Of a stretch of 64,000 bases of DNA, positions 1-64,000 are shown piece by piece. Below the pieces are notes generated by a model. It was not told the DNA's origin. It did no database searches and saw nothing but the letters and a program-made list of their open reading frames with translations. Numbering within the stretch: the first letter of the stretch is position 1; each line of letters begins with the position of its first letter. The stretch is from Octopus bimaculoides (lineage: Eukaryota): assembly GCF_001194135.2 (NCBI RefSeq), contig NC_069000.1:15352379-15416378 (forward strand), given 5' to 3'. Made by a program: the position numbers and the translations under genes.

Positions 1-110
1 ACCACCACCACCACCACCACCACAACCACCACCACAACCACAACCACCACCACCACCACAACCACAACCACCACCGCCATCACCACCACCACCATCATCA
101 TTATTGTTGT
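1..110. repeat. (ACC)/(ACA)/(ATC) trinucleotide microsatellite
   Basis: Directly visible at the window start. Confidence 0.9.
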
Positions 111-485
111 CATCATCTTAAAGACAATATAGACCTTGTTTGTAATGACGGTTCTTAGATATTTCACAGTCATTTCCTTCACCAATGAAACATTTTTGGT
201 AGAAAAAAGGGCGAGGTGAAAATTAAAGATAGATAAATAGTAGAACCATTTATATATGAGTATAAATTGTGAAGAGATGGAATGAAATTATAATGCAGTA
301 GTTGACTACACAATCTGTCTAAGTTATAATGGGTAACCTATACGATTTGGAAAGAAACTTAGAATGATTTGTTTCGAAAGCGAGCGGCGATTTCTTTTAT
401 TTAGTGTATCTGGTGGAATGGGCAGCGCCCATAGCCCTTCCAGACTCTCTTAGACTGATGCTGTTGATATTTCTTTGGAATCTGA

Positions 486-687
486 GGTAGCGAGCTGGCA
501 GAATCGTTAGCAGACTGGGCAAAATGTATAGCAACATTTCGTCGGATTTTGCGCTCTGAGTTCAAATTCCGCCGAGGTCAAATTTAACTTTCATCCTTTC
601 GAGGTCGATTGAATAAGCACCAGAGAGTCCATGTAATCGACTTACCCTTTCCTTGAAATTGGTGGTCTTGTGCTAAAATTTGGAACC
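486..687 (+). mobile_element. SINE family A (about 210 bp, Pol III A/B-box-like head)
   Basis: GGYRGCGAGCTGGCAGAATCGTTAGC...GAGTTCAAATTCCGCCGAGGTCGAC...GTGCCAAAATTTGAAACC. Other + copies: 5812-6018, 6027-6237, 6666-6872, 7618-7820, 9571-9778, heads at 21950 and 26390. Minus copies, approximate: 895-1080, 10860-10960, 11520-11690, 24600-24785, 24826-24945, 25175-25372, 34205-34310, 34961-35172, 40794-40977, 53093-53300, 54790-54960, 55760-55880. Confidence 0.85.
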
Positions 688-1465
688 AATATTTCTTTTG
701 AATCTTTGTAAGTCAATATGTGCGAGAAGACATTGTCAGGGAGGAAATTCTAAATGATACATACATACATGCTTGCATACAAGAATACATACGCACGCAC
801 ATACATACATACATAAATACACACTAAAAATAAAAAATATACCGCTTATCTATTCATTAATGTCGATTTCTTACAAAGATGCAAGACCTGAAATTTGAGG
901 AAGGAGATACAGTTGAGGACATCTATCCTGGTAAATGACTGTTACTCTATTTTATTCGAAAGAAAAAGAAAAAAATCAAGCAAAGTTGTCATCGGCGTGA
1001 TTCGAACTCAGAACTTAAAGTAACATTACTAAATATAGGAAGGCATTTTCACCGATGCTCGCTCATGATTTTGCCAATCTACTACATTTATCTAATCGCT
1101 AACAGTTCATTCACTGTTACTTCCATCATCAAAGTTTCTGCTTTCACCTTATCTCTATCCTTAACCAGTTATGTACAAAAATAAACAGAGCCGAGGCTAT
1201 ATCAGTCGCTTGATCAACGGAGAAGGGAGAAGTGGGGAAGGGGAGGAAAAACAAATGAACAAACAAACAAACAGTGTGCCAGTCAGTAATGGTTTTAGTG
1301 GGGTTAGTGACAGGGGTGGGTGTAGATGAAGTGGGATTGAAACAGCGCCCCGTGGCTAAAACAGGCATCATACAATGGCATATATAAAACAAATAAAAGA
1401 TTCAGAAATCCATCCGTCAATATGGATTATTGCAGAGAAACAAGAAGGGATAAAGGGAGATATAA

Positions 1466-1514
<49 letters not shown>

Positions 1515-1554
1515 TATACATACATACATACATAGGCGCAGGAGTGGGTGTGTG

Positions 1555-1943
1555 ATTGTTGTTGTAGACACTCCTGTCGCTTACGACGTCGTGAGTTCCA
1601 GTTGATCCGATCAATGGAACAGCCTGCTCATGAAATTAATGTGCAAGTGGCTGAGCACTCCACAGACACGTGTACCCTTAACGTAGTTCGCGGGGATATT
1701 CAACGTGACATAGTGTGACAAGCCTAGCCCTTTTGAAATACAGGTACAACAGAAACAGGAAGAAAGAGTGAGAGAAAGTTGAGGTGAAAGAGTACAGCAG
1801 GGTTCGCCTCCATCCCCTGCCGGAGCCTCGTGGGGCTTTAGGTGTTTTCGCTCAATAAACACTCACAACACCCGGTCTGGGAATCGAAACCGCGATCCTA
1901 TGACCGCGAGTCCGCTGCTCTAACCATGGGCCATTGCACCTCC
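1555..1943 (-). mobile_element. SINE family C copy
   Basis: Reverse complement aligns with 35202-35590 along nearly its whole length. Confidence 0.85.
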
Positions 1944-2098
1944 ACGGGTGTGTGGTAAGTAGCTTGCTTAGCACATGGTTCCGAGTTTAGTCCCATTGCA
2001 TGGCACCTTGTGCAAGTGTCTTCTACTATCCCCTCGGGCAGACCAAAGCCTTGTGACTGGATTCGGTAGACGGAAACTGAAGGAAGCCCGTCTTATAT

Positions 2099-2144
<46 letters not shown>

Positions 2145-3953
2145 TGGTTGTCTACTCCTTAAACAGAGTTTGACCACCTCCTGCACATACACCTTAGCCC
2201 TTTCATGGCGTCTGATGTGGCTTTTTAAACCAGACAGTGTTTTGAAAAAACACCCACACAGATTGCACCTCTGATTTGCACTACCAATACCTGCAAGTAA
2301 GTTCTGCTCATTGTGGATCCTAACATGTCTTTTAAGACCCCCATTGGATTTGCAAANNNNNNNNNNNNNNNNNNNNNNNNNNNNNNNNNNNNNNNNNNNN
2401 NNNNNNNNNNNNNNNNNNNNNNNNNNNNNNNNNNNNNNNNNNNNNNNNNNNNNNNNNNNNNNNNNNNNNNNNNNNNNNNNNNNNNNNNNNNNNNNNNNNN
2501 NNNNNNNNNNNNNNNNNNNNNNNNNNNNNNNNNNNNNNNNNNNNNNNNNNNNNNNNNNNNNNNNNNNNNNNNNNNNNNNNNNNNNNNNNNNNNNNNNNNN
2601 NNNNNNNNNNNNNNNNNNNNNNNNNNNNNNNNNNNNNNNNNNNNNNNNNNNNNNNNNNNNNNNNNNNNNNNNNNNNNNNNNNNNNNNNNNNNNNNNNNNN
2701 NNNNNNNNNNNNNNNNNNNNNNNNNNNNNNNNNNNNNNNNNNNNNNNNNNNNNNNNNNNNNNNNNNNNNNNNNNNNNNNNNNNNNNNNNNNNNNNNNNNN
2801 NNNNNNATATATATATATATATATATATATAAGACGTGTGTGTGTGTGTGTATCTGTGTCTGTGTTTGTCCCCCCACCATCGCTTGACAACCGATGTTGG
2901 TGTGTTTACGTCTCCATAACTTAGCAGTTCGGCAAAGACCCCGATAAAATACGTAATAGGTTTACAAAGAACAAGTCCTGGGGTTAATTTGTTAGACTAA
3001 AGGTGGTTCTCCAGCATGGCCACAGTCAAATGAGTGAAACAAATAACAGAATAAAAGAACATGCATACATACATACACACACATATATACACACACTCAC
3101 ACACACACATATATATAGATATATATTTACGTATATATATANNNNNNNNNNNNNNNNNNNNNNNNNNNNNNNNNNNNNNNNNNNNNNNNNNNNNNNNNNN
3201 NNNNNNNNNNNNNNNNNNNNNNNNNNNNNNNNNNNNNNNNNAGATATCTGGCGCATATACATTCATTTAAACCAAATATAAATAATAATACTTCATTAGC
3301 CACATATACACAGAAACTCAATAAAAACAGAATTAATTATAAATTGGATTGGTCAATAATAGATTCTGCCATACCATATACACATAAATCAAATAATTGC
3401 TGTTTATGCACATTAGAATCACTGCATATATTGCTATATAAATTTGATAATTTAATAAATAGCAAGTCAGACGCGATATCATCATGTAAACATATGTACT
3501 ACAAAACCTTTAAATATTATAATAGATCCAAAAACAAGGTAGAATAGAAAAAACACATCTGTGTATTTGTATAAGCATTTGTATTGATATGTTTAAAAAG
3601 TATGTATACGTGTATGTGTGTGTATATGTGTGTGCATGTGTGTATATGTATATATGTAAATGTTAGATATATATACGTGTTAAATCTAGACACTTAATAA
3701 CTGAACTCAAATACTAGTAATCTACAATACTTTCATAAGTATATTAATTTAAAATTAAAAATAAATATGTTTAATCTAAACACTTAAGAATTTGAACCTA
3801 GAATCTATCATATTACCTTTATAAGTAAAAATAATATTCATATTAAATTAAAACTGAATTTGAAATAGAATCTTCTGACAAATAAAAAAAAACCTCTATA
3901 TATAATTATCTTAATTCTAACCAAATTTTTTAATAGTGAAATATATGCAGTGG

Positions 3954-4628
3954 ATGGAACATTTAAATATTGGATGTGATTCATAGGATTTACCAATATT
4001 ATATTATATATTTAATTATTGCGAAATAACGCAATAAATCTAACAACAATATGGACTCTACTATAATAATGTACTGTGATTCTCAAATATTCTGAAAAAT
4101 ATACCAACATCAAAAACTATATATCATATAAAATATCTACAAAAGAAAAAATATGAATTTTCCAAATTATAAGAGGGATTGGATTTACAAATTCGCCAAG
4201 GTCAGTATATATTTTAATATTTTTAATATTCTTAATATTTTTTTATATATTTTTTAATATTCTTAATATTTTTTAATATATTTTTTAATATTCTAATTAA
4301 TATTATCCTATAATGGAACATTTAAATATTGGATGTGATTCATAGGATTTACCAATATTATATTATATATTTAATTATTGCGAAATAACGCAATAAATCT
4401 AACAACAAGATGGACTCTACTATAACAGTGTACTGTGATTCTCAAATATTCTGAAAAATATACCAATATAAAAAACTATATATCGTATAAAATATCTACA
4501 AACGAAAAATATGAATTTTCCAAATTATATGAGGGATTGGATTTACAAATTCTCAAAGGACAGTATATATATTTAATATTTTTAATATTCTTGATATTTT
4601 TTAATATTTTAATTAATATCATCCTATA
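3954..4628. repeat. Tandem duplication of an AT-rich unit (359 bp plus about 316 bp)
   Basis: atggaacatttaaatattggatgtgattcatagg... starts at 3954 and again at 4313. The units differ mainly in the number of internal taatattytttt subrepeats. Confidence 0.92.
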
Positions 4629-4682
4629 GCATATTTTATTATGTACACCGTTCGTTTTCACATATATAATAATAACTTTATA

Positions 4683-4773
4683 CATCTCTGAAGAGCGGAA
4701 TTATTGCCAACATGCTTGTCTATATTAGATTACATTATAAAGGCAATAATATACGTGAAACGATCTTAAGATG
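4683..4773 (+). ncRNA. Minimal type I hammerhead-ribozyme-like motif (Penelope-type)
   Basis: catct-CTGAAGA-GCG...attattgcc...ggcaataat...CGT-GAAA-cgatct-TA-agatg. The core is intact, stem I has 5 bp, stem II is 3+9 bp, and stem III is a near-palindrome (ACGATCtT). Confidence 0.6.
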
Positions 4774-5024
4774 CTTTTTAGACTTTCATAATATTTTAAT
4801 CGAATTATATTTGTACTCAGTTATGCATACATTTTTACATACATTTATATACGCATATATTTTTATATACATTTATATTTTTTTATATACATTTATATCT
4901 TGTATATCTTTAATTTTAATTTAATTATAATTCAAAATGATTATTGTCATATAAAACATATCTTTCAGAAATTAGAATATTGATTTCCAGTGAATATTGC
5001 TAATAATTTTATTAATAATATAAA

Positions 5025-5060
<36 letters not shown>

Positions 5061-5811
5061 GAGGGTTTGAAAATGCACTTATTTTTAAAAAATATTTATT
5101 TACTTAACCGGTTTCACTTTTTTAGAAAAAGATTATCAAAAGTCTTTGAGAATAATAAAAAATGTTAAAAAACAGTCTGAGTATTAAAATGCATATATAC
5201 ATTCTTTGATGATAAAATATATTTAAAGTATAAAGCTTTGTATGAACTTTGTAGTGTTACATACTGATTGTCATATTAAGGTGAAATTGTTAAAAACAGT
5301 GTATGAAAATACACATATGGAAAAATACATATACATATACATATTCTCATACATATTCTTTGACAATCGAATAAAATTGAGAAGGAACTGACCTGGCCTT
5401 TTTCTCTTGTGTATATATATATATTTACTCAAAGTAATAGACCACTTAATATAAGTTCAGTAAAATATTCCTTTTGAATATTCTTTATAAATTATATATA
5501 TATATGTGTGTGTGTATATATATATATATATACATACGACGGGTTTCTTTCAGTTTCCGTCTACCATATCCCCTTTACAAGGCCTTAATTTGCCCCAGGC
5601 TATTGTCGAAGGCACTTAAAGAGCGTTTACTAAACGTTATTCCTCAGGTGACGCTGATCAATAAAAGGTTGAGAAGCAGTCCTATTGGAAGGGAATACAA
5701 GGAACCATGTTTTAAAGCATGAAGAATATTTATAGGTATTAAGATTAAGCTTTGTTCCTGAGGAAGTAATTAGCGTTGCGAAATTCATACACATTTTTAC
5801 TAATGTATCTA

Positions 5812-6237
5812 GGCAGCGAGCTGGCAGAACCGTTAACGCACCGGACAAAATGCTTAGCGCCATTTCGTCTCTCTGCACGTTCTGAGTTCAAATTCTGCCG
5901 AGGTAACTTTGCCATTCATCCTCTCGGGGTCGATAAAAGTACCAGTTGAATACTGGTGTCGACGTAATCGACACATTCCCTCTCCCAAAATGGCTGCCCA
6001 GTGGCAAAATTTGAAACCATTATTAAGGCAGCGAGCTGGCAGAATTGTTAGCATGCTGGACAAAATGCTTAGCGGTATTTCGCCCGTCGCTACCTTCTGA
6101 GTTCTAATTCCGCCGAGGCCGACTTTGCCTTTCATCCTTTCGGGTCAATAAAACTAGTACCAGTTATGCACTGGAGTCGATGCAATCGACTTAGTCTCTT
6201 CCCCCAAATTTGAGGCCTTGTACTTCTAGTAGAAAGG
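5812..6237 (+). mobile_element. Two head-to-tail family A SINE copies
   Basis: ...ttgaaacc attattaa ggcagcgagctggcag...: the second copy starts 8 nt after the first ends. Confidence 0.85.
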
Positions 6238-6281
6238 ATTATCATCATCATGATTATTATTATTATTATTATTATTGTGAA

Positions 6282-6620
6282 AGCGCATGGTTCAGTGGCT
6301 AGAGCGTTGAGCTTATAATCGTGAGATTGTGAGTTCGAATCCCGGACCGCGTTGCGTGTTGTGTTCTTGAGCAAGACACGTTATTTCAAGTTGCTCCAGT
6401 TCACTCAGCTGTAGAAATGAGTTGCAACGTCACAGGTGCCAAGCTGTATCGGCCCCTTTGCCTTTCCCTGGGATAACACTGGTGGCGTGGTGAGGGGAGG
6501 CCGGTATGCATGGGCGACTGCTGGTCTTCCATAAAAAAAAAACAACCTTGCCCGGACATGTGCCTCGGAGGGTAACTTTCTAGGTGCAATCCCATGGTCA
6601 TTCATGACCGAAGGGGGTCT
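6282..6620 (+). mobile_element. SINE family D (tRNA-like head plus central domain), flanked by (ATT)n
   Basis: gcgcatggttcagtggctagagcg...gagttcgaatcccggacc...cttgagcaagacac...gttgctccagttcactcagctg. Related heads on minus at about 17600-17720, 38930-39030, 45860-45975 and 59380-59515. Confidence 0.75.
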
Positions 6621-6624
6621 CAGC

Positions 6625-6665
<41 letters not shown>

Positions 6666-7875
6666 GGCGGTGAGCTGGCAGAATCATTAGCACGACTAGC
6701 AAAATGCTTTGCAGCATTTCGTCCGTCTGCACGTTCTGAGTTCAAATTCCTCCGCGGTCGACATTGCCTTTCATCCGTTTGAGGTCGGCAAAACAAGTAC
6801 CAGTTGAGCACTGGAATCGATCTAATCGACTCATTCCCTCCCCCCGAAATTGCTGGCCTTGTGCCAAAACTTGATATTGAAGACAGAATATTTCAACTGC
6901 AAATTGAAATTGAAAATCACGGCCTAGATAAGTAGAACCTTTCTTTGCACTTTACGGTGCTTGCTTATATCCCTTTTGACAATTCTAAAGTGTATAACTA
7001 TTTCTCGCATGTACTTAAATCGATTGACATGTCTTCGTTGATTTTGTTTGTGTGAGTGAGTGAGTGTGTGTGTGTGTAGGAGAGAGAGAGAGAGAGAGTT
7101 CTAACATGAGTTAGTTAAAGCTTTTGACTTTGATTCTATCATTCAGAAGTACGGGCGTCAACAAATGCCCAACTTTACTGATTACATTATCGTTTCGTAG
7201 ATAATACATTCTCTATTGATGAGTGTATAATGTGTTCGTCCTTATATTTTGTTTGTAGATATCTGTATGACGTTAAGCAGTGCACTGTAACCTTGAACAG
7301 GCCAAAGGCACCCACTGTTAAATAGTTTACGCTGAACAGTTTATATCTAACCGGAAGTTAATTATGTATCGAAAGATAGGTTGGTTTAGACGTTTGGTCA
7401 CGTAATCCGTTGGGTTTCACTAGTGGTATGATATAGAAGGATGCTTCCACCATATCTAAAATGTACGCCGTAAGAACAGCATCTCTGGGCTGTATCAAAG
7501 AATTGAGATCCTAATACAAGGCAAGCTGATAGTTTACAGATTGAGATTTGAATCTAACCATACCTCCATCATTTGGCTATATCACTTCTAGATTCTCGTA
7601 TTAATTTATCTCCCTAAGGCAGCGAGCTGGCAGAATCGTTAGCATGCCGGGGAAAATGCTTCGCGGCATTTCGTCCGCCTTTACGGTCTGAGTACAAATT
7701 CCGCCGAGGTCGACTTTACTTTTTATCTTTCCGGGTAGGTAAAATAAGTTGAGTACTGAGGTCGATGTAATCGGCTTACCCCTTCCCCAAAACTACTGGC
7801 TTTGTGCCAAAATTTGAAGCCAGTATAAATTTACTCCTCAAACGAAAAATATCTAATATAAAAAATAGTGATATA

Positions 7876-8933
7876 CAGGGTGTTCCAGAAAGATTTACCC
7901 ATGTTTAAAACTCTTTCTGAAGAATGCCAGTTCAGGTAATATTATCTACATTTTACATAAAGATTTGCATATGTCTTTTGTTCGTGTGTCTATTGTTTCG
8001 TTCGTCTATAACAGGTTTGTAAACATGGCGTTGAATGCAAAACGTGACCAGATTGTCGCTTTGAAAACAGCTGGAGTGAGCAACAAGGACCTGATAAAAC
8101 AGTTGAATGTGTGTCGTAAAACAGTGTTCAATACCTGGATATATGGAATCCGCTACTATCTCTAGCAAGCCAGTTCTTTGTAGGAAACGATCAATTCGTA
8201 CCAAACAAACAGTTGAAGCTGTGAAAAAGCGAATGAACTGAAATCCCTGTAGAAGTGCAAGAAAAACTGTAAAAGCTCTTGATATTTCGAAATCGTCACT
8301 GCACAGGATTTTTAAAGCTAACTGCATACAGGAAGCGATTCCGGTAATTAATTTCAGCAGCTTCCAAGAATAAACTGCTCGACAAGGGTAAGACCTTGTT
8401 AGCTGAGGTGAAGCGCTCCGCTAACAAAGTGTTGATCTGATTTGACGAGAAAATCTTCCCTGTGGAGACAGTTACCAACAGGCAGAATGACAGGCTTTAT
8501 GCATGTAATGCAGGAGACTTACCCGAAGGAGTTATTTACGCCATCAGAAGCCATCTTCATTCATGGTGTGAGATGCAGTTGCACCTGATAGGTTTGGACC
8601 CATCAGATGGATCAGCCTTCATCGATGCTGGCGTCAAGGTCACAGTGAAATTTATGTGGAAATGTTGGATGAGAAAGTGTTACCTTGGGTCACAGAAACC
8701 TTTGGTGACCGTTACATCTTCACTCAAAACTTTTGTCTTCATGGGTCAAGCTAGATGAAAAGGTAGTACGGCGCTCATACAATTCAGTGACTACTCGTTT
8801 TCAGGCTATGGTCAAGGCGAAAGGTGGTCATTTTAGAATGTAATCTTTTGAAATTGATTGACAATCTACATTAGAACGTGTATGCCAAATTTCAAATACG
8901 AAATATCTATTGGTAAATCTTTCTAGGACACTG
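7876..8933 (+). mobile_element. Tc1/mariner-superfamily DNA transposon (maT/DD37D-like), internally deleted, with TIRs and TA target duplication
   Basis: Left end ta|CAGGGTGTTCCAGAAAGATTTACC; right-end reverse complement ta|CAGTGTCCTAGAAAGATTTACC. Interrupted transposase about 8025-8843: MALNAKRDQIVALKTAGVSNKDLIKQLNVCRKTVFN (HTH), FDEKIF, TNRQNDRLYA, IDAGVKV, FGDRYIFTQ, AMVKAKGGHF. Confidence 0.88.
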
Positions 8934-11789
8934 TATTGCTAATGGTCATTGATTTTATTTTTTTACTGCTTACTAAGACGAAGAAGGGAAATGCCAATGA
9001 CTAGTTTTTCTATAGATAGCTGCATACCTAACTAACTTCACACCCGCCTCTCCTCCATCTATCATATCTTAAGAATGTTTCTCCTCCCACTTAAAGCACG
9101 GAACACTTCGTTCAATTCGCCTTCTTTAGAACTGCAACCGTCCCAGTTCCTTTTCTCTCCCATGATTTTCCCGCCAACGTTGATCTAAAATATTTTATAT
9201 TGGACATGAACTGCATTAATCTCACCATTCTGCAGATATTGTAAAGGCAAAGGTTCTGTTTAACCTTCTCTGCTGAACTCATATCAATCAATATAGTCTT
9301 GTTTCTCTGTATTTAAAAAGTCTAGTTCCGTCTGTATGTATTTTAAATTAAAAATCTGAAGTCTTCTTTATTTTTAAATAACCCAAAACTCCAGAGTCAC
9401 TCAATTCAGGAAGTAACAGTAATAAAATGGTTAAATTCATACGACAACGTCCTATATAAATTAGTCTTCTGACTTGTCATAATAAATTGTTCATGTACCA
9501 AATTTAATTCTTATATTGATTGCAGACAATCGTCGTAAATGGGGTGAACAATATTATATAATTATTATTTGAGCTGGCAGAATCGTTAGCACGCCGGGCA
9601 AAATGCTTAGCAGTATTTCGTCCGTCGTTACGTTCTGAGTTCAAATCCCGCCGAGGTCGGCTTTGTCTTTCATCCATTCGAGGTTGATAAATTAAGTACC
9701 AGTGCAACACTGGAGTTGGTGTAATCGAATAATCCCCTCCTACAAAAATGGCTGTCCTTGTGGTAAAATTTGAAACCATTATCTGTAATACTTTTTTCTT
9801 TGTTTGTCGGTCTGTCTGTCTGTTTGTCTGTTTCTTCTCTTTCTCATTCTCTGTCTGCTTGTCTATCTATATATCTGTCTGTATATCTATCTGCATGTCC
9901 CCCTGTCTGTCTATCTATCTATCTTTAGGAGCTATACCTGCAGGCACTGATAATCATACACTTCTATGTCAAAGTCTGAAAGGCTGGTAGTTTTTCTTGG
10001 GTATGATACAACAGTTGGTTCCTGTTGTCTTCTCCCGGTCTATTTCTAGTTTACCCTGCTAGTTTCCTGCTCTCCCAAACTTACTCTTGAAGCGTAAATA
10101 GCTATTTATTCAGTTTCAAAACATTTCTTTATCAAAAGCATATTTCAGAAATATAGAATAAATGGTTTCTATATTAGCCATAGTTCCTTGGGATTTCTAC
10201 AAGAAGAGTTCTATTTGTTTTACACTGCAAGAATACAATTAACGTCTCTCAAAAGAATGTTTAACCTGATTTACATTTGGAACACGAAGTCACTGGTTTT
10301 CGTAGAGTATTTGAAATGTTTTACAAATTAGTTACACACTTACTGATTCTCAAGAGAACAGAATATTTTACCAGAATTATAAACAAAATACATGGCAATG
10401 AACTTTCAAAGGACTGCTCAATAGGTCTTACAAACTGGTCGCATGATCACTGATTTTTTTTGAAAGCATGTAACTCGTTTGTAACCGCTTTTTAAAGACT
10501 AGACTTTTCTATTGGTTCTTTGTGAAATATTGGTTTCAAATTTTGGCACAAGGCGTACATTAGATATTTATTTACAGTCATTAATTAATTAATCAATTAA
10601 TTAATTTACAGTTATTCATTTATTTATTTTCTGTGAGAACAGGTTGCTAATATTCGTTGACCCCTTCTCCGTTTCTTCAGAAAGGGATACTAGAAGTGTT
10701 CCTCCACGATTCTTCTTGTAGGCAATATAGATAGACGTTGCCAAGAGACACTAGGAAAAAGGGTAGCAAGAGAAGGAGAGAAATAGACAGAAAGAAGGAA
10801 AGAAAGGAGGAAAAGAATGGAGAGGAAGAAGGAAATATTAAAGTAGGAAAAAATGAAATCGACCGTGAAAGAATAAAACACAAAGTTGACCTCGGTGAGA
10901 TTTGAACTCAGAGAGCCAGAACCACTACTGTATTCCATAAGACGCTCTAGCGACTCTGTCAATTCACCCTCTATATACAATACCGCTACCTCATCCCCAC
11001 CAATATTTGAGGCTTGTGCTTATATTGGGAAATATTATTTTTATTACTACTCCAGACGCATAAAAATATATACGGCGCCGTAATGGCGACTTTTTCGAAC
11101 ATACATACATACACACTTATATGTAAATATGTATGCATGTGTGTATGTGTAAGTATATATATATATATATATATATATATGTCTTATCTATGAACACAAA
11201 AACTATTCTTGGCTATCTCGTAACGGTGGTCTGGTGTTGTTTTTATCGGGCAGCGTTTACCTCTGGAATCTGTAAGTAATTGTAACGAATATAGACAGAT
11301 ATCTATGCCCAACCGCTGGTATTGAGATTATTGTTTCGTAGATGTTGTTCACTTTAATAATCCTTTTATTATAAAGAACAGAATCGTAGTAGAATCTTTA
11401 GAAATTAACGTCAAATTTTATCTACAGAAAATTAGATCAGGTATTTCAACCACACATCTTAAGACTTTTACGTCAAGATAAAATTATATTTATAAACGAT
11501 ACTAATAATGATAGGTGATACTGGTGGTTTCTAACGTAGGCAAAATGCCATGAATTAGTGGTTTAATCAATTATAGTGAACAAGGATACTAAACGGTTCC
11601 TAATTTTTCCATCCTAGAAAAGCGAAACTGCTCCTCGCAGATTTTGAATGCAGGACGTAGAGACGTAACTAAATATTGCAAAGAAATTTAAGTGGCACTA
11701 CTGAATATACGCATGTGTGTGTATGCATGCATGTAAGCATGCATATGTATGTATGTATGTATGTATGCATATGTTTGTGTGTGTGTGTA

Positions 11790-12200
11790 CATATGTAGTG
11801 CATTCTCTCGTCGTGAACGACAGACGAGCGTTCAGTAAAATAAAGCAGTAATCATGTTCTATGGACTCGAATGTGTCCTTTGAGGCCTGCTGGTGCCTTG
11901 CAAACCTTTTAGCAAATGGAACCAGTTGAGGACTCAGTTTGCTCGAGTGTTTGTGGATCATTTACTATGCGTTTTCTTGAGTGGGCGGCAAGGCCTGCTT
12001 TGCTTCGTGTCACAAAACCACGATGACAAGTAAGCTTTCCATATAGAGGAGCAGTGTTTTGCCAGCGTTCCTTCATGCTAGCACAAAGTTAGTCCCGATG
12101 CTGGAGTCGACTTTGCTCAAATCTTTGAAGTGAAGAGAAGTAGGCCTGGTGTCAGGGCCTGCATTCTGATGCTTATTTTCCCAGGAAAAAAAGGGAATGT
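11790..12200 (-). mobile_element. RTE-clade LINE 3' end with C-terminal CCHH zinc knuckle and short tail
   Basis: Minus-strand RPTSLHFKDLSK...SIC*KVCKAPAGLKGHIRVHRT*, then a short 3' tail running into an (AC)/(ATAC) microsatellite. Confidence 0.7.
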
Positions 12201-13149
12201 TGNNNNNNNNNNNNNNNNNNNNNNNNNNNNNNNNNNNNNNNNNNNNNNNNNNNNNNNNNNNNNNNNNNNNNNNNNNNNNNNNNNNNNNNNNNNNNNNNNN
12301 NNNNNNNNNNNNNNNNNNNNNNNNNNNNNNNNNNNNNNNNNNNNNNNNNNNNNNNNNNNNNNNNNNNNNNNNNNNNNNNNNNNNNNNNNNNNNNNNNNNN
12401 NNNNNNNNNNNNNNNNNNNNNNNNNNNNNNNNNNNNNNNNNNNNNNNNNNNNNNNNNNNNNNNNNNNNNNNNNNNNNNNNNNNNNNNNNNNNNNNNNNNN
12501 NNNNNNNNNNNNNNNNNNNNNNNNNNNNNNNNNNNNNNNNNNNNNNNNNNNNNNNNNNNNNNNNNNNNNNNNNNNNNNNNNNNNNNNNNNNNNNNNNNNN
12601 NNNNNNNNNNNNNNNNNNNNNNNNNNNNNNNNNNNNNNNNNNNNNNNNNNNNNNNNNNNNNNNNNNNNNNNNNNNNNNNNNNNNNNNNNNNNNNNNNNNN
12701 NNNNNNNNNNNNNNNNNNNNNNNNNNNNNNNNNNNNNNNNNNNNNNNNNNNNNNNNNNNNNNNNNNNNNNNNNNNNNNNNNNNNNNNNNNNNNNNNNNNN
12801 NNNNNNNNNNNNNNNNNNNNNNNNNNNNNNNNNNNNNNNNNNNNNNNNNNNNNNNNNNNNNNNNNNNNNNNNNNNNNNNNNNNNNNNNNNNNNNNNNNNN
12901 NNNNNNNNNNNNNNNNNNNNNNNNNNNNNNNNNNNNNNNNNNNNNNNNNNNNNNNNNNNNNNNNNNNNNNNNNNNNNNNNNNNNNNNNNNNNNNNNNNNN
13001 NNNNNNNNNNNNNNNNNNNNNNNNNNNNNNNNNNNNNNNNNNNNNNNNNNNNNNNNNNNNNNNNNNNNNNNNNNNNNNNNNNNNNNNNNNNNNNNNNNNN
13101 NNNNNNNNNNNNNNNNNNNNNNNNNTATATACATATATATATCAACAAA

Positions 13150-13355
13150 GCAGCGGTATAGGGCAAGACTCTGTCCAATGCACTTTTCCTGAAACTGTCT
13201 GATAGTAAAGATACAATCAACCGTGCTCCTGGAGAAGCGAAAACCACATTGAGACTCAGACACTATATTTGGAACTATGAAAAAATTTAAACGTTCTAAT
13301 AGAGTACAGGCAAGTACATTTCCAACTATAGAAAAAAAAGCGAAATTCCACACCT
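13150..13355 (-). mobile_element. RTE-clade LINE reverse-transcriptase fragment
   Basis: (GISL)FSIVGNVLACTLLERL...IVSESQCGFRFSRSTVDCIFTIRQFQEKCIGQSLALYRCFVD matches the LLSIVGKVLARILLNRL...ESQCGFR...RSTVDMIF...RQLQEKC...FVD block of RTE/BovB-like RTs. Confidence 0.88.
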
Positions 13356-13600
13356 GTCAGTGCCATGTATACAATAAGGTCTGCAAATCGAACGGAGGCC
13401 GCAAAAGACCTTTTAAGATCCACAAAGATCAGAACTTAACTGCAGCTCTTGGTGGTCCAAACCAGATATGCAGTTTATGTGGGTGTCTTTTCGAAACGCT
13501 ATCTGGTTTAAAAAGCCACATCGTATCCCATGATAGATCTAAGGTGTGAGTACAAGAGGGGGTCATATTCTGCACAAGGAGTAGACAACCATCACTGCAC
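13355..13600 (+). mobile_element. 3' end of a second RTE-like LINE with tandem zinc-finger-like motifs
   Basis: CHVYNKVCKSNGGRKRPFKIH and CSLCGCLFETLSGLKSHIVSH, stop at 13549, then ggtcatattctgcacaaggagtagacaaccatca, an RTE-like tail. Confidence 0.65.
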
Positions 13601-14693
13601 AGATTCCAGATCAAAATTCCCCAAAACAGAAAAATAGCATTCAACCAACACATAGACATTTGCGCCAAAAACAAAAATCCAAGCTTCGGAATTTTTCCCC
13701 TCGACCAAGGCATCTTATAGCGGAAACAGATGTATGCTATTGAAGTTCATAAGATAATCGTTTTTCATCGTCATCACTTTTTCTTATTACCGCTTTGTAC
13801 TCAACTCACGCTTCGTTCAGAAGCATACGTATGTTGAGTTCTACATCACGTATCGCAATGCCCAAGCGAAATATATATATATATACGTGTGTGTGTGTGT
13901 GTATATATATATATATGTGTGTATATATATATTTATATGTATGTATATATATAGTTCAAGTTTGCAGAAAAACAAAAGACGAAGAAAGCTGAAGGAACAA
14001 CAATCAAGTGTATTAGTTTGACGCTCGGGAAGAATGGAAAAGTCTTTAACGTTTTGGACCTACGCTCTTCGAAAGAAAGGATTGAGAGGTAAAAATAAAG
14101 AGAAAAAGTATGTAGGGAATAACGGTTGAACATAATGACATATATACATACATACATACATACATATATATATACACACACATATGGACATACATATATG
14201 TATATTTAATACATGCATATGTGTGTGTAAGTATGTATGAGTGTGTGTGTGTGTGAGAGAGAGTGTGTGTGTATGTGTGTGACATTTACGAGCACACACC
14301 TAAGACAAGTAAAGTGTCATAAAATTTACATTTAAAGATCTTAACCGTTTATGTCATAAGTGATTACAATTCATATTCTGAGGTTTACCCTAGCTCATAA
14401 ACATCCTCAAATTTCAGTCTGGTACGAAAACTGCTAGGCAGGAAGCATTATTTATGGCCTCCAATGTAACATTGTAGGGTTACACTGTTAGACTTTACGG
14501 TGAAAAACGTTTATAATTACTATTTTAACAACCGTTTTATTTCAGAATCACTTTGCTATCTTGAATAAGTTAATGCACATACTATGCCCACAAGGTTTAA
14601 CTCGTGTTAGAAGATGAGCTCAGTTTTTCTGTCTTCGTTGATTCTTAAACGATGTGTGTGTACATACATTTATATATATATATATATATATAT

Positions 14694-14748
<55 letters not shown>

Positions 14749-15459
14749 ATCATACACACACACACACACACACAAAGATACCTACATCTATATATATATA
14801 GTTATACATCAACACATACATGCACGCATACATAAATACTTAGGCATACGCATGTACATATATANNNNNNNNNNNNNNNNNNNNNNNNNNNNNNNNNNNN
14901 NNNNNNNNNNNNNNNNNNNNNNNNNNNNNNNNNNNNNNNNNNNNNNNNNNNNNNNNNNNNNNNNNNNNNNNNNNNNNNNNNNNNNNNNNNNNNNNNNNNN
15001 NNNNNNNNNNNNNNNNNNNNNNNNNNNNNNNNNNNNNNNNNNNNNNNNNNNNNNNNNNNNNNNNNNNNNNNNNNNNNNNTTTATTCTTTTACTTGTTTCA
15101 GGCATTTGACTGCGGCCATGCTAGAGCACCGCCTTAAAGCGTGTTAGTCGAAGAAATCAACCCCAAGACTAATTCTTTGTAAGCCTGGTACTTATTTTAT
15201 CATTCATTTTCGCCGAACCGCTAAGTTACGATGACATAAGCACATCAGTATCGGTTGTCAAGCGATGGCATGGGAAACACACCACTAATATATACATATA
15301 TTTATATACGACGGGCTTCGTCCAGTTTCCGTCAGCTTAATCCATTCACAAGGCTTTTGTCGGCCGGAGGCTATAATAGAAGACACTTGCCCAAGGTACC
15401 ACGCAATGGGACTGAACTCAACCATGTGATTAGGAAGCAAACTCCTTACCATACAGCCT

Positions 15460-15686
15460 GCGCCTATGCATGCAAACACATACATACATACACACACACA
15501 CACACATACTTGCATAGGGACAGACATACATACACACATAAATACATACATACATATACACATAATTACATACATACACATGCACATACATACATACACA
15601 TACATACACACACATACAGACACTTACATACATACCTACATACATATACACACTCACACATACATAGATGTGTACACACACAAACA

Positions 15687-15720
<34 letters not shown>

Positions 15721-16390
15721 TGCATACATACACACACATACATACATACACACATACATACATACATACACACATACATACATACGTACATACATACATA
15801 CANNNNNNNNNNACACATACATACATACATACACACATACATACATACGTACATACATACATACATACATACATGCATGCATACACACACACACATACAT
15901 ACATACATGCATACACACATACATACATACATACATGCACACATACATACATACATACATACATACATACATGCCTACATGCATGCCTACATGCATGCCT
16001 ACATACATACATGGGTACGTACATGTCAACTGCCAGTGTTTATTTGTCTAGTACATTCTGCTACGTCATTCTCTGAGTACTTACCCTAGCGGCAGTCGCA
16101 CTGGGTCAGCAATCGGTGCAAACCAGAGCAGGCACTGCTTGGCTTAGTTGGGAAATTCCTCCGTCTCAATGGAGAAAATCCTTTCCCGCTTACCACCACG
16201 TTTTTAAAGCCCGCGCGCACACACACGCACACACACACACACACACATACGATCGCGCGCGCACACACATTCTTACTCAGACACACATACACACTGACGG
16301 GTGCACGCTCTCACTATCAGACACGCACACACACAAACAATGACACCCACTTTCACATACATACACACACACGGACGCGCGCGCGCACGC

Positions 16391-16422
<32 letters not shown>

Positions 16423-16507
16423 CCACATCATACACTCATACTCCAGCCCACACACTCATACACATACATACACATTCAGAACACACACTGACGTGCGCAC
16501 ATTCACA

Positions 16508-16538
<31 letters not shown>

Positions 16539-16683
16539 TGATGTACAAATACATAGTTCCACACACAAGCACATACACACACAAGCACTTGCGCACGCGC
16601 ACGTGCACACACACACACACACACACGTGCACAAACATGCATAGTCTTCACACACGTATTCACACACAGTTTTGCAAATACAA

Positions 16684-16719
<36 letters not shown>

Positions 16720-16740
16720 ACACACATTTCAAAACAATGC
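15460..16740. repeat. Long compound (CA)/(CATA)/(CACG) microsatellite field
   Basis: Mostly alternating purine-pyrimidine sequence, with a unique interruption at about 16025-16205 and an 11-N gap. Confidence 0.9.
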
Positions 16741-18325
16741 CCGAAAATATTCCATTTATGTATTATATTCTTTACTTCCGAAACCCTTGTTTAACTTCGG
16801 GTCTCTACTTTTCGGTAAACTATTCCGCTTATGAAGAAAGAAGAATTTGTCTTTTTGGTACNNNNNNNNNNNNNNNNNNNNNNNNNNNNNNNNNNNNNNN
16901 NNNNNNNNNNNNNNNNNNNNNNNNNNNNNNNNNNNNNNNNNNNNNNNNNNNNNNNNNNNNNNNNNNNNNNNNNNNNNNNNNNNNNNNNNTGTTTGACTTT
17001 GAAATATTTATATTGTTCTTTCGCACCGATATAATCCCTAACAGAAATAAATTATGAAAAGAATGTAGACGTGTCTTATACGTTTTATATGTTATCTTTC
17101 ACTGGCTTCGGTCACTGGAGTGCGGCCATGCTGAATCGTCTTGAAGAGTTCAGCGCCGTCGTTCTCAACTATATTTTTGACCTACGGATCTCTTTGATTA
17201 CTATTTTATTCAGCGGGTTCCCCATAGCTATTTGATGTTTAAAAACTATGTTGCGTCCGGGGAGGGTCATACTGCCTTAATATCTAACACACACACACAC
17301 ACACACACCGGTTCAATTTCCACTCATTTATTAGTTATTTATATTTTATCTTTTCCAAAATTTTCGTTGCTTTTGCAGCCTTGTCAATGGATGTTGAGAA
17401 TCAACGTCCATTGCATTGGCACTGGCACTTCGTCGCTTATGACGACAAAGGTTCCAGTTGATCCTATCAACGGAACAGCATACTCGTGGAATTGATATGG
17501 CTGAGCACTCCAGAGACACGTGTACCCTTAATATAGTTCTCAGGGAGATTCAGCATGAAACAGTGTGACAAGGCTGACCCTTTGAAAAACAGGCCGTGCT
17601 CATTTTGGTTAGCTGAGTGGGCTGGAACAATGTGAAATAAATGCGTCGCCAGGAACTGAACTCACCACCACCTTACGATCGTGAGCCGAATGCCCCTAAC
17701 CACTGAGCCACGCGCCTTCACAATATCCATGGACAAGGTTACAAAAGCAACGAGAATTTTTAGAAAAGATAAAATATAAATAATAGATGAATGGAAATTG
17801 AACCGGTGACTGTGCTGGATATTAAGGCTGTACGAGACTCTCCAGATACAACAAAATTTATTTCAACTCATGAATTCACATAAAGAATCTCGCAAACCAG
17901 AACGAAATAGATTTAAAATCTAGCTTTATAGATACTTCTTTCAAAATTTTGTATTTTGAATTTTTACTCATTCACTTGTGTAGGTTTGCAAAAGAACTCT
18001 CTGAGACAATTTTCAGTGGCTGGGAACATGTTAATCTATGTAAAAAGTTATTCTTTTACTTGTTTCAGTCATTTGACTGCGGCCATGCTGGGGCACCGCC
18101 TTCAAAGGTTTTAGTCGAAGAGATCGACTCCAGGACTTATTCTTTGTAAGCCTAATACTTATTCTATCAGGCTCTTTTGATGAACCGCTAAGTTACGGGG
18201 ACATAAACACACCAGCATCGATTGTCAAGCGATGGTTGGGGGGACAAACACAGACTCAGACACACACACCCATAAATATATACATACATATATACATACA
18301 TACATGCATGCCTACTTCACTTACG

Positions 18326-18378
<53 letters not shown>

Positions 18379-20194
18379 TGAACTTCTTTGTTTCCGTCTA
18401 CCAAATCCCCACACAATGCTTTGGTCGGCCCGAGTCTTTAGTAGAAGACACTTGCCCAAGGTGCCACGCAGTGGGATGAACTTGAAACGCAAACGATTCT
18501 GCCAGCTCGCCGTCATGATGATGATGATGATAAAAATAATTTAATTATAGTTCCCGTTATTGGCCACAATACCTCACAGCATAAAATTTAGAATGTCTTC
18601 AATACAAATTCATTACAAATAAACGGGGAAGGTGTAAAAGATAAAATAAAGGCGAAAGGTAATAATCATTTAATAATAATAAATCACATTGCAATGGTCA
18701 ACGAGTACAGCAAAGCAATTGTATACATTACATACATTCCAGGAGTTTGTAACTAAGAAACAGCATAAACACTCAATGATTCATTCTGGTAACACAGACC
18801 ACATATACATACATACATACATACAAATATTTACGTACATACATACATACATGTGTGTGTGTTTGTGTTTACACAAACAAAGATTTTAACTGGGACGCGC
18901 ATGACGTCCTAGGAATGGATTTAGGATAGGGTGAATCTTTTTCGAATGGTAATATTTTTACCGTTAAAGGTGTTTAGCGGCGCGGATTTATATCAACAGC
19001 AGAGGTTGTTGTTAAATTAATTATTTCATTTATTTATTTTTATTATTATTTTGTTTTACTTCTCTGAACATTCGGTCTTGTTTGTTCTGGTAGATTACTA
19101 TTATTATTATCATCATCATTTTAATTTTGACTATATCTTCAGGAGGAGTTACCTCAATCCTTTCTATATTAACCGAAATTAAGTAGATTGACAAATTTAT
19201 TTTTTGAACCAGTTGAAGATACACAAGATGTCGAAATCTCGTTCACTAGATAACAATGGCATTCTTCTTTTAATTTTGACTCTATTATTATTATTTTCAC
19301 TTGCTTCAGGCATTGGACCGCAGCTATCCTGGGACACTGCAGTGAAGAGATTAGTTGATCAAATCGCCATCTGTGCATATTTTTAGTCTGGAACCTATTG
19401 TATCGCATACTTTTTGCCGAATCGCCAGGTAACAGAGATGTAAAGAACTCAATACCAACTGTCGAGCGGTGAGAAACAAGATACGTATGCGCGCACACAT
19501 GCGTGTGTATGTGTGTGTACGCGCGCGCGTTCTTGTGCGTGTGTATGTGTGTGTGTGTGTGTGTGTGTATTTGGTAATAGCCGATATAACTGTTGGTTAA
19601 TAATTTATAGTTAAAGAATTTTAACTGGGTTGCGTACTTAGCTGGCACGAGCATTACTCAGAACTACGTACCTGAACAGGATACCGTTTAACTGAGTAAT
19701 GCTTCGAAGATTTGTTGTATTGAGTTTAAATATTTTCACGAATCTAGAGAGGCTAGTTACAAACTATTACTATATTTAAACTCGAGATAAATTCTTTAGT
19801 AATCTCCCATTAATCCTGAAGCTCACAGGCTTATTCTTACTTCAAGGATATACTTGAAGGATATAGTCACGTGGGTTTTTTTTATTACTTCTAGGATATA
19901 CTCTGCTCGTTATCCTTTCGTGTCCAATAAAAATAACTAATCTAGTCAGTCAATCAAATATTGGCGTCTATATAATCGATCCTTATTTTCCTTAAAATGT
20001 GTGGGTATTTTGTTTCTATTTACTGAGAACCTAACTACTTTCACATTTTTTCCCGTGCTTTTGTTCGATATCTTGATTGAGTCCGTCCGTCTAGCATTCA
20101 TGTCTCTGTTGATGTTATTTAATTCTGTAGCAGTCCTGATCGCGCTAACTTGATAGAAGACAATCTAGCCGTGACCAACCTGAATTTTAGGACA

Positions 20195-20400
20195 ATTTAG
20201 AAATATATTTATCAATGTGTCTGTCCTTCCTTTTTGGTTGGGGCGGTAGGATATGATTTAAAGAAGTTTTTGCTAGATTTTCTTGCATGTTGATCGACAA
20301 CGCAGACGCTATCTTCGCTTGACTTTTTCCATGCCTTTTCATCTCATGTATATACCGTCTTTGTTCCAACTGTCTGCAGATAATCTTTACTATTCATACC
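20195..20400 (-). pseudogene. Possible Tc1-like transposase N-terminal helix-turn-helix remnant
   Basis: LEQRRYIHEMKRHGKSQAKIASALSI and RKDRHIDK resemble the Tc1 HTH and the downstream REDRxI motif. No catalytic region seen. Confidence 0.35.
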
Positions 20401-21081
20401 CCGTGACCATCTCGATAGTCTTAAATTCAGAGGAATGGCTCTTTTTACTGACAATTTTAACCTCGTGACCAGTAATGAATCTTTGTCTTTGATTCAAGTG
20501 CAATATTTGTAAATGCCTCAGTGACTCTCAATAGTTCAACAATTCTGTGTCCATACTCAAAATTGCTGAACACTTATACTTATTTAGTGTAACATGTGAT
20601 GGCTCTACTAATAACTTAGTTCTCATGTGAATAGTGTTGATAAATTCTTCTCTCAAGTATTATAAATGTATACTTATGATCTTGCTTTGACCATTAAATC
20701 TACGCTTATTGTATACAAGAAATTGAAGGGTAGTCATGTGAATTATTCAATGCGACATTGCTTTTATATTTTATGGTATTACTACTCGAGTGTTACTAAA
20801 TACATTGGACGTATTCCTTAAGTATTCATATTTATGAAAAAAAAAAACAACAAAAAACAACTTTTAGAAAATTGATCAGCTGACAGATGTGTGTAAGGAA
20901 ATAGATGAGACACTTATTTTAATTACTATAGAAACAATTAAGGACAGACTTCAAGGAAACAGTGGAGATAATGAGTTGGGACAAGTTCGCATGGCTTGGC
21001 AGAGAAAAAGGTAAGTCTCAATCCATCACCAGCATCGGTTGTCAAGCAATGCTAGGGGGACAAACACAGACACGCAAACAT

Positions 21082-21157
<76 letters not shown>

Positions 21158-22877
21158 GACGGGCTTCTTTCAGTTTCCGTCTACCAAATCCACTCACAAG
21201 GCTTTGGTCGGCCCGAGGCTATAGTAGAAGACACTCGGCCAAGGTGCCACGCAGTGGGACTGAACCCGGAACCATGTGGTTGGTAAGCAAGCTACTTACC
21301 ACACAGCCACTCCTGCGCATGTATAATATCTCGAATTCTTTTTACCATATTTACACATTTCCAATTAGTCGATACATTCTTGGCAACAATAACAGTCAGT
21401 TTTCTAGACAACAGCGCATAAATTTTCTCGACATTAATTAATATTCAACTGGTGTCATGTTCTAAATGCAAGCATATTAGAATGCCAAAATAATATTAAC
21501 AATGAGTTATATGAATATATAAATATATAAGACTGGTTCAGGTTGGAGCTAGTTCAAAGGTGATATATGCTAGCTACAACTTGAAATCGAATACGTCTAT
21601 ACCATTTCTAGGCTTGTTTTAAATTAGACACCTGTGGTGCGAGACACCTAGTTGATTGGCTAGCCTTTGTATCCAGTCTTGGACGGTGTGCAGTCGTGAT
21701 TTTCAAGACAATTCACAGCGAAATGCATGTCTCAGTTGCAGTTTCGTTAACCTGGTGTTTCAATTTCTCCGGTGGTTATATTCTGTAGAGCGAAAGGGTT
21801 TCAGTAATTCGAGTCTAGTATGGGTGGGTATGAGTCGTTCTGGCACAGCCATTTTGGCGCCGCCTATTTGGCATTGCTGATTCAACGCTGACTTATTTGT
21901 CATCGGATGTTTTAATGTTTTTACCCGTTTTAATATTTATCTCGTTTAAGGTGACGAGCTGGCAGAATCGTTAGCGAGAGTAGGGAAAGCACGGGTGGGG
22001 GTGGGGGTTAGGCTGGGTGTGGGGGTAGAGGTGAAGTACACACACACATATATGCATATAAATGCATATGTGTGTATGTGTGTATATATGTATGAATGTT
22101 TGTGTATGTATGTGTGTGTGTATATATATATATATATATACATACACACACATACATAAAAGAGGAAAGTGAGAAAGATTGAAGGAGGGAGAGAGAGAGA
22201 GAGGGAAGTGCAGTGGTCAATTCAGTGGAGCACCCATTTGTACAATATCTATCTTCGACTTGAGAACTGAGTTCAAATCCTTCCATAGTCGATATTGTCT
22301 TTCAGTCATGCGGGTTTAACAAAATAAGTATAATTTACATCAACAGGTGTCAATCCCGATCCAATATCGACTTGTGACCTTCCCAAAAATATTTAAAAAA
22401 TTCAACAATTAACTCTTTTGTAACCTAAACCAGAAGACTGCATAGTTCGAATTCTTGGCGTTATTGAGAATAATCCAGAAACCACAAATTCAATTCAAAT
22501 TTACCTTTATTTTAAATTTCCACAGGTGTATCCTCATTAATGTCACGAACCTGACCTGATTTTAATTTCGTACGATTTGTTTGCTTCTTTTGTCTCTTGT
22601 TTATTATCATTAGTATTATAATTATTATTATTACTTGACAGCAACTCTTTTATCTCTTTCTTGTTTGAGTCATAAGACTGCGGCCATGCTGGGGCATCAC
22701 CTTGAAAGATTTTTAGTCGAATGCATCGAACCAGGTATTTGTTTTCTTCTCAGGCCTGGTATTTATTCTATCAGCCTCTCTGTGTCGAATCGCTAAGTTA
22801 CGGGAACGAAAAGATAACACCGATTGTCAATGGTGGGGGGGGGGGAAACACACACACATACACATAAATTGTATATA

Positions 22878-22920
<43 letters not shown>

Positions 22921-23199
22921 NNNNNNNNNNNNNNNNNNNNNNNNNNNNNNNNNNNNNNNNNNNNNNNNNNNNNNNNNNNNNNNNNNNNNNNNNNNNNNNN
23001 NNNNNNNNNNNNNNNNNNNNNNNNNNNNNNNNNNNNNNNNNNNNNNNNNNNNNNNNNNNNNNNNNNNNNNNNNNNNNNNNNNNNNNNNNNNNNNNNNNNN
23101 NNNNNNNNNNNNNNNNNNNNNNNNNNNNNNNNNNNNNNNNNNNNNNNNNNNNNNNNNNNNNNNNNNNNNNNNNNNNNNNNNNNNNNNNNNNNNNNNNNN

Positions 23200-23230
<31 letters not shown>

Positions 23231-23744
23231 CATAAATATGCATACGTATATGATCGGCATCAAGATCTCTTATCACCATAGAAACCTGGTAGCCGGCCTT
23301 ACTAGTCCTGAGACTCGAGAAAAATTGATATATAAACACGTGCACACACAAGTCACACTTTTTACATTGTTCTGGCCATTCCATTCACCTCACCAATATT
23401 TTTTGCCCTCACACTAACACTCGATCTCGTCTTCTTACACATACACTTTCATACCACCTACCTAACGAGATTACTTATACACACCAACAACCCCAGAGCA
23501 CCGTTAACCTACACCATTATATTTATGCACTTGCACGTCTCTACACACATAAATACTCCACACTAAAACACCTCTCCCTTATGCTCGCTTCCAGACACAG
23601 AAACACTCTTATATTTAGGCCTCCATACATTCCTCTCTTCTTAACTTCGTAGAACAGCAGCATACCCAACTCAGTTTCTAATCCCTCACCCATTACTTTT
23701 TCTGCCTGATTATTTTCGTTTTTCACGTCTTCTATGCCCTTTTT

Positions 23745-23787
23745 TTTTCTGATGAAGGACTAACGTCCGAAACGTGAATACGTTAAC
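23745..23787 (+). ncRNA. Hammerhead-like motif at the end of a probable Penelope-type repeat
   Basis: CTGATGA-a-GGAC-taac-GTCC-GAAA-CGT-gaat-ACG-TT-aac. Core and stems II and III are intact; stem I is only about 2 bp. Confidence 0.5.
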
Positions 23788-24016
23788 ATATTTTCTTTTT
23801 CCATTAAAGGGTTAAGTTAAAGCTTTATTTGCTAAACCTTATTCCTCCTCTGCTGTCCTTTTTATAGTCCATAGTATCTACACCATACATAAATATATAC
23901 TTGTGTGCGTGTGTATACATACATATAATATATATAGAGATATAGACAGACATATGTATGCATACACATATACACACACACACACACACATAATATATGC
24001 GTGTGTGTATGTGTGT

Positions 24017-24052
<36 letters not shown>

Positions 24053-24784
24053 GTTTTTTGTCAATTTAGTTATAAAATAAACAGATTAATCAACGGAATA
24101 CAGTGTAAGTCGATGGGTACAGCATATTCTCCATTTTCTCATTACGATATATATATATCGGATAGTATGACTGCCATTCAGTTCGTGCTGGACGGACATA
24201 GAGAAATTATTAAAGAAACAAAAAAAAAAACAAAGAAAACAAACAGAAAAAATAAAATGCCAGACTCTATGGNNNNNNNNNNNNNNNNNNNNNNNNNNNN
24301 NNNNNNNNNNNNNNNNNNNNNNNNNNNNNNNNNNNNNNNNNNNNNNNNNNNNNNNNNNNNNNNNNNNNNNNNNNNNNNNNNNNNNNNNNNNNNNNNNNNN
24401 NNNNNNNNNNNNNNNNNNNNNNNNNNNNNNNNNNNNNNNNNNNNNNNNNNNNNNNNNNNNNNNNNNNNNNNNNNNNNNNNNNNNNNNNNNNNNNNNNNNN
24501 NNNNNNNNNNNNNNNNNNNNNNNNNNNNNNNNNNNNNNNNNNNNNNNNNNNNNNNNNNNNNNNNNNNNNNNNNNNNNNNNNNNNNNNNTGATTAGTACAT
24601 TTGACCCTAATATCGATACAAGGTCAGAAATTTTTCGGGGATGGTAGTGTCAGTTCTTGACTGGCACTTTAATTTGTCGACTCTCCCCACCACCAGAGTG
24701 AAATGCAAAGTTGAACTCAGAGCGGAAAGACGGACGAGATACCGCTAATCATTTTGTTCGGCGTGCTAACGATTCTGCCACCTC

Positions 24785-24823
<39 letters not shown>

Positions 24824-25407
24824 CCTTTCTGCTAAAGGCTCAAAGCCTGAGATGTTAGTCGATTACATTGACCCCAGTACTCAACTGGTACGTATTTTAT
24901 CGACTCCGAAAGGATGAAAGGCAAAGTCGACCTCCGCGGAATTAGCAGTACGAGGCAGTGGCTCTCATGGATTCTGATCTTAACTAATTGGAAGTGTTAT
25001 CATACACATCGTTTTGTCTTGGTATAAAAGATGAGCTACAGCAAATATTCTGCTCAATACCACAGATTTGCTTGTTAGTTGTTTGACCTTAAGCAGTTGA
25101 GCATGTCCCTTGGTGGCTGATGATATGTGCGTCTCTAATCACTAATAATGATAATAGTAATAATAATAAGCTTTTCCACTATAGGCACAAGGAACTGAAA
25201 TTTGGGGGAAGAGAATAATCGATTACATCGTCCCAGTATACAACTGGTACTTATTTTGTCGACTCCGAAAGGATAAAAGGTAAAGTCGACCTCGGCGGAA
25301 TCTGAACTCTGAACGTAGCAGCAGACAAAATGCCATTAAACATTTCGCCCGGCATGCTCATGATTCTGCTGCGTTCATCATCATCATCATCATCATCATA
25401 ATAATAA

Positions 25408-25975
25408 TGATGATGAATGCCCTGAAGCAGTTCCAGGCAGTGGCTCTCATGACTTTTGATCTTAACTGATTGGAAGTGTTATCCTGCACATTGTTTTGTC
25501 TGGTATAAAAGATGGGCTACAGCAAATATTCTGCTCAATACCACAGATTTGCTTGTCAGTTTCTTTACCTTAACTAGTTGAGAATGTCCCTTAGTTGCTG
25601 ACAATATGTGTGCATCTCTGATCATGAGCAGAAGTAGTGGGGGAGCATCATAGCCATGTGTTGAGAGGAATTCTTTGGGGTTTGAATAATTCGCCCCTGG
25701 AAACATGAAGGTATCGTTCAAATCTTATTCAAAGGACTTATTGAGCAGGATAGGCTACTCGACCTGAAAAACATTCTACCTTGTCCCCACCTGTAAGGTT
25801 ATGCGATGTTTATCTTGATACGAGTTCACCGTGTTACGCACATATAGTTGTGATGCATATGCCTGATGTACCCTTATCAGACTGGTGGCCATGATGGGTA
25901 TATTGGGCTTCATATATTTGTGCCCCAGGGTCACTTTGATGGCCTGCGTTGCTCTCTCTCTCAATAATAATAAAT
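25408..25975 (+). mobile_element. 5'-truncated retroelement 3' end with (AAT)n tail; partial second copy at about 24945-25140 and a fragment near 28140-28215
   Basis: Shared text ggcagtggctctcatg...gattggaagtgttatc...ggtataaaagatg.gctacagcaaatattctgctcaataccacagatttgcttg. Variable 5' ends, and the long copy ends ctctctctcaataataataa. Confidence 0.6.
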
Positions 25976-27220
25976 AATGATAATAGCCATAATAATAATT
26001 TCAAACTATGATACACGGTCTCAAATTTTTAGAAAACAAGTACAGTCGATTGAATGAAACCAGTTTTCCATTGATACTTTATTTATTATTATTATTCATT
26101 CATACGTTTATTCATTGCTCCACCACCAGTGCCAGATGAAGAAACTGGTAGTCGTGCTACATACCATGGTGCCTGTGACTGTTTAAACATAAAAAAAATA
26201 TACGGAATTGTTGAAAACAGAATCCTGTATTATACGCAGTGGGAATAGTCGTGCATGAGTTTGTGTAACAATGAGTTCTCTAATACGCAGATACAATCGA
26301 CTGTGACTAGTTTTCTAAAAAAAAAAAAAATTGAGGCCATGTAGCCTTGTTAGGAAACATTTTTCAATATTTAGTGAATTTTCTTTTAAGACGGCGAGCT
26401 GGCAGAACCTTTAGCATGCCGGGCGAAATGCTTAGCGATCCTTCGTCCGTCTTTACGTACCGAGTTCAAATTCCGCCGTAGCGGCGGCAACAGGCAGGTT
26501 GATTTTCTTGAGAATGCGAATTTTCAGACTCTGGTGAGCAATGTTTGAGGGTAACGGAAGCGACATTTTCAGGACCAGAAGTCTCGCTGAATTGAAGGTA
26601 CTAAAAGGCAATTTCCGTGACTACCATCTGGTACCCAGAGGCCAGATGGAGGTGTCAAGTCAGGGAAGAGAGAGAGAGAGAGATATTGGGGAAAACAGAC
26701 ATTTAGACACTAAAAAAGAGGAAGGAGGGCTTCTCTGTCACATATAACGGGACTACATTATAATAGAAGAATAATTGTTATTTTTGTTGTTGTTTGGCAC
26801 AGAATCGATCATTATTAAGCAGATCGAAGATCAAAAGCAATTCCATTTTACGATTATATCGCCTCTTTTTGTTAAGTACAAGTGAAACTAGAATTTATAG
26901 GCACTAGAGTGTGATTTGAGAATGATTTAGCTACTGTTTCTTGCATGTCAAGTGACCACTTAGAGGCGCCCTCGTTGTTTCGGAGAAAATATGTTGAATG
27001 TAATATCACAAGGTCACATTATACTTGTAAGGAATTTTATCGGCTTAGTTATGGTGGAAATTGCAATGTTATCAACAAAACAAATAGAATTTATATCACG
27101 TCATTTCTATTTTCAGTTGATAGTAAATTTTGGCTTTCAAAGAGCTTGATTGACAATGTAAATAAACTTATGCATATAAGCAGGCGCACACTTCCATACA
27201 TACGTAAGCACATAATGCAT

Positions 27221-27259
<39 letters not shown>

Positions 27260-27873
27260 TACATACATACATACACACACAGAGGCAAAAAATTACAATA
27301 ACGTAGGCCTATCTAGCGGGGTATTTTGTAGATATAACACCCAGACGATAGTTCTAGATTTATACCTGTGATCATTGGGTTACGTGGTTAAAATTTGACT
27401 AACAGCCAGAACCAGTCTTGAAAAACTGTACTTTATATAACCGGAAAAGACACGACTAATTGGGAAATTATTTTTAGAAATGATTGGTGGAACTGTAAAA
27501 ATATGTAGAACATTTCCAGACGTTTAAGCCAATCGTATAGACACATAAACATACATGAACGCAAATACATACAGGCAAATCACTCACTCACACACACTTA
27601 CACAAATTTATATCTACCATTTATTTCATTATGGTATATAATGTGTGTGCTCTCAGATATTGACCAGCAAGCCTTCAAACATATGTGGTAGGATAAGATT
27701 CGAAACCTCTACAGAGTTCATTAACTTGTTACCAGTTCAATATGTTTGAGGCATATTCGAACCCGTAACTAAGCCGTTCACTGTATTTTGTGATGGAGAA
27801 AAATTCTCGTCGTAGAGAAATAGGTGTAAACACACCAGTTCAGTCCCGAAGATCCCTACTACCCAGATCGATA

Positions 27874-27913
27874 GATACATGCATTTCGGAGCAGTTATCT
27901 CCTCTTCAGCACC
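27874..27913 (-). ncRNA. Minimal hammerhead-like motif (G at cleavage position)
   Basis: Reverse complement ggtg-CTGAAGA-GGAG-ataactg-CTCC-GAAA-tgca-TG-tatc; ATGCAT palindrome. Confidence 0.5.
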
Positions 27914-28658
27914 GAACACTGCAAAAGGGCGGTGCTACGCAATGACAACGAGTAACCAGGTCTCTCTTATATACCAGTCAAAGTATTGTAACTGCACTAA
28001 TCGGCGGCCCGGACGTAATAAAATGTGATGTTTACTAAATATAATTTTTTACGTGTTCGGATAGGCATATTTGAACTGGTAACAAGTTCCTGTTTGTATA
28101 CATTACTGCAAAGTGTTTCTAATCCGTATTTTACTATAGGGTTCATATAGCTTCCTTGTGATATGAGCCTTCTCAAATCAGGGTTACTCGTACAGATTTT
28201 TGCTCATACTACACAGATGTTGCTATGTATTTTGATTTTGCAAATTAGTATGCTTTTATATGGCTTGTATAGCCAGCTTATGACAGAAGTCATTTATAAA
28301 GAGCGCATTTCTCACTCTTGATCTCATCGGATGCATTCATGATAACCTTCCTTTCTCAAAGTACGTCTTAACTGTGCAAGTTGCCTTTTGGCTAGCTGAA
28401 AGCTATTGGAACCTTCGTTCAGCAAAAAACTCATTTCACTTCTATCAGTTGCTTTATCTTCCCAGGATTATACATCCGGTTTCAATTTCACTAAGTTACC
28501 ACGAATACAATCCTTGTACCATTTCATTGGCTTATGTTATGGTCACTTTTCAAATTGTAGCTCCCCATAAAATAACTGCATGGGCGTTCTTACATCTGAC
28601 GTACCTACATGCATGTACATATATGCTTACATACATACATACATACGTGCGTGCGAAC

Positions 28659-28985
28659 GTACCAATCATCATAGGTGCATTAGGTTATGTACCAACAAAT
28701 TTAAACAGAAACGTAGAAATACTCGGTTTTCCGAAGAAAGAGCAAAAGAATCTGACGTGGATTCTCCAAATCCAATCTATTAATGGCACAGTGAAGAATT
28801 GTAAGACATTCCAGAGATTCTCCATCTGAGATTCTTTAGGTGAATAGATGCACAGACTTAGGTGTGTGCATCGATAGTTCAACCAACACACCTTCACAAC
28901 CACATATTTACAAACACCAGGAACTCTCTCAACTCGAAACGTCTTGTCGCTTTTTTACCAACAGCCTGAACACTCTTGAAAAATA
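28659..28985 (+). mobile_element. R4/Dong-like (restriction-like endonuclease) LINE 3' fragment
   Basis: VPIIIGALGYVPTNLNRNVEILGFPKKEQKNLTWILQIQSINGTVKNCKTFQRFSI* (stop at 28829) matches the PI(V/I)IGALG...LQ...GT C-terminus of RLE-type non-LTR elements, followed by UTR. Confidence 0.7.
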
Positions 28986-29184
28986 TACATACAGACATAG
29001 TTACACACACACACATATGTACTCGTATATAGGCTTTATCTTAACGGAGCCCCATCCTTTAGGATTTCGAACACCACGCTGAAAAAGCCAAAGAAATATT
29101 TCAGTTTATTGATTATAAATCGTTTCTCTTTATTATTTCTAGCGATCCAAAGGAGAAAAGGAAAGGAGGGTTATATGTGACCGA

Positions 29185-29365
29185 TGAATCTGCTATAAAT
29201 AGCAGCTAAATCTCCTTTAAACCAAACAGAAATGGCTTAAAGAGAGGGCATGTTGAATAATGCTGTTGTAAACACTTGTAAAAAATAAATAGGATGGTCA
29301 CGGTTTGGATATCTTAAATTACGAGCCCTGCTCGATATTGACTGACCTGGGGCTAAACAACAATC
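29185..29365 (+). repeat. Dispersed repeat family G (ggatggtcayggytggaatg...gacctggggctaaacaacaa)
   Basis: Further diverged copies near 29450-29640, 30920-30970, 46390-46520 and 61130-61190 (+), and 20140-20185, 35900-35950, 49130-49215, 57410-57500 and 58290-58345 (-). Confidence 0.6.
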
Positions 29366-30404
29366 ACTACTACTATTGCTGTTGCTACTACTAGTAGTAG
29401 TGGTAGTAGTAGTAGTAGTAGTAGCGAGTCGTAGAGTATGTCACAATGCGTAAATCTCTCGACCAAAATCATAACCCAACCAACTTAAAAACAAGGAGGG
29501 AAATAAATTATTGTTTGCGTACATAACAATTCAATCCTGGATTCATATTATACCGTGAAACAAAAGCAAGATGGCCATGGTTTGAATGTCTTTTGATCAT
29601 ATGACTGCTCAATCAAGGGTGACCTGAAGCTAAATGACATCCTTTTAGGGGTTTGCTCTTTACTTACCTAATATACTGAGCCAGAACAAAGTAACTACGT
29701 GTTGACCTTTAAACGATACAGCTACTTTGTCACAAGCCTCACCTTTGCCGGCAGTTTGACAGGCAGACAAACAGACACTATATTGAACCTGGGTCAGCCG
29801 CGACCTATAAAATATATCTTTTAAATAATGCCCATTGTTCGGTTATTTCTGAGGGAAAAAAAGCGAAATTTAATAGGTTTTTTTTTTTCTTTTTCGATGA
29901 ATAGCTCATATTATTAGATAACCGGTTCTGCTTTGTTCACTGGGAGTGTTTCACCATTTTACCTGTGCATCCGTGTAACGTAGTACGGCGAAAAGGCTTA
30001 TACAGAGAAATATAGGGTTTGCCATATCAGTTTCATAAAAAGCAGCACGAAATTTTCAAAAAGTAACGGGTTGTATTAGCAACGTGACTCAAAAGGATAT
30101 TTTTTCTAGTAAATGATATAAATATATATTAAGTTATCGCCAAGCCAACATGGCAGTCCAAAAAGTAGGACGAATGCTGCCGTTGATTAGCTCCAAGAAG
30201 CCATCGCCTCTAGCTAGCTATGCGACACACGAATCTGTGTCCATTATAACCTTCGAACAGGGGAGGTCAGCCGCTTCCCTTTGCTGGTCTGGCATCTACA
30301 GACTAGTTTCGAGGTATTGCCTCTTATCAATGTAGAGCAGCCGAACCCAGCGGGTGTCGCATGCATGTATGTGTGATCTCTCTTTGAGTTTTATTTAAAT
30401 TCTT

Positions 30405-30600
30405 GAAAGAGTTCAAGCCGGTCGCTAGCAAAGTGTCAAACGTTGTTGAGTTAAGAGAATTCTCAGTGTTTGTAAATGTGGTTGTTGAGTTGTAAATATG
30501 TGTTGGCTGAACCGTCGATGCATATATTCAAATGTATGCATCTATTCACGTTAGATTCTCAGATGGAGAATTTTTGGAATGTCTTACAAGTCTTCACTGT
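30405..30600 (-). mobile_element. Second, more 5'-truncated copy of the 28659-28985 LINE end, inverted
   Basis: Reverse complement acagtgaagacttgtaagacattccaaaaattctccatctgagaatct... (TVKTCKTFQKFSI*) aligns by eye with 28788-28985. Confidence 0.75.
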
Positions 30601-33326
30601 ATGTACTATGTATGTGTGCGAATGGGTGTGTGTGTATGTATGTGTGCATGTGTATGTAGTATCTAATAACAGTTTGGCTCAGCTCTAAGCAACTTGAAGT
30701 TTCGTAGGCTCGTAGAACTTGACTTCTCGGGTATTTGGGAATGAAGTGATAGGGTATGGGATGAGTTCAAGATAGCTACCGGATGTTCGGCCTCTATTGA
30801 TCAGTTCTGGTCACGTGATGTTCTTGGTTTGGAATCGACATTAATTCTGTTTTTTGTTCTGTGGTTTATTTGTACGGTAAGGTAGGTAGCTGTTGCTACT
30901 GTCTGGAAACTGCGTATATTTGGTCACGGCTTGAATATCTTTAATTCAAACCTGCTCGATATTGACTGAATATATATATATATATATATATATATAATGT
31001 ATATATTCTTTTACTTTCTCTTTTACTCTTGTACTTTGTTTCAGTAATTTGACTGCTGCCATGCTGGAGCACCGCCTTTAGTTGAGCAAATCGCCCCCAG
31101 AAATTATTCTTTGTAAGCCTAGTACTTATTCTACTGATCTCTTTTGCCGAACCACTAATTTGTAGATCTTCCACCAGCTGGTTATCGGTACAACTCTGCA
31201 CCCTTTATATACAATATATATTGCTAGCATGGAGAGCGGACCCTTACCATCCTCCAGCAGACAACAGGATCGCAAGACTAATTCAGTTTTGAGCTGCTTG
31301 GCTTTTTATAACTAGCCGTTTTGCTTGTAAATTTTCCTTTCTTTTGTTAGTGATAGAGTTCTCAAAGCTTTTTTTCTGTTTTTCATATGTATGTACGTAT
31401 CCAAGAGGAAAATAGTGACGGCGTGTTGTTGTTAACGCCGGGTATAACTTAATTCAACAGACCTACAATTCAAACTTTTCCTGTCATGATAATCTTATAT
31501 TTTCGCTAGGAAATGTGGTATCAAAGACAATCTCATTCTAGCTCCTTTTGAATTATTTACATATCAACAGGTTAATTAAATCTCATCCGTGAGAAAATTT
31601 TATTACTTGTGATCTGAGATGTCACGTGAAACATTATACAGGTTGCTCTGGAACCTGTTGTATAAAATGGTAATTTTTAAAATTATTTTGAATTGCGTCC
31701 CTCCTATTTTTGGACGGCAGAGTGTACTGTAGTTTGGGATTTTGCTGCGTTATTTTTAGCAGGGCGAACGACCACATTGAGATCAAGTCATTGACTCATC
31801 AATGAGGGAAAGAGGGAGGGAGAGAGAGAGAGAGAGAGACCGAGACCGAGGTAGACGGTTTCACATTCAAGACCTTGAAATAACCAGAGAGAATAAACGA
31901 TCCACCAAAATAGCAATTGATGCAATCGCTCGATTCTCGAATGATGCCTTTAAACGGTCTTTTTGCTTTTAATTTCTGAGACTGTTGCACTCTAATGTAA
32001 AAATGAAATAAGTGTTTGATACATAAGGGAAGGTGTTCAAATCATAGAGGTTCCGGTAGTTTACGGTGTTTTACAGGATTGCTTTGCTTTCATTTTATGA
32101 TATATAACTAGTGGTTATTTTATAGTGTCGTGACAAGTTTCGCTTAAGTCAGCCTTGTATATTGTTATATCATTGCCAATTTATTGATTTTTCACTTGGC
32201 TAAAGCGTTAACGAAAAATTATATTCGCTATATTATGGACGGACGGACACACACACGCAAACACACATACTTACACACACACATATACATACATACAAAA
32301 ATAAATACATACTTATATGACTTAAGCATATGTAGTGTTACTGGACTACTTGAAGTCTTTTGATAGTATACCACTTTGGCTAACTGTAACAGTTACCCAA
32401 AGTTCCACAGCCACTAGTGAGTGCTATTGAATTCCTGACCAAGATTTGGTACATCACCGTGCTCCTTAGGAGTGATAAGGAGTAAATTGGGTTGCATAGC
32501 ATTCATTCATAAAAGGCGTCCTTCAAGACGGTAGCCTGTCGGTGTTGCTCTCCGCCTTTTCATTAAACCCGCTATCATACTTGCTCACAAAAACATAGCA
32601 GCCATAGAAATCAATCCAGAAGTATCCCCCGTCTATTCTTTGTTGGCGACCTGAAACTGTATGAACCAAATGTCTATCAGTTATCAACCAGATGGTATTA
32701 CTCAGTTTTGTACCATTAATGATAAGACTGAGATGCTTCCCATGGTGCCGGTGCCCATTAAAGTTGCGGAGAATATTGGACCGACGACAAACAGTATATG
32801 GATAACAGGCAATACAGAAGCAGACATACGAACGTGAATAAATGTAATTCAGGACGATGAGCGAAGGACAAAGGCGAAATAAATAAGAAACGTACAGAAT
32901 ATAGCCTTAAGGCCAAAAGAAAACGAATGGTGGGTAACACTCAGAGGGCAATCCTAAAGAATTAGAAAGGGGACAAATAGTAAGACGGGCCACCTGTGGG
33001 GACTCGAGAATTTAGGGCTGGTCACTAATGCAACCGGTGTAAAAGAAAAAAAGAAAAAGAATCAGAGAAAGAAAGGCTGGCCACGAGTTACGTGTCAGCA
33101 GCAGGCAGAGGAGAAAGAGGGTGAGAAAGAGAAAATGGAAGGCACGAGGAAAGAAAAAGGAAAAAAAGAAAAGCTGGAAATAGAAGTGAGAGGGTGAGAG
33201 AGAGATATTGTTTGTTGAATGGTCGTACATACTGAATAGCGACAGTGAATGATCGGTTTTGAACGAGTAAATACACCCTGCTTCATGAATTCAGTATTCC
33301 TTCTCCCATTTGTACATTCTATCACG

Positions 33327-33373
<47 letters not shown>

Positions 33374-33674
33374 ACATATACCCTAGTGAATCTAGAGCCA
33401 GGTGAAACAATCTACATACAATATAAATAAATTTACAAAAACACGTATACATGCATGCATACATACATACGTACACACATGCATATATATATATGCGTAT
33501 GTATGTATGTATATATATATATATATATGCATCTTTCTCTTCCTCTCTTTCTCCCCCCATACCCACCTTCCCCTNNNNNNNNNNNNNNNNNNNNNNNNNN
33601 NNNNNNNNNNNNNNNNNNNNNNNNNNNNNNNNNNNNNNNNNNNNNNNNNNNNNNNNNNNNNNNNNNNNNNNNNN

Positions 33675-33718
<44 letters not shown>

Positions 33719-34068
33719 AAAAGACTCATGACTAAGAAACTGAAGAAGTGGGTGGTAGGGTGAAGAGGAGAGACAGGCAGAAAATGAGGAAATGGAACAA
33801 AGAGGGAAGAGATTTGTAGTTTACTCTAACCATTGTTTCCTGTTTTATAGGTTCTGCAACCAGTAGGTAGGCCATCTGCCAATTTTTTTTGCAGCGGTTT
33901 CCCACCATTTTCAACTCTTTCCGCATACATTAGCAGTTTCGTTTCTTTATTTATTTACATTTTCGGGTTAAATTAAAAAAATATTATTCTGATATTATTG
34001 TGGCTTAATTTGTCATCGTAATAATGCTTAACTCAAAAGAGTTTTCCACTACAAAAGAATTGCTAATG

Positions 34069-34202
34069 CAATACAAAAATCTGGAAATAGAGGTAACTCG
34101 AATGTGGAGCCTAAAAGCAGAAACAATTCCTATCATAGTAGGTGTATTAGGTACGATAAATGAAAGAAAAAAGTACATACAGACAAATACATAACAAAAA
34201 CA
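34069..34202 (+). mobile_element. R4/Dong-like RLE LINE C-terminal fragment (different subfamily)
   Basis: QYKNLEIEVTRMWSLKAETIPIIVGVLGTIN matches the KYxDLxIExxRMW...PIIxGxLG motif of the RLE domain. Confidence 0.7.
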
Positions 34203-34325
34203 GCTGTACTTAATTTATCGACCCCGAAAGGATGAAAAGCAAAATCAACCTCAGTGGAGTTTGAACTCAGAACATAGCATTTCGTCCAGCATGCTAATGA
34301 TTCTGCCTTTAATAATAATAGTACC

Positions 34326-34344
<19 letters not shown>

Positions 34345-34362
<18 letters not shown>

Positions 34363-34830
34363 CTTCGTTTATTGGCCATATGAGCCTACATAGAACACAA
34401 ATACAAAGGCACAAACGGAAGGGTTTACCGTGTAAACATATAAGACAATAACAAAAATTAGTAATACAGTTAAACAATTACAATTCCCCAATAGGAGATT
34501 TCGAAGGGAAATGCATACAAACTTCACAGAAAAAAATCACGGTTTCCCGGACCACTTAGGCAATGCTTTCTCTCTCTTTTACTTCACTCAGACGCACATG
34601 CTCATAGCAGGCCCGTTCACACAAACCATGCTCGCCACTCTCGTCCACCTTTCAATAAATTTGCAAGGAGGGGGGAGCACCTCCCTCTCCACTCTGATCC
34701 GCCTCTTCAAGTGAAACCTAAAAAAGTTGATCAGAGATTCGCCAGAGAGGAAAGTGCCCGTCTTCAGCCCTTTCAGTCTTGTCCACCACACGACCTCTCT
34801 CGCAATGGCCACAAGCAGGTGAAAACTATC
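34345..34830 (-). mobile_element. Tx1/L1-like LINE 3' end
   Basis: FHLLVAIAREVVWWTRLKGLKTGTFLSGESLINFFRFHLKRRIRVEREVL...FIERW resembles the Tx1-clade ORF2 C-terminus. It is followed by a 3' UTR ending aataaacgaagc and (att)n. Confidence 0.6.
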
Positions 34831-35201
34831 CGACCTTCCGACCAAAGTCGAGCTCGGTAGCATTTGAACTCAGAACATGAAGAGCTGAAAGAAATACCGC
34901 GAAGTATTTCTAGCAGGTGCTAATAGTAGCAATAGTAGTGGTGGTAGTAGTAAATATATTGGTTTCAAATTTTGGAACAGAGATAGTACTTTCGGGGGAG
35001 GATTAAATCGATTAAATTGACCCTAGTACTCAACTGGTACATATTTTATCGACTTCGAAAGGACGAAAAGGCAAAGACCAGCTCGATGAAATTTGAACTC
35101 TGTATGTTGAGACAAGCGAAATACTGCTAAACATTTTGCCGGGTGTGCTAATGATTCTGCTAGCTCGCTGCCTTAATAGCAGTAAATATATTAATGAAAG
35201 T

Positions 35202-35590
35202 GGAGGCACAATGGTTCAGTGGTTAGGGCAGCGGACTCGCGGTTATAGGATCGCGGTTTCGATTCCCAGACCGGGCGTTGTGAGTGTTTATTGAGCGAAA
35301 ACACTTAAAGCTCCACGAGGCTCCGGCAGGGGATGGTGGCGAACCCTGCTGTACTCTTTCACTACAACTTTCTCTCACTCTTACTTCCTTCCTGTTTCTG
35401 TTGTGCCTGTAATTCAAAGGGTCATCCTTGTCACACTGTGTCACGCTGAATATCCCCGAGAACTACGTTAAGGGTACACGTGCCTGTAGAGTGCTCAGCC
35501 AGTTACACGTTATTTTCACGAGCAGGCTGTTCCGTTGATCGGATCAATTGGAACCCTCGACGTCGAAAGCGACGGAGTGCCAACAACAAC
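35202..35590 (+). mobile_element. SINE family C (tRNA-derived head, about 390 bp, (CAA)n tail)
   Basis: ggaggcacaatggttcagtggttagggcagcggactcgcgg...ggtttcgattcccagacc (A and B boxes), ending gacggagtgccaacaacaac. A near-complete minus copy lies at 1555-1943 and a partial one at about 17400-17600. Confidence 0.85.
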
Positions 35591-36139
35591 AATATTAATG
35601 AAAATTCATTTGTTTTCCTCTTTGTTTTCTTTGTCGTACTCACAAATAAAAATTTAATAGTTTGCTTTGACATTTTCTAATGAGAATTATTAAGAAATGG
35701 GTGATCAACTAACCCTATTGTCTATAAAGAGAATAGGATATCCAATTTTCTGGGAAACCTTTTCAGAAACCTAAACTAGAGTGACTCATTGGGTTTGTTC
35801 TTTATATGCTTTTTAAAAAAATCTTTTCTGAGTGTTCGTGAGAGAACGTATGCTCACGGGGGTGGCAAGCTAACAATATAAACTTCAGTTACGAAATTTA
35901 ACGCTAAGTTAGCCCTGATCGCGCAGGCCTGTACTGAAATGGCATTCCAATAATTTCTATTCTGTGCTTTTTTATATCTACTATTACATTACGCCCTTCG
36001 GTGGGTTTTAGTTTTTAGTTCTACTGGGTGTCCAGGTACACCGGATTTGATGCTGACCACCCGACTATGAAATGGGGTGTTACCAGTTAAACTGATGAGT
36101 TCCTTATGAATCAACGACGACCATCCAGTTGGGGAATGC

Positions 36140-36843
36140 AATGGCAAACCACTGAATAAAAAGTCTTTAATCATTTCACCACTGGAGAAAGTTGGAAGGA
36201 GTTCTTTTTGCAATATGGACAGATATTTATCTGAGATTTATGTTTCCCTCACACTCCACCAGCTCTGATCGACCATTGCTCCAAATTGCTCCCCAGGCCA
36301 TCACAGAATAGCTACCATGTTTCATTGTTGGCTGCAATCTTTTCACATCAAATTCTTGATCACAGTCTCCAGACCCACACTCGACCACTGTCAGGAAATA
36401 CAATAAATCTGAACTCAACAGAGAATATGACAGTGTCCCAAAATGCTAGTTGCCTCTCCACCATCTCACTGGCCCGATCTTTTCTCAGCTTGATGTTGGC
36501 TGGTTGAAGAAATGGCTTCCTTCTTGCTGCTCCGTCATAGTAACCAAGTTTGAAGAGATATCAGACAACTGTCCTGGGACTGACATCAACTTGTTCTTCT
36601 ATGTCAGAGGCCTTGCAACGAGAATTATCCCCCACACTTCTCTTAACAAAGAGATGGGTCCTGGTTGATCTGGGCGAAGTGATGTGGACTCCTTCTCTCT
36701 GGTGAATTGCACACTGCAGAAAGCAGGATCCCAAAGTTTTCTGCGATTTTACGTCATGTCGACCTTTAGAAATTACTCACTATACGGCCTCTTTGAAATT
36801 CAGACAGTTCCAAGGCTTTTTTTTTTTTTTTTGTACATGGCAT
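36140..36843 (-). pseudogene. Tc1-like (DD34E-type) transposase remnant, frameshifted and 3'-truncated
   Basis: Minus-strand fragments: ATG at 36843, [86 protein letters not shown]. No matching TIR pair found. Confidence 0.85.
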
Positions 36844-38272
36844 GATTAAACAGTCACATATAGAACCTGAAACATCAAAATGTCAACTAATAAACAATAT
36901 AAACCTTTACACGTTAGAATTAACATAAAACGATCTTTTATGGGGTATCTCTTTACTTGTGTGTGTGTGTGTGTGTGTGTGTGTACACACACACACACAT
37001 ATATGGAAAGAAAGAGAGAGAAAGAGAGTAAACGTAGTATAACCGAAAGGTTTAGTTAGTTTACTTCACACTCATGAGATCCCAGGTTCGATTCCGCTTC
37101 CGGGCACCTGAGGCAAGTCATTTACTATAGCCTCGGGTCGACGCAAACCTTACGAGTGATATTATAGAAGCTCGTCAGATGGATTTTATTTCTCTGATTG
37201 AAAAAACGTTATAGGCTTGTGACGCACTGATTCTGCCCGAGAATTACGTTCGTTAACGGTATCTGCATCTGCGGAATGTTCAACCACTTACACATTAACA
37301 CAAGTGCAGGTAATTTAGTTGATTGAACAATGGGTTTTCGTCAGTTTCGAAAAGGATTGTTCTAATTGTTCATTCATCGGAACCACCTATTCATTGAATC
37401 AGCGTGAAAAACGGCCAAGTTTTCTCATAGAAATGTGTACTTTTGATATAACTCTGAGAGAATGAACAGTCACATGACAGCGTTGATTCGTCCCCTTTGA
37501 ATTGCAGGTCTGATGGGCTTCCGAACAGTTTCTGTGTACCCAATTTTCTCTCGCAAGGATTGCATTCATCCAATGGTATGTTAACCATACTTGCATCCAT
37601 GCGTTGTTTAGCCCCCAGGATCGACTCTAAGCAAATGTCTTAACCATACAGCCAACATTTATCTTATACTATGCATCTTTCCTTTCATCTTTTATTTGTT
37701 GCAGTCATTAGACTGTGGCCATGCTGGGGCACCACCTTGAAGAATTTTTAATTGAATGAATTGATATCAGCACATATTTCTTTTTAAAGCCTGGTACTTA
37801 TTCTATTGGTTATTTTAACGAACCGCTAAGTTATGGGGTATGTAAACACAACACAGGTTGTTAAGAGGTGGTGGAGGACAAACACACACACACATCTGTC
37901 TATATACATGGCTGTCTACTAAATCCACTCACAAGGCCTTGGTTGGCTTCAGGCTATAGAAGACACTTGCCCAAGGTGCTACACAATGGACTGGACCGAA
38001 AGCCATGTGATTAAGTGACAAGTTTCTTACCACCCAGCCACGTCTGACTTTTTCACTATAAAATATTTGTGTCCTACTGAATAGCTTTCATAATGCAATT
38101 ATAAATTTTATCAGATGGACTGTGAAGTTTTCCGCATGAATTTTGTGAAACATCAGAATTTCTGAAAGCAGTTCTGCATCACTGTACCTGAACATTCTAT
38201 GCCATGTTGCCACAAAGTCTAAAGTAGCCAGATTTTAGTTGCGATTTTTTTCCCTTCTTTGGACTTTCCTAT

Positions 38273-38307
38273 ATTTCCGACGAAGAGCTCCGCTCGAAAC
38301 GTCAAAT
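38273..38307 (+). ncRNA. Minimal hammerhead-like motif (variant core)
   Basis: attt-CCGACGA-a-GAGC-tcc-GCTC-GAAA-cg-TC-aaat: 4-bp stems I and II, palindromic ACGT stem III, GUC triplet. Confidence 0.5.
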
Positions 38308-39039
38308 TCTCTTTCTTTCCTGAGCGTCCAGTAACACAATCTGTATCACGTTGTTTTTTTATCTTTTTCCTTTTTTGAACCTATATATATATATATATAT
38401 ATATATATACTCTATTGGTTAGTTCAGTAATAGTAGATTCAATGTACAAGCCAATGAGGATCTTCTGTAACTGATAATCGAGTAGGGAAGAAATAGCAAC
38501 CAACTTTCACCCTATAGGTATACAATACAATACTTACAATTGACAATCCCTGTAACTCCTTGGTGGGGGTCATTGGGGTGCTGCAGCCATGCAGCGTATT
38601 TTTGGTGAGAAAGTCTGGCGGAGCCCATCCCTCTCCGGACTCATTTATCGTTGCGGGTGGCANNNNNNNNNNTCCCTCTCCGGACTCATTTATCGTTGCG
38701 GGTGGCACATAAAATACACCATTTTGAGCGTGGCCATTGCCAGTATCGCCTGACTGGCCTTCATGCCGGTGACACGTTAAAGCACCCACTACACTCTCAG
38801 AGTGGTTGGCGTTAGGAAGGGCATCCAGCTGTAGCCATCGGGTTTCACCAGTCCTCAGTCAAATCGTCCAACCCATGCTAGCGTGGAGAGCGGACGTTAA
38901 ATGATGAGTGGACAGGAGTAACATGAAATGAAGTGTTTTGCTGTAGAACACAACATATTGCCTGGTCCAGGGATTGAAACCATAATCTTACGATCATGTG
39001 TCCAATACCCTAACCACTAAGCCATGCACTTCAACACTT

Positions 39040-39103
39040 GAAACAAAAATATAATAAAGGAACAGCAAAGAAGCAAAATGGTTTTTAAAAATGAGACTTT
39101 ATT
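39040..39103 (-). terminator. Candidate polyadenylation site for the NUAK transcript
   Basis: Minus strand has AATAAA (39103-39098), a CA about 18 nt downstream (39080-39079), then a U/GU-rich tract (ttttgcttctttgctgttccttt). Canonical layout, but no transcript evidence. Confidence 0.4.
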
Positions 39104-42100
39104 TAGTCTGTTATTTTTTTTTTTTATTATGACAAAAAAAATGATAATAAATACACAGCAGCTATTTATCAGAGACACTGAAAACATAACCGAACATTAT
39201 GTCTTGCTTATCTCATCTGAAAAAATGTGCTAGCGGTCAGTTGAATTACAATACAGAAGTGTGTCTGAAAATTTGTCAGTAGTCAAGAAAATGGCTGAAG
39301 AGTGATGATGAGCGAGTTGGTGATAATGATGTGATTGGCAATAGTGAAAGACGACAAGATATTCTATGTATTCAGCATAAAAAAAAAAAAGAGAAGTTGA
39401 TAAGTGCATGAAGTGGAAACAGGAAGATACAATGATAACAGTGATTGAGGATAAGACATGGATGTAATATTTTCATATTTTGGGGAAAAACGGTGGATGT
39501 GAGTTAAATTTCAGCTCAAGCGAACTTCGTTGATAAGCTACATGCATGTATGTAAACCAATGAGTGTGTGTATATATATATTAAACTGTTACAGGAAGCG
39601 GAGTGATAGTTTTGGCTAGCTTTTTTCATCAGACAATATTATACTTGGGTTCCAAAAGCTAGCAGGCGGAAACTTTGGAATCACTATCCTCCTTCTTTTA
39701 AAAATTTTATAAACACGTTCTCTTCTAAAAAGTACTGAATAATTCTTCAGTTTAATGTTAAATTGTTTCCATATTACAACTCGACATAAAAAAAAAAACT
39801 CCTACATTATATATACACACACACACACTAACATGCACGTATAGCTGATGTCTCTCTAATCTAAACTACATAAAGCAAACTGAACAAGAAGCTGAATTAA
39901 TAGTCATTATATCAACAAGAGGACGGCATGAAGTTGTGATCAGTAACTATATATATACATATATATATATATAGATAGATCTTGTGATCAGATATAAGAT
40001 GAAAGGAAACAGAGGGAGTCGTTTGAAGTTTAGACAGTAAAGATAAAGTTTGTGTCTTGTTCTTCCTTCATCGAAGTAGTGTAGGTGTATATAGACCAAT
40101 ATAAAAGTTAAAATGCTTGATTAGAAAAGAGCAGGGGGGGGGGAATGTTGGAACTATGAAAATGATATGGAATGGATCGGTTTACATTTGTTTTGTTTTT
40201 GTTTTGGAAAAAGAAAAAAACTTTTTCCTTTTTATAAAATTGCGAACAGTAAAAATGTTAGTTTGATGAAGTTTTTTTTGATAGAGAAATTATTACTACA
40301 TAGAGATGGTCAAGAAACAAGTTTTGTTTTGTTTATTTTTTTTGTATAAATATCAAAACTGGACACTGTTTTCTTTTCAGAATGGTAAACATTTTTGGAA
40401 ACAGATAAAGTTAAAAAAAAAAATTGTTAAAAGGTCCACTTTTTAAAATAAATTTTCATTGAATGCCTTTTCTCATGCCAAGTTATTTAAAATTTACCAA
40501 ACAATACATATGTAGCAGTCATAATAACTGACTAGCTTATTGTGTTTTTAAATGTTAAATAAACAATTATTATTCAAATGTATGAATATATAAAAAAAAT
40601 GATTCAGGAATTTCACATTAATATGTAAAAAGCAAAACGAAACTGGTTTGGTAAAAAATAACAATTCAATTTGCCATCTATAGTTACTGTGAGCCCACAA
40701 GGAAGAGGGAGAGGAGTACCACATACCAAAATGCTTTTTAAACTTTCAGCAATTCCTTATAGACAATAAACATGCAATAATAATACTAATGATTTCAAAG
40801 TTTGGCACAAGGCCAGGGGGAGAGAGAGCAAGTTGATTACATTGACCCCTAGTGTGCAACTGGTGCTTATTTTATTAACTCTGAAAGGCAAAGTCAACCT
40901 GGGCAGAATGTAAAGTCGGAAGAAATGCTGCAAAGCAATTTTCCTGACACGCTAATAATTCTGCCAGCTCACCACCTTAATAATAGTAATAATAATAATA
41001 ATAATAGTAAAGTGTGACAAATAATTGTCAACAAGGCAAGAAATTGGTTTAAACAATGGTTTTACTGAGTTTTAGGCACACCGTAAATCTGGGCGGATTA
41101 TATATTCTAAATATACCTTTAAGACAACATACCATCCATTAGAAAATTTAGGCATTTGCGAAATGTTAATATTAACATATTGGCGAAATATTCTATTATT
41201 AAAAGAAAGGTCACATGGTTTAAAATTTAGTGAAATTGGACGCTTCAAGTTTTTTTGTTTTTAGGTAATTGTCTATTTTCTTTAGCTTATTATTATTATT
41301 TCCTTCTTAGTCATCATTAATAAATCTTTAAATTATTGAAAAAACAAAATATCCCATAAGAATATAAATAATATTCAGGTCTCAGGGACCATTGTGGCAG
41401 AGAGTACAGTATTATAATAACAGCCCTATTAAACAATTATCTTGGCAAGACACAATAGTTATGTATGTGTGTATGTATATATATATATTTTCTCACACAC
41501 TCGTCTCTACACATGAATACATATTCACATGCAGCTTAATGTACATACCTATATGCATATATATATCTGCATATCAAACTGCATGTGTATACACACACAC
41601 ATATACATATGTACTCATCTCTCTCTGTCATATATATAAATGCATATAAATATATATACACACACACACACACAGGTACCTATACATATAAATATATGTA
41701 TACAAATATATGGACATGCATCTATACACACACACAAACAAACACAGAGAGAGACTGGGGAGGGGAAGAGAAAGTGTTCTTGCTATGAGACAGTCCCCAT
41801 AACAGATGTGTATCATCTACTTGGCTTTGGCTCCAAAAGGACGTGAGAAAGTAGGGCTAAAACGTGAAATAATGTCATTGCAAACGGATGGAGGATGGAA
41901 AGTAGCCAGAAACATATAATGTGCTAAATATTTCAAGTCTGAAAAGGCTATTTATACTTATCGAAAGAAATGTAATTTTTTTTCCCACATTTAACTGAAA
42001 CTTTAGATATTATATATACATATATATATATAGTAACCAATAATTGACTACAAATATTGAATCAAAGATAAAGACAAGATTTTTGTTATTGTTGATGACA

Positions 42101-44348
42101 AGGCCACATATTAATTATCGTTAAGTGGAAGAGATCAAAAATAGTGAAAGAATGAAAACAATACCAATCATTATATACATGTACATATATAGTATTTTTT
42201 GGCATACAAGTCAAATATTTTAGGCGTTCAGTAACCCTGCGTGGCACCTTGGGCAAGTGTCTTTTGATGTTTTTATTGTTCTTTTTGATATTATTATTAT
42301 TATTATTCAGGTTACTGCTTGGAATTGAACTTGGAATCAGTAGCCCATGCTCTTAACCATGTTAACAACAAACAAGATGAGGACAAATATTCGTCAAATA
42401 TAAATAGTGACCAGGTTTGAATGTTTACACTATATACTACATTGACTTGAATATCAGGAAATACAGTATGCATGTATGTCTGTATCAATAACGTTTGTAT
42501 AGTATTATATAACTGCATTGTGTTTTTGTCTTTCATGTAATGGTTTTTAGATTTAAATAGTTTAAAATATTCTTCTTACTGCTCCAGACATAAATTGGCA
42601 GTTTTTATGAACTGAATTTTAAAACTAAAATAATCTTTCAATTTAGTATAGAAGGATACAACTCAGTTAACTAACTCAAGAAATATAATGAGTTCAGCAA
42701 TTCAGAAGCTGAAATATTGAGTAATAATCCAATTTTCTTAGGTTTATTCCAAAGTATATATATTTATAAAATTCATTAAATTAAGTTAAAAATGAAACAT
42801 GTGATATATGGGGAATGGAATAATTAAAAATTGCGAATTCTATTTTAACTGCTCTTTTTTCTTTTTCTTCATGTTATGTATGTGTATGTATGTAATAAGA
42901 TACACTTATAAATATATTTAATAAACTCTCAAGCATGTCTGTATAAAAAAAAAAAAAAAAAAAAGACACGTTTTTGAAAACCCACGTGTCTAGTTGGCAA
43001 GAGCATTTGAGAAAGTATGCCTCTTAAGGTACATACTCCAAACACGCACTTTCAAATACATATTTACTTTCAAGTATAAAAAAACAGAAAGTATACAAGT
43101 AGGAAACAATACAGAGTGAAAGGGTCTATTGTCTTTTTTTAATGTTCTGTTAAAAAGCTCAAAAGTAAATGTACCCCCATTAACCTAGTTTAACAGAATA
43201 GACAAGTGAGAAAATCAAAAAAATTTTTGTAGGTTAACATTGAAATGCTTATAGAATCAAACGTATTGTTAGGTTGCTGAACTTAACAATGGCCGATCGC
43301 TAAACAAGGCTAAAATAATGGCCATGGGAAGACTTAAACAAGGAAGTATAAAGAAATATTATAATAAAAATTATGTATATTTCAAGTGTGTGTGTGTGAG
43401 GAGGGTTAATATTTGAATAGAAATGAAAATCTAGGTTTTGAGAATAAATCTATTCATCTGTCTCTATATATATATACATACATATTCAAAATAAATATAT
43501 GGTTCCTTTGAGCATTGTATTTTAAGTAACGAGATGAGATACAAATGATGGTACCTAAACTGAGAGAGATTTTCTCTCTCCCTCTTGAACACATTTTCTT
43601 TCTCTCTCATTCACTCAAGGCATTCATAGACTATTTTATAGCTATGACATTAGTAAAGCTAATGGTGTAAAAAAAAAAACAAAAACAAAACAAAAATGCC
43701 ATATAACTGAGACATGCGGATTAACAATAGGAATCAGAAGTTTAGTTAGGTGGTAAGACTTCATTAATTTTGCTTGGGTGGTTAAAAAAAAAAAAAAAAA
43801 AAGCTGAAATTTTAAATGGTGGGTAGGAGAATTTTTTCTGGTGGATTGAGTTAGAGTGGGACTTAAAATCAAAATGTCATCATTGTTATTGTAATTATTT
43901 ACAATTAATTAATAATTATTCATTACAGTAAGAACAATGAACTGAGAAAGCATTTTAAATTTCAAATAGTTCATCACAAAAATTTGTGGTTTAGGCTGGA
44001 TGGATGAGGAAAATGGATGGATTCAAAGATTTTAAACAAGTGAAGATAATCTTTGGATTATAGTTAGTATGTATGGCTCTTACAAGAATGATGGTCAGTT
44101 GATAGTCATGATATGGCAGAGCAGGCAAAGAATAAATGAGTGGAAGGTACATTGTGTGTTTGTTTGTTTTTAAGACTAGAATAATGAAGGAATTTGTAAA
44201 AAGTATAAAAGAGGAAATGAGTAAGAGAAATGAGAAAGATAAAGATGTAGAAGATGAAATGAGATGAAGAGAAATTGTCATTTTGATGGTGGAAGGAAAA
44301 GACTTTTGTCAGTTTTTGTAATTTTTTTTTTTTTTTTAATATTTTGTT

Positions 44349-45520
44349 TTACATTTTCTGACAAATTTCCAAAGCTCTGTGGCGAACCTGTGAGGAATCA
44401 AGGAGATCATATTCAAGGTTGAAGTAAGTAGATGGCTTCTGTTCAAATGTCATAACAACTGAAGATCCCCGGCAGAAATCTGCAATGTCTGAAGGCCTCT
44501 CCTCATCAAGTTCAGACAGAGGTGTACCGTTTGGAGAATGATTCCCAGAACGTTTTTGCAGCAAGTGATGTTGTTCTCCTTCACAACTATCATAGGAAAA
44601 ATCAAGTATGTCACCTGAAGAATTTGAACTAACACTGCCAATACTGAGCCTCTTCCGAGCATCACTGCTCATTGAAGTATAACCATTATGGAGACAAAGT
44701 CCAGATTTTTTCAGAATGCCACGCCGTCGGACACAATCAGTTCGAACAGAGTTGACCACTGTTGATCCTGTGTTATAATCCACATGACTATAACTACTTT
44801 CTTTTATTGTTAAAAAGCTATCGGCATCACTATTGGCAGGAATGTCAGAGTTTGGTTCTGTTTTGTCAGACAACATAGAGCCTATAGTTGGGGGACTACT
44901 GCTACAGTTTAAACTGAGGCTGTTGGTGGGAGGGGAACTGTGTTTTGGCAAGCTTTTTTGGAATGATGAGCATGTATTATTAAATCCATTGCTGTTGGGA
45001 TTACTGTTTTCCTTACATGAGCCTTCTATCACACTGTAGCTGGTTGTACTTTTATCTTCTCTCATACAGCTACCTGTTTGCTTTAGAATACTCCGGACAG
45101 GCTTTTGATCCAGATTAACACGTTGGTAAAATTCACTGGAAGCACCATTGCCACTGACAGAAACATTTTGTCGATGAGTATGTCTAGGAGAATGATATTT
45201 TATATCAGGGATAACTGTACTGTCCAATGTTGACAATTTGTCTCCATCATGCTGCTCTTGTCTTTGTCTTGACAAAGTTTTACTGGGAAAGTTCCCTCTT
45301 CTTCGCAGTTCATTTATATCAATTTCACCATCACTATCAGAAGATAAGCTAGATCGGTCACAGATATGAATTGGAGCCTGTAACCAGGGTCCAGGATATG
45401 GTTCATTGTTAGGTGTGAAGTTGTATCCCATGTTGACCCACCAATGATGGACAACTTTCTCCACATTGGCTCTCCTCTCAGGATTCACAGTGAGTAGATG
45501 TCGTATAAGGCCCGCAGCTT
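44349..45520 (-). CDS. NUAK: NUAK-family kinase terminal coding exon (subdomain XI plus long Ser-rich tail), TAA stop at 44351-44349
   Basis: ttctttccag|AA GCT GCG GGC = (E)AAGLIRHLLTVNPERRANVEKVVHHWWVNMGY..., open to ...ALEICQKM*. It contains SILK and GILK motifs. The first 23 residues of the ORF-track protein are intronic. Confidence 0.95.
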
Positions 45521-46129
45521 CTGGAAAGAAGAGAAAATGTAGTAAGAATGTAACAAAGACAAAAGCATTTATCAAATAATTCAATTTCATTATTTAAAGA
45601 CACAACACGTGAAACATGTGCTCATAAAACTTCTGATCAAGATCATTCTATTTTTAAGGTGTTTCCAGAATTTGTTAAATGTTGTATATAGATGCTTTAC
45701 ATTCCATTTCACTCTACTGATCAGACTATCAAATGTGATAAACTGCTGGCTGTAAGGTGTCTCCTCACACTGTTGCAGCCTTCTAATGATGTCATCCTGA
45801 GGGTAGGCAGGCAGGTAGGCTAACATTCCCCCCTGAAAGTAATACCAGTCTGTCATAGGGTTACTCGTAAAATAAAGTGTTTAGCTCAAGAACAAAATGC
45901 ACTGCTCAATCTGGGAGCGGAAATCACAATCATAAGATTGTGAAGGCAACGCCCTAGCCACTAAACCATGCACCTGCAGTACATTCCAGATATTGAACAT
46001 CAAATTAATAAGCATTAAGAAAGAATGCTTATTAAAGTGCAAATTGTTGGAAAGTGGAAAATGATGTGGTTTGGTCACGTAACATAACTCCATGACACCA
46101 TACTTCTAGTCCAATGATGATATATTTAA

Positions 46130-46350
46130 CCCTTTAGCATTCAGATTACTTTGTCAAATACAATGTATATTTATTTTCACTGTTTTGAATTAATGAGGTA
46201 TTATCTTGTAGCTTAAAGATTTAAAATGATGTGATTGTATATTTTTAGAATGACATTGTGGGATAGGTGTGAGATGCTGGATCTAATCAGTTTGAACATA
46301 AAACAAGTAGAATATTTGGGCCAGATATGACCAATTTGAATATTAAAGAG
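46130..46350 (+). mobile_element. TTAA-flanked MITE (piggyBac-like ends), copy 1
   Basis: ttaa|CCCTTTAGCATT at the left end; degenerate right end AATATTAAAGAG|tcaa. Confidence 0.75.
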
Positions 46351-46864
46351 TCAAGGGAAACCAGGTGGTTGTTTGACCTGCAAAAAATAGAAGAGAATTT
46401 CCCACCTGCCATTTTACAATATAAAGAACACACTGGACAATATAGTCCACAATGTATGAAAAGATGGGATGGTCAAGACTGGAATGACTTTGTTCACAGG
46501 CCTACTTAGAGATGACAACCTTGAATGAATGTGTTATAAGACCACAAGAAGTGGCGGTGGAGCAACATCGAAGAATGGATAGAAAATACAAGTTTGGCTG
46601 ATGATCAAAAAAGATTGAAGTGAAATTTACTGTTTCCTTGATATCACATTATGGTGAACAACATCACCATTAGTTGCAAGTTTTCCATGAGCCAATCATT
46701 GATTCACAGCTCAAACTGGAACTATTCAAGATTATTAACTGCATTGAATTCAACAGTCTTAGAGAAAACCTGCATAGGTCATGGAAACAGCTCTTTCCTC
46801 CTGATCATGAATTACCAAACATTTCCAAAATCTACTGTGATATTGTTTCTTTTAATTTACTTAC

Positions 46865-46997
46865 CAGAAGACTTTGTAGGTTCATAATAATCTCCAGTGG
46901 ATATCTGCTTCCTTAGCACCTTGAAATCATTGCCATCAAATGGCATGGCGCCATAGACCAATGTATACAAAAGCACCCCTAAACTCCAACAATCAAC
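46865..46997 (-). CDS. NUAK: NUAK-family kinase coding exon, 133 bp; not in ORF track
   Basis: tttacag|GTT GAT TGT TGG...TCT TCT G|gtaagt = [44 protein letters not shown]+G (subdomains IX-X). The phase-1 end joins G|AA = Glu. Confidence 0.96.
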
Positions 46998-47275
46998 CTG
47001 TAAAGCAAAAAATGCAGAAATTGTCAGGAATTATCTTATTCTTCAAAAAGGTTTAGAATGCAACAAAAGCAAATCTAAAAGAACTGATCCGAGGTATCTT
47101 CATCTCTCCCTCCCACAACAAGGCCATCACCTCCATATTGCCATAGTATAGCAAACATTCAAGACTATATTCTATTACATCACCTCTAACTTATGTCAAC
47201 TGATCTCCATGATAAAATACATAGATGAAAAAGATTTTTAAAAAATGTTCTAGGAATTCATGAATAAAACCTTAC

Positions 47276-47395
47276 CTCTGGTCCCCGGTAGGGAATTCCA
47301 TTGATGATCTCTGGGGAAGCATACAGTGGACTACCACAGAAAGTTGTGAGAGGAGAATTATTACTGAAGAAGTTGGACAGACCAAAATCAGCAAC
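47276..47395 (-). CDS. NUAK: NUAK-family kinase coding exon, 120 bp (DFG and activation loop); not in ORF track
   Basis: actag|GTT GCT GAT TTT GGT...CCA GAG|gtaagg = [52 protein letters not shown] and PYRGPE are NUAK signatures. Confidence 0.97.
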
Positions 47396-47693
47396 CTAGT
47401 CAGAAGGAAAATGAAACCAACAAATAATTAAATTAAATTAGTGATGAGAATAAATGTGATTCTTACAAGCTAAACAATCTTTGGGATAAAAACTCTCTCT
47501 CTCTATGCATGTATATCCATGTATGTACACGTGTGTATGTGCATATGCATATATATAACTGTCATCTCTGAAGAGCACAAGGTTATGTAATTGAGCCATT
47601 ACCTAACACTCCATTGAACTGCTGATGCAAAACCGACTGAAAAGATCAGCCGTAATGGATACATATAATACTGTACACTTTGATCAATATTAT

Positions 47694-47742
<49 letters not shown>

Positions 47743-47852
47743 AGTAAAGAAATAAGAGTAAGTAGATGGAGGGAGAGAAAAAATAGGATGGCATGAACAA
47801 GTAAAATATCGATGTTACAATATGTTCCAGCTTGTTTAGTAATAATGCTTAC

Positions 47853-47918
47853 CTTAACATTTTCATCTCTGTCCAGTACAATATTCTCTAATTTCAGATC
47901 ACGGTGGACAATACCATT
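47853..47918 (-). CDS. NUAK: NUAK-family kinase coding exon, 66 bp (catalytic loop); not in ORF track
   Basis: ttttag|AAT GGT ATT GTC CAC CGT GAT CTG AAA TTA GAG AAT...GTT AAG|gtaagc = NGIVHRDLKLENIVLDRDENVK, containing HRDLKLEN. Confidence 0.97.
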
Positions 47919-48293
47919 CTAAAAGTGTAAAGAAGAAAAGAAAATAAAAAGATGTAATTTACATAGCTGCAAACACACACGTCTGATTTTAAAAATAGGA
48001 GCATTAGAATTCAATACCACAAAGCAGAGAATATAGATATACTTTTACTTCTTTCAGTCATTCGACACTGGCCATGCTGGAGCACCACCTCGAAGGGTTT
48101 TAATGGAACAAATCAACCCCAGTATTTATGCATCTGTTTTGGCAGGGATGGATGGATGCCCTTCCTACCCCCTCCCCAGCAGAATAGAATAAAGCCATAC
48201 CCACTCGGCTGGGCATGGGTGGAAGGGAGATGCATTCCCTTTTTTTTTTCCTTGTCTTGCAAGTTACTTGGTGCTCTCACGAGTGCTTGAGGT

Positions 48294-48324
<31 letters not shown>

Positions 48325-48455
48325 GCACCACTACACACTCTAAGGTGGTACCCCAGACTGAAACAAGTAAAAGATCAAAGGCAGTGGTATGTATTCTTCT
48401 CGAATTTTAGCTAATTTCAGAATATATATGAAGGCATGTTAACAACGGCCCTTAC

Positions 48456-48607
48456 CTGGTGGCAATAATATATTGCTGAAGCGATTTGCCGAAACATTCG
48501 TCTGGCTTCTCTCTCAGGTAAAGGTTTCTTCTTATTGATATAGTCATAGAGTTCCCCTCCAGCAGCGTAATCCATCACCATAATTATCTTCTCCTTGTTC
48601 TCAAACA
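48456..48607 (-). CDS. NUAK: NUAK-family kinase coding exon, 152 bp
   Basis: tttttcag|TG TTT GAG AAC...CAC CAG|gtaagg = (V)FENKEKIIMVMDYAAGGELYDYINKKKPLPEREARRMFRQIASAIYYCHQ. This is the AMPK-related kinase hinge region. Confidence 0.96.
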
Positions 48608-48789
48608 CTGAAAAATATCAGAAGAAAAAAAACATCTCTTTAATGTCTTAAAGTATGCATGATGCTTGTAGGAGAATAAGGGTCAAATTATTATTTATGC
48701 CAATGAAGCTCAGTTAATTTGTTGGTTGTTCTTTGCCATCACTTCCTTAATGTGTACCTGTTAAGGGAATTTCAACATGAGTCCCTTAA

Positions 48790-49001
48790 CCTTTAGCATT
48801 GAAACCAGCCATATTTGGCTTTAATATTCTTCCTGTATTATATTTAAACTGGTCAGATCAGGCCTCTAGCACCTATCCTGCAATGTCATTCTAAAAATAA
48901 ACAATCATATCATCAAGTTCTTGAAGCTATGAGATACTTATTCACATTGCTTTGAATACATTAAACATTACATTTGACAGAGTAATCTGAATGTTAAAGG
49001 G
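48790..49001 (-). mobile_element. TTAA-flanked MITE, copy 2, inverted relative to copy 1
   Basis: ttaa|CCTTTAGCATT...AATGTTAAAGGG|ttaa. The reverse complement aligns with copy 1 (ccctttaacattcagattactctgtcaaat...tttttagaatgacattg). Confidence 0.8.
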
Positions 49002-50166
49002 TTAAATCATATGCACTATAGTCTTTAAAAAAATACAGAATTTTCACAGCTGGAATACCTTTAATCATTAGTCTGCTTATCAGTCAAGACAGACCTGAGT
49101 ATAAGCAACAAAGCAAAAACAACCAACCAATTGTTACCTGTCCATACAGTTGTTGCTTGGCCACAGGTCAGCCTAGTTGAAATTCAACTTAAGAACAAAG
49201 GCATTTCAACTGCCACCTTTCCTAGGACTACATAATTTAATCTATTCCTTTCTGTTTTTCTAGAATGGCAGAGCATAATTCGAAGAATTTAGCTATTATC
49301 TCTATGTAAGTAAAAAAAAAAAAAAAACCCCAAAATAACCCAACAAACAGTATTTTATATGTCCTTCTTATTGGTTGTTATATTGTAATAGATATTAAAG
49401 TCGAAGTCAAAATACAGAAGAACAGTGTGTAAAATAAATTTACTTTCAAAAGGCTGCCAAGCGAGGAAATCAAGACAAAAATGCATAGGAACCCCTGACA
49501 GAGAGGGCTCTACCTTGCTCCTGGTTCAAGCAAGAGTTTAACTGAATTTATATATTGTTGATTCATTTTTAAGTGATTTTTATCTTCAGAGACTCAAAAC
49601 AAGTTTTTCTTGTCTCCAGTACGATATATAAGGAATATATTCCAATTGGGAGACATCAATCATCTTAACACAATAACCCAACAAATTAAAGCCAATCATA
49701 AATTATCACACACACACACACATATATATATATATAGAGAGAGAGGGGGGGGGGGGGAGGCAAACATTTTTTTTTATGTGACAAACCAAGTGCAAAGTCA
49801 TTAAGTAGGTTTTTGAAAGATTTCAACAAGATACTTGATATGTAAGAAATTACTGTAAGGAATAAAATAGAATTATGGTAAGGGAATAAAATAAGTGGAG
49901 AGGAAAAAGATCAACATTGCTCACAGCAGTTAAAAGTATTTATAAAGGTCAGAGAGAGACATCTTTAATAATTATTAGAGAGAGAGAGAAAGAAGGAGAG
50001 CTTTAAAAGTTTTGTAAGGTTTCGAGTGGGAAGCACAAGATACAATATACAGCAAAAGAAGTACCTTGAAATTTGCGAAGTTGGGGAGATGAAACACTGA
50101 AAGGGTCTCTCCCATTCACTTCTCCTCTTCTCATTTTACGAGCGTTCATATGTGGGGGACAAGTTT

Positions 50167-50208
<42 letters not shown>

Positions 50209-51926
50209 TACATATGAAGGCCAACTAGCATACATATTGCTTTCTCTATTTAGACCATATAACTGTGACATGACATTTATTGTTTAAGGACGTGCATACA
50301 TTTTAAAAATTTAAACATACAGCACCATGCTCTTACTGCTAAACTGGAAACAAAGAAATGAACACATATTTATCTCTATCTGGCTGTGTGTGTGTGTGTG
50401 TGTGTTAAATAAACTGGAGGAAGCAGTTGTTTTATTGCATTATGCTACAATTGTTTCATCAATGCTTTGTCAGAAAAATTGTTGCTGGAATATTCTTATA
50501 TAATATACAAAATAATACATCGCATTAATATAATTTTATCAATCCTGGAAAATGTCAGCTTTTCAGGTATTATGTATGAACTGGTTTGCTTCATTCTCCT
50601 AGTTAATATTTATATAAACTCTATGGATATTCATGGTTTTTTCAGATGCATCTTCAGTAAAGCAATCAATTTTCACTGTAAAACCATATCTGATGATAGA
50701 CACCTTTGGACTGGCCTTTTTAAAGTAAACCCAAGTAAATTGATACATGTGTATATGCTGCAAAGCTATGGTTCCAGGTTGCAAGAAGTGCAAACAGCTA
50801 ATTATTTCCACCTCAATAGTAGATTAGGCTGAAAACTGTGAATGTTTGTGTGTATGTATCTGAATCAAATATGTTAAACCAACAGATGTTAAACACAGAC
50901 ACCTGCATATACACACGCACATATGCATATATATATACACCTATACATACACAAGTCTGTATATAACAATACTGCACATGATATGCAGACACATTGGTAT
51001 GCAGACATATTGGCTTTGTTGACTGACATTTCAAAATTACATTCACATGGCTGAAGGTGTACTCCAGCATGGCCTGAGCATGATGACCTAAAGCAATCTA
51101 AAGAACACTCTCTCTCTCTCCCCCTCTCTCACTCACTCACTCACTCACACACAGTTTTAACAATACTACAAATACACAGATCCGAACCCGTTTGACAAGC
51201 TTTATATCTAATCTTACTTGAGTTTATTATTTTGAATTGGTCCAGAAAACATTGGCAAAGAAAAAAGTTAATTTAGTGTATGTTCTATTTTGTCTACTTT
51301 GCAACAGTGACAATGTGTTTTTTTTTTGGGGGGGGGGAGAATCTACAGGGTTTTTCTCAGAAAAACAATGTTACCTGACATGATTATCTTTCAAGTAATA
51401 CCTACTATAATATATCTTAGATAAATGTATTGAGATGGGTTTTTTTTCTTTTTATCTATTCAGCAATCATCACCTCCTTAACATTATATCATATCTTTGT
51501 TATATAGTGTGCCACCATACCCATTACATCTTCTCATTGTATCACTACACACAGAGACACAGAAACAGACACGTGCATCTCACTCCCTCTCTGTCTCTTG
51601 GTATCAATAACCAGTTGTTTGAACTTGGTATACATATATTTCACATTATTAGTAAAGTCCAAGAAGGTATGAATTGTTGGACATTCTTTACTGAGGACNN
51701 NNNNNNNNNNNNNNNNNNNNNNNNNNNNNNNNNNNNNNNNNNNNNNNNNNNNNNNNNNNNNNNNNNNNNNNNNNNNNNNNNNNNNNNNNNNNNNNNNNTG
51801 GCAAAGTTTCTACAACTGGATGCCCTTCCTAATGCCAACCACTCTGAGGGTGCAATAGGTGCTTTTTACGTGCCACCAGCACAAGGGCCAGTCAGGCAGG
51901 ACTGGCTGGCCACAACTTTTAATTTC

Positions 51927-51968
<42 letters not shown>

Positions 51969-52369
51969 TAGAATGTACACACACACACATATATATAAAC
52001 CTGATTTGTTTTATGCTTGTTATTGAGTGAAATTATATACAAAAACATTAAAATGGAGGATAACTTAGTACTGTTTAGTAGAGTATATATTTAGTAACTT
52101 TTACAACGCCAAAGTTGGCAGTGACTTTGATGTTTCAAATTGCCTGCTATCATAGACACACACACACACACACTGTTCTTCTTTTGATATATACATGTAT
52201 ATGCACAACTGTGGCCCAACCCTTGCCAACATGGCAGGCAGACATTAAATGATGACAATAATTAGGTAACGAGCTCATTAAATCTGTACCATGTCTATGA
52301 TTTTGTATATATTCAGACAATCTATTTGAAACATATGAATTTAACAAAGTAGTTATATATACACACACA

Positions 52370-52470
<101 letters not shown>

Positions 52471-53003
52471 ATAGATTTTTAAGATAGAGAGAGAACGCGA
52501 TGCAAATAGTGAACAGGGTGTCAGGTTTCTCATTAAAGATTCAATGATTTCTATCAAGTTACTGATATTATTCAATGTTCTCCCACACAAAACATTTAAC
52601 AATCAAATAGTAAAGTCCATCTATCTGCAAATAGAAACCATAATGTTTGTTAGGTGAGCAGTTTTGTAAGTAGGAAGAATCTTGCATTTTGAATAATTAA
52701 CAGGTGTTTTTTTTTTTTTGTCTGAATTTCTCTTTGCAATATTAAATTCATACCATCCTGTTTTAAGGGTAAGCAGGTTGGTAAAAAGAGAAACAGCAGT
52801 TATTCAGCTCTACTTTGCCGCCTTGTCATTGGATCCGAGCCATGGTTTTTGTTTACATGCAGTATGTAATTGGTTGGCGGGTACAAAACAGTCTATTTGT
52901 ACATTAATATTAATATGTTGACTATGGAAGTGTTCCATTGTGCATGCATATATCTTTAGTTTTAATTAACATGGCTAGAGCCAGACTGGAGCATCAAGTT
53001 CAA

Positions 53004-53071
<68 letters not shown>

Positions 53072-53540
53072 GGACATAACATTGATTTCAAATTTTGGCA
53101 CAAGGCCAGCAGTTTTTGGGGGGAGGGGGAGGGGCAAGTTGATTAACTCGATCCCAATGCTCAGTTGGTACTTATTTCATTGACCTCAAAAGGATGAAAG
53201 GCAAAGTGGACCTCAGAGGATTTTCAACTCAGAATGTAAAAGCGGATGAAATACCACTAAGCATTTTGCCCAATGTGCCAACCATTCTGCAAGCTCACTA
53301 CCATTATAATGGACATAATATTAATACCAAGGAGCCTTACATGAGTGATTCTTTTTCTTAGCTAATTTTCACCCAATCAAATTATCCCTTTGTTTTTGGT
53401 ACAAGTCACCCTGATGGATAGACATGCTCACAAAGTGATTTTTGACCTATCAGCGGTCACCTTCAGCATTTGTCTAAGGAGCCACATCACTGCCTTGGAA
53501 ACACTTGCGTCCCTAGGTGGGCATGAAACACCAACCCTTT

Positions 53541-53765
53541 CTGTCTATCTGTCTGTCTGTCTATTTATCTGTGTCTATTTATCTGTCTGTCTATTTATCT
53601 GTCTGTCTATTTATCTGTCTGTCTATTTATCTGTCTGTCTATTTATCTGTCTGTCTATTTATCTGTCTGTCTATTTACCTGTCTGTCTATTTACCTGTCT
53701 GTCTATTTACCTGTCTGTCTATTTACCTGTCTGTCTATTTACCTGTCTGTCTATTTATCTGTCTG
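53541..53765. repeat. 16-bp minisatellite (CTATTTAYCTGTCTGT)n
   Basis: About 14 units; the T-variant block is followed by a block of C-variant units from about 53676. Confidence 0.9.
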
Positions 53766-53864
53766 CCTGCACATGCATTATATAATAAGACAGAGGGGAA
53801 CACAGATTTATTAAAATAAAAAATTGAAAAAGAGGAAAGATGAAGAAGATACCATAAATAGGTA

Positions 53865-53907
<43 letters not shown>

Positions 53908-54475
53908 ACACTAATTCATCAGTCCAGCCCAGTCCACAACACTATTGCTGTGGTGCCCATGAAGACCAACATTGTTTCTTTCTAAAGAGTACCAAATATA
54001 GTTTCCAAGAAGGGAAGGAAATATTCTGGGGTAAGTGGGGTGAATGAGTCAGAAAGAGAGGGGATGAGTCAATAGTGCAGACTATGTGAGAGACAAAAAA
54101 AAAAATCATAGAGAGAGAGAGAGAGAGAGAGANNNNNNNNNNAGAGAGAGAGAGAGAGAGAGAGAGTATGGTGTGGGAGGGAATGAATGCCATGCTGGCG
54201 AAGACACAGACAGACAGGCAGACAGATAGATGAAGTATGAGGGGGAGAAAGAGAATATTAAGTATATATGTCAGCAGCTGAATGAAGTGAACAGGAAAAG
54301 AGAAGGCTGTGTGATAAATGTGAATGGAATGGGAAGAGGGTTAAAATAGGTGAGTCATGTGACCCTATTATGCTTGCAGCCCCTTCTCTGTCCCCACTTG
54401 CCTTTTTTGATAAATATATAAATAGTAAAAGAAAAATTATTTTATAAAGAATTCAATAAATGCCAAAAGGGATAC

Positions 54476-54509
<34 letters not shown>

Positions 54510-54519
54510 NNNNNNNNNN

Positions 54520-54555
<36 letters not shown>

Positions 54556-56326
54556 GGTAAAACTCTTTTACCTTCTGTCCTTCACTTGTTTCAACCATTA
54601 GGCTGTAGCCATGCTGGGGCATCGCCTTGAAGAACATTTAGTAGAATGGGTCACATCTATAACTTATTTCTTTCATCAAAAGCCTGGTATTTAATTCTAT
54701 CAATCTGTTTTGCTGGACTGCTAAGTTACGGGGGACTTAAACAAGACCAGCAGTATTGAGTGAAGGGGAGCTAGTTGTCACCATTAATTCATTAATTCTA
54801 GTATTTGACAGATACTTTATTTTATCCACCCTAACAGGATGAAAAGCAAAGTTGCCCATGGCAGGTTATGAACCCAGAATATAAAAAGCAAGAAGAGATA
54901 TTGTAAAGTAATTTTTCCAATGATTTAACCTTTCTTCCAGCTCATTGCCTTCATTGCAGTGATGACAACAGAAAAACACATCAATCTAGAAAAATTGGAA
55001 ATCTACCACCCATTTACAGTCCATAAAAATTACTGAATACCAACTAATGCATACATATCACTACACTCACTGGTCTATCACAGAGAAGATTTCTTTTTTG
55101 TGTATGTGTGATTACTCTAATCCACTGAGCTATAGGAGACCCCTCATAAGGCCTTTGTTAACAGTTGCAAAACAAATATATATCTTCTATCTTTTAAGTG
55201 TTTCAGTTGTTGGACTGTGACCATGATAACTAAGGTAGTATCTCGAAGTGTTTAGTCAAACAAGTCGACCCCAGGACTTATACACACATAAATATATACA
55301 TACATAAATATATACATTCATATATACATATGTATATATGATGGGCTTCTTTCAGTTTCCATTCACCAAAACAAATGAAGGATTTGGTTGGCCTGAGGTT
55401 ATAAAAGAAGACACTTGCCCAAGGTGCCATGCAGTAGGACTGAACCGAAATTCATGTGGTTGGGAAGTAAATTTCCGACAAGCCAAAAATTAGACATGTA
55501 TTGGTGGTTTACACTTCTTTCTTGTTATACAGGCATACAGAAATGGTGTGAGTGATGTTCACTCCTGATGGAGTGGCAGCAGTAGTCATGACAGAGTATA
55601 TCTGCAGCATTTTATACAAGTAGAGCCAACTCAACTTCCAGTGTGGGAAAAGCTTTTTTTTTTTGTGGTGGTGGTGGTGGTGGGAGTGAGAGTGGGGGGG
55701 AGTGAGAGAGAAGGAGGAGTGAAAAGAATCAACTCAAGTATTGGAGTGATACTCTATTTGTTGCTTCACAAAGAAGAAGTAAAGGTGAAGTTGACCTCAG
55801 CAGGATTCGAGCTCAAAGTGCAGAGGACCAGAAAGAATATCACAAAAACGTTCTCTCCAATGCTCTAATGACTGCCAAACTACTGCCAAAAAAGAAAAAG
55901 GTATTTCAACAATTATTTTGTAAAGGATAAGGGGAGGGGGATGGATAAAGATAGAGGAGAAAGCATGAGAGCAGAGAAAGTAAGGGTGGGTGGGTAAGAA
56001 AGCAAGAAAAGTAGAGAGAAAAAGAGGAAGAAAGAAAGAAAGAAAGAAACATGCATGCATGTGTGAGCACATGTGATTCAGAATCTGACTGTAACAGTGA
56101 ATGTGTGTTAAAAGGTGGTATGTATATCAAGGCTGTATTAACTACCATTCTTTTTTTTTTCTTCAGCTAATGTCTAAACCTAATTTTACAAACTACATAC
56201 CTACCAACGTATATACCATTACATACCATTATACGCATACATGCCATTAGACACACACATACACACAACTATGCATGTGTACACAAAAGAAAATTACTCT
56301 ACCATTGCACATAAGACCTCTATCAA

Positions 56327-56367
<41 letters not shown>

Positions 56368-57552
56368 NNNNNNNNNNNNNNNNNNNNNNNNNNNNNNNNN
56401 NNNNNNNNNNNNNNNNNNNNNNNNNNNNNNNNNNNNNNNNNNNNNNNNNNNNNNNNNNNNNNNNNNNNNNNNNNNNNNNNNNNNNNNNNNNNNNNNNNNN
56501 NNNNNNNNNNNNNNNNNNNNNNNNNNNNNNNNNNNNNNNNNNNNNNNNNNNNNNNNNNNNNNNNNNNNNNNNNNNNNNNNNNNNNNNNNNNNNNNNNNNN
56601 NNNNNNNNNNNNNNNNNNNNNNNNNNNNNNNNNNNNNNNNNNNNNNNNNNNNNNNNNNNNNNNNNNNNNNNNNNNNNNNNNNNNNNNNNNNNNNNNNNNN
56701 NNNNNNNNNNNNNNNNNNNNNNNNNNNNNNNNNNNNNNNNNNNNNNNNNNNNNNNNNNNNNNNNNNNNNNNNNNNNNNNNNNNNNNNNNNNNNNNNNNNN
56801 NNNNNNNNNNNNNNNNNNNNNNNNNNNNNNNNNNNNNNNNNNNNNNNNNNNNNNNNNNNNNNNNNNNNNNNNNNNNNNNNNNNNNNNNNNNNNNNNNNNN
56901 NNNNNNNNAAAAAAAAAAAAAGGAAAAATTCACAGAAACATTCAACATCAAAGCAAACAAAGAAAATGGTAATAATGGAAAGGAAAGGCAAGAAGGAACC
57001 AGTAAAATTTCAAACTCTGTAGAAGCTCTGTTCATTTAAGGTTAGTTAGTATAGTTTAGTCTACTAGTTGCAATAAGAGTCACCAAGACAAAAGTATTCA
57101 TTAGCAAACAATTAAAATCAAACAACAAGAAAAAAGGAAAAGAACAAAGAAAAAGCAACAGACACACACATATATATATATATATATATATGTATGTATA
57201 CAAAAGCTCTAAGATTCTATCTTATCAGACAGAGATATTTAAGTACTGCCATGGTTGACTGGAGATGGGAAGAGTTCAGACAAACTTGGCTTGCAGGTTA
57301 AATAGGAGAGAAAAGAAAACAACAACAACAACAACAACAACAAAAAAATGTTACTGAAATGAAAATGTTAAGTGGTTGTGATGGTGTTGCTGTTAGTGAT
57401 GGCAGTGATTCTTGTTTAGCTCAGGTGCTGGTCTGATCAAACTGATGGACCTGACCTTTTAGATCAAAGTTAGGAAGAGTTCTAGCCATGACCATTCATT
57501 CCATCTTATTATTCAGTTGTTTACAGTTGGTGATGTTTCAGTACTTTTTTAC

Positions 57553-57880
57553 TCTCTTAATTGTTTCAGTCATTTGACTGCGGTCTTGCTGGAGCAGCAC
57601 CTTCAGTCGAATAAATCGACCCCAGGACTTATTCTTTGTAAGCCTAGTACTTATTCTATTGGTCTCTTTTTGCCAAACTGCTAAGTGACGGGGACGTAAA
57701 CACACCAGCATCGGTTGTCAAGCGATGGTGGGAGGACAAACACAGACACAAACACAGACACAAACACATACATACATACATATATATATATGACGGGCTT
57801 CTTTCAGTTTTTGTCTACCAAATCCACTCACAAGACTTTAGTTGGCCTGAGGCTATAGTAGAAGATACTTGCCCTAAGTG
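57553..57880 (-). mobile_element. SINE family B (tRNA-like head, internal (CA)/(TA) microsatellite), representative copy
   Basis: Plus-strand text ttgtttcagtcatttgactgcgg...ggacttattctttgtaagcctagtac...gacaaacacagacac-(CA/TA)n-gacgggcttctttcagttt...ggctatagtagaaga. Other copies, approximate: 15080-15460, 18053-18480, 21023-21313 (head intact), 22660-22860, 31020-31160, 37685-38045, 48040-48125, 54570-54750, 55195-55480 (all minus); 1945-2095 with 2850-3055, and 37030-37170 (plus). Confidence 0.85.
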
Positions 57881-58358
57881 ACTACATTATCCAATGCTTC
57901 ATCATCATACTTTAATGTCCATTTTCCATGCTAGCATGAGTTGGATGGCTTGACCAGAGCTGGCAAGCCAGAGAGCTGCATCAGATTCTAGTCTGATTCA
58001 GCCTAGTTTCTAAAGCTGGATGCCCTTCCTAATGCCGACCACTTTACAGAGTGTACTGGGTGGTTTTTACATGTCGTTGGTACAGACACTTTTATGAGAT
58101 CTTGGAATGGACACTATCATGCAGCGCCAGCACGGGGCTCTTACAGGCCAATCCTTTCCAGCAGGGGGTGAGTGGCATTAACACTTCTGATGTAGAGGAT
58201 GGCTCTTCTTGAGAACAGCAAGGTGCTTCATTTGTCTGAAGTAGTCAGTTGTGATTTGAGAGAAAATTGGTAAACACCTGATTGTTACTAAATTGTCTTT
58301 GTGACCCCAGGTTAGCTCAGACCAAACTGATCTATGATCGGAGGCGTAGGTGTGATGC

Positions 58359-58455
<97 letters not shown>

Positions 58456-58799
58456 TGCACGCATTACATTACATTACATGTATGACATTCTTGTTTTTTT
58501 TTTTTTATTCAGATTCAGTATATCATCTTGGTGGCAACCTATTAATGGTGAAATTGAGAAGTAATGATACGGAAATAAAATAAATAATAATTAATGTGCG
58601 AAAATGAAAAAGAAAAAAAAAAAAAAAAGCAGGCTTAGTTGGAATGTAGTTATACGAGGGTGACAGGAATGTAATTTTGAAGTTTGTATTTAAACGTTCT
58701 AAGTAAAAAAGATCTTGACAGTGTGGGTTGCAATAAAATGAACAGGTAGTTTAGAACAAGTTCTCCAGAATGCAGTATAGGCGAATAAAAACAAAATAA

Positions 58800-59340
58800 A
58801 AAAAAAAACCTAAAAGTACTACCTGCAAAGAGACAACACACACTACCACAAAGAAGCCTTCCTTATTGATATAATTTAACCATTTGGGTACAAGCATGGA
58901 TGCATGTTTAAGATGGTTGCTTCAAAACAACTAAATGATATATAATCATGTGGTCATGTAATCAATCATACTGTCGGATGTTGTTATACATCATTGGTCA
59001 CAATGCGCTTTGCATCATTTTAGCTTTTAAATGATGCCATCCCATTAGTTAGGAATAAAAAATACCTAAACCTACTACCTGCAAAGAGGCAGCACACACA
59101 CTACCACAAAGAAGTCTTCCATGTTGATACCATTTGACCATTCGGGCACAACCATATGTGTGTGTGTGTGTGTGTGTGTGCGTGTGTGTGGTTAAGATGG
59201 TTGCTTGAAAACAACTAAATGGCATACAATTATGTGGTCATGTAATCAATCAGACTGTCGGATGTTGTTATACATCGCTGGTCACAATGCGCTTTGCATC
59301 ATTTTAGCTTTTGTATGATGTCATCCCATTAGCTAGGTGA
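58800..59340. repeat. Diverged local tandem duplication (about 255 and 290 bp units)
   Basis: actacctgcaaagag...cactaccacaaagaag...aagatggttgctt.aaaacaactaaat...ctgtcggatgttgttatacatc occurs twice; the second unit carries a (TG)n expansion. Confidence 0.88.
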
Positions 59341-59802
59341 GCAAGCTAACATTCCCCCTGATCGGAAAGCTAGTCTGTCACAGGGTTACTCATTTACAGT
59401 TGAGTAATATGAAACGAAATATTTTGCTCAAGAACACAATGTGCCACTTGGTTCAGGAATCAAACCTATTTTCTAAAGGTTAAGTGCAACACCCTAGCCA
59501 CTAGGCCACGTGCCTTCACACATGGTACATAATAAACAGACATGTGTGTATGTATCTATATATGATGCAAAAATAGTAATAAAAAATCCCAAAGATGAGG
59601 TTAAAAAAAAAGAGTGTATTAGGTTTACGCTCAAGAAAAATAGAAGGAAAAATCTTTTACATTTTAAGTATACAACTCTTCTACAGAAAGAAAAGAAGTG
59701 GACAGAAAAGAATGAAGGTGTCTCAATTAGATAGTCATGTATATATAGTGGGAACAGGGAAAATAAATTAGGGGATTCACAATATCAAAAATGGAAACCT
59801 AC

Positions 59803-59923
59803 CTTCTCGAACATTGATTATATTGGGATGACTTAGAATTGATAAGATTTTAATCTCCCGACGGATCTTATTGAGGTCTTGTTTGTGCCGAATTTTGTTG
59901 AGCTTTATGTATTTGATGGCAAC
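59803..59923 (-). CDS. NUAK: NUAK-family kinase, internal coding exon (subdomains II-IV), 121 bp; not in ORF track
   Basis: Reverse complement reads cttatag|GTT GCC ATC AAA...CGA GAA G|gtaggt = VAIKYIKLNKIRHKQDLNKIRREIKILSILSHPNIINVRE+G. It contains the VAIK lysine and the alphaC glutamate (RREI). The phase-1 end joins the next exon (G|TG = Val). Confidence 0.93.
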
Positions 59924-60358
59924 CTATAAGAGAAATAAAAACAAAAATATTTCAGTGTTTTTCAAAGAAAGAAAGAAAGGAAGGAAGAAACAAGGAAAAA
60001 GCCTTGAGAGCCAGAATGATAAACTCAACGGGATGGTTGTGGATGTGTGTATGTATGTATATATATATATANNNNNNNNNNNNNNNNNNNNNNNNNNNNN
60101 NNNNNNNNNNNNNNNNNNNNNNNNNNNNNNNNNNNNNNNNNNNNNNNNNNNNNNNNNNNNNNNNNNNNNNNNNNNNNNNNNNNNNNNNNNNNNNNNNNNN
60201 NNNNNNNNNNNNNNNNNNNNNNNNNNNNNNNNNNNNNNNNNNNNNNNNNNNNNNNNNNNNNNNNNNNNNNNNNNNNNNNNNNNNNNNNNNNNNNNNNNNN
60301 NNNNNNNNNNNNNNNNNNNNNNNNNNNNNNNNNNNNNNNNNNNNNNNNNNNNNNNNNN

Positions 60359-60394
<36 letters not shown>

Positions 60395-60518
60395 ACTTGG
60401 GGATGGTCATATTGCCAGTTTAGCCAATAAAAACACAAGCACTGTATATTTGGTGTTAATTTGCTTCAGCTTTATATTTCAACACGATTTCACATAAAAA
60501 ATCTTGCAAAACAAATAT

Positions 60519-60595
<77 letters not shown>

Positions 60596-60837
60596 CATAC
60601 ACACACTCATGTTTTGAGTTCTATTTTCCTGTTTACATTGTCAAACCTGTATATCTATAGGAAAAGTTATTTCCTAATGATATGGACAGGAGAGGAAATA
60701 AAAGTCATGTTGTGAATTCCAGTCACCAGAATTTTGTTGACTTCATACAGCATTTGCAAAGATGAATATATTCATGATTACACCAATACATACATACATA
60801 TACACACACTATGATTGAAAAACAACAATAATAGGAC

Positions 60838-61125
60838 ATCATCATCATCATCTTCGTTTAATGTCCGCTTTCCATGCTAGCATGGGTTGGACGATTTGAC
60901 TGAGGACTGGTGAACCAGATGGCTACACCAGGCACCAATCTGATTTGGCAGAGTTTCTACAGCTGGATGCCCTTCCTAGCGCCAACCACTCCGAGAGTGT
61001 AGTGGATGCTTTTACGTGCCACCGGCATGAAGGCCAGTCAGGTGGAACTGGCAACAGCCACGCTTGAAATGGTGTATTTTATGTGCCACCTACACAGGAG
61101 CCAATCCAGCGGCACTGGCAACGAT
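60838..61125. mobile_element. Dispersed repeat family E (retroelement-tail-like, (CAT)n end)
   Basis: catcatc...gtttaatgtccgctttccatgctagcatgggttggac...ctggatgcccttcct...gccaaccac. Related copies at about 38690-38910 (opposite), 51800-51910, 52205-52260, 57900-58080 and 62600-63030. Confidence 0.7.
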
Positions 61126-61509
61126 GTGACAGCTAAAATGGCTTTGATCATAGGCATGTTCGACCACTGTTGACCCAGGGTTAGATAACATCTCTTATTT
61201 AAATAGGATGGAAGAGAACAGATTTTGATAGACTTGTTGAGTTTATCTGAGAATTTGCAAAAAAATGTTTTTAAATAAAAATGATATTTATTATGACTAA
61301 TAAAAAATAACTCAAAAATAACAATGCATTCAAATAAAATATTTTGGTTCTCCACCTTCTTATGACGTATTAATTTTAGTAAAAATGTTATATCTACTTT
61401 TAGTATACTATATCTACTATTACTATACTATGTCTACACTGCATCGCTCTCATTTCTTACTGCAAATCTCCTCATACAGATTTAATAATCCTTAACTTCT
61501 ACTATTACC

Positions 61510-61558
61510 GTCTCCGATGAAGGGATACATTGAATTTTCCCTGAAACAGCTGTGAGAC
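61510..61558 (+). ncRNA. Minimal hammerhead-like motif (variant core, G at cleavage position)
   Basis: gtct-CCGATGA-AGGGA...TCCCT-GAAA-cagctg-TG-agac; ACAGCTGT is a perfect palindrome. Confidence 0.5.
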
Positions 61559-63061
61559 ATTCTAAATAAAATATAAATTTATTTATGCCATTGGTCTCTT
61601 TATCTCATTCTTTTTATATATACACACGCTAATACATGACCCATGTTATATTCCCCATTCATGTTACAACCACATCTGGGGCAAAACTAGTCGGTATACA
61701 GCACTTATTCGGTATTACCTGTAACATTCGGGTCTGGTTGACTCCATTACCCATCATAACCTTTATATCTACTATTATTATTATTGTTGTTATTATTATT
61801 ATTATTATTACTATTTTATCATTTTTATTTGTTTCGGCCACATTTTCATTAAACAGGACCAAAATACAATTTAGTGTGCCATTTGTATCAACCAGCTGTG
61901 GTCTGGTAATGTCATCAATAAACATGGATGCAGGCTGAAAAAGTTATGCCCATACACACTCACAAATACAAAGACAATGGGTTTTTTGCTAGAGGTCAAA
62001 GTGCAGAGACAGACAACAAAGACAACTATGAATATCAAAAGCTATGGTCAATAACCTTGATGATATGGATAACAGTAAGTATTAATATGGATGATGACAA
62101 TAATGATGATGTAATATTGTTGTTAAAACAAACAGTGAAACCCCTGTAGCTTAACAGTTATTAAAAACATGTCAGCTGCAAAGTCAACAAAACCTAATAA
62201 AAAAAAAGTGAAAAAAAAAAGCAAAAAAAAAACATGAGAACGAAGGAAATTAATGCCCAAAGAACTCAGTTATTTTTGAAACTACAATGATGAAGATGAG
62301 AACAGAAAAATATTTAAAAACCATGTATAAAAGTCAAAAATATGAATTTTGTACGACTGTATGTGAGTATATATATTGATTAGCAGTTTTGAGATATACG
62401 AAATATTAAACAAGAAATTCCTGACAAATAAATGTCATCATCTCTTTTGCTTTTCTAGGCAAAATGTTTTCCACCCTATAATTTAAAGTACTAACTCATA
62501 GTTGTAAAATAAGTAGATTTATATTTCAACTTTCCTTAAATGGATCAATGAGTAAATTTTTTTTGCCATTTCAGATCTTTTATTTAATATAAAAATATGT
62601 ATAACATCATTATAGTCATTTAACGTCCACCTTCCATACTAGCATAGGTGGGACAACAATTTATATAATATATTAATTGTTGATATATATATATATACAT
62701 ACATTACATACACACCATCATCATCATTTAACATTCATATTCTTGTCCACCCTGCTGGGTGGTCGGTGTTAGAAAGGGCATCCAGCTGTAAAAACCATGC
62801 CAAAACAGACACAAAAGTCTGGTGCAGCAGGCCCCTGCCAAGTCAGTTCCAGCCAAACTGTCCAACCCATGCCAGCATGGAAGGCAGACATTAAATGGTA
62901 ATGATGATGATGATTCCATGTTAGCACAGATTTGACAGGCTCCAATGAGCTAGAGGGTTGCATTGGGTTCCTGTGTCTACTATGGCAAGGTTTCTATAGC
63001 TGGATGCTTTTCCAAATGTCAACCAATTTACAATGGTTTTGTGTGGGACCAGCACTACCGT

Positions 63062-63156
63062 GTTTCATGTCCATAAAGCGCTTAACTTTACAGCATTTCT
63101 TGAGACCCTGATGTTGAAGAAATGCTGTAAAGTTAAGCACTTTATAGACATGAAAC
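63062..63156 (-). other. Inverted repeat / RNA hairpin: 40-bp arms, 15-nt loop
   Basis: Arms 63062-63101 and 63117-63156 pair at 38 of 40 positions. The two C/A mismatches (63072/63146 and 63079/63139) are G-U pairs on the minus strand. Confidence 0.9.
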
Positions 63157-63258
63157 CCAGGGTAACCCCACAGACCGGCCATATCTATCTTTATATATAC
63201 ACTCTACTGTTCTATAACTTAGAGTATGCTTCTTTTTTGGATTTATGTTTTACTGACA

Positions 63259-63301
<43 letters not shown>

Positions 63302-64000
63302 GGTCTGCCAAAACTAGGCCGTAACAGCTGTAAGATTAAACTTCTGTTCATCCTCTAATTCCTTATGTACTTTGTACTTCTATATGTAAACCATGTTGGC
63401 AAAATAACATAGTCTGCCATGGACACCTGTGCTTTGGTTCTTTNNNNNNNNNNNNNNNNNNNNNNNNNNNNNNNNNNNNNNNNNNNNNNNNNNNNNNNNN
63501 NNNNNNNNNNNNNNNNNNNNNNNNNNNNNNNNNNNNNNNNNNNNNNNNNNNNNNNNNNNNNNNNNNNNNNNNNNNNNNNNNNNNNNNNNNNNNNNNNNNN
63601 NNNNNNNNNNNNNNNNNNNNNNNNNNNNNNNNNNNNNNNNNNNNNNNNNNNNNNNNNNNNNNNNNNNNNNNNNNNNNNNNNNNNNNNNNNNNNNNNNNNN
63701 NNNNNNNNNNNNNNNNNNNNNNNNNNNNNNNNNNNNNNNNNNNNNNNNNNNNNNNNNNNNNNNNNNNNNNNNNNNNNNNNNNNNNNNNNNNNNNNNNNNN
63801 NNNNNNNNNNNNNNNNNNNNNNNNNNNNNNNNNNNNNNNNNNNNNNNNNNNNNNNNTATATAATGTGTGTGTGCTTGCATACATGCATATATTCACTCAC
63901 AAGCAGGTGGTTAAATAATATCTATAGAACCAGAAATAAATGGGTAGAAGGTAAGAATGGAAACCCAACATAAGGTGATTGAAAGGCAATACCTAAAAAG

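What the first reader, a model, noticed from the sequence alone, without database searches (positions are those of the whole stretch)
63035..63176. Near-perfect 40-bp hairpin that pairs fully only on the NUAK-sense strand: candidate novel intronic miRNA or ADAR substrate
Seen: 38 of 40 Watson-Crick pairs and a 15-nt loop. Both mismatches are C/A on plus and G-U on minus, the NUAK strand. Weaker outer pairing exists (TACC/GGTA, TGTGGG/CCCACA). No second copy occurs in the window. The minus 5' arm reads UAAAGUGCUUAACUUUACAGCA from 63144, 12 nt above the stem base. Established: Drosha cuts about one helical turn above the basal junction, AAAGUGC is the vertebrate miR-17/20 seed, and coleoids have many lineage-specific miRNAs and extensive A-to-I editing. 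Inference: pri-miRNA, endo-siRNA hairpin or editing substrate. Caveats: I found no CNNC at the canonical distance, one mismatch is explained by CpG decay, and the seed match may be chance.
Basis: partly seen in the sequence, partly recalled or inferred. Interest (0 to 1): 0.7.

Follow-up and report, generated by a model that had tools for sequence, protein, structure and literature searches.

The report
Neutrally drifting intronic hairpin in octopus NUAK1
The 40-bp hairpin is real and sits in intron 1 of the Octopus bimaculoides NUAK1 gene, but comparison with two other Octopus species shows it changing at least as fast as the surrounding intron, so it looks like an ordinary old palindromic relic that may be RNA-edited in passing, not a conserved microRNA.

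Summary
The arms lie at 63062-63101 and 63117-63156, with 38 of 40 Watson-Crick pairs and a 15-nt loop. Both mismatches are G·U on the minus (NUAK1-sense) strand. The fold is far beyond chance (z = -12.7).

The window is Octopus bimaculoides. The hairpin lies in NUAK1 intron 1, 3.1 kb upstream of exon 2.

I fetched the orthologous loci of O. sinensis and O. vulgaris. Both carry the hairpin at the syntenic site, so it predates that split.

It is not conserved like a microRNA:
- The 80 stem bases carry 13 substitutions against 6.1 expected from the intron (P = 0.01).
- No pair shows a compensatory change.
- The proposed mature 22-mer differs at two positions between species.
- The "miR-17 seed" AAAGUGC exists only in O. 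bimaculoides. It arose by CpG-to-TpG decay of an ancestral AAAGCGC; the other two species have AAAGGGC.

No Rfam family reaches threshold, and no published octopus miRNA seed that I could search matches.

The excess of substitutions that keep sense-strand pairing (8 of 13) is only marginal once the ascertained window events are removed (P = 0.10).

The same locus holds several other unique-sequence near-perfect palindromes, some species-specific.

Best reading: a neutral palindromic relic, passively transcribed and probably a promiscuous ADAR substrate. Small-RNA and editing data were not available.

The parts
63117..63156 (-). 5' arm of the hairpin in the NUAK1-sense RNA (GUUUCAUGUCUAUAAAGUGCUUAACUUUACAGCAUUUCUU). 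It contains the proposed 5p 22-mer (63144-63123).
63102..63116 (-). 15-nt apical loop. It differs at 5 of 15 positions between O. bimaculoides and O. sinensis.
63062..63101 (-). 3' arm of the hairpin in the NUAK1-sense RNA. It retains the ancestral GCGC.
63035..63061 (-). Outer, imperfectly paired 3' flank of the 142-nt palindromic module.
   Evidence: MFE structure; consensus structure.
63157..63176 (-). Outer, imperfectly paired 5' flank of the module. It is preceded on the sense strand by TA-rich sequence (ATATAAAGATAGATAT).
62948..63032 (.). Truncated copy of an abundant SINE-like interspersed repeat. Its end abuts the hairpin module within 3 nt.
   Evidence: Repeat-depth map against 252 kb of Octopus loci.
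62748..62914 (.). Second copy of the same SINE-like repeat in the opposite orientation. With 62972-63025 it forms a weaker 54-nt, 74% inverted repeat.
63259..63300 (.). (AT)n microsatellite about 85 nt upstream of the hairpin on the sense strand.
59804..59923 (-). NUAK1 exon 2 (aa 64-103), the nearest exon. The hairpin lies 3.1 kb upstream of it in intron 1.
   Evidence: tblastn of O. sinensis NUAK1.

Best explanation
The feature is a single-locus palindromic relic in intron 1 of Octopus bimaculoides NUAK1. It has a 142-nt module with a 40-bp near-perfect core. It arose before O. bimaculoides split from the O. vulgaris/O. sinensis lineage and has drifted without detectable constraint since. 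Its origin was probably a palindromic insertion, or fold-back synthesis, beside TA-rich microsatellite DNA, like the younger palindromes in the same locus. Shown: the hairpin exists, its position and orientation, its presence in three species, its substitution pattern, and the lack of other copies in the DNA searched. Inferred: whenever NUAK1 pre-mRNA is made, the arms, only 15 nt apart, snap into a 40-44 bp A/U-rich duplex. That duplex is the kind of substrate ADAR edits promiscuously, and octopus introns are known to be edited at hairpins. Dicer/Drosha might occasionally nibble such a duplex, but there is no sign of a selected small RNA. The resemblance to the miR-17 seed is a coincidence produced by one CpG decay in one species.
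For: Identity and context: the window is 100% identical to O. bimaculoides GCA_001194135.2. The NUAK1 exon maps place the hairpin in intron 1. Orthologous hairpins lie at L001 45561-45702 (O. sinensis) and L002 45299-45440 (O. vulgaris) inside colinear alignments. No constraint: intron substitution divergence is 6.8% / 6.7% / 2.05% for the three species pairs, whereas the 142-nt module shows 17 / 19 / 12 differences (12% / 13.4% / 8.5%). That puts it in the top 3-4% of 325 intronic windows. The 80 stem bases carry 13 substitutions against 6.1 expected (P = 0.01). None of the 60 consensus pairs has a compensatory double change. Pairing erodes to 33 WC + 6 GU + 1 mismatch in O. sinensis and 32 WC + 3 GU + 5 mismatches in O. 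vulgaris. The proposed 5p arm reads UAAAGUGCUUAAC in O. bimaculoides and UAAAGGGCUUAGC in the other two, with AAAGCGC implied as ancestral by the partner arm. No Rfam family reaches its gathering score (best is mir-4796, 39.9 against 90 bits, a generic perfect-hairpin match) and mir-17 is not hit at all. The parts of the Zolotarov et al. 2022 supplements held here contain neither the sequences nor the 8-mer seed sites. Ordinary for the locus: at least six other unique-sequence near-perfect palindromes occur in the same gene region. One is an O. sinensis-specific ~212-bp insertion into a (TA)n tract with a clean empty site in O. vulgaris. Editing plausibility: PMC9699675 reports that most octopus A-to-I editing is in introns and 3'UTRs, consistent with hairpins there.
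Against: Eight of 13 stem substitutions are sense-strand C>T or A>G, which keep a G·U pair in the NUAK1-sense RNA. The intron spectrum predicts 31% (P = 0.024). All three species fold better on the sense strand: -74.9 vs -69.2, -78.2 vs -53.8 and -55.4 vs -38.8 kcal/mol. This could mean selection on RNA structure. With only about 7% neutral divergence, the power to detect conservation of a 22-mer is modest: 1.5 differences are expected and 2 observed. Young miRNAs can evolve quickly. No expression, small-RNA or editing data could be consulted. Genome-wide copy number and the insertion mechanism are unknown, and no target-site duplication was recognisable.
Confidence: 0.65

Rival explanations
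1. It is a young, Octopus-genus-restricted miRNA or miRNA-like small-RNA locus, processed from the NUAK1 intron, still evolving quickly and lowly expressed.
For: The hairpin has far more than 16 paired bases, a loop of at least 8 nt and sense orientation in a Pol II intron. It has persisted since a split that PMC9699675 puts at about 50 My. That paper also says the octopus miRNA count is probably an underestimate, and 35 families are Octopus-restricted. Palindromic-element hairpins have become miRNAs before (MADE1 to mir-548, PMC1784062).
Against: Seeds of both candidate arms differ within the genus. The substitution rate exceeds the intron background and there is no covariation. The helix is 40-44 bp contiguous with further outer pairing, longer than the ~35-bp Drosha substrate, and has no clear single-stranded basal junction. 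No CNNC or apical UGU lies at the canonical positions. There is no match in Rfam or in the searchable octopus miRNA seed tables.
Confidence: 0.12
2. It is a structure-selected dsRNA element of the NUAK1 pre-mRNA, for example an ADAR-dependent regulator of splicing or transcript fate, or an ADAR sink. Selection acts on sense-strand pairing, not on sequence.
For: There is an excess of wobble-preserving substitutions on the sense strand (8 of 13, P = 0.024). Sense-strand folding is better in all three species. O. sinensis keeps -78 kcal/mol despite seven non-Watson-Crick pairs.
Against: After dropping the two O. bimaculoides events that caused the hairpin to be picked, the excess is 6 of 11 (P = 0.10), or 6 of 8 transitions (P = 0.16). 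O. vulgaris has five outright mismatches, and all four of its lineage-specific stem changes break pairs. There are no compensatory changes. Other intronic palindromes in the locus show no clear strand bias (24 vs 18). The hairpin is 3.1 kb from the nearest splice site.
Confidence: 0.08
3. It is one copy of a multi-copy hairpin MITE family, a palindromic DNA-transposon derivative like MADE1, and its properties are those of the family, not of this locus.
For: The architecture is MADE1-like: near-perfect ~40-bp inverted arms around a short spacer (PMC1784062). It lies in TA-rich DNA next to other interspersed repeats. A structurally similar palindrome in the same intron is a recent insertion flanked by TA.
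Against: No second copy was found by BLAST or by a covariance model in 316 kb (about 90 kb of unique locus in three species). No predicted protein fragment in 5.8 billion shares words with its translation. No target-site duplication is recognisable at either plausible boundary. The sample could only detect families above roughly 30,000 copies, so this rival is weakly tested.
Confidence: 0.15

Closest known systems
Palindromic MITE hairpins such as human MADE1 (source of the hsa-mir-548 family; PMC1784062)
   Same: It has two near-perfect ~37-40-bp inverted arms around a short spacer, folds into a long perfect hairpin when transcribed, often lies in introns, and resembles a miRNA precursor.
   Different: MADE1 has thousands of copies and TA target-site duplications. 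Here no second copy and no duplication were found in the DNA available, and production of small RNAs is untested.
Intronic inverted-repeat ADAR substrates (clustered or hyper-editing in transcribed repeats, PMC5850803; octopus intron and 3'UTR hairpins, PMC9699675)
   Same: It is an intramolecular duplex of 40 bp or more inside a pre-mRNA intron of an animal with very active ADARs. No sequence conservation is required or expected.
   Different: Classical cases are pairs of inverted dispersed repeats (Alu, SINE). Here the arms are unique sequence separated by 15 nt. Editing itself was not observed.
Octopus-restricted novel miRNA families (Zolotarov et al. 2022, PMC9699675; MirGeneDB)
   Same: It is a lineage-restricted hairpin shared by O. 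bimaculoides and O. vulgaris.
   Different: Annotated families were required to be found in both species and were compared with emphasis on seed regions. This hairpin's candidate seeds differ between the species, and none matches the seed-site tables I could search.
MIR-17 family (seed AAAGUGC)
   Same: The O. bimaculoides 5' arm contains AAAGUGCUUA, identical to miR-17-5p positions 2-11 (own knowledge of the miR-17 sequence).
   Different: The motif is absent from O. sinensis and O. vulgaris (AAAGGGC). It derives from ancestral AAAGCGC by one CpG decay. No Rfam mir-17 hit appears even at E = 10. To my knowledge the family is vertebrate-specific.

Membership tests
Canonical animal miRNA (MirGeneDB / Ambros criteria) | Hairpin with at least 16 complementary bases between the arms and a loop of at least 8 nt | tested here: met
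   40 of 40 pairs on the sense strand and a 15-nt loop.
Canonical animal miRNA (MirGeneDB / Ambros criteria) | Drosha/DGCR8 substrate geometry: ~35-bp stem between a single-stranded basal junction and the apical loop | tested here: inconclusive
   The contiguous helix is 40 bp (44 in O. sinensis), with further outer pairing to about 55 bp and no clear basal single-stranded junction.
Canonical animal miRNA (MirGeneDB / Ambros criteria) | Processing motifs (basal UG, apical UGU/GUG, CNNC 16-18 nt 3' of the cut); helpful but not obligatory | tested here: not met
UG is off by one, there is no apical UGU, and the nearest CNNC is about 26 nt away.
Canonical animal miRNA (MirGeneDB / Ambros criteria) | Mature and seed sequence conserved among species that share the locus | tested here: not met
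   The 5p seed is AAAGUGC against AAAGGGC. The 3p seed is UGUAAAG against UGAAAAG in O. vulgaris. The stem rate is 13 substitutions against 6.1 expected.
Canonical animal miRNA (MirGeneDB / Ambros criteria) | Reads of 20-26 nt from both arms with 2-nt 3' offsets and homogeneous 5' ends | not testable with these tools
   No read data are accessible. The held supplements of PMC9699675 contain neither the sequence nor its seed sites, but those files are truncated.
MIR-17 family | Homologous precursor with a conserved AAAGUGC seed | tested here: not met
   There is no Rfam mir-17 hit at E up to 10. The seed is present in one of three species and derives from CpG decay.
Promiscuous ADAR substrate (intronic dsRNA) | Intramolecular duplex of at least 20-30 bp within a transcribed region, on the transcribed strand | tested here: met
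   A 40-bp duplex on the NUAK1-sense strand inside intron 1. Transcription is inferred from the gene annotation.
Promiscuous ADAR substrate (intronic dsRNA) | Clustered A-to-G mismatches between RNA and DNA | not testable with these tools
   No RNA-seq access.
Hairpin MITE (MADE1-like) | Many dispersed copies | tested here: inconclusive
   No extra copies in 316 kb by BLAST and covariance model, but that sample only detects families above about 30,000 copies.
Hairpin MITE (MADE1-like) | Target-site duplication and an empty site in a relative | tested here: not met
   No duplication is recognisable at the module ends. All three available species carry the hairpin, so no empty site is available.
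hpRNA / endo-siRNA hairpin (Drosophila type) | Long inverted repeat (hundreds of bp) giving phased 21-nt siRNAs | tested here: not met
   The core duplex is only 40 bp.
Mirtron | Hairpin ends coincide with splice donor and acceptor | tested here: not met
   The hairpin is 3.1 kb from exon 2 and about 30 kb from exon 1, and there is no AG at its 3' end.

The most novel reading that the evidence does not exclude
The hairpin is a genus-restricted RNA element under selection for sense-strand pairing, not for sequence. The G·U-biased substitutions would be the trace of that selection. It would either feed a young small-RNA locus or act as an ADAR-dependent cis-regulator of NUAK1 pre-mRNA. More broadly, octopus introns would continuously generate unique-sequence palindromes beside (TA)n tracts, supplying raw material for the lineage's unusual expansion of ADAR substrates and new miRNAs.
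Probability: 0.1. Interest if true: 0.45.

Novelty: new member of a known kind. Interest (0 to 1): 0.15.

Why it matters
As it stands this is an ordinary case: one more intronic palindrome in a repeat-rich cephalopod genome. Its main use is cautionary. A near-perfect hairpin with a famous seed can be fully explained by neutral decay, because the seed was created by a single CpG transition in one species. If small-RNA or editing data later showed activity, the locus would be a dated example (older than the O. bimaculoides / O. vulgaris split) of how a palindromic insertion becomes a miRNA or an ADAR substrate. That bears on the open question, raised in PMC9699675, of where the many new octopus miRNAs came from.

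Tried and rejected
1. Rfam evalue search of 60000-64000 and gathering search of the whole window: only sub-threshold generic perfect-hairpin or microsatellite hits.
2. Full-text search of 8.3 million papers for the arm sequences: none.
3. Zolotarov et al. 2022 supplements searched for the sequences and for 10 possible 8-mer seed sites of both arms: none. The miRNA FASTA archive is not held and two tables are truncated.
4. Exact look-up of the 94-aa ORF that spans the hairpin, and a word-based search of its translation against 5.8 billion predicted proteins, as a proxy for copies in unannotated assemblies: nothing.
5. Covariance model of the three orthologues searched over 316 kb of Octopus DNA: only the orthologues.
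6. One metagenome scan with a 21-mer of the conserved apical stem: seven marine contigs, none with the hairpin, so these are chance matches.
7. The first look-up of O. sinensis NUAK1 isoform X2 failed. The longest isoforms worked.
8. I tried to define empty sites in O. bimaculoides for two O. sinensis/O. vulgaris palindromes. The alignments were confounded by larger indels.
9. Considered and rejected: mirtron (no splice sites), hpRNA (too short), and part of the adjacent SINE (dozens of SINE copies lack it).
10. Transcription-coupled mutation bias cannot explain the G·U excess: polarised intron substitutions are symmetric, 195 vs 187.

Full report
**1. Observation**

- The sequence at 63035-63176 contains a 40-nt inverted repeat (63062-63101 and 63117-63156), 95% complementary, separated by 15 nt.
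- On the minus strand all 40 positions pair: 38 Watson-Crick and 2 G·U. On the plus strand the same two positions are C/A mismatches.
- As RNA, the 142-nt module folds to -74.9 kcal/mol on the minus strand and -69.2 kcal/mol on the plus strand. Both are more than 12 standard deviations below dinucleotide shuffles.

**2. Context**

- A 413-aa open frame at 44349-45590 (minus strand) is the last exon of NUAK1. Its best database match is O. sinensis NUAK1 at 95% identity.
- Mapping that protein onto the window gives exons at 59923-59804, 48608-48456, 47918-47847, 47395-47261, 47000-46866 and 45518-44352 on the minus strand. Exon 1 is absent from the window.
- Via the cluster members I fetched the whole gene with introns from three assemblies:
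  - L001, O. sinensis.
  - L002, O. vulgaris.
  - L003, O. bimaculoides GCA_001194135.2.
- The window is 100% identical to L003 over 1,944 bp, so the source is O. bimaculoides.
- In L003, intron 1 runs from 10193 to 44120 and the hairpin is at 40868-41009. That is 30.7 kb downstream of exon 1 and 3.1 kb upstream of exon 2, on the transcribed strand.

**3. Orthologues and rate of change**

- The hairpin is present at the colinear position in O. sinensis (L001 45561-45702) and O. vulgaris (L002 45299-45440). It therefore predates a split that PMC9699675 puts at about 50 My.
- A three-way alignment covers 20,336 intron-1 sites. Substitution divergence is 6.8% (bimaculoides-sinensis), 6.7% (bimaculoides-vulgaris) and 2.05% (sinensis-vulgaris).
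- The 142-nt module aligns without gaps and shows 17, 19 and 12 differences for those pairs. That is about twice the background. It falls in the top 4% (sinensis-vulgaris differences) and top 3% (tree length) of 325 intronic windows of the same size.
- I polarised changes using the partner arm. The 80 stem bases carry 13 substitutions against 6.1 expected (P = 0.01). The excess is in the two terminal branches.
- By the same logic the core was a perfect, or 39 of 40, palindrome at the time of the species split.
- Pairing has since eroded:
  - O. bimaculoides: 38 WC + 2 GU.
  - O. sinensis: 33 WC + 6 GU + 1 mismatch.
  - O. vulgaris: 32 WC + 3 GU + 5 mismatches.
- RNAalifold finds no pair, out of 60, with a compensatory double change.
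- At the low neutral rate of these genomes, a 50-My-old palindrome is expected to remain about 93% paired. Persistence therefore needs no selection.

**4. Strand asymmetry**

- Eight of the 13 stem substitutions are sense-strand C>T or A>G, which turn a Watson-Crick pair into G·U on the NUAK1-sense RNA. Two are the complementary transitions and three are transversions.
- Consequently the sense strand folds better in all three species.
- Polarised substitutions in the introns are symmetric (195 vs 187 transitions, 238 transversions). A general transcription-coupled bias therefore does not explain the excess.
- Against that spectrum, 8 of 13 has P = 0.024.
- The two O. bimaculoides events are the reason the hairpin was picked. 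Without them the figures are 6 of 11 (P = 0.10) and 6 of 8 transitions (P = 0.16).
- All four O. vulgaris-specific stem changes break pairs.
- Other palindromes in the same introns show 24 sense-type against 18 antisense-type wobble mismatches.
- I regard the asymmetry as a weak lead, not as evidence of function.

**5. MicroRNA tests**

- No Rfam family reaches its gathering score anywhere in the window. The sub-threshold hits at the hairpin (mir-4796, mir-569, mir-203) are matches of any perfect hairpin to perfect-hairpin models, and mir-17 is not among them.
- The proposed 5p arm differs at two of 22 positions between O. bimaculoides and the other two species. One of these is in the seed: AAAGUGC against AAAGGGC.
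- The partner arm shows the ancestor was AAAGCGC. The 'miR-17 seed' is therefore a single CpG-to-TpG change private to O. bimaculoides.
- The candidate 3p seed also differs in O. vulgaris.
- The helix is longer (40-44 bp contiguous, about 55 bp with outer pairs) than the ~35-bp Drosha substrate, and the usual flanking motifs are not in register.
- The arm sequences do not occur in the full text of the paper library. Neither they nor ten possible 8-mer seed sites occur in the held supplements of the octopus miRNA study. Those files are incomplete, so this is a weak negative.

**6. Copy number and origin**

- BLAST and a covariance model built from the three orthologues find nothing but the orthologues in 316 kb.
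- A translation-based search of 5.8 billion predicted proteins and an exact ORF look-up find nothing.
- A metagenome scan gave only chance 21-mer matches.
- This excludes a very abundant family but not a family of a few thousand copies.
- The module abuts a truncated SINE-like repeat on one side (62948-63032) and TA-rich sequence on the other. No target-site duplication is recognisable.

**7. The hairpin is not alone**

Scanning the three loci for palindromic self-alignments shows two classes.
- Head-to-head pairs of the abundant SINE.
- At least six unique-sequence near-perfect palindromes, with stems of 25-85 bp and loops of 4-15 nt. Most lie directly next to (TA)n microsatellites, and none has a second copy in the sample.
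  - One of them (L001 24503-24620; 52-bp arms, 14-nt loop) is part of a ~212-bp insertion into a (TA)n tract. It is present in O. sinensis and cleanly absent from O. vulgaris.
  - Others are shared by O. sinensis and O. vulgaris but were not found in O. bimaculoides.

Such hairpins are therefore born continually in this lineage. The window hairpin is simply the oldest one in this gene.

**8. Interpretation**

- The evidence fits a neutral palindromic relic that is transcribed passively as part of NUAK1 intron 1.
- Its arms are 15 nt apart and would form a 40-44 bp A/U-rich duplex co-transcriptionally. From established ADAR biochemistry (own knowledge), that is long enough for promiscuous editing.
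- PMC9699675 reports that most octopus editing lies in introns and 3'UTRs, consistent with hairpins there. PMC5850803 describes clustered editing in transcribed repeats as the general metazoan pattern.
- Editing of this hairpin is therefore likely but unobserved, and nothing suggests it matters to the animal.
- A young miRNA, a structure-selected regulatory duplex, or membership of a moderate-copy MITE family cannot be excluded with the tools at hand. They are listed as rivals with the data that would decide.

**9. Caveats**

- Only three closely related species were available, so the power to see weak constraint is limited.
- The excess of changes in O. sinensis and O. vulgaris could in part reflect assembly errors at a palindrome.
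- No expression data were available.

Noticed in passing
L001 24480-24691 (O. sinensis NUAK1 intron 1); empty site at about L002 24451 (O. vulgaris): A ~212-bp O. sinensis-specific insertion into a (TA)n tract. It carries a 52-bp-arm, 96% complementary hairpin with a 14-nt loop plus a 70-nt non-palindromic tail. The palindrome is bounded by TA on both sides and has no other copy in 316 kb.
   Followed up: partly
L001 31724-31904 (= L002 31505-31685); L001 33038-33180 (= L002 32759-32901); L001 2016-2071; L001 60741-60812; L001 11231-11387: Further unique-sequence near-perfect palindromes with stems of 25-85 bp. Several directly abut (TA)n microsatellites, and none was found in the O. bimaculoides locus. 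This suggests an ongoing process (palindromic transposons or fold-back repair at TA repeats) that creates hairpins in octopus non-coding DNA.
   Followed up: partly
window 62760-62813 and 62972-63025: Two copies of an abundant SINE-like repeat in opposite orientation form a 54-nt, 74% complementary inverted repeat 158 nt apart, right next to the hairpin. It is a second, weaker potential dsRNA in the same intron.
   Followed up: partly
L003 36239-36677 and L002 88274-88634: Long (360-440 nt) head-to-head SINE pairs with about 80% arm complementarity, predicted to fold at -280 kcal/mol or so. They are probably stronger ADAR substrates than the reported hairpin.
   Followed up: no
L003 40763-41009 (window about 63035-63281): Locally elevated substitution rate. 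The 105 nt upstream of the hairpin also shows 7 sinensis-vulgaris differences in 102 aligned sites, against a 2% background. The fast evolution is therefore not confined to the palindrome.
   Followed up: partly
window 12073-13353 (minus strand, interrupted by an N gap): An open frame with a reverse-transcriptase-like motif (…SESQCGFRFSRSTVDCIFTIRQFQEK…), probably a LINE remnant downstream of NUAK1. The identification is from memory of RT motifs only.
   Followed up: no
window 60515-60621 and 63250-63310: Sub-threshold Rfam hits to mir-297, mir-568 and mir-1277 are (TA)n/(TG)n microsatellites, not miRNA genes.
   Followed up: yes
window 44352-45518 (NUAK1 last exon): The O. bimaculoides protein lacks a 7-aa segment (NPLENYS) present in O. 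sinensis NUAK1. The C-terminal region is 95% identical, whereas the kinase-domain exons are 100% identical.
   Followed up: no
whole window: There are 16 runs of N (3,892 bases in total), and the sequence is identical to the chromosome-level O. bimaculoides assembly where they overlap. The window carries scaffold gaps, including one at 63444-63856 just upstream of the hairpin.
   Followed up: yes
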